From the NCBI RefSeq assembly GCF_965197445.1, contig NZ_CBDANE010000005.1, positions 1,067,369 to 1,131,368 of the forward strand: 64,000 nt of DNA, read 5' to 3'. The position numbers were made by a program, and so were the translations under genes. The notes under the pieces were generated by a model. It was not told the origin of the DNA, searched no databases, and saw only the letters and a list, made by a program, of their open reading frames with translations. Numbering within the stretch: the stretch's first letter is position 1; every line of letters starts with the position of its first letter. This document shows, piece by piece, positions 1 to 64,000 of the stretch. The stretch is from Candidatus Palauibacter sp. (GTDB taxonomy: Bacteria; Gemmatimonadota; Gemmatimonadetes; Palauibacterales; Palauibacteraceae).

Positions 1-23
1 CGCGGCCCACTCGAGGGCCGCGT

Positions 24-1915
24 TCATGCTGCCGCCGTGGGTTTCTGAAACTGCAGGCGGTGAAGCTGCGCGTAGAGGCCGCCCTGCTCGAGCAGAGTGT
101 CGTGCGTACCCGACTCGCTGATGCGCCCGCGGTGGAGGACGAGAATCCGGTCGGCTCCCTGAATCGTCGAGAGCCGGTGCGCGATGACGAGGCTCGTTCG
201 CCCCCGCATGAGATGCTCGAGCGCTGTCTGAATCTCCGCTTCGATCTGCGAGTCCACCGAACTGGTGGCTTCGTCGAGCAGCAGGATGGGCGGGTCGCCG
301 GCGAGGGCGCGCGCGAACGAGACGAGCTGCCGCTCGCCGACCGAAAGGTTGCCGCCCCTCTCGCTCAAAGGCTCGTCGTACTTTTTCGGCAGCCGCGCGA
401 GGTGGCGGTCGACCCCCACCTGCCGCGCCGCATCCCGAATCTCGGCCGTGCCGATTCCCTCCCGATCGAGCGAGATGTTATCCGCCGCGGTTCCGGAAAA
501 GAGATAGACGTCCTGCAGCACGAGTCCCATCCGATGGCGCAGGTCCGCGAGCCGCAGATCCCGAATGTCGACCCCGTCGAGCGTGATCCTGCCGCGCTGC
601 GGCTCGTAGAACCGCATCAGAAGGCTGAACAGCGTCGTCTTGCCGGCTCCGGTGGCCCCGACCACTGCCAGCCGCTGGCCCGGATCGGCTACGAAACTGA
701 TTCCGCGGAGTACCCAGCCATCGTCGGGCCCGTCCTGATCCAGCCTCCCCTCGGCGCCCTCCCAGGCCGCCGCGTTTGCCAGCGCGGGCGTCGTAATGCC
801 CGCCGCGTCCTCCTCCGGCGAGAGGTACCGGAACCACACGTCCTCGAACTCGATCCGGCCCTTCACGGCTGGCGGGAGCTCGACCGGACGGCGCGCATCC
901 TCGATCCCCGGGCTCTCGTCCAGGAGCCGAAAGATCCGCTCCGAACTCGCCATCGCACCCTGGAGGATGTTGTATTTCTCCGACAGATCCTGGATGGGAC
1001 GGAAGAACCGTCTCGCGTACTGGAGGAAGCCGGCGATCACTCCGATCGTCAGCGTCCCCTCGAGAGCCCGGCCGCCGCCGTACCAGATGATGAGGGCCAG
1101 CGCGACCGAAGCGAGCACCTCGATCACGGGGAAGAAGAGCGCGTAGTAGGTGATCGAGCGGAGATGCGCCTCGAGGTGATCGTCGTTGATCTCCCGGAAC
1201 CACCGCGTCGCCGTCCTCTCCTGGCGGAACAGCTGCACCACCCGGACTCCGGTGATCCGCTCCTGCAGGTAGGCGTTGATCCGCGCAAGCCGGACCCGGA
1301 TGTCGCGGTACGCCTCGCGGACCTTCTTCCGGAAGAGCCAGGCCGCGCCGAACACGAGCGGAAGCACCGCGAAGGTCACCAGGGCGAGCCGCCAGTCCAT
1401 GACCAGCATCGCCACCATGATGAAGGCGACGGTGAACACATCCCCGAAGATCGTGACGACGCCCGAGGTGAACATCTCGTTCAGGACCTCGACGTCGCTC
1501 GTGAGCCGGGTCATCAGCCGTCCGACCGGGTTCCGGTCGTAGTAGGCGAGCCGGAGGCGCTGGAGATGACGGAAGATCTCCTGCCGAAGGTCGAGCATCA
1601 CGTTCTGGCCGATCCACGTGGTGAGGATCGTGCGCGCGTACTCGAGTACGCCGGAGAGCAGGAGCGCGACGAAGAAGATGATCGCGAGGTTGCGGAGGGC
1701 GGCGAAGTCGCCGCGCGGGATGGCGCCGTCGATGACCTCCATGGTCAGCCAGGGGCCGACCAGCGCCAGGGCGGACGCCGCGATGAGCATGACCACGGCG
1801 ATCGCGACCCTGAGCCGGTAGGGCCTGAGGTAGGCGAGCAACCGCCTCATGAGGTGGGCGTCGTACGCCTTGCCGAGCGCTTCTTCTTCCTGGAGCGGGC
1901 CGTCGGGCGTTTGCA
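24..1915 (-). CDS. ABC transporter, fused permease/ATP-binding exporter (MsbA/lipid A exporter-like)
   Basis: The N-terminal half has the ABC exporter transmembrane domain (six predicted TM helices). The C-terminal half has Walker A GATGAGKTT, the signature LSVGERQ and Walker B ILLLDEAT. Start is set at the internal Met (MQTPDGPLQ...); the upstream in-frame extension to 2030 would overlap uvrA. An unusual ~35 aa insertion (SPEEDAAGITTPALANAAAWEGAEGRLDQDGPDDGW) lies between the FRY segment and the VLRGISF segment. Confidence 0.85.
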
Positions 1916-1991
1916 TGCCCCATAGTACGGACTGGGCCACTCCCTTCCAATCAGGTTGGCGCGGGTCCGCGCCGCCGGCCATCATCCTCAT

Positions 1992-4916
1992 ATGAGCGAC
2001 CGGATCAGGGTCCGAGGCGCCCGGCAGCACAACCTCAAGGGCGTCGACATCGATATCACGCGCGGGGCCCTCACGGTCCTCACGGGGCCTTCCGGCTCGG
2101 GGAAATCGAGCCTCGCCTTCGACACGATCTACGCCGAAGGGCAGCGCCGTTACATCGAGTCCCTCTCCACGTACGCGAAGCAGTTCCTCGAGCGGATGCC
2201 CAAGCCGGCCGTCGATCTCGTCGAAGGCGTGAGTCCCTCCGTCGCCATCGACCAGAACAACCGCGTCCAGTCGAGTCGTTCGACGGTGGGGACGATCACG
2301 GAAGTCTACGACTACCTGAGACTCCTCTGGGCCCGCGTCGGGACGACCGTATGCCCCGACTGCGAGCGCCCCGTCGTGCCGGACACGGTGACTTCGGCCA
2401 CCGACGCGCTGCTCGATCTGGGGTCGGAAGTTCGACTCGCCATAGCCTTCCCGGTCGCCCGCGAAGAGCGTGGAGCCGGCACCGGAGCTGTGGAGAACCT
2501 CACAGCGCGCGGCTATGTGCGGGTGCAGGCCGACGGCGACGAGATCTACCTGCCGGACATCGACCTCGAGGAGAGTGCGGGCGAGGACGCCGCTGGGGCG
2601 CTGACGCGGGCGACGGAGCTGCTCGTGGTGGTGGACCGCGTCGTGGCCCGGGAGGAGGACCGCGAACGGATCGCGGACTCACTCGCGGCCGCTTTTGCCG
2701 AAGGCGGTGGCGCCGCGGTGGCGCTAGCCTGGCGAAGGGGTTCGGAGACTCCGGAACGCCACGAGTTCGAGGAATCGTACCGGTGCGCGGCGTGCGGGCG
2801 CGGGTTCCCCCGACCGACGCCGGCGACGTTCAGTTTCAACAGTCCCGCCGGCGCGTGCGGCGTGTGCACCGGGTTCGGCGCGGTACTCGAATACTCGCCC
2901 CGCCTCATCGTCCCCGACCCCGGGCGTTCACTCGAAGCGGGGGCACTGGATCCCTGGGAGAAGCCTCGCTACTCCCGCGCCAGATCCCGGCTGCGAGGGT
3001 TCGCGCTGTCGGCAGGAGTCGACATGGCGGCCCCGTGGGAGACGCTTCCGGAGGGGGCGCGCGACGTTCTCATGCACGGAGGGACGTACGCCGGAGAGCG
3101 ATTCCGAGGAATGATTCCTTTCCTTCGTTCCAAGGAGAACAAGCGATACAAAGCGTACATCCGCGTCTTTCTCCGCCAGTATCAGCTCCCGAAGCGGTGC
3201 TCCGGCTGTGGCGGGACGCGGCTGAAGCCGGAGGCCATGAACGTCCGGGTGGGCGGCCGACATATCGCCGGAGTCGCCGGGCGCACCGTGGGCGAAATCG
3301 CCCGCTGGCTCTCGGAGGACCTCGATCTTCCGCCGTTCGGGCGCCAGGTGGCGGCGACCATCCTGCGCGAACTCGAGCACCGACTCTCGTTCCTGGCGCA
3401 AGTCGGTCTGGCGTACCTCACGCTGGACCGTCAGGCGCGATCGCTCTCCGGCGGGGAGATGCAGAGAATCCGGCTGGCCAGCTGCCTCGGGAGCCGGCTC
3501 GTGAACACGCTGTACGTACTCGATGAGCCGACGATCGGGCTTCACCCGTACGACATCGCGGCGTTTGCCGGCGTGCTCGAGCGACTCGCGGGCCGCGACA
3601 ATACCGTGCTGGTTGTCGAGCATGAACCATCGCTCCTCGAACGGGCCGACCGGATCGTGGAACTGGGCCCGCGCGCAGGGGAACAGGGGGGCGAAATCGT
3701 GTTCGAGGGTACGTGGGCGAGCCTGCTGGCGTCGGACACCGGTACCGGGCGGGCGCTGGCCCGCCGGGCGACGGGGGCGAGGTCGCGTGGGGACGAGCGC
3801 GGTGCGGATCGACCGGTCCGGCGGCACACCCGATCCGGCGGAGCGGCGACGACCGGGGAACTCGTCCTGCGCGGGGCCACGCTGCACAACGTCCGGGGCG
3901 TCGACGTGTCGATTCCCCTCGGGTCGCTTACGCTCGTGACCGGCGTCTCGGGATCCGGCAAATCGACGCTCGTGCGCGGGGTGCTCTTCCATGCGCTCGA
4001 GCAGGAAGTTGCCGGCCGGTCTTCGGCCAAGCCGCACCTCGGCGAACCCGCGGGCTCCTGGGATCGACTGGAGGGGGCCGAGTCTCTCGAGGATGTCGTA
4101 CTCGTCGACCAGCGGCCGATCGGGCGCACCCCGCGCTCGAACCCGGCCACCTACATCGGAGCATTCACACCTCTGCGCAGCGCGTACGCGGCCACACCCG
4201 AGGCGCGCGCCCGTGGGTACGAGGCGGGGTATTTCTCCTTCAACCGGGCGGGCGGCCGGTGCGAGCGGTGCAAGGGTGCGGGCGAGGAGACGGTGGAGAT
4301 GGTCTTCCTGGCGGATGTCTCCGTTCCCTGCGAGGCGTGCGACGGCTCGCGGTACCGTCCCGAAGTGCTGGAAATCGGGATCCGCGGCCGCTCGATCCGT
4401 GACGCGCTCGACATGACCGTCGACGAGGCGATCCGGTTCTTCATCCGCCACGATCGCCTGGGAGCGAAGTTGTGGCACCTGCAGCGGGTGGGCCTCGGCT
4501 ATCTGCGGCTGGGCCAGCCGGCGACGACCCTCTCCGGCGGCGAGGCGCAGCGACTGAAGATCGCACGTGAACTCGCGCGGCGGGGACGCGCCGGCAGGCG
4601 GCTCTACATCCTGGACGAACCCACCGTGGGGCTCGGTGTCGGCGAGGTCGGCACTCTGACCAGTGTGCTCCGCGAGCTGGTGGGGGAGGGCCACACCGTG
4701 GTCGTGGTGGAGCACAACCTCGACCTGGTCGCGGGCGCGGACTGGGTCATCGACATGGGGCCCGGGCCCGCGGACGACGGAGGGAGGATCGTGGCGGCGG
4801 GTCCGCCCGCCGCGATCGCCGAAGCCGATGGGTCCCGAACCGGAGTGTTCCTGAGGGCGCGCGCGGCCCGCCTCGAAGCGGACGCCCACGTTGCCGCGGC
4901 CGCGAGACCGGCGTGA
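1992..4916 (+). CDS. uvrA: Excinuclease ABC subunit A
   Basis: Two ABC ATPase modules ([12 protein letters not shown]... and [11 protein letters not shown]...), zinc-finger Cys pairs ([32 protein letters not shown]), and LSGGE signatures. Start taken at [15 protein letters not shown], a typical UvrA N-terminus. Confidence 0.9.
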
Positions 4917-5959
4917 GGGACGCGGCGGAACCGAGCGTCTCGGTCCTCCTGCCATGCCGCGATGCGGGACAGTTTCTCGGCGACTGCATCGAGAGCCTGC
5001 GGGCGCAGTCCGAGTCGCGTTTCGAGGTGCTCGCCCTGGATGACGGGTCGAGGGACCACACGGGTGCCCTGCTCCAGGCGTGGGCCGAGCGCGATTCGAG
5101 GGTGCGGCTCGTCGACCGCGACGGCTCGGGGATCGTGGCGGCGTTGCGGCGGCTGGCCCGCGAGGCGCGATCGCCGCTCATCGCCCGCATGGACGCGGAC
5201 GACATCGCACGCCCCGGACGGCTGGCCGCGCAGCTTCGCCTTCTGGCCCGGCGACCCGGCATCGCCGCGTGTGGGACGGGCGTCCGCTACTTCCCGCGCC
5301 CTCCCGCCGGCTCCGGCTATCGGCGCTACGAGGCGTGGCTCAACGGCCTGATCGATCCTGTCACGGTCGAGCGGAACCTGTTCGTCGAATGTCCCATCGC
5401 GCATCCCACTCTGATGGTGCGGCGCGACGCGTTCGAAGCGGTCGGCGGCTATCGCGAGACCGACGGACCGGAAGACTACGACCTGGTCCTGCGCCTTGCC
5501 GCCGAGGGGCACGGGCTGACCAACGTTCCGGAGACCCTGCACGAATGGAGGCTCGGCGCCCATCGGCTGTCGGAGCGGTCGGCACGCTACGGCGCCGATG
5601 CGTTCCGGAGCCTGAAGGTGTCTTTCCTGGCCGCCGGGCGCCTGCCGCGGGACCGGCCGCTCGTGATCTGGGGTGCCGGCAAGGTTGGAAAAGCCTTCGC
5701 CCGCGCCTGGCTGAGGCAGCCCGCGCCCAGAGGCTCGATGGTCCCGATCGCCGCGTTCGTCGATCTGGATCCGCGCAAGATCGGACAGAACATCCACGGG
5801 GCCGTCGTCATCAGACCCGAAGCGCTCCCGGAGTTCGCCGCCCCCGTCCGCCCGTATGTGCTGCTCGCGGTGGGGTCGCCCGGAGCCCGCCGCGAGATCC
5901 GGGAGGCGCTCGACGCCATGGATTACCGGGAGATCGAGGACTATCGAGCCGTGGCCTGA
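4913..5959 (+). CDS. Glycosyltransferase family 2 with a C-terminal extension domain
   Basis: N-terminal GT-A fold motifs (SVLLPCRD, LALDDGSRD, DADD). GTG start overlaps the uvrA stop (GTGA). Confidence 0.7.
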   Translation: MRDAAEPSVSVLLPCRDAGQFLGDCIESLRAQSESRFEVLALDDGSRDHTGALLQAWAERDSRVRLVDRDGSGIVAALRRLAREARSPLIARMDADDIARPGRLAAQLRLLARRPGIAACGTGVRYFPRPPAGSGYRRYEAWLNGLIDPVTVERNLFVECPIAHPTLMVRRDAFEAVGGYRETDGPEDYDLVLRLAAEGHGLTNVPETLHEWRLGAHRLSERSARYGADAFRSLKVSFLAAGRLPRDRPLVIWGAGKVGKAFARAWLRQPAPRGSMVPIAAFVDLDPRKIGQNIHGAVVIRPEALPEFAAPVRPYVLLAVGSPGARREIREALDAMDYREIEDYRAVA

Positions 5960-7020
5960 CAGCCGAGCAGTTCCCATTGCACGTCTTCGAATTCTCGAAG
6001 CAGATCGGCCCCGTACGCGGATGAAGGCGTCTGATAGCCGACCTTCACGTCGCCACCGAGCGCGCGTGCCGCAATGGCGACCGCTGTCATCGCGGTGAAG
6101 CCATAGGGGTCGGGTGTCCGCAGGCGCGCCGCGGCGCGTTGCCCACCCGGATCTTCGATCTCCGCGACGAGGATCGCGTAACTCCTGCGGCGCGCGGAGT
6201 CGCTCGGCCCCTCCGGCCCGCGGTCGACCAGGCGGTTCAGCAGCGCCTGCGCGGTCCGCCCGGCGAGCAGCCATCCGATGCTGCGGCTCATGCGTGTGAG
6301 GCCGCTGAAGAGACGGTTCGCCTGGCTGTACGTCTCGATGTTGGCGATGCCCGTCGACCTGTACGCCGTCGAGACATCACCGAGCACGCTGACGAGGGCC
6401 GCGCGTGGGGGCTCCCCGAAGTCGAACTCATGGTGCAGTTGGCCGGGGCGGACCCTCGTGATCACGCCATCGCGCCGAATGCGAAAGTTGTTGACGCTCT
6501 CCAGAATCGTTCGCGTCGTCCCGCGGGACGTGCGGCTCCGGGCCCCGAGGCCGAGCCTCAGAACTCGGCCGCCGGGGTGTCGCGCGGCGAGATCGGCGAT
6601 CAGGCAATCGCTGGGTACGACATCGAACCCGACGCCCGGCAGGACCATGATTCCCGCTTCTCCGGCCGCCGCATCGCGGGCGGCCAGCATCTCGAACACC
6701 TCGATCTCTCCGGTGATGTCGAGATAGTGCGAGCGCGTCGTGAGGCAGGCCTCGTACATCGGGAGGGCCGTCCGGGAAAAGGGCCCGGCGCAATGCAGGA
6801 CCACCGCTATGTCCTCCAGGGCCGCCGCGAGCCGATCCGGCTCGTCCAGACCGACAGCCCTGGTCTCCAGCCCCGGAGTCGGCGCCATCGCCGCGAGCCT
6901 GGCGGCGTCCCGCCCCGCCAGGACGGGGCGCAATCCGGATCGCACCGCCTCGGCCGTCACGAGTCGACCCGTGTATCCGGTGGCGCCGTAGATGAGCAGC
7001 TTCGATTCACTCACGGTCAA
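5941..7020 (-). CDS. Saccharopine dehydrogenase-like NAD(P)-binding oxidoreductase
   Basis: N-terminal Rossmann motif LLIYGATGYTGRLV and the overall saccharopine dehydrogenase NADP-binding architecture. Confidence 0.7.
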   Translation of the reverse strand: MTVSESKLLIYGATGYTGRLVTAEAVRSGLRPVLAGRDAARLAAMAPTPGLETRAVGLDEPDRLAAALEDIAVVLHCAGPFSRTALPMYEACLTTRSHYLDITGEIEVFEMLAARDAAAGEAGIMVLPGVGFDVVPSDCLIADLAARHPGGRVLRLGLGARSRTSRGTTRTILESVNNFRIRRDGVITRVRPGQLHHEFDFGEPPRAALVSVLGDVSTAYRSTGIANIETYSQANRLFSGLTRMSRSIGWLLAGRTAQALLNRLVDRGPEGPSDSARRRSYAILVAEIEDPGGQRAAARLRTPDPYGFTAMTAVAIAARALGGDVKVGYQTPSSAYGADLLREFEDVQWELLGCQATAR

Positions 7021-7124
7021 ACCCCGCTGGGGAACTGGATTCCCGGAAGGTGCGCGACTACCGTGCCACCGCGTAAGTGCCCACGCTTCGCGGCCCGTTG
7101 GGCGTCGACACCCGAGGACCTGCC

Positions 7125-7727
7125 ATGCGGCTCCTGCTCGTCAGCGACTTGCACACCGACCTCCACGCGGCGACCTCGATCGCCGAACGGGCGCCCGACT
7201 TCGACGCGGTCGTGGGAGCGGGTGATTTCGCGGTCAGGCGTCGAGGGCTGCACCGGATCGTGCGCGTCCTGTCCGCGATCGAGACGCCGACCGTCCTCGT
7301 ACCGGGAAACGGCGAATCGGCCGGGGAACTTGCGGAGGCGTGCGCCGGCTGGCCGGCGGCCCACGTCCTGCACGGCACGGGCGTCGACATCCGGGGCGTG
7401 CCGTTCTTCGGACTCGGTGGCGGGGTGCCCGTGACGCCGTTCGGACCCTGGAGCTACGACTTCACCGAAGACGAAGCGCGGGAACTCCTGGCGGACTGCC
7501 CGCCCGGGGCCGTGCTGGTGTCGCACTCCCCCCCGCTGGGGCATGCGGACCGCGACCGCGCCGGCCGGCACATCGGCAGCGTTGCGGTCCTCGAGGCGAT
7601 CGAGCGCACCCGGCCCCGACTGGTCGTGTGCGGTCACATTCACGACTCCTGGAAAGTCCGCTCCCGGGTGGGCGATACGCCCGTCGTGAACGCCGGTCCG
7701 GCGGGGGTTGCCTGGCGGCTCGACTGA
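7125..7727 (+). CDS. Metallophosphoesterase (calcineurin-like phosphoesterase)
   Basis: Motifs MRLLLVSDLH, GDF, GNGE, and VSHSPP...GH; start at MRLLLVSDLH. Confidence 0.7.
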   Translation: MRLLLVSDLHTDLHAATSIAERAPDFDAVVGAGDFAVRRRGLHRIVRVLSAIETPTVLVPGNGESAGELAEACAGWPAAHVLHGTGVDIRGVPFFGLGGGVPVTPFGPWSYDFTEDEARELLADCPPGAVLVSHSPPLGHADRDRAGRHIGSVAVLEAIERTRPRLVVCGHIHDSWKVRSRVGDTPVVNAGPAGVAWRLD

Positions 7728-7909
7728 GGGAAACGGTCGCCTTTGACGGGCTATGTTTTCGGAACGCGCGAAGAGGCGGTCCGAAAGTCGCGAAACGCCC
7801 CAAAAACCGGTAAGTTACAAGGCTTTCCCGAGCGTGGCCGGGCTTCTCCGGAGACCCGCCGCCGCCGCGCCCTCGGGGATCTCGCAAACGCCCGTTCCGA
7901 TCGGAATCC

Positions 7910-10429
7910 ATGACCACCGACAGCACCACCGACAGCGTAGAACGCGTCGAGCCGAGACGGCTCGAAGACGAGATGCGCGACTCGTTCATCGACTACTCGA
8001 TGAGCGTGATCGTGCAGCGTGCACTGCCCGATGTCCGTGACGGCCTGAAACCCGTGCACCGCCGGATCCTGTTCGCGATGCACGAGGCAGGGCTCGGGCC
8101 GACGAGGCCGTATCGAAAGAGCGCCACGGTCGTCGGCGACGTCATCGGCAAGTACCACCCTCATGGCGACTCGGCGGTCTACGACTCGCTCGTCCGGATG
8201 GCGCAGGACTTCTCGCTCCGGTATCCGCTCGTTGACGGCCAGGGCAACTTCGGCTCGGTGGACGGCGATTCCGCCGCGGCGTACCGCTACACCGAGGCCC
8301 GGCTGGCCGGCTTCGCGAGCGAGTTGCTCGGCGATATCGACAAGGAGACGGTCGCCCACACGCCCAACTTCGATGACAGGCTGCGGGAGCCCACCGTGCT
8401 GCCGTCGGCGCTCCCGAACCTGCTCGTCAACGGGTCGTCCGGCATCGCTGTCGGCATGGCGACGAATATCCCGCCTCACAACCTCCGCGAAGTGGCCGCG
8501 GCGTGTCATCAGCTGATCGAAGCGCCCGACACGACGCTGGAAGGGCTGATGGATATCATCCGCGGCCCCGACTTCCCCACCGGAGGCACCATCTTCGGCG
8601 GCGCCGGCATCCGCGAGGCCTACCGGGAGGGCCGGGGCCGAATCGTCATGCGGGCCAAGGCGGACATCGAGGAAGGCAGGGACGGCCGCGATCGGATCAT
8701 CGTCCGCGAGATCCCGTTCATGGTCAACAAGACCCGGCTGGTCGAGCAGATCGCGGGCCTCGTGCGCGACAAGAAGGTCACGGACATCTCCGACCTCCGC
8801 GATGAGTCCGACCGCGACGGCATCCGCGTCGTCATCGAACTGAAGCGGGACGCGGTGCCGCAGATCGTGCTCAACCAGCTGTTCAAGGGCACGCAGCTCC
8901 AGTCCACGTTCGGCGTCATCATGCTCGCGCTCGTCGACGGTGAACCACAGGTGCTGGACCTCAAGACGATGCTCGAACATTTCCTCGAGCACCGGCACGA
9001 GGTCGTGGAGCGGCGCACTCAGTTCGAGCTGCGGGTGGCGAAGGACCGGGAACACGTCCTCGAGGGTCTGAAGATTGCCGTCGACCACATCGACGAGGTC
9101 ATCAGGATCATCCGCGGGTCCGCCGAGACCGAGATCGCCGCCGCCCAGCTCCGGGGCGCCTTCGAACTCAGTGAGCGGCAGGCCGATTCGATCCTCAACA
9201 TGCGGCTGGCACGCCTCACGGGCCTCGAGATCGAAAAACTCGAAGATGAGTTGGCCAAGGTCCGCGTTCGCCGGCGGGAACTGGAAGAGATTCTCTCCTC
9301 GCGCCGCCGCCGGATGGAGATCGTCGGGCAGGAGTTGTCCGCGCTGGTCGACAAGTTCGGTGACGAGCGCCGGACCGAGATCGTGCCCGACACCTCGAAT
9401 CTGACGGACGAGGACCTGATCGCCGAGGAGCGCATGGTGATCACGGTGTCCCACACGGGGTACATCAAGCGGATCGAGCCGCACGTCTACCGGTCGCAGC
9501 GGCGCGGCGGCCGCGGGATCGCCGGCATGGGGACGAAGGAGGAGGATTGGGTGGAACATCTCTTCCTCGCCTCGACCCACGACTACCTCCTCATCTTCAC
9601 GACCGCGGGCCGGATGTACTGGCTCAAGGTCTACCAGATCCCCCCCGCCCGCCGTACGGCGCGCGGGAAGCCGATCGTGAACCTGCTGAGGATGGGGAAG
9701 GGAGAGAAAATCGCGTCCATCGTGAGGGCACGGGAGTTCTCGGAGGACCGCTTCCTCATCTTCGCCACCCGCCGGGGACTCGTGAAGAAGACGAGCCTGG
9801 CCGCCTACCGGCACGTCCGCGTGGGAGGACTGGAGGCGATCAATATCCTGGACCGCGATCGGTTGATCGACGTCCAGCTCAGCGATGGCTCCAACGACGT
9901 GATCCTCGCCACCCGGCTCGGAGTGTCGATCCGTTTCTCGGAGGAGGATGCCCGGGTGACGGGTCGCAGGACTCAGGGCGTGATGGGAATCAGACTCCGG
10001 CGCAAAGACGACGTGATCGGGATGGTCGTGGTGCGGCGCGAAGGCGACCTGTTGACCGCGACGGAACTGGGCATGGGGAAGCGGAGCAACGTGGAGGACT
10101 ACCGGAGCCAGAGGCGCGGGGGGAAAGGCGTCATCAACCTGAAGGTGACCGACAAGTCGGGACAGGTGGCGGCCATCCGCGAGGTGACGGATGACGATGA
10201 GTTGATGTTCGTGACCCGAAACGGTGTCATCAATCGACAGATGGCCGAGGGCATCCGGACCATCGGACGCAACACGCAGGGCGTGCGGCTGGTCGCGCTC
10301 GACGAAGGGGACGAACTCGTGGATGTTGCGTGCCTCATCGACCCGATCGGGACGGACCCGGATGACGATGAGGTGGAGGTGGAGGTGGGGGTGGAGGAGT
10401 CGGTCGCGTCCGGCGGGAGCGAGGAGTGA
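7910..10429 (+). CDS. gyrA: DNA gyrase subunit A
   Basis: N-terminal [27 protein letters not shown] and the catalytic Tyr region [12 protein letters not shown]-terminal beta-pinwheel repeats. Acidic C-terminal tail [15 protein letters not shown]. Confidence 0.95.
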
Positions 10430-11424
10430 GCCGCGCGGCCACGGCCCTGGTTTCGATCGCCGACGTCGAGGACGCCTACGCCCGGATTCGGGGGGCGGTC
10501 CGGCGCACGCCCCTGATTCCGGCGCCGCTTCCGCGGCCCGGAGGGCGCGCCGCCACGGATGCCGGCGAGACGCTGTGGCTCAAGTGCGAGAACCTTCAGC
10601 GGGTGTCGGCGTTCAAGGCGCGGGGCGCGTACAACTTCGTGAGCCGCCTGTCTCCGGCCGAGCGGGCCGCCGGGCTGCTCACGTACTCGTCGGGCAACCA
10701 CGCCCAGGCAGTGGCCTGGGCCGCACGCGAGTTCGGGGTGCCGGCCAGGATCGTGATGCCGGTCGATGCCCCCGACGTGAAGCGCACGGCGACGATCGCG
10801 CTCGGGGCCGAGGTCGAACTCGAAGGCACGACCTCTTCCGAGCGCAAAGCGCGGGCCGAGCAGATCCAGCGTGAGGCCGGAGGGACGATGGTGCCCCCGT
10901 TCGACGACCCCGACATCATCGCGGGCCAGGGGACCGTCGCCCTCGAGGTCGTCGAGCAACTCGGTACGCGGAAACCGGGGATGGTGCTGGCGCCGATCGG
11001 GGGTGGCGGCCAGCTGTCCGGCGTGGCGGCGGTCGTGCGGCGCCGGTGTCCCGAGGCCGAGGTGATCGGTGTCGAGCCCGCCGGAGCGGCCTCCATGCTT
11101 CGCTCGCTGGAGCACGGCGCGCCCGTGACGCTCGACCGCGTGTCGACGGTCGCCGATGGCCTCAAGCCCGTGCGGCCCGGTGACCTCACGTTCGCGCACT
11201 GCCGTGATCTCGTGGACTGGGTCGTCACCGTGGAGGACGACGCGATTCGGGATGCCGTGCGCTGGCTCTTCGGCCTGCGGCTGGTCGTAGAGCCGTCGGG
11301 CGCGGCCACGGTGGCCGCGCTGCTCAGCGGCGTTGTGGACCCTGCGGCGCAAGGCGAGACCGTGGCGATCCTGTCGGGAGGCAACATCGAGCCGGCGCTG
11401 CTCGCCGAGTGGATCCGCGGTTGA
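10426..11424 (+). CDS. PLP-dependent threonine/serine dehydratase (threonine ammonia-lyase family)
   Basis: PLP lysine motif [11 protein letters not shown] and the glycine-rich loop [13 protein letters not shown] start overlaps the gyrA stop (GTGA). Confidence 0.8.
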
Positions 11425-11450
11425 CGGTCCCCGCGGGCGGCGAGGCCCCC

Positions 11451-12137
11451 ATGCTCGTGCTGTTCGATATCGATGGGACGCTGATGCACGCCGCGGGGGC
11501 CGGCCGCGCCGCGATCGAGGGCGCCATGGTCGAGGTGTACGGCACCTCCGGTCCCATCGACGAACTCCCCTTCGACGGAATGACCGATCCCCAGATCGCG
11601 CGCACACTGCTCCGGGCGGCGGGCCTCTCGGGGGCCGCGATCGACGCGGGCCTCGACCGGCTGTGGACCGAATACACTGCCCGCCTGCAGCGCGAGGTCG
11701 TCGAGCGGCGTGGACGGATGCGACCGGCGCCTGGTGTACCGGCGATCCTCGATGCGCTCGAAGAGGCGGGGGTGGCCCTGGGGCTCGTGACCGGCAACAT
11801 CGTGGCCGGCGCCCAGGGCAAACTCTCCGCGGTCGGACTCTGGCACCGGTTCCCGTTCGGCGCCTTCGGGTGCGACGACGCCGACCGCAACCGGCTCCCG
11901 CCGATTGCCCTCGACCGGGCCTACCGCCATACCGGAACGCGCTATGGCCCGGGTCACACGTGGGTCGTCGGCGACACGCCGCACGACATCGCCTGCGCCC
12001 GCGAGTCCGGCCTGCCCGTGCTCGGCGTCGCGACCGGACGCTTCTCGGTGGCTGATCTCCGGCGAGCCGGCGCGAACGAAGCCTTTCCATCGCTGCTGGA
12101 CACAGGCCGCGTGATGTCGACGCTCGCTCGCGCATGA
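11451..12137 (+). CDS. HAD-superfamily hydrolase (phosphoglycolate phosphatase-like)
   Basis: Motif I LFDIDGTL and C-terminal motif GDTPHDI. An alternative TTG start at 11421 would overlap the upstream stop. Confidence 0.7.
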   Translation: MLVLFDIDGTLMHAAGAGRAAIEGAMVEVYGTSGPIDELPFDGMTDPQIARTLLRAAGLSGAAIDAGLDRLWTEYTARLQREVVERRGRMRPAPGVPAILDALEEAGVALGLVTGNIVAGAQGKLSAVGLWHRFPFGAFGCDDADRNRLPPIALDRAYRHTGTRYGPGHTWVVGDTPHDIACARESGLPVLGVATGRFSVADLRRAGANEAFPSLLDTGRVMSTLARA

Positions 12138-13546
12138 TCCGTTCCGCGGGCGAACCGCGCGGGTTCAGGTTCGACGTGCTCATCGCCGGAGAACCCGTCC
12201 GCCGCCGAATCCCGGTCATCTGCTCCCCCCTCGGCATCCAGTTCGAGGGCGAGCAGGTGGATCTCGAGTCCGTGTTCTGGGTGTCGCGGCGCGCCGGTCT
12301 CGTCCTGCTCTTCGCGCGGAACCGTACCCTGGCGTTCTTCGGAGAGAGTGGGGATCTCGAGGAACTGGCCCGCCTCGTCGAGCGCGGCAGCGACAACGAT
12401 GCGCGACGGTCGATGCTTCGGCCGCTGGCGGCCGAGGTCGTCGTCTGCACGGCCGGCACGGCGGTCGCCGGCCACGTCGGGCAGGAGCGGATCAGCGGCC
12501 TCTACCTCGCGGTGTTCACCCGGCAGGGCCTCCACCTCTTCGCCGAGGAGCGGCGGCACACCCTTCGCTGGCCCCTCGAGCGGGCGGCGGAGGTCGTCGC
12601 CGAGGCAGAAGGTGCGAGCCGGCCCGTACTCGAGCTGGCCGGCGGCGATGCGGCGCTCAAGATTCGCTACCTCTTCCCCGAGGAGATCGGGGCCGTGGTC
12701 CAGGTCGCCCGGAGGACTCCCGCGCCTCCGGACCGCGACGGCGCGCTCGAGATGTTCGACAAGGGGGAGGTCACCCGGCCGCTGCCGGCCCGGCCGCCAC
12801 AGTTCTCCGAGGCCACGAACACGCTGCAGCGAGCCTGCGAAGCCGCGGTTGCGCGCGTGAAGATCGATCCCTCGATCGGCGAGCGTTTCGATCGACGTTA
12901 CTTCGAGCGGCATCTGCAGACGCTCGGCGAGATCGCGCTCGGGCCTCTGATGCTGAGGCGATCGGCCGCCCTCGAGGCGGGCTCCCTCATGAGTGCGATC
13001 GAGGCCATGGATGCGGAGCAGGTGCGGCAGGACGCGATCGCCGCGCTCGACAGCGTCACCGTGGAGCTGCTGCGGGTCTATGGTTCCGAAGTGCGGACCC
13101 TCGTCAAGGCGAAGCGGCTCGACCGTGAACATGCCGAGAAGGCGCTGGCCGCCGCGGATGAACCATCACTGCGGGAATCGATGGCTCAACACATCGAGGC
13201 ACTGAACCCAGCGTTCAACGGCGTCGTCGCGCGACAGCAACTCCTCTTGCAGCAGTTGCATGCGCGCGACCTCGCTCCGCCGGAAGCGGAGGAGGCGGGC
13301 GTAGAACAGGCCATCGCTTCCTGGCGAAACCAGGTGGCGAGACTCGATGTGGCCTACGGAGCGGCCGGAGCCGAGGTGCTTCTCGAACTCGCAGCCCTCT
13401 GGTCCGACCGCCTGATCCCGTCCCTTCGAGGACTGACGGCTCTGCGCGGCCGACGCTTGTCGGAGAGAGCCCGATTGTGGATTCTTGCGATTGTGACGTT
13501 CCTGGCCGTGGCCGCGCTGGCCTGGCTGGCCCGGGACATGTTCTGA
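12134..13546 (+). CDS. Hypothetical tail-anchored membrane protein with tandem PH/GRAM-like N-terminal domains and a coiled-coil region
   Basis: No recognisable catalytic motifs. Two similar ~90 aa segments (…IQFEGEQVDLESVFWVSRRAGLVLLFA… and …LYLAVFTRQGLHLFAEERRHTLRWPL…). A long alpha-helical/coiled-coil middle, and a single C-terminal TM helix (LWILAIVTFLAVAALAWLA). ATG overlaps the upstream stop (ATGA). GC3-rich codon usage. Confidence 0.55.
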   Translation: MIRSAGEPRGFRFDVLIAGEPVRRRIPVICSPLGIQFEGEQVDLESVFWVSRRAGLVLLFARNRTLAFFGESGDLEELARLVERGSDNDARRSMLRPLAAEVVVCTAGTAVAGHVGQERISGLYLAVFTRQGLHLFAEERRHTLRWPLERAAEVVAEAEGASRPVLELAGGDAALKIRYLFPEEIGAVVQVARRTPAPPDRDGALEMFDKGEVTRPLPARPPQFSEATNTLQRACEAAVARVKIDPSIGERFDRRYFERHLQTLGEIALGPLMLRRSAALEAGSLMSAIEAMDAEQVRQDAIAALDSVTVELLRVYGSEVRTLVKAKRLDREHAEKALAAADEPSLRESMAQHIEALNPAFNGVVARQQLLLQQLHARDLAPPEAEEAGVEQAIASWRNQVARLDVAYGAAGAEVLLELAALWSDRLIPSLRGLTALRGRRLSERARLWILAIVTFLAVAALAWLARDMF

Positions 13547-13633
13547 CCCGAGGCGGTCACGACACTGGATGGGCTGCCGGCAGGCCCCTGGCGAAGGCGC
13601 AGGGGGCTGCCCAAGCCCGGGAGAGTAAGACAG

Positions 13634-14368
13634 ATGGCAAAGAAAACGAACTGGCTGTTTCGAGGCACGCTGGCCGCCATCGTGATCGTCGGCGGGGGCT
13701 GGCTCCTGCTCGGCGGGCGAGGCGGGTCGGGGCCGCCCGCGACGCACCCGGATCTCCTCGCGGTCCTCGCCGAGGCCGAGGCCGATCCCTCCGTCGGCGT
13801 GACCCTCGGCCCCGAGTCCGCGCCGATTACAATCGAGGAATTCTACGATCCCTCGTGTCCCCACTGCGCGACCTTCGCGGGCTTCGCGGGGAAGCTGATC
13901 CGTCAGAACTACGTGGAGACGGCGAACGCCCCGGTGCGCTGGGTCTCCTACGACTACATGATCGGGTTCCCCAACTCCGTCGCGGCATCGCTGGCCGCGC
14001 GCTGCGCGGGTGACCAGGGCCTCTACTGGCCTGTGCACGACCTCCTTCTCGCGCGCCAGACGCGCTGGTATCAGCTGCCGGATCCGGGCGACGCGATCGC
14101 GGAGATCGCGGGCCAGGCAGGTGTCGAGGCCGGCGCCTGGGAAGCCTGCATGCGCGACCGCCGCCACCTCGACGCGATCGCGGCATCGCACAAGGTGGGA
14201 GAGACGCGGGGCGTGAACTCGACGCCGACGCTGTTCATCGACGGCGAGCGCGTGGACCTGCAGGGCGTGGATCCCTACACGCACCTCGAAGGACTCATCC
14301 AGGCCAGGCTCGCGGCGATGTCCTCCGGGTCCGCCGGGAGCGACCCTTCGCCGCAGGGAACGCCGTAA
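13634..14368 (+). CDS. DsbA-like thiol:disulfide oxidoreductase (thioredoxin fold), membrane-anchored/secreted
   Basis: N-terminal hydrophobic anchor and CPHC active site (SCPHCATF). Confidence 0.8.
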   Translation: MAKKTNWLFRGTLAAIVIVGGGWLLLGGRGGSGPPATHPDLLAVLAEAEADPSVGVTLGPESAPITIEEFYDPSCPHCATFAGFAGKLIRQNYVETANAPVRWVSYDYMIGFPNSVAASLAARCAGDQGLYWPVHDLLLARQTRWYQLPDPGDAIAEIAGQAGVEAGAWEACMRDRRHLDAIAASHKVGETRGVNSTPTLFIDGERVDLQGVDPYTHLEGLIQARLAAMSSGSAGSDPSPQGTP

Positions 14369-14370
14369 CC

Positions 14371-14871
14371 TTGAGCGGACTGAATCGGCGCCGGGGCATC
14401 GCAGTCCTGGCGCTGACCGGTTTCTTCCTCTCGATGTACCTGTTCCTCTACGCGCTCGGCTACTACGGCGAGCTCGCATGCGGCGCGGGAGGAGGATGCG
14501 ATCTGGTCCAGGGATCCCGTTGGGCCCGCTTCCTCGGCTTCCCCGTGGCAGGCTGGGGTGTGGGCTGGTACGTCGCCGTGTTCGGCGTCTCGATGCTGGG
14601 CACCCGCGACGGGATCGGCGGCGCGACCTGGATCCCGCGGATCCTCGTCCTGCTCGCGCTCGGCGGTGTCGCGTTCACGATCTACCTGACCGCGCTCGAG
14701 ATCTGGGTCATCCACGCGATCTGCCGCTGGTGTGTCGGGAGCGCCGCCCTCACCATCGCGATCTTCCTGCTGTCCCGCCACCCTCCCGGAGTTCCGCGCC
14801 TTCCGCCGCTCCGCCTGACGCAGCAGTCGGTCAGGTGCCCGACGGGCGCAGTTCGTTCCAGCGTTCGATGA
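14371..14871 (+). CDS. Vitamin K epoxide reductase (VKOR) family protein (DsbB functional analogue)
   Basis: Multi-TM protein with a loop Cys pair (ACGAGGGCDL) and the active-site CxxC in a TM helix (CRWC). It lies immediately downstream of DsbA. TTG start. Confidence 0.7.
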   Translation: MSGLNRRRGIAVLALTGFFLSMYLFLYALGYYGELACGAGGGCDLVQGSRWARFLGFPVAGWGVGWYVAVFGVSMLGTRDGIGGATWIPRILVLLALGGVAFTIYLTALEIWVIHAICRWCVGSAALTIAIFLLSRHPPGVPRLPPLRLTQQSVRCPTGAVRSSVR

Positions 14872-15778
14872 ACGCCACCGCGGCGTCGACGAACACCTCC
14901 GTCGCGATGCGTCCCCGCTCCGTCGTGGCTTCCGCCGGGTCGCGCGTCCCCCACACGCCCGTGGACGACATCTCGATCGACGACGTCCCCTTGCCCGTCG
15001 ACTCGTCCTTGAGCCCCTCGGCCAGAAACACGGCGAGCGCCGTCGGGTCGCCGGCCAGCACGTCGGGCAGCATCGCCTCGAGCTGCGGGGGCATGGTGAC
15101 CTCGGCCGGTACCGCGGCGTCGAGATCCACCAGTGTCGGCATGAGGTAGAGCGAACTCGAGGTCTCGGGCGTTCCCCCGTGACGGTCGAGTTGATCCGGC
15201 GGCGGAGTCGGGGCGGAGGCCATCCGTGCCCGGTCCCTGAACGGTCCCGCCACCGCGCCCAGATCCACGGCGATGCCCGCCGTCTCCTGGTTGATGCGGT
15301 CGACGATGAACGTCGTGATCGCCCGGTTCCCCCCGTGCGCGTTCATGATGAGGAAGCGCTTGAACCCGTGAGCGATCAGACTCTTCACGGCCTCGACGTA
15401 CACCTCCTGGACCAGCGACGAGGGCAGCGTGATCGTCCCCTCGAACCCCATGTGGTAGGGCGACTGCCCCGGCAGGAGGATCGGGGCCACGAGCACGTCG
15501 GCACGCTGAGCCACGAGCTTCGCCTGCTCGACCCCGTTCAGGTAGTCCGTGCCGATCGGCAGGTGGTTGCCGTGCTGTTCCAGCGACGCGACCGGAATCA
15601 GCACCAAGTCGCTCCGCGTGAGGAAGTCGCGCACCTCCGGCACCGACATGTGCGGCAGGTAGTTCCTCACCTTCTCCTGGGTCCACAGCGGGTTCGTCTG
15701 CGCGGCCGCCGCCGGGGCGAGCGAAAGCAGCAGGACGGCGCCGAGCCGCAGCGCAGACGCATTCGGGGATCGTCTCAT
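14831..15778 (-). CDS. Creatininase-family amidohydrolase with N-terminal signal peptide
   Basis: Creatininase-family motifs LIPVASLEQHGNHLPIGTDYL and MNAHGGN. Start at MRRSPNASALRLGAVLLLSLAPAAAAQ, a Sec-type signal peptide. Confidence 0.7.
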   Translation of the reverse strand: MRRSPNASALRLGAVLLLSLAPAAAAQTNPLWTQEKVRNYLPHMSVPEVRDFLTRSDLVLIPVASLEQHGNHLPIGTDYLNGVEQAKLVAQRADVLVAPILLPGQSPYHMGFEGTITLPSSLVQEVYVEAVKSLIAHGFKRFLIMNAHGGNRAITTFIVDRINQETAGIAVDLGAVAGPFRDRARMASAPTPPPDQLDRHGGTPETSSSLYLMPTLVDLDAAVPAEVTMPPQLEAMLPDVLAGDPTALAVFLAEGLKDESTGKGTSSIEMSSTGVWGTRDPAEATTERGRIATEVFVDAAVAFIERWNELRPSGT

Positions 15779-15813
15779 GGGACCGGGTCCTGTAGGAAGG
15801 CGGTCGAAGTCTG

Positions 15814-17379
15814 TCAGAAAACCGTGATCGGCATCGTCAGCAGCGCCGCGTAGAGATCGATCGCGTACCACAGATTGGCGATCCGGAGATTCTCGTCGGG
15901 CGCGTGCTGGTTGTTGTCGTGGTTCGCGACGGGGACGTTCAAGGCGGGTTTCCCGGCCACATCCGTGAACAGATAGAGGGGAAGGGTGCCGCCCAGGCCG
16001 GGGGCCAGGACGAGCGAGCCCGGGCCGAACGCACGGTCGGCCGCCGCCGAAGCCGCGCCGATGATCTCCTGCACGAACGGGTTATCCATCCCCGTGCGGG
16101 CCGCGGGGTAGCCGCCCCCGCCCGTAACCCTGGCGATGCGGGGATATCGAAGCCGGGTCTCCATGTCCGGGGCCTCGGACACGACGTGAAATCCCTGCCG
16201 CTCAATGTGCTCCACGACGAGTTGCCGCAGGTGGTCCGCTTCGTTGCCCTTGACGAGCCGGATTCCCAGCGCGGCGACCGCCGTATTGGGTATGATGTTC
16301 CGGGCCAGCGCGCCGGTGTTCCCGCTCGTGAGGCCGCGGATGTTCAACGCCGGAAGGAGGATACGCTCCGACAGCGTCTCGGGCTCTCCCTCGGTCCACA
16401 CCAGCCCCAGTTCGCGCTTGAGGTCTTCGTCGACCGGTGGCATCGCCTCCAGCGCCGCTTGTTCCTCGGCCCCCAGCGGCTCGACTGTGTCGTACCAGCC
16501 GTCGACGAGCACCCGCCCGCTGTCGTCCTTCATGGAGGCGAGCAGCCGGGCGAGGATGTTCCCGGTGTCGGGGGTCCAGTTCCCGTAGTGGCCGGAGTGA
16601 AGATTGCGGGTGGCTCCGTAGACCGTGACCTCCATCCCCATCGAACCCCGGACGCCGAACGTCAACTGCGGGCGGCCGCTCTGGTGCGCGGGTCCGTCGA
16701 AGAAGAGCCATACGTCGATGTCCGCGATGCGATCCGCGGCCATCTCCATGTACTGGCCGAGGTGGCGCGAGCCCGCCTCCTCCTCGCCGTCGAAGAAGAA
16801 GACGAGATTGGATGTAGGCTGGACGCCTTCCTCCCGGAACGCGCGCAGGACGGGCAGCAGGGCCGCGATCGGCGCCTTGTCGTCACCGGCCGAACGGGCG
16901 TACAGCCGCCACTCCGGGTCCACCGGATCTCCCGGCTCGGGCATGGGGCGCGGCGTCCCGCCGGCCTCCATGGAAGCCGTATAGAGCGTGGGTTCGAACG
17001 GCGGGTGCGTCCAGTTCAAGGGGTCGACCGGCTGGCCGTCGTAGTGGACGTAGATGCCCAGAGTCCGCTCCGCGTCGGGCACGCGAAGCTCGCCGTGCAC
17101 GAGGGGTGCGACGCCGTCGATCCGAAGCAACTCCGAAGTGACCCCGACCGCCCGCAACTCGTCGCGGATGTACTCGGCCGCCCGGGTGATATCCTCGAGG
17201 TCACGGGCACGGTTGGGATACGACAGGAGTTCGGCGAAGTCCCGCAGGATCTCCACCTCGTGCGCCTCCCGGTACGTCCGCGCGAGATCCGCCCCCGACT
17301 GGGCCGCGGCTGGATGGGCCGCGAGGATTCCCCCGACCAGGGCTACCGAAATCCGCCCGAATACTTGATGGGTTGTCAT
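15814..17379 (-). CDS. M20-family metallopeptidase/dipeptidase, secreted
   Basis: M20 metal-binding motifs (HYDGQPVD, FFDGEEEAGS) and a dimerisation domain. Signal peptide after the start at MTTHQVFGRISVALVGGILAAHPAAAQ. Confidence 0.8.
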   Translation of the reverse strand: MTTHQVFGRISVALVGGILAAHPAAAQSGADLARTYREAHEVEILRDFAELLSYPNRARDLEDITRAAEYIRDELRAVGVTSELLRIDGVAPLVHGELRVPDAERTLGIYVHYDGQPVDPLNWTHPPFEPTLYTASMEAGGTPRPMPEPGDPVDPEWRLYARSAGDDKAPIAALLPVLRAFREEGVQPTSNLVFFFDGEEEAGSRHLGQYMEMAADRIADIDVWLFFDGPAHQSGRPQLTFGVRGSMGMEVTVYGATRNLHSGHYGNWTPDTGNILARLLASMKDDSGRVLVDGWYDTVEPLGAEEQAALEAMPPVDEDLKRELGLVWTEGEPETLSERILLPALNIRGLTSGNTGALARNIIPNTAVAALGIRLVKGNEADHLRQLVVEHIERQGFHVVSEAPDMETRLRYPRIARVTGGGGYPAARTGMDNPFVQEIIGAASAAADRAFGPGSLVLAPGLGGTLPLYLFTDVAGKPALNVPVANHDNNQHAPDENLRIANLWYAIDLYAALLTMPITVF

Positions 17380-17425
17380 GCGGGCATCATGCCGATGCCC
17401 CGAATCCATCGGCAACCCGTGGAGT

Positions 17426-18316
17426 TCAGGCGGTGGCGCGCCAGAAACCTTCCAGCGCCTCGCCGTCCGGCGACGCGCGGAGCTTGTCGAAGGCCCGATT
17501 CCGGATCTGCCGGATCCGCTCCCGAGTGACGCCGAGCAGGGAACCGATCTCCTCCAGCGTCATCTCCTCGCCATCGTCGAGGCCGTAGTAGAGCACCAGG
17601 ATCTTCCGCTCACGCTCGGTCAGGTAGCGCTCGAACATCTTCTCGAGGAACTCCCGGCGCGCCTGGTCCTCGACATCCTCCTCGATGTCCGCGTCGTCCA
17701 TCCCCGAGAAGCGCTCGCCGAACGAGGCGCTGTCGCGGTCGGACTTGTCGAGCGGCGCGTCGAGGCTCAGCTCGGCGGAAGCGACGCGCCGCAGCGCCCG
17801 CACCGTCTCCACCGGCTCCTCCATCTCCTCGGCGATCTCCCGGTCGGTCGGCGAGCGTCCCAGCTTCTGGGTCAGCGCCGTCTCCGTCCGGGACAGCTTG
17901 ACCAGATTCGAGTTCTGGTTGAGCGGGATCCGCACCGAGCGGGTCTGCTCGGCCAGCGCCTGGAGCACCGTCTGCCGGATCCACCACACCGCGTAGGAGA
18001 TGAACTTCACGCCCTTGTCGGGATCGAACTTCTTCACGGCCTTGAGCAGGCCCTCGTTCCCGATGCAGACGAGTTCGGCCAGGTTGAGTCCCCGGCCCTG
18101 GTACTTCTTCACGTACGAGATCACGAACCGCAGGTTCGCCGTGACCAGCCGCTCCGCCGCGTGGCGGTCTCCGGCACGGGCCTTGCGGGCGATCTCCCGC
18201 TCGATCTGAGGGTTCTCGATCAGCGGGTACCGCTCCACGTCCTGCAGATACTGATCGAACGAGTCGAGCGCGTGCGTGTCGAAGAACATGCGTCGGCTTG
18301 TGGCCGTCTTCGCCAT
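17426..18316 (-). CDS. RNA polymerase sigma factor, sigma-70 family (RpoD/RpoS-like, regions 1.2-4)
   Basis: Region 2 (YLQDVERYPLI, FVISYVKKYQGRGLNLAELVCIGNEGLLKAVKKFDPDKGVKFISYAVWWIRQ), region 3, and the region 4 HTH (TLEEIGSLLGVTRERIRQIRNRA). Start at MAKTATS. Long 5' leader. Confidence 0.85.
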   Translation of the reverse strand: MAKTATSRRMFFDTHALDSFDQYLQDVERYPLIENPQIEREIARKARAGDRHAAERLVTANLRFVISYVKKYQGRGLNLAELVCIGNEGLLKAVKKFDPDKGVKFISYAVWWIRQTVLQALAEQTRSVRIPLNQNSNLVKLSRTETALTQKLGRSPTDREIAEEMEEPVETVRALRRVASAELSLDAPLDKSDRDSASFGERFSGMDDADIEEDVEDQARREFLEKMFERYLTERERKILVLYYGLDDGEEMTLEEIGSLLGVTRERIRQIRNRAFDKLRASPDGEALEGFWRATA

Positions 18317-18477
18317 ATGGTGTCCGAATCCTGGCTTCGGGGTCGGTTGTCGAAAACCCGCGTCCCGGAGCGAGCTAACCGGCGCTTCGCCCCGCTGCGG
18401 TTCGATCCGATCGCTTTTGATACAAACTTGAAACAATAGAGAGATGTAGAGCGAACCGCACGTTGTCCCGACTACTT

Positions 18478-18621
18478 CTACCCCGTACCCCCGCCGAAGT
18501 CCCCACCGCCCGACCTCTCGCTCGCGGCGCGTTCCCGCGTCCGAAGGCGTAGGACGTACCAGATCAGCGCGGCCCAGGCAATCCCGTATCCGGCGCCGAC
18601 GAAGAGCCAGTGCTCGTTCAT
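18478..18621 (-). CDS. ccmD: Heme exporter protein D (CcmD-like small membrane protein), 47 aa
   Basis: Not in the ORF track because it is below 60 aa. Hand translation gives MNEHWLFVGAGYGIAWAALIWYVLRLRTRERAASER…, a single TM helix followed by a basic stretch. It sits immediately downstream of ccmC, the canonical position. Confidence 0.5.
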   Translation of the reverse strand: MNEHWLFVGAGYGIAWAALIWYVLRLRTRERAASERSGGGDFGGGTG

Positions 18622-18628
18622 CGCTCGT

Positions 18629-19303
18629 TCACTCCTCGCCCTCAGGTCCGGACAGTTCGAGTTCGAGTTCCGTTGCAGCCAACCTGTAACGCCGGAGCCA
18701 GAGGTACGTGAAAGCGATCGTGTACGCCGCGAACCCGAGCAGCATCACCAGCCCGAACGCGCTCGCCATCGAACGGGGCGACGAGGGGGCTTGGTGCAGG
18801 CTCCGCCACCAGAACACCGACAGGTACACGATCGGTACCTGGACGAACCCGATGAGGCCGATCACGGCCGCCCAGCGCGCGCGCTGATCCGGATCTTCCG
18901 TCATCGAGCGGACGACCAGGTAACCCGTGTAGATGGGTACGAGGAGCGCCGTCGTGGTGATTCGCGGATCCCACGTCCACCAGATGCCCCACGTGGGCCG
19001 GGCCCACAGCGAGCCCAGGACGAGGGTGAGAACGGCGCCGAGCACCCCCAGTTCCGCGGCGGAGACCGCCAGGAGGTCCCATTTCAGATCTCGTTGAACG
19101 AGATAGAGGATGCTCATGAGAAACACGACGAAGAACGCCAGCATCATCGCCCACGCCATGGGCACGTGAACGTAGAGCAGGCGCTGAACCTCGCCCTGCA
19201 GCGCGTCGGCGGGCAGGACGAGGAGGCCGAGCACGGCGCAGGCGACGATGCTGGCGATCGCCACCCAGCCCAACACCGTCAGTTTGTTATTCGGTTGGTT
19301 CAT
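18629..19303 (-). CDS. ccmC: Heme exporter protein C
   Basis: WWD domain (WGIWWTWDPRITT) and conserved His residues. Start at MNQPNNKLTVLGW. Confidence 0.85.
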   Translation of the reverse strand: MNQPNNKLTVLGWVAIASIVACAVLGLLVLPADALQGEVQRLLYVHVPMAWAMMLAFFVVFLMSILYLVQRDLKWDLLAVSAAELGVLGAVLTLVLGSLWARPTWGIWWTWDPRITTTALLVPIYTGYLVVRSMTEDPDQRARWAAVIGLIGFVQVPIVYLSVFWWRSLHQAPSSPRSMASAFGLVMLLGFAAYTIAFTYLWLRRYRLAATELELELSGPEGEE

Positions 19304-19313
19304 CGAACCCGCA

Positions 19314-19994
19314 TCACTCCTCGAGGACGACGGGGAAGACCCAGACACACACCACGAACAGTATCACGTCGTACGACGCCAGTAACCTTAACCAACCCGC
19401 GGCCCGGCCGAGCGGGTCCCCGTCCAGGAACGCGTCCGTCGCCCCCACACTCCCGAGCACGACCGGGACGAGGGCCGGGAAGAGGAGCAGCGGGAGCAGG
19501 AGTTCACGCGCCCGGAGGTGTACCGTGAGGGCCGAGAAAAAGGTCCCGATGACGGAGAAGCCGAACGTGCCGAGCAGGGCCACGAACAGGAGGGGGCCGG
19601 CGTGCGAGGCGAAGTCGACCTCGTACAGGATCGCGGCGGCCGGGAAGAGGAGCACCTCGAGCGCGGCGAGCACGACGAGGTTGCCCGCCAGCTTGCCCAG
19701 GTAGATCGCGCGCACATCCCCGGGATAGAGCCTCAGCAGCCGCGCGCCGCCCGCCAGTTCCTCGTTCTGGAACGTCCGGCTCAGCGACAGCGTCCCGGTG
19801 AAGACGATCGCGACCCAGATGAGGCCGCCCGCAAGTCTGCCGAGCAGCTCGCTGTCCGGACCGATCGCGAAACTGAACAGGAAGAGGACGAGCGCGGCGA
19901 AGGAGAGCATGGCCGTGAAACCCTGCCGCGTTCGGGTCTCCGAGAGGATGTCCTTCCACAGGATGGCGGCGGCACGCCGCGCCAGCGCCCTCAC
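19314..19994 (-). CDS. ccmB: Heme exporter protein B
   Basis: Six-TM CcmB-like permease (FTAMLSFAALVLFLF…). GTG start overlaps the ccmA stop (GTGA). The track ORF is artificially extended upstream through ccmA. Confidence 0.8.
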   Translation of the reverse strand: MRALARRAAAILWKDILSETRTRQGFTAMLSFAALVLFLFSFAIGPDSELLGRLAGGLIWVAIVFTGTLSLSRTFQNEELAGGARLLRLYPGDVRAIYLGKLAGNLVVLAALEVLLFPAAAILYEVDFASHAGPLLFVALLGTFGFSVIGTFFSALTVHLRARELLLPLLLFPALVPVVLGSVGATDAFLDGDPLGRAAGWLRLLASYDVILFVVCVWVFPVVLEE

Positions 19995-20647
19995 GCGGCT
20001 CCGGCGGCGACCCGTCCGCCCTCCAGCCGCACGACCTCGTCGGCGTGTCGCGTCGCGTCGTCGACCCGGTGCGAGGCGACGAGCACCGCGGCCCCCGCGT
20101 CGCGCCACCCTCGGATCGCCTCCTGGACGAGCCCCACTCCGTCCTCGTCGAGGCTCACGAAGGGCTCGTCGAGCAGGACCAGCTCGAGCGGGCGGAGGCG
20201 GAGGCGCGCCAGCTCCAGGCGCTTGCGCATCCCGGTGGACCAGGCCCGCACGGGAACGTCCGCCGCCCCCGCGAGATCGACGTCCGCCAGCGCCTCGCGC
20301 AGGGCGCCGGCCGCGATGTCCGTGCCCGACATGCGAGTCGCGAAGCGGAGGTTCTCCAGCCCGGTCAGCTCTTCGTACGCGTGCCCGCCGGCGGTCAGGA
20401 ACGCGGCCCGGGCGCGAATCGCGTCTCCGCCCGCCGGGAGGGTGTGGCCCAGCACCTCGACCCGGCCCGCGGTCGGACGCAGCAGCGTGGAGATCACGCG
20501 CAGCAGCGTCGTCTTGCCCGTTCCGTTTGCGCCGAGCAGCGCGACGACGGCCCCGCGCGGAACGGCGAGATCGACCCCGCGGAGCGCCCAGCGGCGCCCG
20601 AAGCGCCGCGTGACGCCCTCGGCCGCGACGGCGAAACTCACGGGCAC
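19991..20647 (-). CDS. ccmA: Cytochrome c biogenesis ATP-binding export protein
   Basis: Walker A GANGTGKTT, the degenerate signature typical of CcmA, and Walker B LVLLDEP. Confidence 0.85.
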   Translation of the reverse strand: MPVSFAVAAEGVTRRFGRRWALRGVDLAVPRGAVVALLGANGTGKTTLLRVISTLLRPTAGRVEVLGHTLPAGGDAIRARAAFLTAGGHAYEELTGLENLRFATRMSGTDIAAGALREALADVDLAGAADVPVRAWSTGMRKRLELARLRLRPLELVLLDEPFVSLDEDGVGLVQEAIRGWRDAGAAVLVASHRVDDATRHADEVVRLEGGRVAAGAA

Positions 20648-20724
20648 GTCCCGCCGCCGCCCGCCACTGGTCCGGCATCAGAGACTGCTGGCCCACCCTC
20701 GGGGGTGCTCATACGTTCCGCCGC

Positions 20725-21930
20725 ATGGAACTCGACCGGATCGCCCGTCTCGCCGGGGGCGGCGGCGGCAAAGTGCTGCTCTACGTGCTCGATGGGCTGG
20801 GCGGGCTCCCCCTCGAGCCCGGGGGCCCGACGGAACTCGAGGCCGCACGCACCCCGAACTTCGACGAGCTGGCGCGCGGCGGGACGTGCGGCCTCCACGA
20901 CCCGGTTGCGCCGGGCATCACGCCGGGGAGCGGCCCCGGTCATCTCGCGTTGTTCGGCTACGACCCCCTCGTGTACGAGACCGGCCGCGGCGTGCTCGAA
21001 GCCCTCGGGATCGAATTCCCGCTCGGGCCGGGCGACATCGCCGTGCGCGCCAACTTCTGCACCGTCGACGCCCAAGGCCGGGTAACCGATCGCCGCGCGG
21101 GCCGCATCTCGACCGAGGAAGCCGCCCCCCTGGCCGCTCAGCTTGACGGCATCGAACTGGACGGCGCCCGCTGCTCCGTGCGTCATGTGAAGGAGCACCG
21201 CTTCGTCCTCGTGCTGCACCCCGACCTCGCGTCGGGCGACGGGGTCGACGATACCGATCCCGGCCAGACCGGCCAGCCTCCTCGAGCCCCGTGTGCGCGC
21301 GACGCCGGCTCCGAGGCGACCGCCCGCCTGCTCGCGGCGTGGCTCAAGGCGGCCGCCGAGCGGCTCGCGGACCACCCACGCGCGAACATGACGCTGCTGC
21401 GCGGCGTCTCCAGCAAGCCCGACTGGCCGCTTTTCGAGGAGGTGTTCGGGATGCGGGCCGCCGCGGCCGCCGCCTATCCCATGTACCGCGGGGTCGCACG
21501 CCTCGTCGGCATGGACGCGAGGACGGCTCCCGACGGCGCGCGCCCGCTCGTCGACGCCCTGAGGGCGCGGCTCGCCGAGCACGATTTCTTCTTCCTCCAC
21601 TTCAAGCCTCCCGACAAGGCCGGAGAAGACGGCGACTTCGACCGCAAGGTAGCCGCCATCGAGGAGGCCGACGCCATCGTGCCGGAACTCGTCGACGCGG
21701 GGCCCGACGTCATTCTCGTGACCGGAGACCACTCGACGCCGGCTACGATGCGCGCCCACAGCTGGCACCCGGTCCCCTTCCTCATCCACGGCGGCCCGGC
21801 CCGTCACGACGCCGCCACCTCCTTCGGAGAGACCGCCTGCCGCACCGGTGCCCACGGCCGGGTCCGAGGCTGCGAACTCATGCGCCTGGCCGCGGCCAGC
21901 GCCGGCCGCCTCGCGAAGTTCGGAGCCTAG
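20725..21930 (+). CDS. Cofactor-independent phosphoglycerate mutase, archaeal-type (ApgM/PhosphMutase family)
   Basis: N-terminal LYVLDGLGG, metalloenzyme domain motifs (VTGDHSTP, H…H), ~400 aa. Confidence 0.75.
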   Translation: MELDRIARLAGGGGGKVLLYVLDGLGGLPLEPGGPTELEAARTPNFDELARGGTCGLHDPVAPGITPGSGPGHLALFGYDPLVYETGRGVLEALGIEFPLGPGDIAVRANFCTVDAQGRVTDRRAGRISTEEAAPLAAQLDGIELDGARCSVRHVKEHRFVLVLHPDLASGDGVDDTDPGQTGQPPRAPCARDAGSEATARLLAAWLKAAAERLADHPRANMTLLRGVSSKPDWPLFEEVFGMRAAAAAAYPMYRGVARLVGMDARTAPDGARPLVDALRARLAEHDFFFLHFKPPDKAGEDGDFDRKVAAIEEADAIVPELVDAGPDVILVTGDHSTPATMRAHSWHPVPFLIHGGPARHDAATSFGETACRTGAHGRVRGCELMRLAAASAGRLAKFGA

Positions 21931-22085
21931 CCCGAACGGCCAGATCCGTACAGCCCGACTGGGTCATCGTCGACCCCGACAGTCCCCAACGGCGCCTCGG
22001 CTCACCAGGCTCGCGTGAAGTTTGGCTCTCTCGTGGCATATAGAAGGTAGAGGGACATGTCACGGGTGCTCGGACGAGGTTCCGG

Positions 22086-22862
22086 ATGATCAGAATCCTT
22101 GCGGATTCGCCAGACGACGCGACGCTGATCGCGGGAGCGGTCGGCGGCACAGCACAAGTCGCGAAGGATGCCGACCAGTTCACGAATGGCGACGGCCACG
22201 TTGAGTGTCTGATTCTCGGTTGCCGCCATCCCGTTCCGGCGAGGAAGATCGAACTCCTGCGGGAGATCGAACGGAACATGCTGTGGATTCCCCTCATCCT
22301 CGTCACGGATCCCGAGCCCGAATCCGCTCGCCGGCTGAGGGACGTCAAAGTGTCGGCCATCGTCTGGTTCGCAGACCTTCAGACCAAACTCCGGCTCGAG
22401 ATCGAAGCTGCCCGGGGATCGGTCCCGCTGCTCTGCCTGGCTGAGGACATTGAGGGATCGACGTTGCCTCCGGCCCTTCGCTCCGCCCTGGCGTACAGTC
22501 TCCGCGCGGCCACCAGCGGGCCGGTCCGTAACGTAAAGGAGTTGGCCGCCGCCCTTAGTTACTCACCGATCACAATCTCCAAAGAGTTCAGCAGGTGGCA
22601 GGGCGGTGGGACGACCCTGGCCCGATTCCTCGGTGCCCTCGTGTTCCTGAGAGCCAGACAACTTCATTATTCATCAGGTCTTGGCTGGAAGTGCGTGGCC
22701 GCGCGCCTCGGCTTCGCTCGCGAGACTCTTCAGCGCAAGTCGAAGCGATGGACCGGGTACACGTTGCGACAACTGGGGACGGTGTCCCCCGACCAGCTGC
22801 TGGCAGCTCTCGTGTCGGAGTATCTACGGCCGCTATTGGATGGCGGCCGCCGCAACCGGTAG
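22086..22862 (+). CDS. Transcriptional regulator: degenerate receiver-like N-terminal domain plus AraC-type double HTH
   Basis: N-terminus resembles a CheY-like receiver but lacks the acidic pocket and the phospho-Asp (MIRILADSPDD…VECLILGCRHP). C-terminus has two HTH units (VKELAAALSYSPITISKEFSRWQ; WKCVAARLGFARETLQRKSKRWTG). It lies in a locally low-GC segment. Confidence 0.55.
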   Translation: MIRILADSPDDATLIAGAVGGTAQVAKDADQFTNGDGHVECLILGCRHPVPARKIELLREIERNMLWIPLILVTDPEPESARRLRDVKVSAIVWFADLQTKLRLEIEAARGSVPLLCLAEDIEGSTLPPALRSALAYSLRAATSGPVRNVKELAAALSYSPITISKEFSRWQGGGTTLARFLGALVFLRARQLHYSSGLGWKCVAARLGFARETLQRKSKRWTGYTLRQLGTVSPDQLLAALVSEYLRPLLDGGRRNR

Positions 22863-22905
22863 CGGACTCCCGTCAGCACGAGGTTCGAGCCCCAGTCCTT
22901 TCGGG

Positions 22906-22963
22906 AATCACCGATTTCGTCACAGATTCCACCGATTCTGTATCTGGCACCGACAATCACCGA
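22906..22963. repeat. Four direct copies of (AAT)CACCGA(T) in the intergenic region upstream of the Cys-rich ORF
   Basis: Seen directly: aatCACCGATttcg … ttcCACCGATtctg … ggCACCGAcaat … aatCACCGAggg, at spacings of about 21, 18 and 10 bp. Confidence 0.5.
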
Positions 22964-22979
22964 GGGCGATGATGGGAGC

Positions 22980-23010
22980 GAGTCCCGGGAGTGAGTCCCG
23001 GGAGTGAGTT
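22980..23010. repeat. Tandem 13-bp repeat GAGTCCCGGGAGT x2.4, each unit containing the 8-bp palindrome TCCCGGGA; a further CCCGGG lies 10 bp downstream, next to the RBS
   Basis: Seen directly: gcGAGTCCCGGGAGTGAGTCCCGGGAGTGAGTTtctttgaCCCGGGaggatcaaaATG. Confidence 0.6.
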
Positions 23011-23032
23011 TCTTTGACCCGGGAGGATCAAA

Positions 23033-23488
23033 ATGACCCGCCTCAGGTCGTTCCTTCACCCGTCTCTGTACCTCTTCCTCGCGCTGTCCGCCGGGCTGAG
23101 GACCCGTGCGAGCACGTTCGCTGCGGTGAGTCCCGGAACGAAGAACCGCCGACTCGTGGCGTGCGCGCTCGTCGCCGCGATGGTGGCTTCCCTGGTGCCG
23201 CACCAAGTCGCTCACGCGGAGGTGGCCGATCACGCCGCGGCCGCCACGGAGGCGGCAGCCCTGGTGGCCCAGACTGGCATCGAGCTACAGGGCTGCCCGG
23301 ACGGAGGAGCCGGAGCCTGCCTGGTCTCCGGCCTTAACGTATCGGTCGGACTCACTATTGGAATCATATCGGTGACCATCGACCGCACGCTCACATGCGT
23401 CGTCTGTGACTGCGGATGGGTCTACACGGACGACAATGGCTTTCGCCGATACCATCGAGAGCACTGGGTCGATTGCAACTTGCAGTGA
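23033..23488 (+). CDS. Small secreted/membrane-anchored cysteine-rich protein (hypothetical)
   Basis: Strong RBS (GGGAGGA 7 nt upstream). Two N-terminal hydrophobic segments; the second is a Sec-type signal ending VAHA. Seven Cys in the mature part (…QGCPDGGAGACLVSG…TLTCVVCDCGWVYTDDNGFRRYHREHWVDCNLQ). Stop overlaps the next start (GTGA). Confidence 0.5.
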   Translation: MTRLRSFLHPSLYLFLALSAGLRTRASTFAAVSPGTKNRRLVACALVAAMVASLVPHQVAHAEVADHAAAATEAAALVAQTGIELQGCPDGGAGACLVSGLNVSVGLTIGIISVTIDRTLTCVVCDCGWVYTDDNGFRRYHREHWVDCNLQ

Positions 23489-24651
23489 GGCTGCGCTTAG
23501 CCGGCCGGGGCGCGGCGGCGTTGGTTGCGGCCATCGCCGCCGGGTGCGCGGGTGGCGGTGACCCGGCAAGCCGGGGGGTGTCCGCCCCGTCGGTCGCCTC
23601 GGCCGCGGCATCGGTGGCCGGTTATCGCGTCCTGGAACCCGGCGCGTTCATCGCGGGGTTCCCCGCCGATCCTCTCGACATGGGGTCGGAGTTCTTCATC
23701 GAGCGCGCGTGGGATCTCGCCGTCGGCGCCGGCGCGGACGAGATATACGTCCTCGACACGCAGGCGAAGCATGTTCTTCGTCTCGACCGGGACGCGAAGC
23801 TGCGAGCCGTGATCGGGGGCCCGGGCGGCGGCCCCGGCGAGTTCGAGTATGCCTATTCGATCGAGGCCGATCCCCGCGGCGGCGTGTGGGTGGCCGACCT
23901 CAGGCTCGCCCGGCTGTCGCGGTTCGATCCCGACGGCCGACTGCTGGAGGAGATGCGGGTGCCGCAATTGGTGCGGGGCTTCGCCGTGCTGCCGGACGGC
24001 GCGGTGCTGTACCGAAAGTTCGATGGCCGGACGGCCTCGCTGGCGGTGCAGTCCGGCGGCGACGCGGTGGATTTCGCCGGAGACCTCCCCCCCGAGTTGG
24101 CACCCGACGATGTCCGGTCACTTTGGGCGGAGTACGACCTCGAGTTCGCGGTCGTCGCGCCCGACACGGTCGTCGCATTTCGGAACACCGATGTCCGAGC
24201 CTACGGCGCGTGGCGCATCGCGCTGGACATCGCGTCGGCCCGGATCACCGGCATCGCTCCGGTCGCCTTTCCGGCGTGGCTCACCGAGGCGATCGCCGCC
24301 CAGGCGGAGGACATCGAGCGGGAGTCCCGCGAGAAGCGCGAAGGGATTCCACCCGGCGCGGGAAGCTCGTTCATTCCCTTCTCGCGGGGTGTGCGGATGT
24401 CGGTGGGCAATCTCTGGGTAACGCCGCATTCGGCCGCCAACCTGGTTCTCGCCACGACGATCCCGCTTTCGGCAGGCGACTCGGTTTCGGTCGTGGCGCG
24501 CGGGCACCTGGACCCGCGCTCTGGATGCGCGGAGCTGGACTTTGCCGTCCTCGGCGAGCGGTTGGCGGTGCTTTGTATGGATCAGGTCCGCGTCTACGAG
24601 TTGCTGCCCGCCGCGCCCGGTCCGCCGCCGTTCGCCGCCGGCTGGCGCTGA
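23485..24651 (+). CDS. Lipoprotein with NHL-repeat-like beta-propeller (hypothetical)
   Basis: GTG start gives VRLRLAGRGAAALVAAIAAGC, with a lipobox (IAAGC). Repeated G-x-G…F…VAD…RL motifs are typical of NHL/six-bladed propeller repeats. Confidence 0.55.
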   Translation: MRLRLAGRGAAALVAAIAAGCAGGGDPASRGVSAPSVASAAASVAGYRVLEPGAFIAGFPADPLDMGSEFFIERAWDLAVGAGADEIYVLDTQAKHVLRLDRDAKLRAVIGGPGGGPGEFEYAYSIEADPRGGVWVADLRLARLSRFDPDGRLLEEMRVPQLVRGFAVLPDGAVLYRKFDGRTASLAVQSGGDAVDFAGDLPPELAPDDVRSLWAEYDLEFAVVAPDTVVAFRNTDVRAYGAWRIALDIASARITGIAPVAFPAWLTEAIAAQAEDIERESREKREGIPPGAGSSFIPFSRGVRMSVGNLWVTPHSAANLVLATTIPLSAGDSVSVVARGHLDPRSGCAELDFAVLGERLAVLCMDQVRVYELLPAAPGPPPFAAGWR

Positions 24652-24654
24652 TTC

Positions 24655-25353
24655 GTGACCGGGGGCACGTCGTCGCGGAGCCAGCCTCCTCCTCTCCCCC
24701 GGCGCATCGGGATGTTGTTCGCGGCGCCCCTCCGGTTGTTTGATGTGCTGGTGGAAGGGCCCGTGTGGAGGAGCACGCTAGCCGGATACGTTGTCGCGAG
24801 CGCGTCCGTGTTGACGTTGGCCGGACTGGCCCATCCCGAGTATGGAGTCGAGTCCATCGCGGGCGTGCCCGTCGCCGGACGCGTCATCATGCTCGTCGCC
24901 GCACACGCCCTCTCCGCCGCCGCCGCCGTGATCAACGCTCCGCTGTACTTCGCCACGCTGGCGGGCATTCTCCTGGCGGTGTCGAAAATCGGGCCCGGGC
25001 ACCGCGTGTCGTTCAGACAGCTCTTCAGCGCGACGGTCCATGCCGCGTACATACTGCTCGCCGGCCACGCGCTGCGGCTCGCCCTCGCGGTGTCCGGTGT
25101 GGAACTCGCCGGACCCGCGGAAGCCCTGTTGCCGGCGGAAGATCCTCCCGTGGCGGTCCTGTTCGTGACGTTGTCCTTCGGGTCCGTCGCCGATGCTCCG
25201 CCGGTGGGAGTGTTCGAGATGGCCTTCCACGCGCTGCTCGGCGTCGCGTATTGCCGTATCCGCGGCCAGCGCTTGATCGTGGGAGCGGCGTGGGGGGTCG
25301 GGATTTCTCTCCTGGTCGACATCCTGTGGCTGCTCCTGGGCGCCGGGATCTGA
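24655..25353 (+). CDS. Integral membrane protein (Yip1-like, hypothetical)
   Basis: Five hydrophobic helices. Start is uncertain: GTG at 24655 or ATG at 24712 (MLFAAPL). Confidence 0.45.
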   Translation: MTGGTSSRSQPPPLPRRIGMLFAAPLRLFDVLVEGPVWRSTLAGYVVASASVLTLAGLAHPEYGVESIAGVPVAGRVIMLVAAHALSAAAAVINAPLYFATLAGILLAVSKIGPGHRVSFRQLFSATVHAAYILLAGHALRLALAVSGVELAGPAEALLPAEDPPVAVLFVTLSFGSVADAPPVGVFEMAFHALLGVAYCRIRGQRLIVGAAWGVGISLLVDILWLLLGAGI

Positions 25354-25441
25354 GCGGACGCGCCAGCGGCGAAACTCCCCGGGATGTGCGGCGCTGGGTC
25401 TGGAGGCGAGGTAGGGAACGTTCCCGCGGGAACGTCCGGGG

Positions 25442-25783
25442 TCAGGCCGCGCTGTGCGCCTCGTCGGAGTGTTCGATGCCCGCGCCGCCCATGGCGACGC
25501 CGGTACCCACCGTGACGACGCCGAACATGAGGTCGTTGAAGAAGGCCTGCGCGTTGGGCAGATATCCGTGGATGAAGGGCGACAGCATGCTGTAGGCGCC
25601 GAGTGCGATCAGGCCCCAGCCGCTGATCCGGTTGATGCCGAGGTTGAAGGTGATCGTGACGACGAGGATCGATCCGCCGAGCACCACGCTGTGCCACCAC
25701 AGGAAGCCGAACGGATATCCCCACACGAACGGTGCGCCCAGGTACCAGAGCCCCAGTCCCAAGCCGATCCAGCGTGAGGCCAT
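25442..25783 (-). CDS. Small integral membrane protein (SPW-repeat-like, hypothetical)
   Basis: Four TM helices rich in Trp and Gly (WIGLGLGLWYLGAPFVWGYPFGFLWW…). Confidence 0.5.
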   Translation of the reverse strand: MASRWIGLGLGLWYLGAPFVWGYPFGFLWWHSVVLGGSILVVTITFNLGINRISGWGLIALGAYSMLSPFIHGYLPNAQAFFNDLMFGVVTVGTGVAMGGAGIEHSDEAHSAA

Positions 25784-25894
25784 CGAACCTCTCTCGGAAG
25801 AACCGAATGAATCCGTATGAATCAGAAGAACCGGCGCCTATGATGCGCGCCCTCGCGGGCGAAGGCAAACCGCTCGCAGCCGGTCGCCGGCAGC

Positions 25895-28165
25895 CTACAG
25901 CCGGGCGCGGCGCAGGCGGTTCGCGTTGGTGACGACGGAGATCGAACTCAGCGCCATCGCGGCCTCGGCGATGACGGGATGCAGGAGGCCCAGGAAGGCG
26001 ACGGGGATCGCGACCACGTTGTAGACATAGGCCCAGAAGAGGTTCTCGCGGATCTTGCGAAACGTGGCCTTGGCGAGCCGGGTCGCGCGGAGCACGGAGC
26101 GCAGGTCGCCCTGGACCAGTGTGATGTCCGCGGCCTCGATCGCGATGTCGGTGCCGGTGCCTACCGCGAGGCCGACATCCGCCGCCTTGAGCGCGGGGGC
26201 GTCGTTGATGCCGTCGCCCACGAACGCCACGGTGCGGCCCTCGGCGCGCAGTTGCCGTACGGCGTAGACCTTCTGGGCGGGGAGCAGACCGGCCTGGTAG
26301 TCGTCGATCCCGAGTTGCTGCGCGACGGCGGCCGCCACGGCCTCGCGGTCGCCGGTGAGCATGACGGTCCGGAAGCCGCGGCGGCTCAGCTCGAGGAGGG
26401 TCTCCCGTGCGTCCTCCTTCACGGGGTCGGCGATCGCGATCGCGCCCCGCAGCCGCCCGCCGGCGGCCACGCAGGCGATCGTTCGCGCGTCCGACCCGAA
26501 GCGTCGTTCCACTTCCACGATGTCCTCGCGCGCGACGCCTTCCGCCCGCAGGAGCCGCGTGCTGCCCACCACGACCCACTCCCCGTCGACGACGCCCACG
26601 ATGCCCATGCCGACCCGGGCCTCCACGTCGCTCGCCCGCGCCACACGGGCGCCGCGGCGGCCGGCTTCCTCCACCACCGCGCGGGCAAGGGGGTGCTCCG
26701 AGGCGTCCTCGATCGAAGCGGCGAGTCCGAGCACCCGGGTCTCGTCGTCGGCCGGGTCCCCCATCGCATACACCTCGACCACGCGCGGAGCACCGCGGGT
26801 CAGCGTCCCCGTCTTGTCGAACACGAGCGTGTCCGCCCGGTCCAGCGTCTGGACGGCGGCCCCGTCCCGGATGAGGACGCCGCGCGTCGCCCCGACGCCG
26901 GTGCCGACCATGAGCGCCGTGGGCGTCGCGAGCCCCAGCGCGCACGGACACGCGATCACCAGCACCGCCACCGCGGCGAAGAGCGCGAGCGAGAGGCGGC
27001 CCAGCTCCGGGTTCACCCAGGGGAGGAAGCCCGACGCCCAGCGGGCGGCGTCGAAGAAGACACCCGGCAGCACGAACCAGCCCGCGAACGCCGCCAGCGC
27101 CACGACCAGGATCGCGGGCACGAAGACGGCCGTCACCCGGTCGGCGAACTCCTGGATCGGAACCTTGCTCGCCTGCGCCTCCTCCACGAGGCGGATGACG
27201 TTCGACAGGAAGGTGTCCTCGCCCACTCCCGTGGCTCTCACGCGCAGGACGCCCGAGTGGTTCACGGTCGAACCCAGTGCGCTGTCCCCCGGTCCTTTCT
27301 CCACCGGAATCGACTCCCCCGTCGCGAGCGATTCGTCGACCGCGCTCCGTCCGTCGAGGACGACTCCGTCGGTGGGGATCTTCTCGCCCGGCCGGATGAT
27401 CATGATGTCGCCCACCCGCACGTCACGGGTCGGGACCTCGAGTTCGGTGCCGTCCCGTTCGACGCGGGCGGTCGGAGCCTCGAGCGAGAGCAGGGCCTGG
27501 ATGGCGGAAGAGGAGCGGCCGCGGGCCTTCGCCTCGACGAAGCGTCCCGTGAGGTGGATGGAGGCGATCATCGCGCCGACGGGGGCAAAGTTCATGATCA
27601 TCGGCGCGAGTCCCAACACGTGCAGGACGGCCCACACACCGGTGAGCACGGAAACGCCGGCTCCGAGGGCGATAAGGACATCCATATTGGGCATCCGGCC
27701 CCGCGCCGAACGCCAGGCGCCGCGCACGGTGTCCGCGCCCGGCCCGGCGAGCACGGCGGCCCCCAGCGCAGTCACCCCCAGGTCGAAGGCGAGGGGGGAC
27801 GGCCAGCGTACGCCCGCGAACATCTCGGGCAACATCCATACCATGGCCGGGGCGGTGAGCGCCCACGCGGTCCACATCGTCCGCCACGCCTGGTGCGAGC
27901 GGGCCTCCGTATCCGCGAGGCGCTTGCGTTCGGCCTCTCCGCGGTCCGCCTCCGCTATGGGTTCGATCTCGTACCCGGCCCGTTCGACCGCTGCGGCGAG
28001 TTCCTCGAACCCGATCTCGCGGGTGAGCGTCACCGTGGCGGACTCGGCCGGCAGGCTCACGGACGCTTCCACGCCGTCGATGGCGTTGAGACTCTTCTCG
28101 ACGGAGCCCACGCAGCCGGCGCAGTGCATCCCGTTGATCCGGTAGGTCTTCTTCACCTGCTCCAT
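25895..28165 (-). CDS. copA: Copper-translocating P1B-type ATPase
   Basis: N-terminal HMA domain with GMHCAGC, the membrane CPC motif (CPCALGLATP), DKTGTLT phosphorylation site, and GDGINDAPAL. Confidence 0.9.
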   Translation of the reverse strand: MEQVKKTYRINGMHCAGCVGSVEKSLNAIDGVEASVSLPAESATVTLTREIGFEELAAAVERAGYEIEPIAEADRGEAERKRLADTEARSHQAWRTMWTAWALTAPAMVWMLPEMFAGVRWPSPLAFDLGVTALGAAVLAGPGADTVRGAWRSARGRMPNMDVLIALGAGVSVLTGVWAVLHVLGLAPMIMNFAPVGAMIASIHLTGRFVEAKARGRSSSAIQALLSLEAPTARVERDGTELEVPTRDVRVGDIMIIRPGEKIPTDGVVLDGRSAVDESLATGESIPVEKGPGDSALGSTVNHSGVLRVRATGVGEDTFLSNVIRLVEEAQASKVPIQEFADRVTAVFVPAILVVALAAFAGWFVLPGVFFDAARWASGFLPWVNPELGRLSLALFAAVAVLVIACPCALGLATPTALMVGTGVGATRGVLIRDGAAVQTLDRADTLVFDKTGTLTRGAPRVVEVYAMGDPADDETRVLGLAASIEDASEHPLARAVVEEAGRRGARVARASDVEARVGMGIVGVVDGEWVVVGSTRLLRAEGVAREDIVEVERRFGSDARTIACVAAGGRLRGAIAIADPVKEDARETLLELSRRGFRTVMLTGDREAVAAAVAQQLGIDDYQAGLLPAQKVYAVRQLRAEGRTVAFVGDGINDAPALKAADVGLAVGTGTDIAIEAADITLVQGDLRSVLRATRLAKATFRKIRENLFWAYVYNVVAIPVAFLGLLHPVIAEAAMALSSISVVTNANRLRRARL

Positions 28166-28172
28166 ACCTGGT

Positions 28173-28454
28173 TCATTTGCCCGCGAACCGCATGAACAGC
28201 TGCGCGATCTCCTCGCGCACCCGTGTTGCGGCGTCGCCGCCCTCCTCGATCGCGTGCGTGGCGCACCGTTCGAGGTGGTTCATCAGAAGCTCCTTCTCGG
28301 CCGAGCGGAGAGCGGAGTGAACGGCGGCGAACTGCTGCAGGATGTCAGGACAGTACCGCTCGTCCTCCACCATACGGGCGATGCCCCCGACCTGTCCCCG
28401 GATACGGGCCAGCCGACGGTCGAGGTCGTGCTTCGTCCCCTCCGCGATCCCCAT
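28173..28454 (-). CDS. csoR: Copper-sensing transcriptional repressor, CsoR/RcnR family
   Basis: Family fold with the RYCPDIL Cys and a C-terminal His/Cys (HLERC). Start at MGIAEGTK. Directly upstream of copA. Confidence 0.8.
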   Translation of the reverse strand: MGIAEGTKHDLDRRLARIRGQVGGIARMVEDERYCPDILQQFAAVHSALRSAEKELLMNHLERCATHAIEEGGDAATRVREEIAQLFMRFAGK

Positions 28455-28529
28455 CGCATGCGCCCCTGCACCGCTCACCGCCATTCACTCCGTACGCTCT
28501 GCCGAGCATAGATGCTCTTCCACGAGATT

Positions 28530-28551
28530 ATACTATACAGGGGTATAGTAT
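28530..28551. promoter_or_regulatory. Candidate CsoR operator: inverted repeat ATACTATAC-aggg-GTATAGTAT
   Basis: Seen directly, about 75 bp upstream of the csoR start, in an AT-richer divergent promoter region shared with pspA. It matches the ATAC…GGGG…GTAT style of known CsoR operators. Confidence 0.5.
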
Positions 28552-28634
28552 TGATCGCAAGACGACGGAGCAGAGGCGGGCGGTGACGCGCGGACGGTGG
28601 CGGCGTTTTGCCGGGGGCTGCTAAACTCAGGCCC

Positions 28635-29303
28635 ATGTTCAAGAAATTCAGGCAGATGGTCGACGACGTGCTCGACCGCATGGAAGCGAAGCATGACGGG
28701 GTCTCGGAAGATGACATCGACCGGGTCATCCACGCCATGCGAGAGGAACTCGTCGAGACCCGGGCGCGGATCACCGAACTGGAAGCGTTGCTCGAGTCGC
28801 AGGTGCGCCAGGCCGACCATGAGAAAAACGCGGCCAGCACCGCCGAACGAAGGGCGGCGAGGGCGGCCGAGATCGGGGATGCGGAGACGGTCGAAGTGGC
28901 GAACCGCTTCGCGGCCCGGCACCGGCAGCGGCTCGAGGTACTCGTCGTCAAGGCCGAGGCGACCCAGGCCGAAATCCTCCAGCACAAGGACGAGGCGGCG
29001 CAGGGCGCCGAGCAGTTGAAGAGCGCGATGGCGCGCCGCGACTCGCTGTCCGTCCAGCAGCGCCGCGCGCGGGCGATCGGGCACTCCGCGGGCCGTTTCG
29101 ACTCGGTCGATGCGTTCGATCGCATGGCTGACAAGATGGCAAGCCGGACCGATCTCGACGAAGCGCAGCGAGAGGTCGAGAGCGAGTTGAACCCGTCCGC
29201 CGGCGCCCCGCGCCGCGACTTCGCGGCCGAGCGCGAACTGCGGGAGGCGCGGGCCGACGCCATGCTCGAGGAGTTGAAGCGCCGGATGTCGAAAGGGAAG
29301 TAG
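28635..29303 (+). CDS. pspA: PspA/IM30 family protein (phage shock protein A)
   Basis: MFKKFRQMVDDVLDRME N-terminus and a long coiled coil, ~220 aa. Confidence 0.8.
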   Translation: MFKKFRQMVDDVLDRMEAKHDGVSEDDIDRVIHAMREELVETRARITELEALLESQVRQADHEKNAASTAERRAARAAEIGDAETVEVANRFAARHRQRLEVLVVKAEATQAEILQHKDEAAQGAEQLKSAMARRDSLSVQQRRARAIGHSAGRFDSVDAFDRMADKMASRTDLDEAQREVESELNPSAGAPRRDFAAERELREARADAMLEELKRRMSKGK

Positions 29304-29334
29304 CCACCCTCCCCCCGGAAGAACCGGAGGCCCG

Positions 29335-30834
29335 ATGGACCTGCTGACGATCGCCGTATTCGGCTATCCGCTCATCCTGATCGGGATCGGGCTGTGGCGC
29401 TCCCGGCAGATCAAGAGCCACGCGGATTTCATGGTCGCCGGCCGAAACGTGCCCGTGACCCTCCTCGTCGGCACGCTGATCTGCACCTGGATCGGGTCCG
29501 GATCGCTGTTCGCAGGGGCCGGGCTCGCGTACCGTACCGGCATCGCCGAGTTGTGGTTCTCGTTCGGAGCCTGGGCGGGGCTGCTCGTCGCCTTCTATCT
29601 CGCGCCGCGTGTCCGCGCGATCGCGAAGTACACGGTCCCGGACCTCCTGGAGCAGCGCTACAATGCGGCGGCTCGCGTTCTGGGCACCGTCGCGATCATC
29701 CTCGCCTACGTGACGATCGCCGCCTACCAGTTCCGGGGCGGCGGCTGGATCCTGAGCATCGTGACCGACGGCGCGATCTCGCCCACGACCGGAATGATCA
29801 TCACCGCCGTGACCATCGTGGCGTTCACGGCGCTCGCCGGCATGGTGTCGATCGTCTCGGTGGACCTCCTGAACGGGATCATCATCACCCTCGGCATCAT
29901 CATCGGCCTCCCCTATCTCGTGCTCTCAAACGGCGGGGTCGAGGCCATCGCGGCCGGGCTGCCCGAGGGGCACCTCACCATGTTGGGGGGGCACAACATC
30001 CTCTGGGTCCTCGGCGTAGCCATGCCCACCTTCCTCCTCATCCTGGGCGAGAGCGGGATGTACCAGAAGTTCTTCTCCGCCAAGGACGCGGGGTCCGCCA
30101 AGAAGGCGGTAGTCGGGATGTTCGTCGGCGTGGTTTTCATCGAGACTACGCTGGCCCTGATGGCGATCGTCGGGCGTGCGGTGTTCCCCGAACTGGCGGA
30201 TCCGGAGCAGGTCTCATTGGTCGGCCGGGCCGCGTCGGAGACGGTCATCCTCTACATCGCTGCCAACGGATTGCCGGTGATCGGCGGCGCGATCCTCCTC
30301 GCGGCGGCTGTCGCGATCGTGCTCTCGACGGGCAATACGTTCCTGCTCGTGCCGTCCACCAACGTGAGCCGCGACCTGTACGAGCGCTTCGTCGATCCGG
30401 ACGCCAGCGAAGGGATGAAGCTGGGAGTGCAGCGTCTCTGCATCGTCCTGTTCGGCGGCCTGGGGCTCGTGCTGCTGACGCAGTTCGACACCGTGCTCTC
30501 GATGGCGCTGTACGCCTACTCACTCGTGGGGGCGAGCTTGACGCCGGCCCTGCTCGCGGCCTTCCTGTGGCGCCGCGTGACGCCACAGGGTGGCGTGGCG
30601 TGCATCGCGGGAGGACTCGGGAGCATCGTCGGGATCGCGGTCCTTTCCCGGTTCGGGATGAACTTCACGGCCATGATCGGGGAGACGCCGTTCGACTTCG
30701 CCTCGAGCGACTACATCGTGATCCCCGGCGTCATCATCTCGCTGGGACTGCTGATCGTGGTGAGCCTGCTGACGCCGCCTTCGCCCGAGGAGAAGTGGGC
30801 GCCCTTCTTCCAGAAGAACCCGGAACGGCTCTAG
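29335..30834 (+). CDS. Sodium:solute symporter (SSS family)
   Basis: 13 TM helices; SSS signature region (GRNVPVTLLVGTLICTWIGSGSLFAGAGLAY). Confidence 0.85.
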   Translation: MDLLTIAVFGYPLILIGIGLWRSRQIKSHADFMVAGRNVPVTLLVGTLICTWIGSGSLFAGAGLAYRTGIAELWFSFGAWAGLLVAFYLAPRVRAIAKYTVPDLLEQRYNAAARVLGTVAIILAYVTIAAYQFRGGGWILSIVTDGAISPTTGMIITAVTIVAFTALAGMVSIVSVDLLNGIIITLGIIIGLPYLVLSNGGVEAIAAGLPEGHLTMLGGHNILWVLGVAMPTFLLILGESGMYQKFFSAKDAGSAKKAVVGMFVGVVFIETTLALMAIVGRAVFPELADPEQVSLVGRAASETVILYIAANGLPVIGGAILLAAAVAIVLSTGNTFLLVPSTNVSRDLYERFVDPDASEGMKLGVQRLCIVLFGGLGLVLLTQFDTVLSMALYAYSLVGASLTPALLAAFLWRRVTPQGGVACIAGGLGSIVGIAVLSRFGMNFTAMIGETPFDFASSDYIVIPGVIISLGLLIVVSLLTPPSPEEKWAPFFQKNPERL

Positions 30835-30837
30835 TCC

Positions 30838-31872
30838 TCAGGCGAGCAGGCCGCGGAGTTCGTCGAGCTTGCCCGGAGGGCCCAGGACGACGAGGTGGTC
30901 GCCGGGACGCACCCGTTCCCCTGGCCCCGGGTTGTAGAGGAAGCGTTCGCCCCCTTCGTCCGTCTCGCTCCGCTGGATCGCGACGACGAGTGACCCGGTC
31001 CTGGCCGGAATCGCGGCTTCGGCCAGCGTGAGCCCGGCAAGTTCCGAAGTCGGGGACACGAGCAACTGCTCGAGAAGGAGCTCCAGGCCGTCTTCGCCGG
31101 GTACGTCGACGAAGAGCGTCACATCGGGGCGCAGTACGAGCGAGGCCATCTGAACGCCGCCCGTCGCGTTGGGGGTGACGACGCGGTCGGCACCGGCCTT
31201 CTTCAGCTTCCCCACCGAAGGCTCCGACCGGGCCCGGCCCACGATGGTCAGATTCGGGTTCAGCTCCCGCGCCGCCAGACAGACGAAGGCGTTGTCGGTG
31301 TCCGCGCTGAGTGCGGCGATGAGCCCCCGGGCGCGGGCGATGCCCGCCGCCGCCAGAGCCTCGTCACTCGTCGCATCGTCTTCGATGATGAGTGCGTTCG
31401 GGTCCAGCTGCCGTGCGTGCGCGACCTGCTGCGGGTCGCTCTCGATGGCGACGTAAGGGTCGCCACGGGCGACGAACCTCTTGATCGCGTGGATTCCGGT
31501 ACGGCCCGCGCCGCACAGGATCACGTGGTCCTTGATGCGCTCGATCCTCTTCATCGTTCTGCGTTTCGTGAATGCGTGGGTCAGGTCCATCTCGACGAGT
31601 GTCGCGGTAATGAGGGCGAACCAGATCGCGAGCGTGACGATGCCGCCGCCGATCAGGAAACTCGCAAAGAGGCGGCCGCCGGGCGTCAGGGTCTGGATCT
31701 CACCGTATCCGACCGCCGAGACCGTAATCGCGGTCATGAAGAAGGCGTCCGACAGGTTCCAGCCCGGCATGAGGGAGAAGCCGATCGTCCCGACCACGAC
31801 GAGGCCCGCCGTAAAGAAGACGGCCCCCAGCAGGCGGTTCCTGAAGCGGGAGAAGTCCGGCAGGCAGCACAT
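30838..31872 (-). CDS. Potassium channel with RCK (TrkA-N/TrkA-C) gating domains (MthK-like)
   Basis: Two TM helices flanking a pore helix with the selectivity filter TVSAVGYGE. Followed by a Rossmann-type RCK domain (VILCGAGRTG) and a TrkA-C domain. Confidence 0.8.
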   Translation of the reverse strand: MCCLPDFSRFRNRLLGAVFFTAGLVVVGTIGFSLMPGWNLSDAFFMTAITVSAVGYGEIQTLTPGGRLFASFLIGGGIVTLAIWFALITATLVEMDLTHAFTKRRTMKRIERIKDHVILCGAGRTGIHAIKRFVARGDPYVAIESDPQQVAHARQLDPNALIIEDDATSDEALAAAGIARARGLIAALSADTDNAFVCLAARELNPNLTIVGRARSEPSVGKLKKAGADRVVTPNATGGVQMASLVLRPDVTLFVDVPGEDGLELLLEQLLVSPTSELAGLTLAEAAIPARTGSLVVAIQRSETDEGGERFLYNPGPGERVRPGDHLVVLGPPGKLDELRGLLA

Positions 31873-33515
31873 CAGCCGCGTGCCGCGCCACGGTCGAGTC
31901 GGGCCACGACCTGTCGGCCCTTGATCATGCGGCCGTCGAGACCGCGGACGACCTCGTCGGCCACGAGCGAATCGACGTCGACGAGCGTGAAGTTCTGGCG
32001 GATGTCGATGCGCCCGATCTGTCCGCCGGCCGCGCCGGTCTCGCCCGTGATCGCGCCGACGAGGTCGCCGGGGCCGGCGTCGTCCCGCTTGCCCACGCCG
32101 ACGAAGACCCGGGTCCAGGTCGGACGGGTCGCGCGTTCGGCGCTCGCGTCGGAGCGGGGGGCAGGGCGGTCGGCCGCAGGGGCTTCAGCGCTCGTGTCGG
32201 CGCGGTCCGTCGCACGGAGCAGGCCGGCGAGGGCGCCGGCAACGCGCGGGGCTCCGTGCGCTTCGATCAGCGGCGCGAGCAGCAGGGCGCCGCTGGCCAG
32301 GTCCTGCTGCTCGATGGCTTCCGAGACGCGGGCCCGGAAGGCCGCGACCTCGTCCATCAGATCGGGATCCGCCCGCTCGGCGAGGGGCGTCACGGACCGC
32401 CCGGCCCGGGCCACGGTCAGCTCCAGTTGCCGCTCGTGCAGCGTGTCGACGATGGCGTAGCAGCGATCGGCGCCCTCGACCGCGCGGGCGAGGAGCGCCG
32501 GCGTGGGCGGCAGCCCGAGGACGACCGCGTCCGGGGCTGGCTCGACCTGGCCCCACGCGCCGATCCGCACGGGGTGGTCGACGCCGGCTGCGGGCACATC
32601 GATGCCGGCCACCGAGAGGGCCGCGCGTACCTCGTCGATGGCGGCGGGAGCCGTTTCGACGCTGACGGCGGTCCCGGCGTCGGCCCGGGCGATGTCGTGG
32701 AGCAGCTCGGCCAGGCGGGCCAGTCGCCCTGCTCGCGTGGCCCGGCTCGCGACGGCGATCGGCCCGCCGGACACCCGGCCCGCACCCGGCGCCGTGGCGC
32801 CCGGCTCTCCGAACAGTTCGTTCGGCCACCGGCGCGCGCGCGGCAACCGGCGGACGATCAACTCGTCGAACGCCGCATCGCGGGCGTGGGTCGTCGCGAT
32901 CCGGCGAGCCCCTTCGTCGGAGGCCTGCAAGATCGCCTCGACGGCGGCCCGCGCCGGCTCCAGCGCCCGCACGTCGTCGAGGACCAGGGTGCAGATCGCC
33001 GACGCGGGGATGTCACCTTTCCGGACCGCCTCGAGGAGTGGGGCCGGCGGCCCCACGAGGACAGGGGCCTGGTGGGCGGCGTCCGGCGTGGACCCCGGCG
33101 CGACGATCACAACGTTGTGCCCGGCTTCTCGAACCGCCTCGTACATGCGAGCCGCGCAGCGCCGCGCGCGGTCGACGGATGCGGTGAGCACGAAGACGCG
33201 CCCATCGGCGGCCGCGGACTCCAGGTCTCGCGTCGCGGCCGCGGCATAGAGCTGCGCGAGCCCCGCGCCTTCAGCGGCGACGAGCGCGAGGTGGCGCCCG
33301 CGCTCGACCGCCGCCGCGAGGGCCTCGAGCGCTTCCGGCGCCGCGACCGTCTCGACCGAATCCTCCGACTGGTCCTGATTCAAGGGCGGGATCTCGCGAA
33401 GAAGGTGGACAAGGGTCGTGAGTGGGCTTCCGTCCGGATCGCTGGCAAGGTACGCAAGGCGTCGATCCGCCCAAAGAGTGCCTCGGCCCGACGATGCCCC
33501 TCGGAGGCCCTCCAC
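31872..33515 (-). CDS. Degenerate (probably ATPase-dead) DEAD-box/DbpA-like protein with an intact C-terminal DbpA RNA-binding domain
   Basis: C-terminal ~75 aa matches the DbpA RBD (RVFVGVGKRDDAGPGDLVGAITGE…RIDIRQNFTLVDV). The RecA-like core keeps its spacing, but motif I is AEGAGLAQ with no GKT, motif II is LVLDDVRAL (DEAD to DDVR), and motif VI is VRIGAWGQ. Its stop overlaps the start of the K+ channel gene. Confidence 0.55.
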   Translation of the reverse strand: MEGLRGASSGRGTLWADRRLAYLASDPDGSPLTTLVHLLREIPPLNQDQSEDSVETVAAPEALEALAAAVERGRHLALVAAEGAGLAQLYAAAATRDLESAAADGRVFVLTASVDRARRCAARMYEAVREAGHNVVIVAPGSTPDAAHQAPVLVGPPAPLLEAVRKGDIPASAICTLVLDDVRALEPARAAVEAILQASDEGARRIATTHARDAAFDELIVRRLPRARRWPNELFGEPGATAPGAGRVSGGPIAVASRATRAGRLARLAELLHDIARADAGTAVSVETAPAAIDEVRAALSVAGIDVPAAGVDHPVRIGAWGQVEPAPDAVVLGLPPTPALLARAVEGADRCYAIVDTLHERQLELTVARAGRSVTPLAERADPDLMDEVAAFRARVSEAIEQQDLASGALLLAPLIEAHGAPRVAGALAGLLRATDRADTSAEAPAADRPAPRSDASAERATRPTWTRVFVGVGKRDDAGPGDLVGAITGETGAAGGQIGRIDIRQNFTLVDVDSLVADEVVRGLDGRMIKGRQVVARLDRGAARG

Positions 33516-33624
33516 GTTGACGTTGACGTCGGCGCCGACGCTGGTCTAACGTCACCCCTCCACGCGCCGCGGCCCGCCCGCGGGCTCTCTCCGGATTTCT
33601 CAGCACGAGGCGAACGCGATTCCC

Positions 33625-34965
33625 GTGATCCAGGCCCTGGAGACAATTCAGGCGTGGGTATGGGGGGTGCCGCTCATCATCCTCCTTCTCATGACGGGCC
33701 TCGTGTACACCTTTCTCCTGCGGGGCCTCCAGTTCCGCCGCCTGTGGCATGCGCTCTGGCTCGCGCTCGTGAAGCGACGCGAGCCCGATGGCGAGGGCGA
33801 CATCTCACACTTCCAGGCGCTGATGACGGCCCTCGCCGCCACCGTTGGCACCGGCAACATCGTGGGTGTCGCGACCGCCATCGGCGCCGGAGGCCCCGGC
33901 GCGCTGTTCTGGATGTGGGTCACGGGGCTGCTCGGGATGGCGACGAAGTACGCGGAGGCGGTGCTCGGCGTCCGCTACCGGGAGACGGACGCCCGGGGCG
34001 AGAAGGCCGGCGGCCCCATGTACTACCTCGAACACGGGCTGGGCCGCGGTGGGCTGGGCCGGGGCCTGGCCATCGCCTTTGCCGCCTTCGCGACGCTCGC
34101 CGCGTTCGGGATCGGCAACGGCGTCCAGTCGCAGGCGGTCGCGGACGCGATGAACGAGTCGTTCGGCGTTCCGCACTGGATCGTGGGCCTCGTCACCGCG
34201 GCCGCGGTCGGCCTCGTCATCATCGGCGGCATCCGTTCCATCGGCCGTGTGGCGAGCGTGATCGTGCCGACGATGATCGTCCTCTACATGGGCGCCGCCG
34301 GTCTCGTGCTCATCTCCAACGCGGCGGAGATCCCGGCCGCTTTCGGGCTCGTGTTCGAGCACGCCTTCGGTGGGCGGGCGATGGCGGGTGGCGCCCTCGG
34401 CTACACCGTCCTGCAGGCCATGCGGTTCGGGGTCGCGCGCGGGATCTTCTCGAACGAGTCGGGGCTGGGGACGGGGGCCATCGTCGCTGCGGCCGCCCAG
34501 ACCCGGGAACCCGTACGGCAGGCGCTCGTGTCGATGACCCAGACCTTCATCGACACCATCGTCGTCTGCACCCTCACGGGACTCGCGATCCTCACCACGG
34601 GGGCGTGGAGCTCCGGCGCCGAGGGCGCCAACATGACGCAGATGGCCTTCGACACGGGTCTCCTCTCGGGTGCCGGAAACATCGTGGTGGCGCTGGGTCT
34701 CGCCACCTTCGCGTTCAGCACGATGCTCGGGTGGTCCTACTACGGGGAGCGGAGCTTCGCGTACCTGCTCGGCGAGCGCGTGATCAAACCGTACCGTCTG
34801 GCCTTCGTGCTCGTGGTGGGTTTGGCCGCCGTCGTGGAACTGGATGTCGTGTGGCTGGTCTCCGACATCCTCAACGGCCTCATGGCGGCTCCCAACCTCG
34901 TGGGCCTGCTCCTGCTGTCAGGCGTCGTGTGGCGGGAGACGCGGAGCTACTTCGGCCGCAGATAG
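33625..34965 (+). CDS. Alanine/glycine:cation symporter (AGCS family)
   Basis: AGCS signature HFQALMTALAATVGTGNIVGVATAI and 11 TM helices. Confidence 0.85.
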   Translation: MIQALETIQAWVWGVPLIILLLMTGLVYTFLLRGLQFRRLWHALWLALVKRREPDGEGDISHFQALMTALAATVGTGNIVGVATAIGAGGPGALFWMWVTGLLGMATKYAEAVLGVRYRETDARGEKAGGPMYYLEHGLGRGGLGRGLAIAFAAFATLAAFGIGNGVQSQAVADAMNESFGVPHWIVGLVTAAAVGLVIIGGIRSIGRVASVIVPTMIVLYMGAAGLVLISNAAEIPAAFGLVFEHAFGGRAMAGGALGYTVLQAMRFGVARGIFSNESGLGTGAIVAAAAQTREPVRQALVSMTQTFIDTIVVCTLTGLAILTTGAWSSGAEGANMTQMAFDTGLLSGAGNIVVALGLATFAFSTMLGWSYYGERSFAYLLGERVIKPYRLAFVLVVGLAAVVELDVVWLVSDILNGLMAAPNLVGLLLLSGVVWRETRSYFGRR

Positions 34966-34977
34966 CAGCCCGTGGGG

Positions 34978-35262
34978 TCAGCCCATGAAGGGCGGGTAGT
35001 GGCCCAGATCGTAGGCCCGGATCGACAGGACCCCGCGCGGCGACACGCCCACATCGGTCAGCGTGCGCGTCTCGTCCCGGATCCGGCGCTCGGCGTACTC
35101 GGTGTAGAAGTCGGCGGGGTCGTCCGCTGAGCGCTGGAGCATCTCACGGATCCCGAACGCCTTGGCCGCGGCCACGGTGGTGTCGGCCGGCAGTTCGGCC
35201 ACGTGCTCGAGCCAGCGGTCGGGCATGATGAGACGAACCGTGATCCGTTCTCCGGCGTTCAT
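34978..35262 (-). CDS. Hypothetical small protein (94 aa), possibly beta-grasp fold
   Basis: GC3-rich ORF with no motif I recognise. The second gene of a two-gene minus-strand unit. Confidence 0.4.
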   Translation of the reverse strand: MNAGERITVRLIMPDRWLEHVAELPADTTVAAAKAFGIREMLQRSADDPADFYTEYAERRIRDETRTLTDVGVSPRGVLSIRAYDLGHYPPFMG

Positions 35263-35275
35263 CCCGTACCCGGTC

Positions 35276-35539
35276 TCAGTGGAGGTTGCGGAGGGTGTAG
35301 AGGAAACGCTTCGCGAGGTCGGTCACATCGAGTCCCACCACGCGGTCCGTCTCCACGCGTACGTTGGTGTGACCTCCGGCGCGGTCGACGGTGAACCGAG
35401 CCAGCCCGATCTCGCCCGTGAAGGTGACCGATGCCTCCGTCTCCTCCCGCACCTGAAGCCCGGAATGTTCGCCGAAGAAACGCTTTGCGCGTTCGAGGAC
35501 GTCTTCCGGAGAAAGGTCGGTGATGGTGACGTAGCGCAT
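35276..35539 (-). CDS. Hypothetical small protein (88 aa)
   Basis: Start at MRYVTITDL; the upstream in-frame extension in the track is low-complexity and Arg-rich. First gene of the two-gene unit. Confidence 0.4.
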   Translation of the reverse strand: MRYVTITDLSPEDVLERAKRFFGEHSGLQVREETEASVTFTGEIGLARFTVDRAGGHTNVRVETDRVVGLDVTDLAKRFLYTLRNLH

Positions 35540-35684
35540 GTGAATTCCGGTTCGGCGATCACGGCCCGGGGGCGGCTCCGGCGGAGCGACGCGCCCTTGA
35601 TCGGGCCGCAAGATCTTGCGCTCCCAGCGGCGCGTCAACCGGGTCATTGGCCCCGCGGGGCCGGGGGCGATACCATCTCCCGCC

Positions 35685-36785
35685 ATGAGCTCCGAAATCT
35701 CGTTCGGCCGCTTTTTCCTCCCCGGCCCGACCGAAGTTCCGCCCGATCTGTTCGACGCCATGCGGCGACCCGTCGTGGGGCACCGGAGCCCGGAGGTGTC
35801 GAGGCTCATCGAGGAGATGCAGCCCGCCGCCTCGCGGCTGTTTCAGACATGGCGGCCGGTCTATCTCTCGACCTCCTCCGCCACCGGGATGATGGAAGCC
35901 GCGATCACGAACCTCACGCGCCGCCGCGCGCTCTGCCTCACCAACGGTTCGTTCAGCCAGCGATTCCACGCCATCGCCGGGGCTACGGGACGCCCGGCCG
36001 ATACGCTCGAGGCGAAGTGGGGTGAGCCCAACCTGCCGGACCGGCTGCGGACCGCGCTGTCCGAAGCGCCCGGCCGCTACGACCTCGTCACGTTGGTGCA
36101 TTCCGAGAGTTCGACGGGTGTCCTGAATCCGCTCGAGGAACTGGCCGCCGTCGTGCGCGAATTCGACGATGTGCTGATCGCGGTGGACACCGTCTCGTCG
36201 CTCGCCGGTGCGCCGGTGCGGACCGACGACTGGGGTCTGGACTTCGTCCTCACGGGTTCCCAGAAGGCGGTGGCTCTGCCCCCCGGCCTGGCGCTGGCCG
36301 TGGCGTCGGAGCGGGCGCTCGCCCGCGCCCGGGAGGTCGAGCACCGTGGCTTCTACTTCGACATCCTCAAGTTCGAGAAGAACCTCGAACGCTGGCAGAC
36401 CCCGAACACGCCCGCGGTCTCGCTGCTCTTCGCCCTCGATCGGCAACTGGCCCGCATGATGGAGGAGGGGCTGGAGGCGCGGTGGCGACGGCACGACGAA
36501 ATGGCGCGCCGAACCTATGAATGGGTGGAACGAACGGCCGCCCGTACGGGCCAGCCGTGGCATGTGCTGGCGCCGGAGGGCTATCGGTCGCCGTGCGTAA
36601 CGGTCATCGTGCTTCCCGACGGCCTGACCGGGCCCGAAGTCGCCTCGCGCGCCCGGGCGCATGGATACACGGTTGCCGCAGGCTACGGGCCGTTGAAGGA
36701 ATCTTCGTTCAGGATCGGACACATGGGGGAGCACACGCTGGACGAACTGGAGGCGCTCCTGGCGGTACTCGACGAGGTGCTGTGA
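35685..36785 (+). CDS. Class V aminotransferase (serine-glyoxylate/alanine-glyoxylate or archaeal-type phosphoserine aminotransferase)
   Basis: Fold-type I class V features, with the PLP lysine in TGSQKAVALPPG. Start at MSSEISF. Translationally coupled to serA. Confidence 0.8.
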   Translation: MSSEISFGRFFLPGPTEVPPDLFDAMRRPVVGHRSPEVSRLIEEMQPAASRLFQTWRPVYLSTSSATGMMEAAITNLTRRRALCLTNGSFSQRFHAIAGATGRPADTLEAKWGEPNLPDRLRTALSEAPGRYDLVTLVHSESSTGVLNPLEELAAVVREFDDVLIAVDTVSSLAGAPVRTDDWGLDFVLTGSQKAVALPPGLALAVASERALARAREVEHRGFYFDILKFEKNLERWQTPNTPAVSLLFALDRQLARMMEEGLEARWRRHDEMARRTYEWVERTAARTGQPWHVLAPEGYRSPCVTVIVLPDGLTGPEVASRARAHGYTVAAGYGPLKESSFRIGHMGEHTLDELEALLAVLDEVL

Positions 36786-38392
36786 GCGGTTCGACCGAGG
36801 GCGCCCAGCGCCTGATCATCGCCGATCCACTTCTCCCGGACGGGCTGGAGACGTTGCGTGCCGCACCGGCCCTCGTCGTCGAGGATCTCAGCGAGGCGGA
36901 TCGCCCGACGCTCCTGGCCGCGCTGCCGGGTGCGTCTGCGCTGATCGTCCGCAGCCGCACGAAGGTAGACGCGGAACTCCTCCGGACCGGCGACTCGCTC
37001 CGGGTTGTCGGACGTGCGGGCGTCGGCGTGGACAACATCGATATCCCGGCGGCCACCCGGCGTGGGATCGCGGTGCTGAACGCTCCGGCCGCGAACACCC
37101 AGTCGACCGCCGAGTTGGCGTTCGCCCTTCTCCTTGCTGCCGCCCGCCGGCTGCCGGAGGCGGACGCGAGCATGCGCAACGGGGAATGGAAACGTACGGA
37201 GTTGCGGGGCATCCAGCTCAGCGGGAAGACGCTGGGGGTCATCGGACTCGGCCGGATCGGGGCGGAGGTCGCCTGGCGGGCGCGGGCGTTCGACATGCGC
37301 GTGGTTGGCCACGATCCGTTCGTGAACGCCGAGCGAGCCAGCGATCTGGGCGTCGAACTCGTCGACCTCGCCACGCTTCTGCCTGCGTCCGACGCGATTA
37401 CGCTGCACGTCCCGCTCTCGGCCGAGAATCGAGGATTCATCGGACGCAAGAAGATCAAGGCCATGCGGCCGGGCGCGATCCTGATCAACGCGGCCCGGGG
37501 CGGCCTGGTGGACGAAGCCGCGTTGGCCGAAGGGCTCACCAGCGGCCACCTGGGCGCCGCCGGCCTCGACGTGTTCGAGACCGAGCCGCTTCCCGCCGAC
37601 AGCCCGCTCCGGCAAGCGCCCCGGCTCGTGTTCACGCCCCATCTCGGCGCCTCGACGTTCGAGGCCCAGCGACAGGTCTCCCGGCAGATCGCCGTGTCCG
37701 TGCGCGACGCGCTGCTCGAGGACGACTACAGCCTTGCGCTCAATGCGCCGTTCGAAGCGGAGGACCGGGACGGCGCCGGGCCCATCATGGACCTGGGTCG
37801 CTGTCTGGGTCGCCTGTTGGCCGGGCTCGCCGACGCCGCGCCCCGCCGCATCGAGGTCCGGTACGGCGGGCCTCGCGATGGTGTGCTGGGACCGCTCGCG
37901 GCGAGCGTGGTCGTGGGTTTCCTCGAGCGCCGGGTCGCTCCCCCGCTCAATGTCGTGAACGCGCTGTCGATCGCGGCCGAACGCGGCCTGGAGATCACAC
38001 GCGTCCGTACCCAGGCCGAGGGCGACTACACGAACTACGTCGAACTCCGCGTGGCTTCCGGCCGGACCGGGCACGAGGTGGTGGGAGGGGCGCTCATGGG
38101 GTCCCGGATGGAGCCTCGGATCGTGCGCGTCGGGACCTTCCGTGTGGACACCGAACCCAGCGGGACCTGTCTCCTCATCCGCAACCACGACCAGCCGGGC
38201 GTGATCGGCGCCGTCGGGACGGTGCTCGGCGCCGCGAACGCGAACATCGCGGAGTACCACCTCGCACGGCGCAGAGGCGGGCGCCGCTCCCTGGGGGTGG
38301 TGCGCATCGACGGCGAACTCCCACCCGAGGTGCTGCGTGGTCTGAACGACCTCGACGCTGTGGAGGAAGTCCGCCAGGTCAACTTCGACTGA
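36782..38392 (+). CDS. serA: D-3-phosphoglycerate dehydrogenase
   Basis: NAD-binding GVIGLGRIG, catalytic R/E/H residues, an ASB domain and a C-terminal ACT domain (CLLIRNHDQPGVIGAVGTVLG). GTG start overlaps the upstream stop (GTGA). Confidence 0.9.
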   Translation: MSGSTEGAQRLIIADPLLPDGLETLRAAPALVVEDLSEADRPTLLAALPGASALIVRSRTKVDAELLRTGDSLRVVGRAGVGVDNIDIPAATRRGIAVLNAPAANTQSTAELAFALLLAAARRLPEADASMRNGEWKRTELRGIQLSGKTLGVIGLGRIGAEVAWRARAFDMRVVGHDPFVNAERASDLGVELVDLATLLPASDAITLHVPLSAENRGFIGRKKIKAMRPGAILINAARGGLVDEAALAEGLTSGHLGAAGLDVFETEPLPADSPLRQAPRLVFTPHLGASTFEAQRQVSRQIAVSVRDALLEDDYSLALNAPFEAEDRDGAGPIMDLGRCLGRLLAGLADAAPRRIEVRYGGPRDGVLGPLAASVVVGFLERRVAPPLNVVNALSIAAERGLEITRVRTQAEGDYTNYVELRVASGRTGHEVVGGALMGSRMEPRIVRVGTFRVDTEPSGTCLLIRNHDQPGVIGAVGTVLGAANANIAEYHLARRRGGRRSLGVVRIDGELPPEVLRGLNDLDAVEEVRQVNFD

Positions 38393-38430
38393 ACCCAGCC
38401 CGTGGTTAGCATCCCGGCGGTCTGCCTCGT

Positions 38431-38457
38431 ATCATGAATCATGACAGCAATTCATGA
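38431..38457. promoter_or_regulatory. Candidate VapB operator: three copies of the palindromic hexamer TCATGA
   Basis: Seen directly: aTCATGAaTCATGAcagcaatTCATGAtac. The third copy contains the vapB ATG. Confidence 0.5.
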
Positions 38458-38789
38458 TACACGAGGGCAAAGGGCGGCGAGTCTCGGAGCCGGTCCAGGT
38501 CTATCTGGCGGCGACGGAGCGCGATCGGCTCGAACGTCTGAGGGTCACGCTCGACACGACGAAGTCGGACGTTCTGCGGAGAGGCCTCGAGGCGCTGGAG
38601 TTACAGCTCTCGGACCCGGATCTTCACCCCGCGCTGTCGATCATCGGTATCTTCTGCGGGACGCGACCACCGCCGGGGGAGCCGCACGCCGATGTAGCGC
38701 GCGATCACGACGAGTTCCTCACCGCCGGCGAAATCGATGCCTGGTCGCTCGATTCGCCGGACGAGCCTCGTGGCGGCGCGTCCGGGTGA
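38454..38789 (+). CDS. vapB: Ribbon-helix-helix antitoxin (VapB/CopG-like)
   Basis: RHH motif (…TLDTTKSDVLRRGLEALE…) and an acidic C-terminal tail. Stop overlaps the vapC start. Confidence 0.6.
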   Translation: MIHEGKGRRVSEPVQVYLAATERDRLERLRVTLDTTKSDVLRRGLEALELQLSDPDLHPALSIIGIFCGTRPPPGEPHADVARDHDEFLTAGEIDAWSLDSPDEPRGGASG

Positions 38790-39202
38790 GGTCGCTGTTC
38801 GTCGATACGAGCGCTTGGTATCCGCTGTCTGACCGCGCCCACCCGGACCACAAGGCGGTCGCCGGGGCCCTTCGGGTTCGAGTCCGCGCGGGTGCGGCAG
38901 TCGTCACCACAAACCTCGTGGTGACAGAGACTCATGCCCTCCTGCTGCGTCGAGGTGGACGGCGGGCCGCGCTCACCTTTCTGGAGGCGATCCGGCAACC
39001 TCCAAATCGAGTCGAGTACGTCACGAGTGAGCGGGAAGCGGTGGCCGTAGCCCGGTGGCTCCGGCGCTTTTCCGACCAGAGCTTCTCGCTCGCCGACGCG
39101 GCGAGCTTTGCCATCATGACCGAATTGGGTATCGAAGAAGCGCTGACGCTGGACCGGCACTTCGGAACGGCCGGCTTCGTGATGGTTCCTGCGGCGGCCT
39201 GA
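38786..39202 (+). CDS. vapC: PIN-domain ribonuclease toxin
   Basis: PIN acidic residues in VDTSAW…, TTNLVVTETHALL and the D…A…D pattern; 138 aa. GTG start overlaps the vapB stop (GTGA). Confidence 0.7.
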   Translation: MRSLFVDTSAWYPLSDRAHPDHKAVAGALRVRVRAGAAVVTTNLVVTETHALLLRRGGRRAALTFLEAIRQPPNRVEYVTSEREAVAVARWLRRFSDQSFSLADAASFAIMTELGIEEALTLDRHFGTAGFVMVPAAA

Positions 39203-39244
39203 ACCGGCCGGCGGTCGCTGGCAGCGGAGTTTCACCACGGGCTG

Positions 39245-40177
39245 CTAACGTCGCGTCGCCCAGACCGAGGCGTGCTCCGAAGCGGGCGCGGGGAGGAGGT
39301 CCGGGTGCAGCAGTCCGCCGAGGATCTCGACGCCCGTCACGAAGCGGGGACCCGAGCGGTTGAAGTACGAGGAGGCGTCGACGACCCAGGCCCGGCCCTC
39401 CGCGATGGCGCGCGGCGCGACCCGCCGCAGGCGCTCGGCATGGGCGTCTGCATCGGCCCGGGCCCCTTCGAGACCGTATCCGCAGGGCATGATGAGCAGC
39501 GCGTCCGGGTCCAGCCCTTCCAGCTCGTCCCACCGCACCTCACGGGAGGGGCGGCCCGCCTCGCCGATCAGGTTCCGACCCCCGGCGAGGTCGATCATCT
39601 CCGGTACCCAGTGTCCGGGTGCGAACGGCGGGTCGAGCCATTCGATGCCCAGCACCCGAGGACGCTCGGCGCCGCGCACGACGTCTCGCACGGCGTCAAG
39701 TCGCCCTCTCAGCGCCACCGTCGCGCTTCGCGAGGTCTCCGCATTTCCGGCGGCGCGTGCCACCTGCGCCACCGAGGCGAGAATGTCTTCGATCGTGTGC
39801 GCGTCGAGCGATACGATCTCGGCCTCGATACCCCGCGCGCCGAGGACCTCCCGCACGCCGCCGGTCGGCACGGCGCAGACTTCGCAGACGGCCTGCGTGA
39901 TGATGATGTCGGGGTCGAGGTCCTCAAGGACGGGTTCGTCGATCTCGTAGACGCTGCCGTACTCCGTCATCGCCCGTCGCACCGCCGCGTCGATCTCGCC
40001 GCTGGACAGGCCCCGGGGATCGAAGCGCGGTCGGCTGACCCGTGGACGGTCGAGCAGGTGCGGCGGGTGATCGCACTCGTGAGAGATGCCGACGAGGTAC
40101 CCATCGAGACCGAGGGCGTCGACGATCTCCGTCCCCGACGCGAGCAGGGAGACGATGCGCGGGGTCGGCGGTGTCAT
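39245..40177 (-). CDS. Periplasmic-binding-protein fold protein (BtuF/FhuD cluster-8 type) lacking a signal peptide
   Basis: IVSLLASGTEIVDALGL…VGISHECDHP and the class III PBP architecture. The N-terminus MTPPTPRIVSLL has no hydrophobic signal. ATG overlaps the moeZ stop (ATGA). Confidence 0.65.
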   Translation of the reverse strand: MTPPTPRIVSLLASGTEIVDALGLDGYLVGISHECDHPPHLLDRPRVSRPRFDPRGLSSGEIDAAVRRAMTEYGSVYEIDEPVLEDLDPDIIITQAVCEVCAVPTGGVREVLGARGIEAEIVSLDAHTIEDILASVAQVARAAGNAETSRSATVALRGRLDAVRDVVRGAERPRVLGIEWLDPPFAPGHWVPEMIDLAGGRNLIGEAGRPSREVRWDELEGLDPDALLIMPCGYGLEGARADADAHAERLRRVAPRAIAEGRAWVVDASSYFNRSGPRFVTGVEILGGLLHPDLLPAPASEHASVWATRR

Positions 40178-41361
40178 CAGTACTGCGGCATTCCGGGTTC
40201 GATCTCCTCGGCCCAGGCGAGAATGCCGCCCGCGAGGTTCACCGCATTGTCGTACCCCATCGCGCGCAGGTACGCGACGGCCCGGTCTCCCCGGGGCCCT
40301 GAGCGACAATGGATGATGAGCGGGGCCGCCCGATCGAAGCTCTCGACGGCTTCCGGAAGCGTGGCGAGCGGCACGAGCCGTGCCCCCGCGTGCGCCAGGT
40401 TGCAGATGTCCCACTCGTAGTCTTCACGCACATCGACGAGCTGGAACGTCTCCCCGTCGTCGACGCGGCGTTTCAGTTCATGTACGTCGATCTCCAGCTC
40501 TTCCATGGCTTCCTCGGTGTCCTCCGTTTCCGCGGGGCCAGCGTCCGCACCGTCCAACGGCCCCCTGCAGAAGCGTTCGTAGTCGATGAGTTCCGTCACG
40601 CTCGGCTTCGGCCCGCATACCGCGCATTCGGGGTCCGGCGTGATGTTCAACGAACGGAACTCCATCCGCAGGGCATCGATCAGGAGCAGGCGTCCGGCAA
40701 GTGTGTCACCGATCCCGGCCAGCCATTTGATGGCCTCATTCGCCTGGATCGACCCCACGATGCCCGGCAGGACTCCGAGCACCCCCGCCTCCGCGCAGTT
40801 GGGCACGAGATCGGGCGGCGGAGGATCCCGGAAAAGGCAGCGATAACAAGGGCCTCCCGGGGCCGCGAAGACCGACGCCTGGCCCTCGAAGCGGAGGATG
40901 GCCCCGTACGCGAAGGGCGTCCCGAGCATCACACAGGCGTCGTTCACCAGATACCGGGTCGGGAAGTTGTCGCTTCCGTCGACCACGAAGTCCCACCCCG
41001 CGAGGATGTCCAGCGCATTGCCGGAATCCAGGCGGGTCTCGAACGTTTCCACCGCGACGTGCGGGTTCAGCCCTTCGAGCCGCGCCCGGGCGGAAGCGAG
41101 CTTGGACGTGCCGACCGCACGCGTGTCGTGAAGCACCTGACGCTGAAGGTTGGAGAGTTCGACGAGGTCGTGGTCCACCAGCCCGAGCCGCCCCACTCCG
41201 GCGGCGGCGAGGTAGAGGGCGGCGGGGGAACCGAGACCGCCCGCCCCGACGATGAGGACGCTCGATGCCCGTAGCCGCCGCTGCCCTTCCAGGCCCACTT
41301 CCGGGATGCTGACGTGGCGCCCGTACCGGACCAGCTCGTCACGCGAAAGCTCGTCGCTCAC
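40177..41361 (-). CDS. moeZ: MoeB/ThiF-type adenylyltransferase fused to a rhodanese domain (MoeZ-like sulfur-carrier activating enzyme)
   Basis: E1-like nucleotide motif VLIVGAGGLGSPAALYLAAAGVG, two CxxC zinc pairs (CYRC…CAVCG), and a C-terminal rhodanese domain with the active-site Cys (IIHCRSGPRG). Confidence 0.85.
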   Translation of the reverse strand: MSDELSRDELVRYGRHVSIPEVGLEGQRRLRASSVLIVGAGGLGSPAALYLAAAGVGRLGLVDHDLVELSNLQRQVLHDTRAVGTSKLASARARLEGLNPHVAVETFETRLDSGNALDILAGWDFVVDGSDNFPTRYLVNDACVMLGTPFAYGAILRFEGQASVFAAPGGPCYRCLFRDPPPPDLVPNCAEAGVLGVLPGIVGSIQANEAIKWLAGIGDTLAGRLLLIDALRMEFRSLNITPDPECAVCGPKPSVTELIDYERFCRGPLDGADAGPAETEDTEEAMEELEIDVHELKRRVDDGETFQLVDVREDYEWDICNLAHAGARLVPLATLPEAVESFDRAAPLIIHCRSGPRGDRAVAYLRAMGYDNAVNLAGGILAWAEEIEPGMPQY

Positions 41362-41368
41362 GGCACCC

Positions 41369-42046
41369 TCAGACGTGGACGGCGAGTGACGCGCGCAGCG
41401 CCGCCATGTTCGCGGCGATCCCCGGTGCCCACCGGAACACCGAAGAGCCGGCCACGAACGACGACGCCCCGGCGGCGGCGCAGACGGGAGCCGAGCTCGG
41501 GTCGATCCCCCCGTCGACCTGGACGACCGGCGGAGCCGACCCGCGGTCTGCGGCCATCCGGAGGACGGTGGAGATCTTCGGCACCGCCTCGCCGATGAAC
41601 TTCTGCCCCCCGAAGCCGGGGTTCACGGTCATCACGAGCACGAGGTCGACGTACCCCAGCACTTCCGACAATGTCTCGGCGGGAGTGGCCGGGTTGAGCG
41701 CCACGCCGGCGTAGCAGCCCAGCTCCCGGATCCGGTGCAGGTCTCCGTGCAGGTGAGCGGAGGCCTCCTGGTGGACCGTGATCAGGTCGGCGCCCGCCGC
41801 CGCGAAGGGTTCCAGAAACTCGCCGGGGTTGTCGATCATCAGGTGTACGTCCAGGAACGCGTCCGTCACCGCGCGGAGCGACTCGAGCACCGGCAGCCCG
41901 ATCGTGAGGTTCGGGACGAAATGCCCGTCCATCACATCAATCTGGAACCACTGCGCGCCGGCGGCCTCCGCCTCGGCCACCTCCGCGCCCAGCCGCGCAT
42001 AGTCGGCGGCCAGGATCGAAGGCGCGATCATCAGGCCTCCGGGCAT
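41369..42046 (-). CDS. rpe: Ribulose-phosphate 3-epimerase
   Basis: IAPSILAAD, MDGHFVPNLT, and VMTVNPGFGGQ motifs. An alternative start lies at 42031. Confidence 0.85.
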   Translation of the reverse strand: MPGGLMIAPSILAADYARLGAEVAEAEAAGAQWFQIDVMDGHFVPNLTIGLPVLESLRAVTDAFLDVHLMIDNPGEFLEPFAAAGADLITVHQEASAHLHGDLHRIRELGCYAGVALNPATPAETLSEVLGYVDLVLVMTVNPGFGGQKFIGEAVPKISTVLRMAADRGSAPPVVQVDGGIDPSSAPVCAAAGASSFVAGSSVFRWAPGIAANMAALRASLAVHV

Positions 42047-42103
42047 GTCCCTCTTCAGTCCGCGGTCATCCACGATTCGATACTCCCGCCAGTCAGGTCC
42101 GGT

Positions 42104-43330
42104 TCAGATGAGGTCGAGACGTTGGCCCACCTTCTTCAGGGCGGCGAGCGCGACGTCGATGTGTTCGCGTGTGTGTGCGGCCGACAGCTGGCAGCGGATA
42201 CGGGCCTCGCCGCGCGGGACCACCGGATAGCCGAACCCGATCACGAAGACACCTTCGCGCAACAGTTCGCGACTGAGCCGAATGGCGTCCGCCGTCTTCC
42301 CGATGATCACCGGGACGATGGGGGTGCCTCCGGGGATCGGCTTGTACCCCAGTTCGATCAAACCCTCGCGATAGTGTTCCGTGTTGTCGCGGAGCCGGCC
42401 CACGAGTTCGGGGTGCTCCTCGAGGTGGCGGATCGCGGCCAGCGCGCCGCACGCCGAATGGCAGGGCAGGGCGTTGGTGAACAACTGTGTCCGCGAAGTC
42501 TGGATGAGATAGTCGATGACGGCTTCGGAACTCGCCGTGAACCCGCCCGCCATGCCCCCGAGCGCCTTCCCGAGCGTCGATGTGACGATGTCGACCTCGC
42601 CGTGCATTCCGTAGTGTTCAGGCGTCCCGCGCCCTGTGTCTCCCAGCACGCCCGTCGCGTGCGAGTCATCGACCGCCATGATCGCGTCGTACCGGTCGCA
42701 CAACTCGCGGATCTCGGGGAGCGGCGCGATCTCCCCCTCCATCGAGAAGATGCCGTCGGTGATGACGAGCCGGTGCCGCGCGTCCCGGGACGATTCCAGT
42801 GCCTCGCGCAGCGAGTCCATGTCCATGTGGTCGTAGATCAGCCGGCGAGCCTTGCAGAGGCGGATCCCGTCGATGATGCAGGCGTGATTGAGACGGTCCG
42901 AGATCAGCGCGTCCTCCGGACCGAGGAGAGGCGCGAACAGACCCTCGTTCGCGTTCCACGCCGACGTATAGGTGAGCGAGGCCGGAGTCTCGAGGAAGTC
43001 GGCGATCTCTGCCTCGAGCTGGCGGTGAATGTCGAACGAACCACAGATGAAACGTACCGATGACGTGCCCGCGCCGTACTTGTCCGTGCCGTCCTTCACG
43101 GCCTGCATCACGGACGGCTCGTCGCACAGTCCCAGGTAGTTGTTCGAACACATGTTGATGGTCTCGCCCAGACCGGCGATGTCCACCACGGGAGACTGAC
43201 GCCCCATGATGTGCAGCAACTCCTTGTGAACCCCGTTCTCCCTCATCTCCCCGAGTTCGGACGCGAGCCGGTGCTCGAGCCCCGGGTTCACATTCGACGT
43301 CATCACATCCCGCTCCTCATACAGTGTCAT
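42104..43330 (-). CDS. kbl: 2-amino-3-ketobutyrate CoA ligase (glycine C-acetyltransferase)
   Basis: Fold-type I alpha-oxoamine synthase; PLP lysine in VTSTLGKALGG. Start at MTLYEERD. Confidence 0.85.
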   Translation of the reverse strand: MTLYEERDVMTSNVNPGLEHRLASELGEMRENGVHKELLHIMGRQSPVVDIAGLGETINMCSNNYLGLCDEPSVMQAVKDGTDKYGAGTSSVRFICGSFDIHRQLEAEIADFLETPASLTYTSAWNANEGLFAPLLGPEDALISDRLNHACIIDGIRLCKARRLIYDHMDMDSLREALESSRDARHRLVITDGIFSMEGEIAPLPEIRELCDRYDAIMAVDDSHATGVLGDTGRGTPEHYGMHGEVDIVTSTLGKALGGMAGGFTASSEAVIDYLIQTSRTQLFTNALPCHSACGALAAIRHLEEHPELVGRLRDNTEHYREGLIELGYKPIPGGTPIVPVIIGKTADAIRLSRELLREGVFVIGFGYPVVPRGEARIRCQLSAAHTREHIDVALAALKKVGQRLDLI

Positions 43331-43340
43331 GATACCGTCC

Positions 43341-44003
43341 TCACGGGTACAGATCTCCGACCCGCTTCTCCGTGGCCCACGCGGTGTCGACCCGGATTCT
43401 GGGGCGCGAACCCCAGTTCCCGCACGAGATGAAGCCGCGCAGTTGTCCCCTGACATAGATCACACGGTTGGTGCCCACCTCCTGAAGCCCGGGGTCGAGG
43501 CCGTCGAGCGCGAATACCCGCTGGCTCCCGATCCACCCCGGTCCGAACAGCCAGCATCCGGCCGCCTCGCGGATCGTGCCCTCTCCCCACGTGCGGACGG
43601 CAGAGAAGCGGCCCGTGTCGGTCGCCACGAGCGTGCCGAGTTCGATGCCCGTCGGGGCACGCACGACGTATTCGCCCGGCGTACCAATCGTGAGCGGGCG
43701 CGCCTCGTAGAAGCTGATGTGCTGGGGGGCGCACATGGCCCGGAAGGTACTGCGACGAGCCGCGAGTTCGATCGAGGACTCCGTGACCGCGAGCGTGGCC
43801 GTGTCCAGCCGGCCGCAGCCGTCGGGGGAAACGGGGCCGGCGAACTCGAAGGAGAACGGGGCATCCACCCGCACGGTCTCGGGATAGGCGACCCAGGTGA
43901 CGAGCGCGTCGCTCGGAATGGCGTCTCCGAGCCGCCAGCAACCGGACGTGATCAGCAGCGTGAGCACGAGAGCCGCGAGACGCGGGCAGCGCGGTCTTGC
44001 CAA
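43341..44003 (-). CDS. Hypothetical lipoprotein
   Basis: Signal with lipobox LLITSGC. No recognisable domain. Inserted between tdh and kbl. Confidence 0.5.
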   Translation of the reverse strand: MARPRCPRLAALVLTLLITSGCWRLGDAIPSDALVTWVAYPETVRVDAPFSFEFAGPVSPDGCGRLDTATLAVTESSIELAARRSTFRAMCAPQHISFYEARPLTIGTPGEYVVRAPTGIELGTLVATDTGRFSAVRTWGEGTIREAAGCWLFGPGWIGSQRVFALDGLDPGLQEVGTNRVIYVRGQLRGFISCGNWGSRPRIRVDTAWATEKRVGDLYP

Positions 44004-44009
44004 GGCTGG

Positions 44010-45039
44010 CTAGTCCAGCGCGAGGACGACCTTCGCCGCCTCGCCGGAGTGCATGGCATCGATCCCTTCTTCGAAGCGGGGGAGCGGCAGACGGTGCGTG
44101 ATCACCGGGTCGAGGTCGAGGCGGCCTGCGGCCAGAAAGTGCCGCATCTCGATCCACGTCCGGTACATGAGCCGCCCCACGACGCCGTAGACGTGGAGAC
44201 CCTTGAAGATGATGTCGCGCGCCAGATTGACCTCGACCGTGTGTTTGGGCAGGCCCAGCAGACGGACGTGGCCCCCGTTACGGCAGATGCGGAAGGCGGA
44301 GCGCACGCCCTCGGGGTGCCCGCTCATCTCGCACACGACATGGGCGCCGTAGCCCCCGGTGAGTTCCGCGATCTCGTCCTCGACGCCGCCGCCCAGGGGA
44401 TCGAGGCAATCGTGCGCCCCCATCCGGCCGGCGAGTTCGCGTCGTCCCTCGTGCGGTTCGATCGCGATCACTCTGGCCGCGCCCGCCACGCGGGCGATCC
44501 CGATCGCGAACAGCCCGATCGGGCCGCACCCCACCACGGCCACGACTTTCCCCGCCACGTCGGTGTGCAGGACCGTATGGAACGCGTTCCCGAGTGGGTC
44601 GAACAGGGCCGCGTGGTCGTCACTGATCGAGTCCGGGATGTGAATGATGTTCGCCGCCGGGATGGAGACGTATTCCGCGAACGCGCCGTCCCGGTCGATG
44701 CCGATGATCTGCGTGTCCCGGCACACATGCGACTGCCCCGTACCGCAGAACTCGCAGTGGCCGCAGACGATGTGTCCTTCGGCGGAGACCCGGTCCCCGG
44801 CCTCGATGTTCTGGACGAGACGGCCCGTCTCGACGACCTCTCCCATGAACTCGTGTCCGAGGACGAGCGGCGGATTCACGCGGTTCCGAGACCAGTGGTC
44901 CCATTGATGGATGTGGAGATCCGTGCCGCAGATGCCCGCGCGTCGCACCTTGATCAGGACCTCGCTGGAACGGATCTCGGGGAGGGGCACGTCGCGCAGG
45001 GCGAGGCCGGGCGCCGCCTCGGACTTGAGGATCGCTTTC
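44010..45039 (-). CDS. tdh: L-threonine 3-dehydrogenase (zinc-dependent MDR family)
   Basis: GHEFMGEVVETG, the structural zinc Cys cluster (CGHCEFCGTGQSHVC), and the Rossmann motif VVGCGPIG. Start at MKAILKSEAAP. The track ORF is over-extended upstream. Confidence 0.9.
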
Positions 45040-45232
45040 ATGGAGACGGACGAAGACTCCTCCCTGGAGGATGGGTCGGGCGGCGCACAATGTGCCGGAA
45101 CGGCGGACCGGGCGGCAAGATTACGCGCCACATCGGAGGTGTGCGGCCGGGGGCCGGGGAACCCGGGGCGACGGAGTTCCGTACGATGCGTCGTTGGCGA
45201 AACCCCAATCTGGGTGGGAGCCGAATCAGACA

Positions 45233-45877
45233 GTGCGTGAGACAGCGACAGGCAAGCGTCGGGGGCGGGCCGCGTGGTGGGGCGGAATGCTGGCGTCCGC
45301 GCTTCTCCACGCGCTGCTCTTCTTCGCCTGGGTCCGTCCGGTGCCGGAGTTTGCCAGCGCTCAGCCGCGCGGGTCGGATCCGGATCTCGCCCCGGGCGGC
45401 GGAGGACTGCGCTCGCTGCGCGTGTCCGTGCCCCGCAGCGCCGAGATCCCCCCGCCTCCCCGGCCCGTGCTCGCGGTCGACGTGCCCGAAGTCGAGATAC
45501 AGGAGACGGAGGCAAACCGGATCGCGGCAGATCTGCTCCCGGTCGGCGTACCCGCGCCGTCCGCCGGCCGCGGCGAAGGGGCGGGCCAGGGAGACGACGG
45601 AGAGGGTGGGGGCGTGGATGGAGGCTACATAGCGCCCGTACCGAGATCGGTCGTGCCGCACTGGGATCCCCCGGGCTCCGTGCGGGGCATGGAGGTGACC
45701 GTGCGGATCTTCGTCGACGCCACCGGCCGCCCCGGCTTCGTGGAACTGCTCCCACCGACCCCGGATGAGGGGTTCAACCGCGATATCATCCGACAGGTAC
45801 GCGGCTGGGAGTACAGGCCGGCCCTCCGTGACGGCGACCCCGTCGACGGCTGGGCCGAGATCACCTTCATCTTCTAG
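45233..45877 (+). CDS. TonB-family energy transducer (C-terminal TonB domain)
   Basis: Short basic N-terminus (KRRGR), a TM anchor (WWGGMLASALLHALLFFAWV), a Pro-rich spacer, and a C-terminal TonB fold (…VTVRIFVDATGRPGFVELLP…). GTG start chosen; an alternative ATG lies at 45287. Confidence 0.6.
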   Translation: MRETATGKRRGRAAWWGGMLASALLHALLFFAWVRPVPEFASAQPRGSDPDLAPGGGGLRSLRVSVPRSAEIPPPPRPVLAVDVPEVEIQETEANRIAADLLPVGVPAPSAGRGEGAGQGDDGEGGGVDGGYIAPVPRSVVPHWDPPGSVRGMEVTVRIFVDATGRPGFVELLPPTPDEGFNRDIIRQVRGWEYRPALRDGDPVDGWAEITFIF

Positions 45878-45971
45878 CCGCCATCTTCCAGCCGCCCCGG
45901 ACCGTTTGACAGTCGATTGACACAGACTCCGACCATCGGGCCGCAATCGGCTTGATCGGGGAGGTGGGGGT

Positions 45972-46658
45972 TTGTGGGATCTGAATCGCGCGGAACGGAA
46001 GGCCCTGGGCACGGCTCTTGTCCTCGTGGGCGTAAGTATCATCGCCCGCACCGTCCTCGCGCCCGACCCGGGTCGATTGGACGGCCTCGAGAAGATCGAT
46101 CCCGAGCGTGACCTGCGCGGCGTCGAGGGGGACGTGATTTCCGCCCTGGTGCGGGAGCAGCGAGCGCAGACCCCTCTCGCCGAGGGCGAGCGGATCGATG
46201 TGAATCATGCTTCGGTCGACGAGCTGCGCCGGCTGCCCGGAGTCGGCCCGAGTCTCGCGCAGGCCATCGTCGAGGAACGGGAGCGGGACCCCTTCCGGGA
46301 GGCGGGTGACCTCAAGCGTGTGGCCGGCGTCGGAGAGGTCACCGCCGGCCGCCTCGCGCCGCACCTTCGGTTCGAGCCGGAGCCACTGCGTCCCGGATTC
46401 GCCGGAGGGTCTCCCCGCGGCCCTTCCGCAGGGCTGGCCGGCTGTCCACCGGGCGGGAGTCTGGTCGACCTGAATCGCGCCAGCCGCGAGCAACTCGAGA
46501 GCCTGCCCGGCATCGGGTCCGTCATCGCGAACCGCATCGTCGACGACAGGCTCGCGAACGGGCCCTTCGAGCGACCGCAGGCACTCACGCGCGTCAGCGG
46601 TATAGGTGACCGCTCGCTTGCCCGGCTGGCGGATCGCATATGCGCGGGAACGCCATGA
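45972..46658 (+). CDS. comEA: Competence protein ComEA-like (tandem helix-hairpin-helix DNA-binding domains)
   Basis: N-terminal TM anchor and two HhH modules (VNHASVDELRRLPGVGPSLAQAIV; VDLNRASREQLESLPGIGSVIANRIV). TTG start. Confidence 0.75.
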   Translation: MWDLNRAERKALGTALVLVGVSIIARTVLAPDPGRLDGLEKIDPERDLRGVEGDVISALVREQRAQTPLAEGERIDVNHASVDELRRLPGVGPSLAQAIVEERERDPFREAGDLKRVAGVGEVTAGRLAPHLRFEPEPLRPGFAGGSPRGPSAGLAGCPPGGSLVDLNRASREQLESLPGIGSVIANRIVDDRLANGPFERPQALTRVSGIGDRSLARLADRICAGTP

Positions 46659-48202
46659 CTGGGGCGGCCTCCGTGAGCCGACCGGCCCCGAGCCCGGAAC
46701 TGGAGAAGGCGGACGGCAGGGTCCTCCGGCTTGTTCCGGCCGATTTCGCGATCCGGCATCTGGTTCTGCCGCTCCGCCGCTCCGGGCGGAGGCTCACCGT
46801 GGCCATGGCGGACCCCTCCAACCTGAACCTCATCGATGACCTGAAGTTCATCACCCGATTCGAAATCGATCCGGTCGCCGCAGGGGAATACACACTGCGG
46901 CAACTGATCGACGAGCACTACGGAATCTCACCCACCGCCCTCCGGGAAACGGGGACCGGGTTCGAGGCGAAGGAGATCGAGCGGGTCGAGGACACCGGGC
47001 CCGATGACTACAACGACGTGGTGCTGAGGGCCGAAGTCGAGGAGGAGCCGGTCGTCAGGCTGATCAACTCAATCCTCCGTGACGCCGTCCGCCGCGGCGC
47101 ATCCGACGTAAGCGTCGAGCCCTATGAGCGCGAGGTCCGCGTCCGCTACCGCCTTGACGGAAAGCTGCGTGAAATCATGCGCCCTCCGTTTCGAATGACG
47201 GCCGCGTTGACGTCGCGCATCAAGATCCTGGCCGACCTGAACATCGCGGAGCGTCGGCTGCCCCAGGACGGCCGGATGAAGATGAGGGTGGGAGAGAAGG
47301 TCATCGACTTCCGTGTCTCGACCCTCCCCACGCTGTTCGGCGAGAGGATCGCGCTTCGGATCCTGGACAAGGGGAGGCTGGCGTTCGACCTCGAGGCCTT
47401 CGGCATGGAGGAACGCGCGGAACGCGTCCTGCTCGACGCGGTCGCCCAGTCCACAGGCATGATCCTCGTTACCGGGCCCACGGGGTCGGGGAAGACCACG
47501 ACCCTGTACAGCGCGCTCACCCGGCTGAACACGGAGGACGTCAATATCCTGACTGCCGAGGATCCGGTCGAGTACAGCATCCGCGGCATCAACCAGGTCC
47601 AGGTCCGATCCGGGATCGGCCTCACCTTCGCGTCCACGCTGCGCGCCTTCCTGCGGCAGGATCCGAACATCGTGATGGTGGGCGAGATCCGCGACTCCGA
47701 GACGGGGGGCATCGCCGTCAAGGCGGCGCTGACGGGCCACCTCGTCCTTTCGACGCTCCACACCAATGACGCCGCTTCGACCACGACACGTCTCGTGGAC
47801 ATGGGGATCGAGGCGTTCAACGTCGCCGCCGCCGTGAGCGTGATCACCGCCCAGCGGCTCGTACGCCGGATCTGTGGGCATTGCAGGGCCGAGACGACCC
47901 ATCCGCGCGAACTCCTTCGCTCGTTCGGGACAGACGACTCCCCGGACGCGGACCGAGTTTTCTACCACGGAGAGGGCTGCGACGCCTGCGGAGGCTCCGG
48001 GTATTCCGGCCGGCAGGGACTGTACGAGGTGCTCCCGATGTCGTCCGCCATCCGACGGCTGGTCCTGGCGTCCGCGTCCGCGGAGGACATCGAACGGCGA
48101 GCCGTCAGGGAAGGGATGGTCACGCTGCGGGAAGACGGACTGATCAAGGCGAGGAAGGGGATCGCCACACTCGACGAGGTACTCAGGGAGACTCCGGCGT
48201 AG
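46655..48202 (+). CDS. pilB: Type IV pilus assembly ATPase PilB (GspE family)
   Basis: N-terminal GspII_E_N domain, Walker A GPTGSGKTTT, Asp and His boxes, and a tetracysteine motif (CGHC…CDAC). ATG overlaps the comEA stop. Confidence 0.9.
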   Translation: MTGAASVSRPAPSPELEKADGRVLRLVPADFAIRHLVLPLRRSGRRLTVAMADPSNLNLIDDLKFITRFEIDPVAAGEYTLRQLIDEHYGISPTALRETGTGFEAKEIERVEDTGPDDYNDVVLRAEVEEEPVVRLINSILRDAVRRGASDVSVEPYEREVRVRYRLDGKLREIMRPPFRMTAALTSRIKILADLNIAERRLPQDGRMKMRVGEKVIDFRVSTLPTLFGERIALRILDKGRLAFDLEAFGMEERAERVLLDAVAQSTGMILVTGPTGSGKTTTLYSALTRLNTEDVNILTAEDPVEYSIRGINQVQVRSGIGLTFASTLRAFLRQDPNIVMVGEIRDSETGGIAVKAALTGHLVLSTLHTNDAASTTTRLVDMGIEAFNVAAAVSVITAQRLVRRICGHCRAETTHPRELLRSFGTDDSPDADRVFYHGEGCDACGGSGYSGRQGLYEVLPMSSAIRRLVLASASAEDIERRAVREGMVTLREDGLIKARKGIATLDEVLRETPA

Positions 48203-48242
48203 GTCGGCGGGTCGCCCGCCGCGAGCGCCAGAAGAGGAGGTC

Positions 48243-49349
48243 ATGGAAACAGGTCCCGTCGCGAGCGTCCGGCTGCGCGCACTGCTGAACGAGATGATCG
48301 AGCGGGGCGCGTCCGACCTGCACCTCACGGCGGGCGGTCGTCCGAAGCTTCGGATCGACGGCCGGCTGGCGGACTGCGTCGACGAGGGGGTCCTGGGTCC
48401 CGACGACACGGAGGCGCTCGGGGGCTCCCTCCTCACCGACAGCCAGAGGAAGCGTTTCGCGCGGGACGCCGATCTTGACCTGAGCTTCTCGGTCGCGAAC
48501 CTGTCCCGCTTCCGTGTGAACCTGTTCAGGCAGCGCGGGAACGTGGCCTGTGCGATCCGCCGGATTCCGGTCGAGATCCGAACGCTGAGAGAACTCGGTA
48601 TCCCGCCCGTCGTGACCCGACTCACCCGGAAGCCGCGGGGGTTGGTGCTGGTCACCGGGCCCACCGGCTCAGGCAAGTCGACGACGCTGGCGGCCATGGT
48701 GGATCGGATTAACACCGAACGGGCGGGTCACATCGTCACGATCGAGGACCCGATCGAATTCGTGCATTCCCACAAGAGGTGCATCGTCAACCAGCGCGAG
48801 GTCGGGTACGACACCCGCAGCTTCGCCCACGCCCTGAAGTACGCGCTCCGGCAGGACCCCGACGTGATCCTCATCGGCGAGATGCGGGATCCGGAGACGA
48901 TCCAGGCGGCGCTCACGGTCGCGGAGACCGGACACCTGGCGCTCGCCACGCTGCATACCTACTCGGCGGCGGAGTCGATCAACCGAATCATCGACGCCTT
49001 CCCCTCCCACCGGCAGGAGCAGATTCGGGCGCAGTTCGCCCTCGTGTTCGAGGCGGTGATCACCCAGACCCTCCTCCGCCGGGCCGGGGGGAAGGGTCGC
49101 GTCGTGGCCTGCGAGGTTCTGGTCGCGACCCCCGCGACCCGGGCGCTGATCCGGGAGGAGAAGGTGCACCAGATCTACTCGGCGATGCAGGCCGCCCGGA
49201 AGTTCGGCATGCAGACGCTCAACGATTCCCTCTACCGGCTCTACGTGCGGCGAAGCGCGGATTTCGAGGAATGCCTTCGGGTCTCGTCCGATCCGGCGGA
49301 CTTCAGACGGATGACCGGGACTTCACTACCCGCCGGGGCCGTCCAGTGA
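48243..49349 (+). CDS. pilT: Twitching motility (pilus retraction) ATPase PilT
   Basis: Walker A GPTGSGKSTT, AIRRIP motif, and the GMQTL region typical of PilT. Confidence 0.9.
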   Translation: METGPVASVRLRALLNEMIERGASDLHLTAGGRPKLRIDGRLADCVDEGVLGPDDTEALGGSLLTDSQRKRFARDADLDLSFSVANLSRFRVNLFRQRGNVACAIRRIPVEIRTLRELGIPPVVTRLTRKPRGLVLVTGPTGSGKSTTLAAMVDRINTERAGHIVTIEDPIEFVHSHKRCIVNQREVGYDTRSFAHALKYALRQDPDVILIGEMRDPETIQAALTVAETGHLALATLHTYSAAESINRIIDAFPSHRQEQIRAQFALVFEAVITQTLLRRAGGKGRVVACEVLVATPATRALIREEKVHQIYSAMQAARKFGMQTLNDSLYRLYVRRSADFEECLRVSSDPADFRRMTGTSLPAGAVQ

Positions 49350-49454
49350 GAGGGGTGGTGAAGACCGGCCGTCGGCGAGGGTGTGGGGTGGACGATGCTG
49401 GGGCTGGCGGTCGGTCCAACTACCCCCCCGGCCTCCCCTGGGAGGTGTGGCGAT

Positions 49455-50558
49455 ATGCCCGCCTGGACGCGTAGCGCCGTTTCGCCGGCCGGGGCCATCC
49501 GTGCCGCCCTCAAACCGCGGGACCGTGTGAGGCCGCGCGAACTTGCCATCTTCACCCGTCAGCTCTCCGCCATGATCAACGCGGGTCTGCCGCTCACGCA
49601 GGCGCTGGAGACTCTCTCTCGGCAGACCGGGAGCGCCGCGCTCCGGACGGTGGCGCGGGAAATACTTCACGACGTGGAAGCCGGAAGTACACTGGCTGCC
49701 GCCCTCCGCCAACACCCGGCGGTGTTCACGAGACTCTATGTGAACATGGTCGAGGCCGGTGAATCCGGCAGCCGGCTCGACACGATTCTCGGTCGTCTCG
49801 CCGTCTTCCTCGAGAAGAGCGAACGGATCCGAAGGAAGGTGAAGGGCGCCATGATCTATCCCGCCGTGGTGCTCGGAGTGGCGGTAGCGGTGATCGCGAC
49901 GCTGCTCCTGTTCGTGATCCCGACGTTCGAGAACGTGTTCGCGGGCTTCGATGCCCTGCTGCCTCTTCCGACTCGCGTGGTCATCGCCCTCTCCCGGGCT
50001 GTCGAGAGCTGGTGGTGGGCCATTCTTGCGTTGGGCGGCGTGGTCTGCGTGCTCCTGCGCCGCTGGGTCGCCACGGAAGCGGGGCGGCTGCGCTGCGACC
50101 GCATCCTGTTGCGGTCCCCGATCCTCGGCTCGCTGTTCCGCAGGACGGCGGTGTCCCGTTTCACCCGGACCCTCGGTACGCTGCTTTCGTCGGGCGTACC
50201 CATCCTCGAAGGGCTCGAGGTCACGGCGCGGACGGCGGGAAACCGGGTGATCCACGACGCGGTGCTGGAGAGCAGGGTCGCGATCGCGGGCGGAGAGTCG
50301 ATCGCGCGGCCGCTCCGGGAGACCGGTGTTTTTCCGCCGATGGTGTCCCAGATGATCCATGTGGGGGAAGAAACGGGAGATCTCGACGGCATGCTGGCCC
50401 GGATCGCCGACTACTACGACGAGGAGGTCGACGCCGCGGTCGAAGGCCTCCTCAAGGTGCTCGAGCCCGCCCTCATCGTGGTCCTGGGCGGCCTCGTCGG
50501 CGGCATGATCATCGCCATGTACCTTCCGATCTTCGATCTCGTCGATACGATCCAGTAG
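49455..50558 (+). CDS. pilC: Type IV pilus platform protein PilC (GspF family)
   Basis: Two GspF repeats (ELAIFTRQLSAMINAGLPL…; second repeat …LGTLLSSGVPILEGLEV…). Start at MPAWTRS, with GGAGG 9 nt upstream. Confidence 0.85.
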   Translation: MPAWTRSAVSPAGAIRAALKPRDRVRPRELAIFTRQLSAMINAGLPLTQALETLSRQTGSAALRTVAREILHDVEAGSTLAAALRQHPAVFTRLYVNMVEAGESGSRLDTILGRLAVFLEKSERIRRKVKGAMIYPAVVLGVAVAVIATLLLFVIPTFENVFAGFDALLPLPTRVVIALSRAVESWWWAILALGGVVCVLLRRWVATEAGRLRCDRILLRSPILGSLFRRTAVSRFTRTLGTLLSSGVPILEGLEVTARTAGNRVIHDAVLESRVAIAGGESIARPLRETGVFPPMVSQMIHVGEETGDLDGMLARIADYYDEEVDAAVEGLLKVLEPALIVVLGGLVGGMIIAMYLPIFDLVDTIQ

Positions 50559-50623
50559 CGGGGCCGTGGCACAGGCTTCGCAACTCCCGCTTGCCGGGGC
50601 GTTCGGTGGTCCCTCTACTTGGC

Positions 50624-51097
50624 TCCATGTGCGCGAGTGCCAGCGACGCGAGACGGGGGACGCCCCCCGACGTGCGAGACCTTATCGGCGAGCCGGCCGA
50701 CACCGCCTCCGAACGATTCGGGCGGGCGATCGCCGATCGGAGGGTCGGCGAGGATCGATGGTTGCGATTCGAGGGCTCGGACTGGTCGGTTCGCCTGCGC
50801 GCCAGATCGGAGCGGCCGGGTGCCCCCGCGCGGATCCGCTCGTGGACCGTGGCATTCCTGCACGGGTTCGACACGGTGGAGGGCGCGATGCGCGCTGCGG
50901 GGTTGCCTCCTCCTGCATCGCGGGCCGGGGCCGGCGCCGGTCCGTTACGCCTTCCGCTGAGCGATGGAGCCGGGCGCCTGCACTCCCTCACCGCTTCGTT
51001 GAGGGACGGACGGATCCGTTCGATCTCCGGCTTCGATGAGCGGCCCGACTGGTGCGACCCGGGGATGGACGAACCCTCCGGGTCGGCCCGTGGTTGA
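50624..51097 (+). CDS. Hypothetical protein between pilC and pilA
   Basis: The only frame in this 670-nt gap with strong GC3 bias and balanced composition (MCASASDARRGTPPDVRDLIGEPADTASERFGRAIADRRVGEDRWLRFEGSDW…). Start uncertain, no clear RBS. Confidence 0.3.
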   Translation, partial: SMCASASDARRGTPPDVRDLIGEPADTASERFGRAIADRRVGEDRWLRFEGSDWSVRLRARSERPGAPARIRSWTVAFLHGFDTVEGAMRAAGLPPPASRAGAGAGPLRLPLSDGAGRLHSLTASLRDGRIRSISGFDERPDWCDPGMDEPSGSARG

Positions 51098-51231
51098 TAC
51101 TCCGTTGTCAGTGCAGGGCTTCCTGGAGCGCGAACGCGCGCCGTCTCCCGCAAAGCGCGGAGTCTGTGCGTCGGCGGCGCCGGTGCCGGGAAGCCGCCGT
51201 GGATCCACCGATGCGTGAAGTGAGGGGCGGG

Positions 51232-51648
51232 ATGAAGATGAAGAGGGAAGAAGGGTTCACGTTGATCGAACTGCTGATCGTGGTCGTCATCATCGGCATT
51301 CTCGCCGCGGTGGCGATCCCGCAGTTCACGAGCACGAAGGAAAAAGCGTTCGATGCCGCCGCAAAGAGCGACATTCGCAACATGATGACGGCGGAAGAGG
51401 CCTATTTCTTCACCACACAGGCCTACGCGGCCACCACCGTCCCGGCCGGAGGCTCGGCGGATCTGGACGGTGACGGAACTCCGGACTTCCAGGCCAGCCA
51501 GAACGTGTCGCTGACGGCGACGGACTACACGGACGGGTACCAGATCACCGCGAAGCACGCAGCTTCGAACCAGACATGGTGCGTGAACTCGTCGGCCGCC
51601 TCCGCCACGGGCGCGGTGGGCCAGATCCTGCCTGCCAGCAGCTGCTGA
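51232..51648 (+). CDS. pilA: Type IV major pilin PilA
   Basis: Class III signal with the cleavage/methylation motif MKMKREEG|FTLIELLIVVVIIGILAAVAIPQF. C-terminal Cys pair (WCVN…ASSC). RBS GAGGGG. Confidence 0.8.
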   Translation: MKMKREEGFTLIELLIVVVIIGILAAVAIPQFTSTKEKAFDAAAKSDIRNMMTAEEAYFFTTQAYAATTVPAGGSADLDGDGTPDFQASQNVSLTATDYTDGYQITAKHAASNQTWCVNSSAASATGAVGQILPASSC

Positions 51649-51652
51649 CAGA

Positions 51653-51680
51653 GCCCCGCCCCGTTCGCGGGCGGGGGCGG
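51653..51680 (+). terminator. GC-rich hairpin with a UUCG tetraloop immediately after pilA (terminator-like)
   Basis: Seen directly: gCCCCGCCCCG-ttcg-CGGGCGGGGGc, about 10 bp of GC stem with one small bulge. No clear U-tract follows, which is common in high-GC genomes. Confidence 0.4.
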
Positions 51681-51761
51681 CGTCGTTGAGGCGCCGTTGA
51701 CACGGGAGACGACTCTCCTTGATGAAGCTCGCAAGGCTCATTCGATGGAGGGAGGCGCTCC

Positions 51762-52211
51762 GTGGCAAGATACCGATCCCGTGCACAGTGGAGTGGGTTC
51801 AGCCTGGTCGAAATGTTGGTGGCGATCTGTCTCGCCGGCACAGCGGCCGCCGTCGTCATGTCGCGAGGACCCCTTGACCGGCTTGGTCTGAGCCGCGCGG
51901 CCCGCGTGGCGGAATCGCAGTTGGTGCTGGCGCGACTCAAGGCCGTTGCCACCCACGCGCCGACGGAAGTGAGACTCGTCGGCACGCGGCTCGAAGTGGC
52001 CCGGCGCGGTGGCCGCCTCCTGTCTCGCGTCGAACTCGCGCGGCACGGGCTCGGTCGGCTGGACTCGGCCCGCCTTCGACCTTCCACCCTGCGGTTCAAT
52101 GCCCGAGGACACGGGTCGCCGGGCAGCCTCTACCTCTATCGCGGTCGGCTGGGCGTACGTCTCGTGTCGAACTTCGTGGGGCGGGTCCGGGCCGTCCCGT
52201 TGCAGCGGTGA
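51762..52211 (+). CDS. Minor pilin / pseudopilin with prepilin-type N-terminus (FimT/GspH-like)
   Basis: G|FSLVEMLVAICLAG cleavage/methylation motif. GTG start with GGAGGGAGG upstream. Confidence 0.7.
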   Translation: MARYRSRAQWSGFSLVEMLVAICLAGTAAAVVMSRGPLDRLGLSRAARVAESQLVLARLKAVATHAPTEVRLVGTRLEVARRGGRLLSRVELARHGLGRLDSARLRPSTLRFNARGHGSPGSLYLYRGRLGVRLVSNFVGRVRAVPLQR

Positions 52212-52594
52212 ACGTCGCGGGTGGTTCTCGATGCGCGGGGTTCGGCCTCGTTGAGGTCGCGGTGGCCATCGCGGTGTCGTCGGTCGGCGTGCTCGGCGCC
52301 GCGGGCGTGGCCATCGCGATCGCCTCGCAGGCGCGGCACTCGAACTGGGACACCCAGTACACTCTGGCGGGTCGTAAGGCCGTCGAGGCGATCGTACAGG
52401 AAGGGCATGACCGCGTGGTCTCCGGCACGACGACCCTCGAGGTCGCCGGACGGCGGTACCAGGCTTCGCATGTCGTGACGACCCCCGAGCCGCGGTTGAA
52501 GCAGGTTCAGGTGACGGTCGCCTCGCCGCCCGGTCCCACGGTCGCGTTCGAAATCCTGCTGGTGCGGGATCGACCCCTGCCGGCGGCACCGTGA
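52208..52594 (+). CDS. Minor pilin PilV-like
   Basis: G|FGLVEVAVAIAVSS N-terminal motif. GTG start overlaps the upstream stop (GTGA). Confidence 0.65.
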   Translation: MNVAGGSRCAGFGLVEVAVAIAVSSVGVLGAAGVAIAIASQARHSNWDTQYTLAGRKAVEAIVQEGHDRVVSGTTTLEVAGRRYQASHVVTTPEPRLKQVQVTVASPPGPTVAFEILLVRDRPLPAAP

Positions 52595-53442
52595 GCGCCG
52601 CGACGCGGAGCCGACCCGGTCCAGCGGCCGGGCCGGAAGGATTCACGCTCGCCGAAATGCTCGTCGCCCTGGCGGGCGCGAGCCTGCTCGGCGCCGCACT
52701 CATTGGGCTCCTCGCGAGCCAGAGCCGCTTTCACCTCCGTAACGAAGACGGCATCCAGGCCGCGCAAACCACGCGCGCGCTCCTGGACGGGATGGGCGCG
52801 GAAATCCGCGGAGCCGGTTCGGCAGATCTTCTGCAGGCCACCCCGGATACCGTGTCACTTCGTTTCGACGTGCTGAGGACGATCGTGTGCGACACGGTCG
52901 GTGGCGGCGGCGCAGACCTGTTCGTGTACGATTCCGTTTCTGCCACGAACCTGCGGTCCCGATGGCGCGGGACCGCCGTTTCCGGTCCCTACGCCGTGCC
53001 CTGGATCTACGCGGACGGGTTTACGCCGGTCTCGGGTGTCTCGGCTGACGCGGAGGCTACCTGCCGGGCAGCCGGGGCGGATCGAGCCAACCAGGCGTCC
53101 GCGAGGCAGTTCCGCCGCGCGAGCGGCTGGGGCGGTCGTTTCGGGGCCACCCCGCCGCGCGGCGCCCTCGCCCGGGTCTACGGCCGCCTCACGTATTCGA
53201 TCCGGGCATCCAGTTCCGAGCCGGGGACGCTCTCGATCCGTCGCAACGGCCAGGAGTTCGCTCTCCCGCTGGGGCCCGGCGCGTCGTTCGAGTATGGGAT
53301 GTCGGACGGGACGACACAGGCGCGTGTCGCCTCGGGAGACCTGTCCCGTGTCGCCGAGGTCCGCCTGGTCGCGACGGCCATCGGACGCAACAGACTCGGG
53401 GCCGGTCGCCGAATCAGCCACCCGATGCCGCTTCGGAATTGA
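52591..53442 (+). CDS. Minor pilin PilW-like
   Basis: G|FTLAEMLVALAGASLL N-terminal motif. GTG start overlaps the upstream stop (GTGA). Confidence 0.6.
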   Translation: MSAATRSRPGPAAGPEGFTLAEMLVALAGASLLGAALIGLLASQSRFHLRNEDGIQAAQTTRALLDGMGAEIRGAGSADLLQATPDTVSLRFDVLRTIVCDTVGGGGADLFVYDSVSATNLRSRWRGTAVSGPYAVPWIYADGFTPVSGVSADAEATCRAAGADRANQASARQFRRASGWGGRFGATPPRGALARVYGRLTYSIRASSSEPGTLSIRRNGQEFALPLGPGASFEYGMSDGTTQARVASGDLSRVAEVRLVATAIGRNRLGAGRRISHPMPLRN

Positions 53443-53454
53443 GATGGGTGTCCG

Positions 53455-54453
53455 ATGAGGATTGGGCGGCCCGCGAGCGGCGGGCGGGTGCTGTCGGCGA
53501 TCGGGTTTCGGAGCCGACGGACGACCGTCGGCCTGGATATCGGGAGCGGCTTCAACAAGGCCGTGGTTGTGGATCACGCCCGGAACGCGCCCCGACTGGC
53601 GAGGGTCGCGATCGCCCCGAACGCCGAGGGCACTGTGGTCGCCGGGGCGATCAGGGATCCCGACCGGGTAGCCGAGTCCCTCGCCTCGATGTTCGCCCGC
53701 GGGGGGATCGCGCAGCGTGAGGTCGTCATCGGCGTGAGCGGGCGCGATGTCATGAGCAAGCTGATCGAGGTGGATCGAATGGATGAGGAGGAAGCCCGCG
53801 CAGCGATCCCCTGGGAGGCGGAGCAGCATGTGCCGTTCGACATGGAAGCGGTGCAGCTGGACTTCGTGATAACAGATCCCTCGGGGGAGGGTCCGACGAT
53901 GACCGTGTTGCTCGCCGCGGCGAAGCGGGAGCTGATCGAGACACGGGTCTCTCTGCTCCGGCGGGCGGGGCTCATCCCGGTCGCGGTCGATGTAGAAGCC
54001 CTTGCTCTCCACAATGCGCTCGAGGCCAACTACCCGGGTGCCATGCAGGGAGTCACCGGGCTGGTCGACGTGGGAGCCGAAGCCACGACCGTGCATGTCC
54101 TCGCTGACGGTGTCCCGGTGCTGGCGCGCGACCTGGGGATCGGAACCGGGGGATTGTCGGGAGACGACGTGACCCCGCGCGCAGGCCGCATCGCGAACGG
54201 CATCGAACGTGCCGGAGCGTTCGTCGAAGCGGGTGGTTTCGGACTCGGGCTCGCCCGGATTTTCCTGTGCGGCGGCGGTGTCGCCGCCTCCGGCCTGTCG
54301 GATCTCCTCGCGCAGCGGCTGGGCGTCGAGACTCATGTGGCGAATGCGCTCGAGCGTCTCGATGTCGGGCCTGACGTGGCGGATCGCACGGATCTCGGCG
54401 ATGTGGCGCCCATGCTGATGCTGTCCGTCGGCCTGGCGCTCCGTCGGCCGTGA
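53455..54453 (+). CDS. pilM: Type IV pilus assembly protein PilM (actin-like)
   Basis: VGLDIGSGFNKAVVVD N-terminus and the actin/FtsA-like fold. Confidence 0.85.
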   Translation: MRIGRPASGGRVLSAIGFRSRRTTVGLDIGSGFNKAVVVDHARNAPRLARVAIAPNAEGTVVAGAIRDPDRVAESLASMFARGGIAQREVVIGVSGRDVMSKLIEVDRMDEEEARAAIPWEAEQHVPFDMEAVQLDFVITDPSGEGPTMTVLLAAAKRELIETRVSLLRRAGLIPVAVDVEALALHNALEANYPGAMQGVTGLVDVGAEATTVHVLADGVPVLARDLGIGTGGLSGDDVTPRAGRIANGIERAGAFVEAGGFGLGLARIFLCGGGVAASGLSDLLAQRLGVETHVANALERLDVGPDVADRTDLGDVAPMLMLSVGLALRRP

Positions 54454-54487
54454 CCGGCATGCACGACGCAGACGGACCGCCGCGCCC

Positions 54488-55129
54488 GTGATCGAAGTCA
54501 ATCTGCTGCCGGGATCGGAGCGCTCGGGCACGAGGGGCGGATCGTCCGAGGATCCGTCCCGCCGGCGACGCGCGCGCTTCGACCTCCTGGGGACGGCCCT
54601 TCTGGTGGCGACCCTGACCATCCCGTCCGGAGCGGCGTTCCTCTGGTGGATCCAGCGCTCCGCGGCGCAAACCCTGCGCGGCCGGCTGGATGACGCAGCG
54701 GCCGACTCTGCACGGCTCGCCGGGCTTCGGATCATCAGCGACAGCCTCACAGCCAGATCCACCCAGATCCGGGAGCGGGCCGCCCTCGTCGAACAACTTG
54801 ACCGAGGCCGCTTCCTGTGGCCCCACGTCCTCGACGAGATCAGTCGCGCTCTCCCGCGCCTTGCGTGGCTGATTTCTCTCCGCCGGCTGTCGCCGCCGCC
54901 TGACCTCGCCCTCGAACTGCACGGTGTCGCCGCCAATCCGCTGGCGATCACGGAATTCGTCAGGAACCTGGGAGCATCCGACTACATCGGCGAAGTCAGG
55001 ATTCTCGGTAGCCAGAAGCAGGGCTTCGAATCCGACGAAGTCTCCCGGCAGGCCTTCACTCTGATTCTCCGTCTCTCCGGCACCCCCACGGCTCCTCGCG
55101 CCGACATGACCGGGACCGGCTCACCTTGA
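54488..55129 (+). CDS. pilN: Type IV pilus assembly protein PilN
   Basis: IEVNLLPG N-terminus, a single TM helix and a periplasmic coiled coil. GTG start. Confidence 0.8.
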   Translation: MIEVNLLPGSERSGTRGGSSEDPSRRRRARFDLLGTALLVATLTIPSGAAFLWWIQRSAAQTLRGRLDDAAADSARLAGLRIISDSLTARSTQIRERAALVEQLDRGRFLWPHVLDEISRALPRLAWLISLRRLSPPPDLALELHGVAANPLAITEFVRNLGASDYIGEVRILGSQKQGFESDEVSRQAFTLILRLSGTPTAPRADMTGTGSP

Positions 55130-55716
55130 CCCTCCTGCCCCGCGACCCGCGCGACCAGACCCGGCTCCTGTGCCTGATCTTTCTCCTGGGGTTCGGGGTC
55201 GCCTTCCATCTGTACGTCTGGACTCCCCGGCGGATCGAACTCGCCGCACTGGAGCAACACATCGAACAGGCGGAGCGCGCGAATACGCTCGCGGAAACGC
55301 GCGCAGGCGACCTGGATGCCGTCCGCGATGACCTCGAACTCGGAGAACGCCAGTTCGCCCTTCTCCAGCGGCTTATGCCCGAAACGAGTGAAGTCGCCGC
55401 GATCTACGAGGCGATCGCTGCGGAGACGCAGTCACTCGGGCTCGAGCTCGTCCACGTCGTACCGAGCGACCCGATGCCCGACTCCGCCGGCTACTTCCTG
55501 CGACAACACTGGGCCATGCAGGTCGAGGGCGGATACCATCGGGTCGGCCAGTTCCTCGCTCGCGTCGCGGCCTTCACCCGCATCGTGCGCCCGGAGGTCG
55601 AGGAGATCGTTCCCGCCCGCATTACGAATTCAGGGCGTCAACTCGTTCATGTGCGCTTCACCCTGGAGACCTTCGTCCTGCCGCCGGCCGGCGGCATTCC
55701 ACTGGAGCGCGGATGA
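55126..55716 (+). CDS. pilO: Type IV pilus assembly protein PilO
   Basis: TM helix plus coiled coil; the position between pilN and pilP supports the call. TTG start overlaps the pilN stop (TTGA). Confidence 0.75.
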   Translation: MTLLPRDPRDQTRLLCLIFLLGFGVAFHLYVWTPRRIELAALEQHIEQAERANTLAETRAGDLDAVRDDLELGERQFALLQRLMPETSEVAAIYEAIAAETQSLGLELVHVVPSDPMPDSAGYFLRQHWAMQVEGGYHRVGQFLARVAAFTRIVRPEVEEIVPARITNSGRQLVHVRFTLETFVLPPAGGIPLERG

Positions 55717-56132
55717 TCACGACCCGGCCTCTCGGGATCGCCCTGATCCTTGCCTCTGCGGCCTCCGCTTCGACGGTCGGGTCCGCCTCGGCTCAAGTGC
55801 CGATCCTGACCCCCTTGGCACGCGAAGTCTTTACGTACCCGGCCTTTGGTCGGCGAGACCCGTTCCAGCCGCTCAACATCGGCGAGCAAGGGGGGCCCCG
55901 TTTCTCGGATCTCAGGCTCTCCGGCGTGCTGTTCAACCCCGGCCTGGGCAGCGTCGCGACGCTGACCGACAGGAAGACCGGCCGCAGGTATCGGGCACGG
56001 GAAGATGATGTCCTCGGGGAGGCACGGGTCGTCCGGATCCGCGCCGGCGAGGTGGACTTCGAGATCACGAACTTCGGGGTCAGTCGGAGCGAGACACTGA
56101 GGGTCCGACGGCAGCGGGGTACCGGAAGATGA
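55713..56132 (+). CDS. pilP: Type IV pilus assembly protein PilP
   Basis: Signal peptide and a small beta domain; ATGA overlaps on both sides. Confidence 0.7.
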   Translation: MITTRPLGIALILASAASASTVGSASAQVPILTPLAREVFTYPAFGRRDPFQPLNIGEQGGPRFSDLRLSGVLFNPGLGSVATLTDRKTGRRYRAREDDVLGEARVVRIRAGEVDFEITNFGVSRSETLRVRRQRGTGR

Positions 56133-57889
56133 TGGGCCGGTGGGTCCTCGCGATCGCCCTCGCGACCGGCTTCGACGGGGCAGCCGACGTCCGGGAAGTG
56201 CGGATCGCGCCGACCGGATCGGAGACTGAAATCACGGTCCTGGTTGGAGGGGAGGTCACGGCACGCCACCTCATGCTCGCGGACCCCCCGCGGCTCCTCC
56301 TCGACCTGGAGGGAGCGAGCCACAAGCTCGCGCGTCACAGCTACACGGGGATCGGCCGGGGCGGCGTCCTTCGCATGCGGTCGAGCCAGTTTCGGCCCGA
56401 TGTCGTACGGATCGTCTTCGATCTCACTCTTGAGACCGACTACCGGGTCGCCATGGACACGGGTGCAGTCCGCCTCATCCTTCGCAATCCCGGCCCGACG
56501 TTTGCGTCCTGGTCGACTGCGACCACCCCGGCGGAGACGACGCAACCCTCCCGCCGGCTGCCGGTCGCCGGACAGGGGGAGCCGCGGATCTCCGTCGTGT
56601 ACGACAGCGCCAGCATGCTCGACGTACTCGCCGGCTTCTCGGAGTTCGCTGACGTCTCGGTGGTCCCGAACGGCGAGGTCGCCTCGGTGACCGTGCGCGG
56701 CATCGACATCAGAGATCAGCCGTGGGATGTGGCTCTGAGCGCGATCCTCTCAGCCCAGAACCTCGGCTGGCACACGACCGAGAGCGGCATCATCGTCGTT
56801 GACTGGCTCGAGAACCTGCAGGCGCGAGACCAGCTTCTCAGCGAAACGCGGGTCATCCGGATCAACTATGCGAGCGCGGATTCCGTCGCCGAGACCCTCC
56901 GCCATCTGGCGACGCCCAACCGAGGCCAGGTCGTCGCGTTCGCGGGCAGCAACACGGTCATCGTCACGGACGCGCCTTCGGTCGTGGCACGGTTGGACAC
57001 CATCGTCGCGACCCTGGACCGGCGACTTCCGCAGGTAGCCGTCGAAGCGAAGATCGTGTTCGTTGACCGGACCGACGTCCAGCAACTGGGGATCGTCTAC
57101 GATCTCAAGCAGCGGAACGGGGGGCTGGTGGAGCAAGGCCTCAACGACCGCATTGCCGCGCCCGACCCCAACGAACCGCCCCAGTTCGTCGACAGCGATG
57201 GCGACGGCGTCCCCGACCAGACGTTCTTCAGACGAACGAACGAGACGATCGTGAACCTTGGAGGCGACGCGATCGCGGCCCTGGCGAACGCGAATGATCG
57301 ACCGGTGGCGGCGGCGCTCCAGATTCTGACGGCGGTCGCGTTCGGCGAGTTCTCTCTGTTCGCGTTCATCGAAGCCCTCGAGTCTCACCAACTCTCGGAC
57401 GTTCAGGCGGTGCCGTCGATTCAGGTGGTGGACAATGCCCACGCGAGAATCCAGGTAGGCGAACGGACACCGATCCGCGTGCTGGAGCCGGGTGCCCGGA
57501 CCGAGGCGGCGCGGGTCAACGTGCAGTTCGAGGACACCGGCATCATTCTCGACGTCGTCCCGCATGTGACGAACAACAACCAGATTCGACTCGAGCTCAT
57601 GGCCGAGCGGTCCGGCCTGAAGCTTGGTCTCTCCGACGTGGGCTTCGTGTTCGAGAAACAGATCGGCGAGACGACGCTTCTGCTCGATGATGGCGAGACG
57701 GCGGTGATCGGGGGGCTCACCCTGAGTGAGGTGAGCCGCAGCCGGAGCGGCATACCCGGCCTGATGAACCTCCCCCTGATCGGGAGTCTGTTCCGGACCA
57801 CGAAAGAGAACGAGGTGAAGCAGGATCTGATCATCCTCGTCACACCCCACATCATCGAAGTCATCGAACGCCGCCCCGGCGGCGGATAG
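56129..57889 (+). CDS. pilQ: Type IV pilus secretin PilQ
   Basis: N-terminal AMIN domain, N0/N1 domains and the C-terminal secretin domain (…VIGGL…IPGLMNLPLIGSLF…LIILVTPHII). Confidence 0.9.
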   Translation: MMGRWVLAIALATGFDGAADVREVRIAPTGSETEITVLVGGEVTARHLMLADPPRLLLDLEGASHKLARHSYTGIGRGGVLRMRSSQFRPDVVRIVFDLTLETDYRVAMDTGAVRLILRNPGPTFASWSTATTPAETTQPSRRLPVAGQGEPRISVVYDSASMLDVLAGFSEFADVSVVPNGEVASVTVRGIDIRDQPWDVALSAILSAQNLGWHTTESGIIVVDWLENLQARDQLLSETRVIRINYASADSVAETLRHLATPNRGQVVAFAGSNTVIVTDAPSVVARLDTIVATLDRRLPQVAVEAKIVFVDRTDVQQLGIVYDLKQRNGGLVEQGLNDRIAAPDPNEPPQFVDSDGDGVPDQTFFRRTNETIVNLGGDAIAALANANDRPVAAALQILTAVAFGEFSLFAFIEALESHQLSDVQAVPSIQVVDNAHARIQVGERTPIRVLEPGARTEAARVNVQFEDTGIILDVVPHVTNNNQIRLELMAERSGLKLGLSDVGFVFEKQIGETTLLLDDGETAVIGGLTLSEVSRSRSGIPGLMNLPLIGSLFRTTKENEVKQDLIILVTPHIIEVIERRPGGG

Positions 57890-57899
57890 CCGGCGGGTC

Positions 57900-57912
57900 G
57901 GGGGGGGGGGGG
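57900..57912. repeat. Homopolymeric G13 tract between pilQ and aroC
   Basis: Seen directly: tcGGGGGGGGGGGGGcaacgggg. Confidence 0.8.
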
Positions 57913-57999
57913 CAACGGGGTGCCGGTTGCGGCTCTTGCCCCCGGCGAATCCTTTTCCTCGCCATCCGGGGCCTACGTTACAAGGAGCGAAGCGGCGCG

Positions 58000-59223
58000 A
58001 TGCTGAGGTGTCTGAGGTTGACGACGGCGGGCGAGTCCCATGGCCCGGCAGTCGTGGCCGTGCTGGAGGGAATGCCCGCCGGACTGGCGCTCGAGCCGGG
58101 CGACGTCGCGCGAGAACTGACTCGCCGGCAAGGGGGGCACGGGCGCGGCGGCCGCATGCGGATCGAGAAGGACGCAGGCGAGATCTTCGCCGGTGTCCGC
58201 CTCGGGGAGACGCTGGGCTCGCCGATCGCGATCCGCATCCCCAACCGCGACTTCAGAAACTGGCGGGCGGCGATGGCCGTCGAGGCGCCGGATGTGGAAG
58301 ACGACGAAGTGTTGCGGCGCGTGTATCTGCCGCGGCCGGGGCACGCGGACCTCGCCGGCATGCTCAAGTACGGGCGGCGGGATGCGCGCGACATCCTGGA
58401 GCGGGCGAGCGCGCGCGAGACGGCGGCCCGCGTCGCGGCGGGGGCCGTGGCCAAGCGGCTGCTCGGCGAGTTCGGAGTCCGTGTCGAGAGCCACGTGGTT
58501 CGCATCGGACCCGTCGAAGCGACCGCGGGGCCGCTGCCGGAGGACCTGCTTGCGGTGGCCGATGCCTCGCCCGTGCGCTGTATCGACCCGCAGGCCGAAG
58601 CCGACATGATCGAGGCGATCGATGCGGCCCGCCGCGACGGCGATTCGTTGGGGGGCGTGTTCGAGGTGGTCGCGCGGGGCGTGCCGGTCGGCGTGGGGAG
58701 CCACGTCACCTGGGAGACCCGGCTGGGCGGCCGGATCGGTGGCGCGCTCATGTCGATCCATGCCATGAAAGGCGTCGAGATCGGCATGGGGTTCGAAGCC
58801 GCGCGCACCCGTGGATCCGATGTGCATGACGAGATCGACCGGGACCCTGCGCGACCGGAGAGCGGGGGATACCGGCGGCGGCGGAACAACGCGGGCGGGC
58901 TCGAGGGGGGGATGACCACCGGGGGAGACATCGTTGCCCGCGTGGCCATGAAGCCGCTCAGCTCGCTCCGCCGTCCGCTCGACAGCGTGAACACCCGGAC
59001 GGGCGAACCCGCGAAGGCCATACGCGAGCGGAGCGACGTGTGCGCGGTGCCGGCGGCCGGGGTCGTGGGAGAGGCGATGATGGCGCTTGTGCTGGCGGAC
59101 GCGTGGATCGAGAAATTCGCCGGCGATACGCTCTCGGACATGAAGGACAGCGTGGAGAGCTACCTGGCGAGAATCGGAGATGGTGGGCGCGGCGGGACCA
59201 ACGGTGGATCGGAAGCCCCGTGA
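58000..59223 (+). CDS. aroC: Chorismate synthase
   Basis: GESHGPA, RPGHAD, and MSIHA(M)KGVEIG motifs. Confidence 0.9.
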   Translation: MLRCLRLTTAGESHGPAVVAVLEGMPAGLALEPGDVARELTRRQGGHGRGGRMRIEKDAGEIFAGVRLGETLGSPIAIRIPNRDFRNWRAAMAVEAPDVEDDEVLRRVYLPRPGHADLAGMLKYGRRDARDILERASARETAARVAAGAVAKRLLGEFGVRVESHVVRIGPVEATAGPLPEDLLAVADASPVRCIDPQAEADMIEAIDAARRDGDSLGGVFEVVARGVPVGVGSHVTWETRLGGRIGGALMSIHAMKGVEIGMGFEAARTRGSDVHDEIDRDPARPESGGYRRRRNNAGGLEGGMTTGGDIVARVAMKPLSSLRRPLDSVNTRTGEPAKAIRERSDVCAVPAAGVVGEAMMALVLADAWIEKFAGDTLSDMKDSVESYLARIGDGGRGGTNGGSEAP

Positions 59224-59224
59224 C

Positions 59225-59785
59225 GTGGGGAGCGCACCGCGACGGATCTGGCTGGTCGGGCTGTCCGGGGCGGGGAAGAGCACCGTGGGCCCGCTCCTGG
59301 CGCGCCGTTTGGGATACCGGTTCATCGACCTCGACGGCCAGATCGAGGAACTGGCGGGAGAAACGATCTCCCATGTGTTCCGTACAGGCGGGGAGGCCGA
59401 GTTCCGCCGCCTGGAAGCCAGGGCTGCCGCCCGCGTGGCGGAGGTCACGGACGTCGTGGTAGCCACCGGGGGCGGCTGGATGGCGCGCCGGGACATCGAC
59501 CGGACGTCCGGCGGCCGCGTGCGCGTCTGGTTGCGCGTCCGGCCCGAGACCGCGATCCATCGCCTCTCCCGGGACCGCGCGCAGGACCGCGCGCAGCCTC
59601 GCCCGCTGCTGGCGGGCCCGAGGCCTGAGGCCGCGCTTTCCGCTCTGCTCGCCGCGAGAGAGACCGCCTATGCGGAGGCGGAACTCACGCTGGAGACGGA
59701 TGGACTGGAACCGGAGCAGCTCGTAGAGGTAGCGCTGAGGGGTCTCCGCAAGCTCACCGAAAAGGAGTGGAAGAACCGCCCGTGA
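59225..59785 (+). CDS. aroK: Shikimate kinase
   Basis: Walker A LVGLSGAGKSTVG plus LID and shikimate-binding regions. GTG start placed just after the aroC stop; an alternative ATG at 59180 would overlap aroC by 44 nt. Confidence 0.8.
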   Translation: MGSAPRRIWLVGLSGAGKSTVGPLLARRLGYRFIDLDGQIEELAGETISHVFRTGGEAEFRRLEARAAARVAEVTDVVVATGGGWMARRDIDRTSGGRVRVWLRVRPETAIHRLSRDRAQDRAQPRPLLAGPRPEAALSALLAARETAYAEAELTLETDGLEPEQLVEVALRGLRKLTEKEWKNRP

Positions 59786-62337
59786 AGCTATTGATTGTGG
59801 AATCGCCCGCGAAGGCGCGCACACTGAAATCGTATCTCGGCGATGGGTTCAGCGTGGAGGCCTCGGTCGGGCACGTCCGGGACCTCCCCAGGAAAGGACT
59901 TGGCGTCGATGTCGAGCGGGGCTTCGAACCCGAGTACGTGACCATCGAGGGTAAGGGGCCTGTGCTGAAGAAGCTCCGTGACGCGGCGGAGAAGGCCGAG
60001 TCGATCCTGCTCGCCACGGATCCCGACCGCGAGGGCGAAGCGATCGCCTATCACATCGTCGAAGCGCTCAGCGGGCGAAAAAAGAGTCTTCGACAGCGGT
60101 TCCGCCGCATCACCTTCAACGAGATTACGAAGAATGCCGTGGTGGAGGCGCTCGACCGACCGGGAGAGATCGACCTGCCCCGGATCGAGGCCCAGCAGGC
60201 GCGGCGCATTCTGGACCGTCTCGTCGGGTACAAGGTCTCCCCCCTCCTGTGGAAGAAGATCAGGCCCGGTCTCTCGGCCGGTCGCGTTCAGTCGGTCGCC
60301 GTCCGGCTTCTCGTCGAGCGGGAACGTGAGCGCCGGGCGTTCAGGAGCGGTACGTACTGGGATTTGCGCGCACATCTCGCCGCCGAGGGACGCGCCTTCA
60401 CCGCCGATCTCGCGACGCTGGAGGGGGCGGCCATTGCGAAGGGACGCGACTTCGACGAACGGACCGGCGCGCTCAAGGCCGGGCGGCGGGTGGTCCTCCT
60501 GGACCAGGACCGGGTCGAGGCACTCCGTGCGTCGCTTGCCGACGCGACCTTCACCGTCGGCGAACTCCGGGAGAAGCGGTCGAAGCGCAGCCCGTATCCG
60601 CCGTTCACGACGGCGACCCTCCAGCAGGAGGCGAACCGCAAGCTGAACCTGGGGGCGCGCGAAACGATGCGGATCGCGCAGGGTCTCTATGAGGCCGGGC
60701 GCATCACCTATATGAGAACGGATTCCGTCACGTTGTCCGAAGTCGCGATCGGGGCGATCAGGAGCCGGGTGGAGACGCGGTACGGAGCGGAATATCTGAG
60801 CCCCTCCCCCCGACGGTACAAGACGCGGTCCCGTTCGGCCCAGGAAGCCCACGAAGCGATCCGTCCTGCCGGGACCGAAATGGCGACGTCCCGCGAACTC
60901 GGACTCACGGGCAGGCAAGAGGCGCTCTACGATCTGATTTGGAGGCGGGCGACGGCCACCCAGATGGCGGACGCCCGTCTCAGGCATCTGACCGTCCGCG
61001 TGGATGCGGATGACGCACGGTTCCGTGCCGCGGGGAAGGTGATCGAGTTCCCGGGTTTCTTCCGGGCCTACGTGGAAGGTTCCGACGACCCGGACGCCGC
61101 GCTCGAGAACCAGGAAGTCGTGCTCCCCGACATGCGCGAGGGCCAGGAACTCGCGTGCCGCAAGGTGGAGAGCCGGAAGCACGAGACCAAGCCGCCGGCC
61201 CGTTTCACAGACGCGGCTCTCGTGAAGGAACTGGAGGCCGATGGGATCGGCCGGCCCTCGACGTATGCCGCGATCATCTCCACGGTCCTCGATCGAGGTT
61301 ACGCGGTGCGCCAGAACAAGCACCTGGTCCCGACGTTCATCGCGTTCGCGGTGACGGAACTGCTCGAGAACCACTTCCAGAATCTCGTCGACACGGGCTT
61401 CACGTCCGAGATGGAAGAGGCGCTCGACGAGATCGCCCGCGGCAACGTCGACTGGCGATCCTACCTCGCGGGCTTCTACAACGGGCGCGACGGCCTCGAG
61501 GCGCGACTGCTCGAGCGCGAGGCGGCGATCGACCCCCGGGAGGCCTCTACGGTGCGCCTCGGGGATCTTACGCCCCGCGTGCGGATCGGTCGCTACGGTC
61601 CCTACCTCGAGCTCGAGCTCGATGGCGCGCGCACCACGGCCCCGCTACCGGAGGGTGTCGCCCCGGCCGACTTGAGCGAAGAGCAGGCGCTTGAACTGCT
61701 GAAGAAACGCGCCCAAGGGCCCGACCGGCTCGGAGAAGATCCTGAGTCCGGCGAGACCATCTACCTGATGGACGGTCGCTACGGCCCCTACGTGCAGTGC
61801 GGCGAGGCCGTGAAGGGGGGCGGCAAGCCCAGGCGAGCCTCCCTGCCCGCGAACGTCCTGCCCGAGGACGTCACGCTGGCGACAGCGTTGAAGCTTCTGG
61901 CCATGCCGGCCCCGCTCGGAACCCATCCGGAGAGCGGCGAGCCGGTGAAGGTGGGAATCGGCCGGTACGGTCCCTACGTCGTGCACCAGTCCGACTACCG
62001 TTCGCTGACGGACGGAGACGACCCGCTCGACATCACGTTCGACCGGGCCATGGAACTCCTCGCGGTCCCCAAGACACGCGGGCGCCGCGCCGCGGCCAAA
62101 CCGCTCCGGACCGTCGGGGAGCACCCGGACGACGGCCAGCCGATCGCGATCCATAAGGGCCGCTACGGCCCCTATGTGAAGCACGGCAGGATGAACGCCT
62201 CGCTTCCCAAGGGGCTCGAGCCCGACGATGTGACGGTGACCATCGCGCTGGAGCTTCTGCGGAAGCGGAGGGAGAGGGACGCCGCGAAGACGGGGAGTGG
62301 CCGGCGCGGCCCCCAAGGGAAGTCGTCCCGGAAATGA
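59782..62337 (+). CDS. topA: DNA topoisomerase I with C-terminal RYGPY repeat domains (no zinc ribbons)
   Basis: Toprim N-terminus KLLIVESPAKA, the active-site Tyr region, and four C-terminal G-R-Y-G-P-Y repeats. GTG start overlaps the aroK stop (GTGA). Confidence 0.9.
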   Translation: MKLLIVESPAKARTLKSYLGDGFSVEASVGHVRDLPRKGLGVDVERGFEPEYVTIEGKGPVLKKLRDAAEKAESILLATDPDREGEAIAYHIVEALSGRKKSLRQRFRRITFNEITKNAVVEALDRPGEIDLPRIEAQQARRILDRLVGYKVSPLLWKKIRPGLSAGRVQSVAVRLLVERERERRAFRSGTYWDLRAHLAAEGRAFTADLATLEGAAIAKGRDFDERTGALKAGRRVVLLDQDRVEALRASLADATFTVGELREKRSKRSPYPPFTTATLQQEANRKLNLGARETMRIAQGLYEAGRITYMRTDSVTLSEVAIGAIRSRVETRYGAEYLSPSPRRYKTRSRSAQEAHEAIRPAGTEMATSRELGLTGRQEALYDLIWRRATATQMADARLRHLTVRVDADDARFRAAGKVIEFPGFFRAYVEGSDDPDAALENQEVVLPDMREGQELACRKVESRKHETKPPARFTDAALVKELEADGIGRPSTYAAIISTVLDRGYAVRQNKHLVPTFIAFAVTELLENHFQNLVDTGFTSEMEEALDEIARGNVDWRSYLAGFYNGRDGLEARLLEREAAIDPREASTVRLGDLTPRVRIGRYGPYLELELDGARTTAPLPEGVAPADLSEEQALELLKKRAQGPDRLGEDPESGETIYLMDGRYGPYVQCGEAVKGGGKPRRASLPANVLPEDVTLATALKLLAMPAPLGTHPESGEPVKVGIGRYGPYVVHQSDYRSLTDGDDPLDITFDRAMELLAVPKTRGRRAAAKPLRTVGEHPDDGQPIAIHKGRYGPYVKHGRMNASLPKGLEPDDVTVTIALELLRKRRERDAAKTGSGRRGPQGKSSRK

Positions 62338-63278
62338 CCCGGACCGCCGCACCGGCCGATTCACGGGTGCGAGCCCGAACCGAGTGGGTCGAGGACTTCC
62401 TCCGCTACGCGAGTGCCGAGCGCCGACTGTCCCCCAACACCGTCTCGGCCTACCGGCGCGACCTGGGTCAGTTCGAGGCCTTCGTGTGCGGGTACGAAGG
62501 AACCATCGACTGGGGCTGGGCGGATGTCCATCGTGTCTCGATCCGTTCCTTCATGGGAGAACTCGAACTCCGGGGCCTCAAGCGCGCCTCCATCGGCCGC
62601 AAACTCGCCGCCGTGCGCGCCTTCTTCACGTTCCTCCAGCGAACGGATCGGGTCGAGGCCAGTCCCGCCCTCCTGCTCCGCACGCCTCGCCGCGAGCGGC
62701 CGCTGCCCGCGTTCCTGAGCGAGGATCAGGCGCGCGCGCTGCTGGACTCTGCGGCCGAGACGGCGCGCCGGGACGGATCCGTAGTGGCGCTGCGGCGCTG
62801 GGCCCTCCTCGAACTACTGTATTCCTGCGGGCTGCGGCTGGCGGAGGCGCACGGCCTGGACGTGATCGACGTGGACCTCCACACCGGACAGGTTCGGGCT
62901 CTGGGCAAGGGAGCGAAGGAGCGCGTGGTTCCGCTGGGCCGGCCTGCGGCCGAGGCGCTCGGCGAGTACTTCTCCGCCCGCCCGTCCGGCGAGGCCGGCG
63001 CGGTCTTCCTCTCGATCCGCGGCACCCGGCTCTCGAGGCGGCAGATCCAGCGGGATGTCGCGGCCCGGCTCGCGCAGGTCGCCGGTGGCGAGCGACTGAC
63101 GACGCACTCGCTCCGCCACTCGTTCGCGACCCACCTCCTCGATCGCGGCGCGGACCTCGTTTCGGTCAAGGAGATGCTGGGGCACGCCAGCCTGAGTACG
63201 ACGCGGATCTACACGCACACATCCGTCGACCGCCTCAAGCGTGTACACTCCCGAGCCCACCCACGCGGAGGAGAATGA
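62334..63278 (+). CDS. xerC: Tyrosine site-specific recombinase XerC/XerD
   Basis: N-terminal SAM-like core-binding domain and the catalytic R…HxxR…Y pentad ([18 protein letters not shown]). ATG overlaps the topA stop (ATGA). Confidence 0.85.
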
Positions 63279-63282
63279 GGAG

Positions 63283-63864
63283 ATGATGGAACGCAACGCG
63301 GTGGGTTCCGGGCGCGTAAGGGCGACAACGATCCTGTGCGTTCGCGTCGGAGGCGAAGTCGCCATGGCGGGCGACGGCCAGGTGACCATGGGTGAAACCA
63401 TCGTCAAGGCGAGGTCGAGCAAGCTCCGGACGATGCGCGACGGACGGATTCTGGCGGGCTTCGCAGGCGGGGTCGCGGACGCCCTCACGCTGTTCGAGAA
63501 GTTCGAGGCGCAGCTCGAGCGACACCCGCGCAACCTCGCACGGGCGGCGGTCGAACTCGCCAAGGAGTGGCGGAGCGATCGTTATCTTCGGCGGCTCGAG
63601 GCGGTGCTTGCCGTGGCCGACCGCGAGAGCAGCCTGATGGTCGCCGGCACGGGAGAGGTCATCGAACCGGACGACGGGATCCTCGCCCTCGGCTCCGGTG
63701 GGCCATACGCGCTCGCCGCCGGCCGCGCCCTGGCACGCCGGACCGATCTCTCGGCTGCCGAAGTGGCGCGGCAGGCGCTCGAGATCGCGGCGGAGATCTG
63801 CGTGTATACGAACGAAGAGATCACGGTTATCGAACTGGCGGCCAGCCAGGCGAAAGGCACATGA
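63283..63864 (+). CDS. hslV: ATP-dependent protease subunit HslV
   Basis: TTILCVR…[13 protein letters not shown]…[14 protein letters not shown] and the GSGGPYA motif. The catalytic Thr is preceded by about 14 residues ([14 protein letters not shown]); start uncertain. Confidence 0.8.
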
Positions 63865-64000
63865 AGACAGATATCAGCCCTGTCCCGCCCCCCGGCGAGG
63901 CCAGGATCGCGGATGCGCTGACTCCGCGGCAGATCGTCGAGGAACTCGACCAGTACATCATCGGACAGGACGAAGCCAAGAAGGCCGTGGCGATCGCGCT
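63861..64000 (+). CDS. hslU: ATP-dependent protease ATPase subunit HslU (5' partial, runs off the window)
   Basis: [28 protein letters not shown]-terminus. ATG overlaps the hslV stop. Confidence 0.8.

Follow-up and report, generated by a model that had tools for sequence, protein, structure and literature searches.

Organization of the locus

We analysed a 64,000-nt stretch of a Candidatus Palauibacter sp. contig (NZ_CBDANE010000005.1), hereafter the window, in which two reverse-strand genes lie end to end. The upstream one encodes a protein with a DEAD-box fold that we call the pseudo-helicase, the downstream one encodes an MthK-like channel, and a Na+/alanine symporter gene diverges from the pair.

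31872..33383, minus strand: pseudo-helicase CDS, 503 aa from a conserved TTG, with the TGA stop at 31872-31874
31870..31874, minus strand: TGATG junction, where the pseudo-helicase TGA and the channel ATG overlap with one base in common
30838..31872, minus strand: CDS of the 2TM + RCK (MthK-like) channel, 344 aa; Ion_trans_2, TrkA_N and TrkA_C by Pfam
33384..33624, no strand assigned: intergenic region between the pseudo-helicase gene and the divergent symporter gene
33625-34965, plus strand: Na+/alanine symporter gene, divergent neighbour of the pseudo-helicase gene

The longest mechanical ORF of the pseudo-helicase gene runs over 31872..33515 (minus strand) from a GTG at 33515 and encodes 547 aa, the length given in the preliminary description. 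That length is correct for the open reading frame and probably not for the protein, which most likely begins at the TTG at 33383 and then has 503 aa. The same TTG occurs in 9/9 closest loci in the alignment, independent gene callers chose the same start, and a relative that is 99% identical (P0001) also has 503 aa; the GTG start was dropped on these grounds.

The two genes share one strand and overlap by 1 nt, as originally described (junction sequence GGCTGATGTGC), with no terminator-like site between them. Upstream, the region 33384..33624 is a putative regulatory region. It carries a clade-conserved inverted repeat, GACGTT-N23-AACGTC at 33519-33553, and a second conserved block, CTTTGG..CCTTGCGTACCTT. 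A scan of 30500-33900 returned no sigma-70-like promoters or intrinsic terminators, such a scan being uninformative for a Gemmatimonadota genome of 70% GC. An Rfam scan of the whole window gave no match, and a tRNA scan found none.

The pseudo-helicase retains a DEAD-box fold and has lost the catalytic motifs

Searching the 547-aa ORF against Pfam returned a single match, to the DbpA RNA-binding domain (PF03880) at aa 469-539 (E 3.5e-21; 75.5 bits against a gathering cutoff of 25.6), which covers model positions 1-71 of 72. This bears out the DbpA-type C-terminal domain proposed earlier. The same search gave no DEAD or Helicase_C match. A profile built from the family matched DbpA 7pli at E 4.7e-34, and CshA, Hera and eIF4A were matched as well; these matches show homology between the N-terminal part and DEAD-box cores. 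An AF2 model computed from the family alignment (pLDDT 87.5, pTM 0.73) had DbpA, Hera and CshA as its top Foldseek matches. Model and profile matches together describe two RecA-like domains with DEAD-box topology, in agreement with the RecA-like core first suggested. The domains and motif remnants, in 503-aa numbering, are as follows.

32814..33335, minus strand: RecA1-like domain with degenerate motifs, aa 17-190
33255-33278, minus strand: Walker A remnant AAEGAGLA in the RecA1-like domain, with no Lys or Thr
32967-32978, minus strand: motif II remnant DDVR in the RecA1-like domain (canonical D-E-A-D)
32811-32846, minus strand: clade-specific conserved LPRARRWPNELF in the RecA1-like domain
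32379..32771, minus strand: RecA2-like domain, trimmed, aa 205-335
32547-32570, minus strand: motif V strand remnant VRIGAWGQ, placed by the CshA and family alignments (canonical TDVAARG)
32463-32498, minus strand: motif VI position ALLARAVEGADR, placed by the CshA and family alignments; the arginine fingers of canonical HRxGRxGR are missing
32193..32366, minus strand: helical extension of three helices, aa 340-397, resembling a CshA/DeaD-type dimerisation domain
32124..32192, minus strand: low-confidence, poorly conserved linker of varying length, aa 398-420
31893..32123, minus strand: DbpA-type RRM-like RNA-binding domain (RBD), aa 421-497
32040-32072, minus strand: near-invariant RBD helix PGDLVGAITGE, from family alignment columns
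32001-32021, minus strand: RBD strand QIGRIDI, with invariant columns QIGxI in the family alignment

None of motifs Q, I, II, III, V and VI survives in the window's protein; the preliminary description had already called every signature degenerate, naming among others the missing GKT and the DDVR in place of DEAD. A Q motif of the form PTxIQ was not found, and the remaining RecA1-like remnants read ASVDRA (Ia), PPAP (Ib) and THA (III, canonical S-A-T). The RecA2-like domain has VSVETA at the motif IV position, lacks ~20 aa around the QxxR helix and has its motif V loop deleted. One assignment required correction: VRIGAWGQ, previously read as motif VI, belongs to the motif V strand in these alignments, and ALLARAVEGADR stands where motif VI would be. 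Since both segments are degenerate, the conclusion that the motifs are dead stands. With these motifs lost and RecA2 shortened, the pseudo-helicase is predicted not to be an ATP-driven unwinder.

Beyond the core, the profile alignment to CshA 5ivl reaches profile position 396, that is, through the helical extension. A profile of this segment alone has CshA (E 0.006) and DeaD 5gi4 (E 0.019) as its top two PDB matches, both weak. The protein is probably dimeric. AF2 pLDDT falls below 50 for aa 398-412 in the linker that follows. The whole protein has a pI of 5.3 and its RBD a net charge of about -1, whereas true DeaD RBDs in the compared set are net positive and the E. coli DbpA RBD is rich in Lys/Arg.

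The degenerate state is shared across Gemmatimonadota and the gene is under purifying selection

Relatives of the pseudo-helicase form more than 150 clusters at 50% identity, and all but one of the taxonomically labelled loci belong to Gemmatimonadota, the exception probably being a mis-binned MAG. We tabulated helicase motifs for 70 loci and examined 144 further representatives (50% identity). Motif loss proved common to all Gemmatimonadota relatives examined, and none of them carries an intact motif set. Motif VI is missing from every relative in these clusters; among the 144 representatives (0/144 with motif VI), GKT, DEAD and motif VI are all missing in 132, and 9 keep only GKT. One subclade keeps the Q motif together with GSGKT and may represent an intermediate stage. 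Some databases label family members 'ATP-dependent RNA helicase DeaD' (JGI label 'DeaD'), which is a misleading name.

An intact ORF is present in 82 protein clusters that cover the identity range 28-99%. Computed by domain on nine close pairs, dN/dS is 0.10-0.26 for RecA1, 0.2-0.5 for RecA2, 0.06-0.6 for the helical extension (DD) and 0-0.10 for the RBD, indicating that every domain is under purifying selection, which is strongest on the RBD. The family combines a retained fold, catalytic motifs predicted to be non-functional and a gene under selection, the features that define a pseudohelicase.

The downstream gene encodes an MthK-like channel with a non-canonical filter

The downstream gene consists of a 2TM pore followed by a C-terminal RCK (TrkA_N + TrkA_C), an MthK-like architecture, as initially reported.

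31594-31809, minus strand: channel pore, 2TM pore domain
31699-31725, minus strand: selectivity filter T-V-S-A-V-G-Y-G-E of the channel gene
within 31546-31563, minus strand: conserved internal Met107 of the channel
31171-31524, minus strand: TrkA_N, with GAGRTG at 31495-31512
30844-31071, minus strand: TrkA_C of the channel gene

Profile comparison matched MthK 1lnq over aa 21-342 (E 3.7e-24) and GsuK 4gx5 (E 1.4e-28). By homology the gene encodes a putative K+ channel. Like the downstream channel, MthK and GsuK have a 2TM pore and RCK N and C lobes; unlike them, the window's channel has an A-V-G-Y-G filter in place of canonical T-V-G-Y-G, a Thr to Ala change, and in most orthologues the second filter Gly is replaced, giving GY[E/Q/S]. 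Its RCK also carries a GxGxxG dinucleotide-fold motif, which makes a nucleotide the more likely ligand than Ca2+. The conserved Met107 matches the position of the internal start of MthK.

The probable operon is a recent, derived arrangement that arose repeatedly

We examined gene order at 79 related loci. The commonest layout is the pseudo-helicase gene converging on an HU gene, which lies directly after it on the opposite strand in ~45 loci; in some clades the channel gene lies beyond HU. A channel gene is found downstream of the pseudo-helicase in 40/79 loci, abutting it directly in 23 of the 40 and separated from it by the opposite-strand HU gene in 17, so that the two form separate transcription units there. 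The channel is missing from at least 23 loci. The pair is therefore syntenic in part, the channel being downstream in half of the loci and directly adjacent in only 23, and uninterrupted adjacency is not maintained across relatives. Whole pseudo-helicase clades have HU and no channel, with unrelated genes in the channel's place. These counts speak against the pair as a conserved functional module, as it had first been presented.

The direct junctions are nested in HU-containing clades, supported by bootstrap values of 98-100% (channel tree) and 70-100% (pseudo-helicase tree). There were at least four independent losses of HU, and after each one the channel gene begins within ~50 bp of where the pseudo-helicase gene stops. 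One such recent, derived arrangement is found in the window, from which the HU gene is absent. In 10 Palauibacter-clade loci the junctions measure ~0-37 bp, and with the 1-nt overlap in the window this makes the suggested co-transcription with the channel plausible in this lineage. The rest of the neighbourhood is syntenic too (AGCS symporter, aminotransferase, SerA, a PspA-like gene and CopA), so adjacency alone is weak evidence and may be inherited gene order. Related channels also occur in Acidobacteriota and elsewhere without any pseudo-helicase nearby, beside transporters or MscS.

Discussion

No RNA helicase family is larger than that of the DEAD-box proteins, whose bacterial members have to our knowledge all been treated as ATP-driven remodellers. 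With its helical extension taken as a putative dimerisation domain, the pseudo-helicase has the same domain order and fold as the dimeric DEAD-box helicases DeaD/CsdA, CshA and Hera, including the PF03880 RBD, and differs from them by the loss of motifs Q, I, II, III, V and VI, by a shortened RecA2 and by its acidic character. DbpA is the best overall match in sequence and structure; the RBDs of DbpA and YxiN, which are specific for 23S rRNA hairpin 92, share the GA(I/L)TG helix and the IGxI strand with that of the pseudo-helicase. However, DbpA and YxiN are monomeric, active ATPases with strongly basic RBDs and no helical extension, and in a sequence comparison the pseudo-helicase has acidic or neutral residues at several sites that are basic in the DbpA RBD.

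Our literature searches, which covered pseudohelicases carrying a DbpA domain and links between DbpA and a K+ channel, returned nothing relevant beyond Utp25, and the literature searched gave no published account of a DEAD-box pseudo-helicase from bacteria. Utp25/Def, a component of the eukaryotic SSU processome, likewise has a DEAD-box fold with non-functional motifs and offers a conceptual precedent as an essential, non-enzymatic RNP component (PMC9539457). It is eukaryotic, lacks a DbpA RBD and is not directly related, and its role has been shown by experiment, whereas that of the pseudo-helicase is predicted from sequence. A DbpA RBD without recognisable DEAD or Helicase_C domains was noted in Gemmatimonas aurantiaca by Lopez-Ramirez et al. 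2011 (data not shown there; PMC3093544). This Gemmatimonas 'DbpA RNA binding domain-containing protein' very probably belongs to the same family; it was described among small, mainly-RBD genes, and that survey did not recognise the degenerate core, the conservation across the phylum or the surrounding gene order (PMC3093544).

We consider it reasonably probable that the protein is an ATP-independent RNA-binding pseudo-helicase whose tie to the channel in this lineage goes no further than co-expression. Its ancestor would have been a DeaD/CshA/Hera-type DEAD-box protein with the order RecA1, RecA2, dimerisation helices and DbpA-type RBD, from which ATP binding and hydrolysis would have been lost while selection kept the protein across the sampled Gemmatimonadota lineages. 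The RBD would still anchor it to structured RNA, as suggested by the fact that the most conserved RBD residues are RNA-contact elements in the Hera and YxiN complexes, namely helix alpha1 and the IGxI strand that, in both, recognises a guanine through its main chain (PMC3695512). The dead core and the dimerisation helices may serve, without ATP and probably in dimeric form, as a scaffold, clamp or placeholder. On structured RNA, ribosomal or other, such a function would resemble that of Utp25 or of ATPase-dead DbpA R331A. Two reports describe the R331A protein as dominant negative, stalling 45S particles and staying bound to pre-50S particles (PMC4911913; PMC8536315). The HU gene would then have disappeared from the window's lineage, and independently from at least three more, after which the channel gene came to begin at the pseudo-helicase stop, so that the channel is now probably co-transcribed and translationally coupled. 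Such an operon gives co-expression; a physical or regulatory partnership is not thereby demonstrated.

The one-base stop/start overlap in the window could also indicate a closer tie, in which the pseudo-helicase serves the RCK-gated channel as a regulatory subunit or cytoplasmic sensor and couples K+ flux to the status of RNA or ribosomes, for instance through contact with the RCK ring or localisation of channel translation. The channel is indeed the most often retained same-strand neighbour (40/79 loci, down to ~29% pseudo-helicase identity), a tight junction evolved on at least four independent occasions once HU had been lost, and the channel occurs in no locus of the Walker-A-retaining subclade. 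We nevertheless find this unlikely: the opposite-strand HU splits the pair into separate transcription units in 17/40 loci, several clades retain the pseudo-helicase and HU with unrelated genes at the channel position, one locus (L019) lost the channel and kept the pseudo-helicase, and the related channels of Acidobacteriota and elsewhere sit beside transporters or MscS with no pseudo-helicase. The entire neighbourhood of the pair, from AGCS symporter to CopA, is syntenic, so their adjacency can be inherited gene order. A shade more doubtful is that the pseudo-helicase is an RNA/ribosome-binding partner of the channel and that selection for making the two in stoichiometric amounts lies behind the recurrent fusion (at least four times) of their genes into one translationally coupled operon. 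If true, the module would link cellular RNA state or ribosome assembly to K+ flux; we know of no ion channel for which coupling of this kind to RNA or ribosome state has been described. RNA or ribosome sensing by the channel, as first proposed, is speculation. Still, at least four operon formations with the same channel are more than expected if co-expression were irrelevant, which leaves room for a functional link.

The other alternatives concern the protein itself. Given its net charge of about -1 and the protein's pI of 5.3, against positive canonical RBDs, the DbpA-type domain could have been repurposed, with RNA binding lost and the protein serving as a scaffold or nucleoid-associated factor, perhaps tied to the convergent HU. 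The degenerate core RNA-binding motifs Ia, Ib, IV and V would fit, as would the convergent pseudo-helicase/HU pair being the most widely conserved adjacency (~45 loci). We hold this to be rather improbable, as the best-conserved residues are the RNA-contacting alpha1 helix and IGxI strand, the Pfam match spans 71/72 model positions, and convergence does not imply co-regulation with HU, which is absent from the window in any case. It is very improbable that the core is a cryptic enzyme, binding or hydrolysing nucleotide through non-canonical residues: nucleotide binding may persist in the subclade that keeps the Q motif and GSGKT, and RecA1 is well conserved (dN/dS 0.1-0.26), but the window's protein lacks the P-loop Lys and Thr, the DEAD Glu and the motif VI Arg, and its motif V loop is deleted. 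Barely credible is the decaying paralogue raised in the preliminary description, a lineage-specific helicase copy becoming a pseudogene. All catalytic motifs are lost and RecA2 is both trimmed and the least constrained domain, as decay would predict; yet the ORF is intact in 82 clusters, the same degenerate state recurs in more than 150 clusters at 50% identity, the AF2 model computed on the family alignment has high confidence, an intact motif set is missing from every relative examined within the phylum, and dN/dS lies well below 1 in every domain. Such purifying selection leads us to reject this alternative.

For the ATP-independent pseudo-helicase that we favour, RNA binding is the expected property. 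Repeated operon formation with a K+ channel of non-canonical filter is a testable lead rather than a result. The family would offer a natural example of a lineage, selected phylum-wide, that has kept the DEAD-box fold and the RNA-targeting domain and discarded catalysis, and may serve as a natural experiment in how a helicase scaffold works when ATP plays no part, be it clamping, acting as a placeholder or recruiting partners.

Gene layout and start of the pseudo-helicase

The pseudo-helicase, a DEAD-box relative stripped of its motifs, and the channel gene downstream of it lie on the minus strand, and in this genome they form a tight same-strand junction. As stated in the preliminary description, the stop codon of the 547-aa frame overlaps the channel start: the junction reads GGC TGA TG TGC, with one base common to both codons. 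Names carried by the nearest proteins and loci point to a member of Candidatus Palauibacter (Gemmatimonadota) as the source. The features of the region, which has a GC content of ~69% across the window, are as follows.

25895-28484, minus: CsoR-type metal repressor and CopA-like P-type ATPase genes, downstream
28608-29303, plus: PspA-like gene, between the SSF symporter and CsoR/CopA genes
29335-30834, plus: Na+/solute symporter (SSF) gene, convergent to the channel gene
30838..31872, minus: channel, 344 aa (ORF call)
31546-31563, minus: channel RRTMKR (aa 104-109), containing Met107
31699-31725, minus: channel selectivity filter, T-V-S-A-V-G-Y-G-E (aa 50-58)
31872..33515, minus: pseudo-helicase, 547 aa (ORF call)

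The most likely start of the pseudo-helicase is the TTG at 33383, giving a protein of 503 aa, since a database protein 99% identical to it (P0001) is 503 aa long, an independent gene call on the 1.68-Mb contig of P0001 picks the corresponding start, and this TTG and the codons following it are kept in 9/9 of the closest loci aligned, with the coding pattern vanishing upstream.

The channel and SSF genes end 3 bp apart (30834-30838), which leaves no space for terminators, and none are predicted between these ends. An inverted repeat, GACGTT-N23-AACGTC, occurs once in the window (33519-33553), and a CTTTGG..CCTTGCGTACCTT block lies at about 33440-33470. Both are positioned in the gap that separates the pseudo-helicase gene from its divergent neighbor, the Na+/alanine symporter gene. 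They are kept in Palauibacter-clade loci, have diverged in locus L010, and may function as an operator or promoter. The upstream genes on the source contig include a PIN-domain gene, SerA and a class-V aminotransferase (gene table of L080). Although ordinary, these three and the CsoR, CopA and PspA-like genes keep synteny with the pseudo-helicase across many loci.

A degenerate DEAD-box core with a DbpA-type domain

[quoted passage not shown] A profile built from 55 family members nevertheless finds E. coli DbpA as its best match (7pli, E 4.7e-34), followed by CshA, MjDEAD, DeaD, Hera and eIF4A. An AlphaFold2 model based on the family alignment is confident (mean pLDDT 87.5, pTM 0.73). In it, two RecA-like domains of alpha/beta type lead into a three-helix extension, which a disordered linker joins to an RRM-like domain; Foldseek ranks DbpA, Hera and CshA first in the PDB. 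The N-terminal part is thus homologous to DEAD-box cores.

Helicase motifs of the pseudo-helicase (503-aa numbering)
Motif Q, canonical PTxIQ: absent
Walker A, canonical AxxGxGKT: AAEGAGLA (aa 36-43)
Motif Ia, canonical PTRELA: ASVDRA
Motif Ib, canonical TPGR: PPAP
Motif II, canonical DEAD: DDVR (aa 136-139)
Motif III, canonical SAT: THA
Motif V strand: VRIGAWGQ (aa 272-279)
Motif VI position: ALLARAVEGADR (aa 296-307)

Every ATPase/helicase signature is degenerate, as had been claimed, with the P-loop lysine, catalytic glutamate and arginine finger all missing, and RecA2 is short by ~20 residues around the QxxR helix. VRIGAWGQ had been taken for motif VI; the long CshA alignment, the family alignment and the order of secondary structure rule this out and place it one element earlier, on the motif V strand. 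This reassignment leaves the verdict of lost catalysis unchanged in substance.

The part of CshA and DeaD that forms their dimerisation domain lines up with the helical extension (aa 340-397). When the profile of the whole protein is aligned to CshA (5ivl), the match reaches profile position 396, and the top two PDB matches to an extension-only profile are CshA (E 0.006) and DeaD (5gi4, E 0.019), both weak but specific. This similarity makes a dimeric helicase of the DeaD/CshA/Hera type a more likely ancestor than a DbpA/YxiN-type monomer.

Conservation and selection of the family

A word-indexed search with the pseudo-helicase yielded 82 clusters at 90% identity (28-99% identical to the query); such organism names as they carry all belong to Gemmatimonadota or Candidatus Palauibacter. 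A genome scan returned 79 loci, in which the family members are all from Gemmatimonadota MAGs save one labelled Akkermansiaceae; the only intact DEAD-box proteins in this set are four actinobacterial DeaD homologues. The Akkermansiaceae-labelled locus (L022, CAXMRU010000139.1) is a typical Gemmatimonadota locus with a protein nearly identical to that of L025, and is probably mis-binned.

An exhaustive profile search (E <= 1e-30) found 603 clusters at 50% identity. Motif VI is present in 0/144 of the best new representatives, a loss shared by the relatives examined; GKT, DEAD and VI are jointly missing in 132/144, and GKT alone is kept in 9/144. One subclade (L049, L052, L057, L064, L065, L067, L069, L073-L075, L079) keeps the Q motif and a GSGKT Walker A while motifs II, III, V and VI are gone; none of its loci has an adjacent channel. 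Its members may represent an ATP-binding, non-hydrolysing intermediate.

Nei-Gojobori dN/dS in nine closely related pairs was 0.10-0.26 for RecA1, 0.20-0.51 for RecA2, 0.06-0.60 for the helical extension and 0.00-0.10 for the RBD. Every domain is under purifying selection, which is very strong on the RBD. The idea of a decaying paralogue, left open in the preliminary description, is ruled out by these low values in all domains and by a conserved family that shares the motif loss.

Database labels for the family vary. Some motif-less members (P0062, P0071, P0076, P0143, P0199, P0228) carry the JGI/IMG label 'ATP-dependent RNA helicase DeaD', which is wrong for this family and an annotation error that propagates; the other label is 'DbpA RNA binding domain-containing protein'.

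Prediction of RNA binding by the RBD

The invariant RBD columns of the family are PGDLVGAITGE in helix alpha1 and Q-I-G-x-I in strand beta2. In the RBD-RNA structures of Hera and YxiN, the sole common contact is made by a V/I-G-x-V/I strand, whose main chain recognises a guanine, and additional nucleotides pack on alpha1 (PMC3695512). The match between the invariant columns and these contact elements favors RNA binding. On the other hand, the window RBD carries a net charge near -1, whereas true DeaD proteins of the locus set have net-positive RBDs and the DbpA RBD is much richer in Lys/Arg. This acidity, which extends to the whole protein (pI 5.3), and the likewise degenerate canonical RNA-binding motifs of the core argue against it. 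On balance, we think it fairly probable that the pseudo-helicase binds RNA through its RBD.

The downstream channel

The channel has the MthK-like, RCK-containing architecture first ascribed to it: RCK N and C lobes come after a 2TM pore, and both MthK (E 3.7e-24 over aa 21-342) and GsuK can be aligned to the protein. Its RCK holds GAGRTG, a GxGxxG dinucleotide-fold motif. The filter in the Palauibacter clade differs from canonical TVGYG by Ala in place of Thr (A-V-G-Y-G). Most other Gemmatimonadota orthologues have the second Gly replaced (GY[E/Q/S/N]), and TVGY[R/K]E is found in ~40%-identical relatives, which belong to Vicinamibacterales wherever they are named. Judged by their sequences, these proteins form a large RCK channel group with non-canonical filters; the window channel itself is likely K+ selective. 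Met107, kept in nearly all orthologues, occupies the position of the MthK internal start codon, the source of soluble RCK subunits. Its conservation suggests, by analogy, a two-product strategy like that of MthK.

Gene order in relatives

With the channel as tblastn query, 40 of the 79 loci proved to carry it downstream of the pseudo-helicase in the same orientation, including loci whose pseudo-helicases are only ~29-31% identical to that of the window. The proposed pairing is therefore syntenic in these relatives, but it is interrupted in 17/40 by a 94-aa HU-family gene (Bac_DNA_binding) on the opposite strand and is missing from channel-less clades. This interposition is also seen in independent gene calls. 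The convergent pseudo-helicase/HU pair, with HU immediately downstream (for example L039:2689-2973, minus; L086:3578-3862, minus), is the most widespread adjacency (~45/79 loci) and occurs in all clades without the channel.

HU is gone from this position in 23 loci including the window, and the whole 64-kb window contains no HU gene. The extrapolated channel start in these 23 loci lies -17 to +47 bp from the pseudo-helicase stop, except in L031, where the open frame continued past the stop. In bootstrapped NJ trees of both proteins, direct-junction loci occupy several separate positions inside HU-containing clades: L031/L034 are nested in the L029/L022/L025/L024 clade (98-100%, channel tree), L054/L059 are sister to L039/L042/L045 (100%), and other cases are the Palauibacter clade, L015-17/L032, L013, L035 and L048. 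This scatter shows that HU loss followed by tight juxtaposition occurred in at least four independent events.

Such repeated operon formation is the only observation that points beyond chance. Against an obligate partnership of the two proteins, HU-bearing, channel-less clades have unrelated genes at the channel place (e.g., YdjM, GAF histidine kinase, M6 peptidase), and L019 has lost the channel and SSF symporter yet kept the pseudo-helicase. Channels also occur without the pseudo-helicase: a 47%-identical channel lies in a different context, and related channels of Vicinamibacterales lie behind either an APC permease with SNF and Na+/alanine symporters nearby or an MscS gene. Moreover, the pseudo-helicase loci share much of the surrounding gene order with the window (Na+/alanine symporter, aminotransferase, SerA, PspA-like gene, CsoR, CopA), so that the adjacency is in part simply inherited. 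We consider a direct partnership unlikely.

In two Vicinamibacterales (Acidobacteriota) loci, L085 (bases 1-5071) and L088 (bases 255-6074), the channel directly follows an APC amino-acid permease, which in L085 (2326-3990) was missed by the gene caller. The Na+/alanine symporter, a divergent neighbor in Gemmatimonadota, is also found near Acidobacteriota channels. The gene neighborhoods hint that the real functional neighbors of the channel may be Na+-coupled amino-acid transporters.

Discussion

A DbpA RBD without recognisable DEAD/Helicase_C domains was already noted in Gemmatimonas aurantiaca by Lopez-Ramirez et al. 2011 (data not shown; PMC3093544). The literature searched gave no account of the degenerate helicase core, of how it is conserved across the phylum, or of its gene context.

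The pseudo-helicase family is conserved across the sampled Gemmatimonadota under purifying selection and with an intact DbpA-type domain. We propose that the protein attaches to RNA via this domain and, probably in dimeric form, would work ATP-free as a scaffold, clamp or placeholder. Precedents fit this reading: Utp25 is a pseudohelicase of DEAD-box fold whose motifs are dispensable (PMC9539457), and the ATPase-dead DbpA R331A stays on pre-50S particles and stalls them (PMC4911913; PMC8536315). The operon with the channel would be a derived arrangement that yields co-expression.
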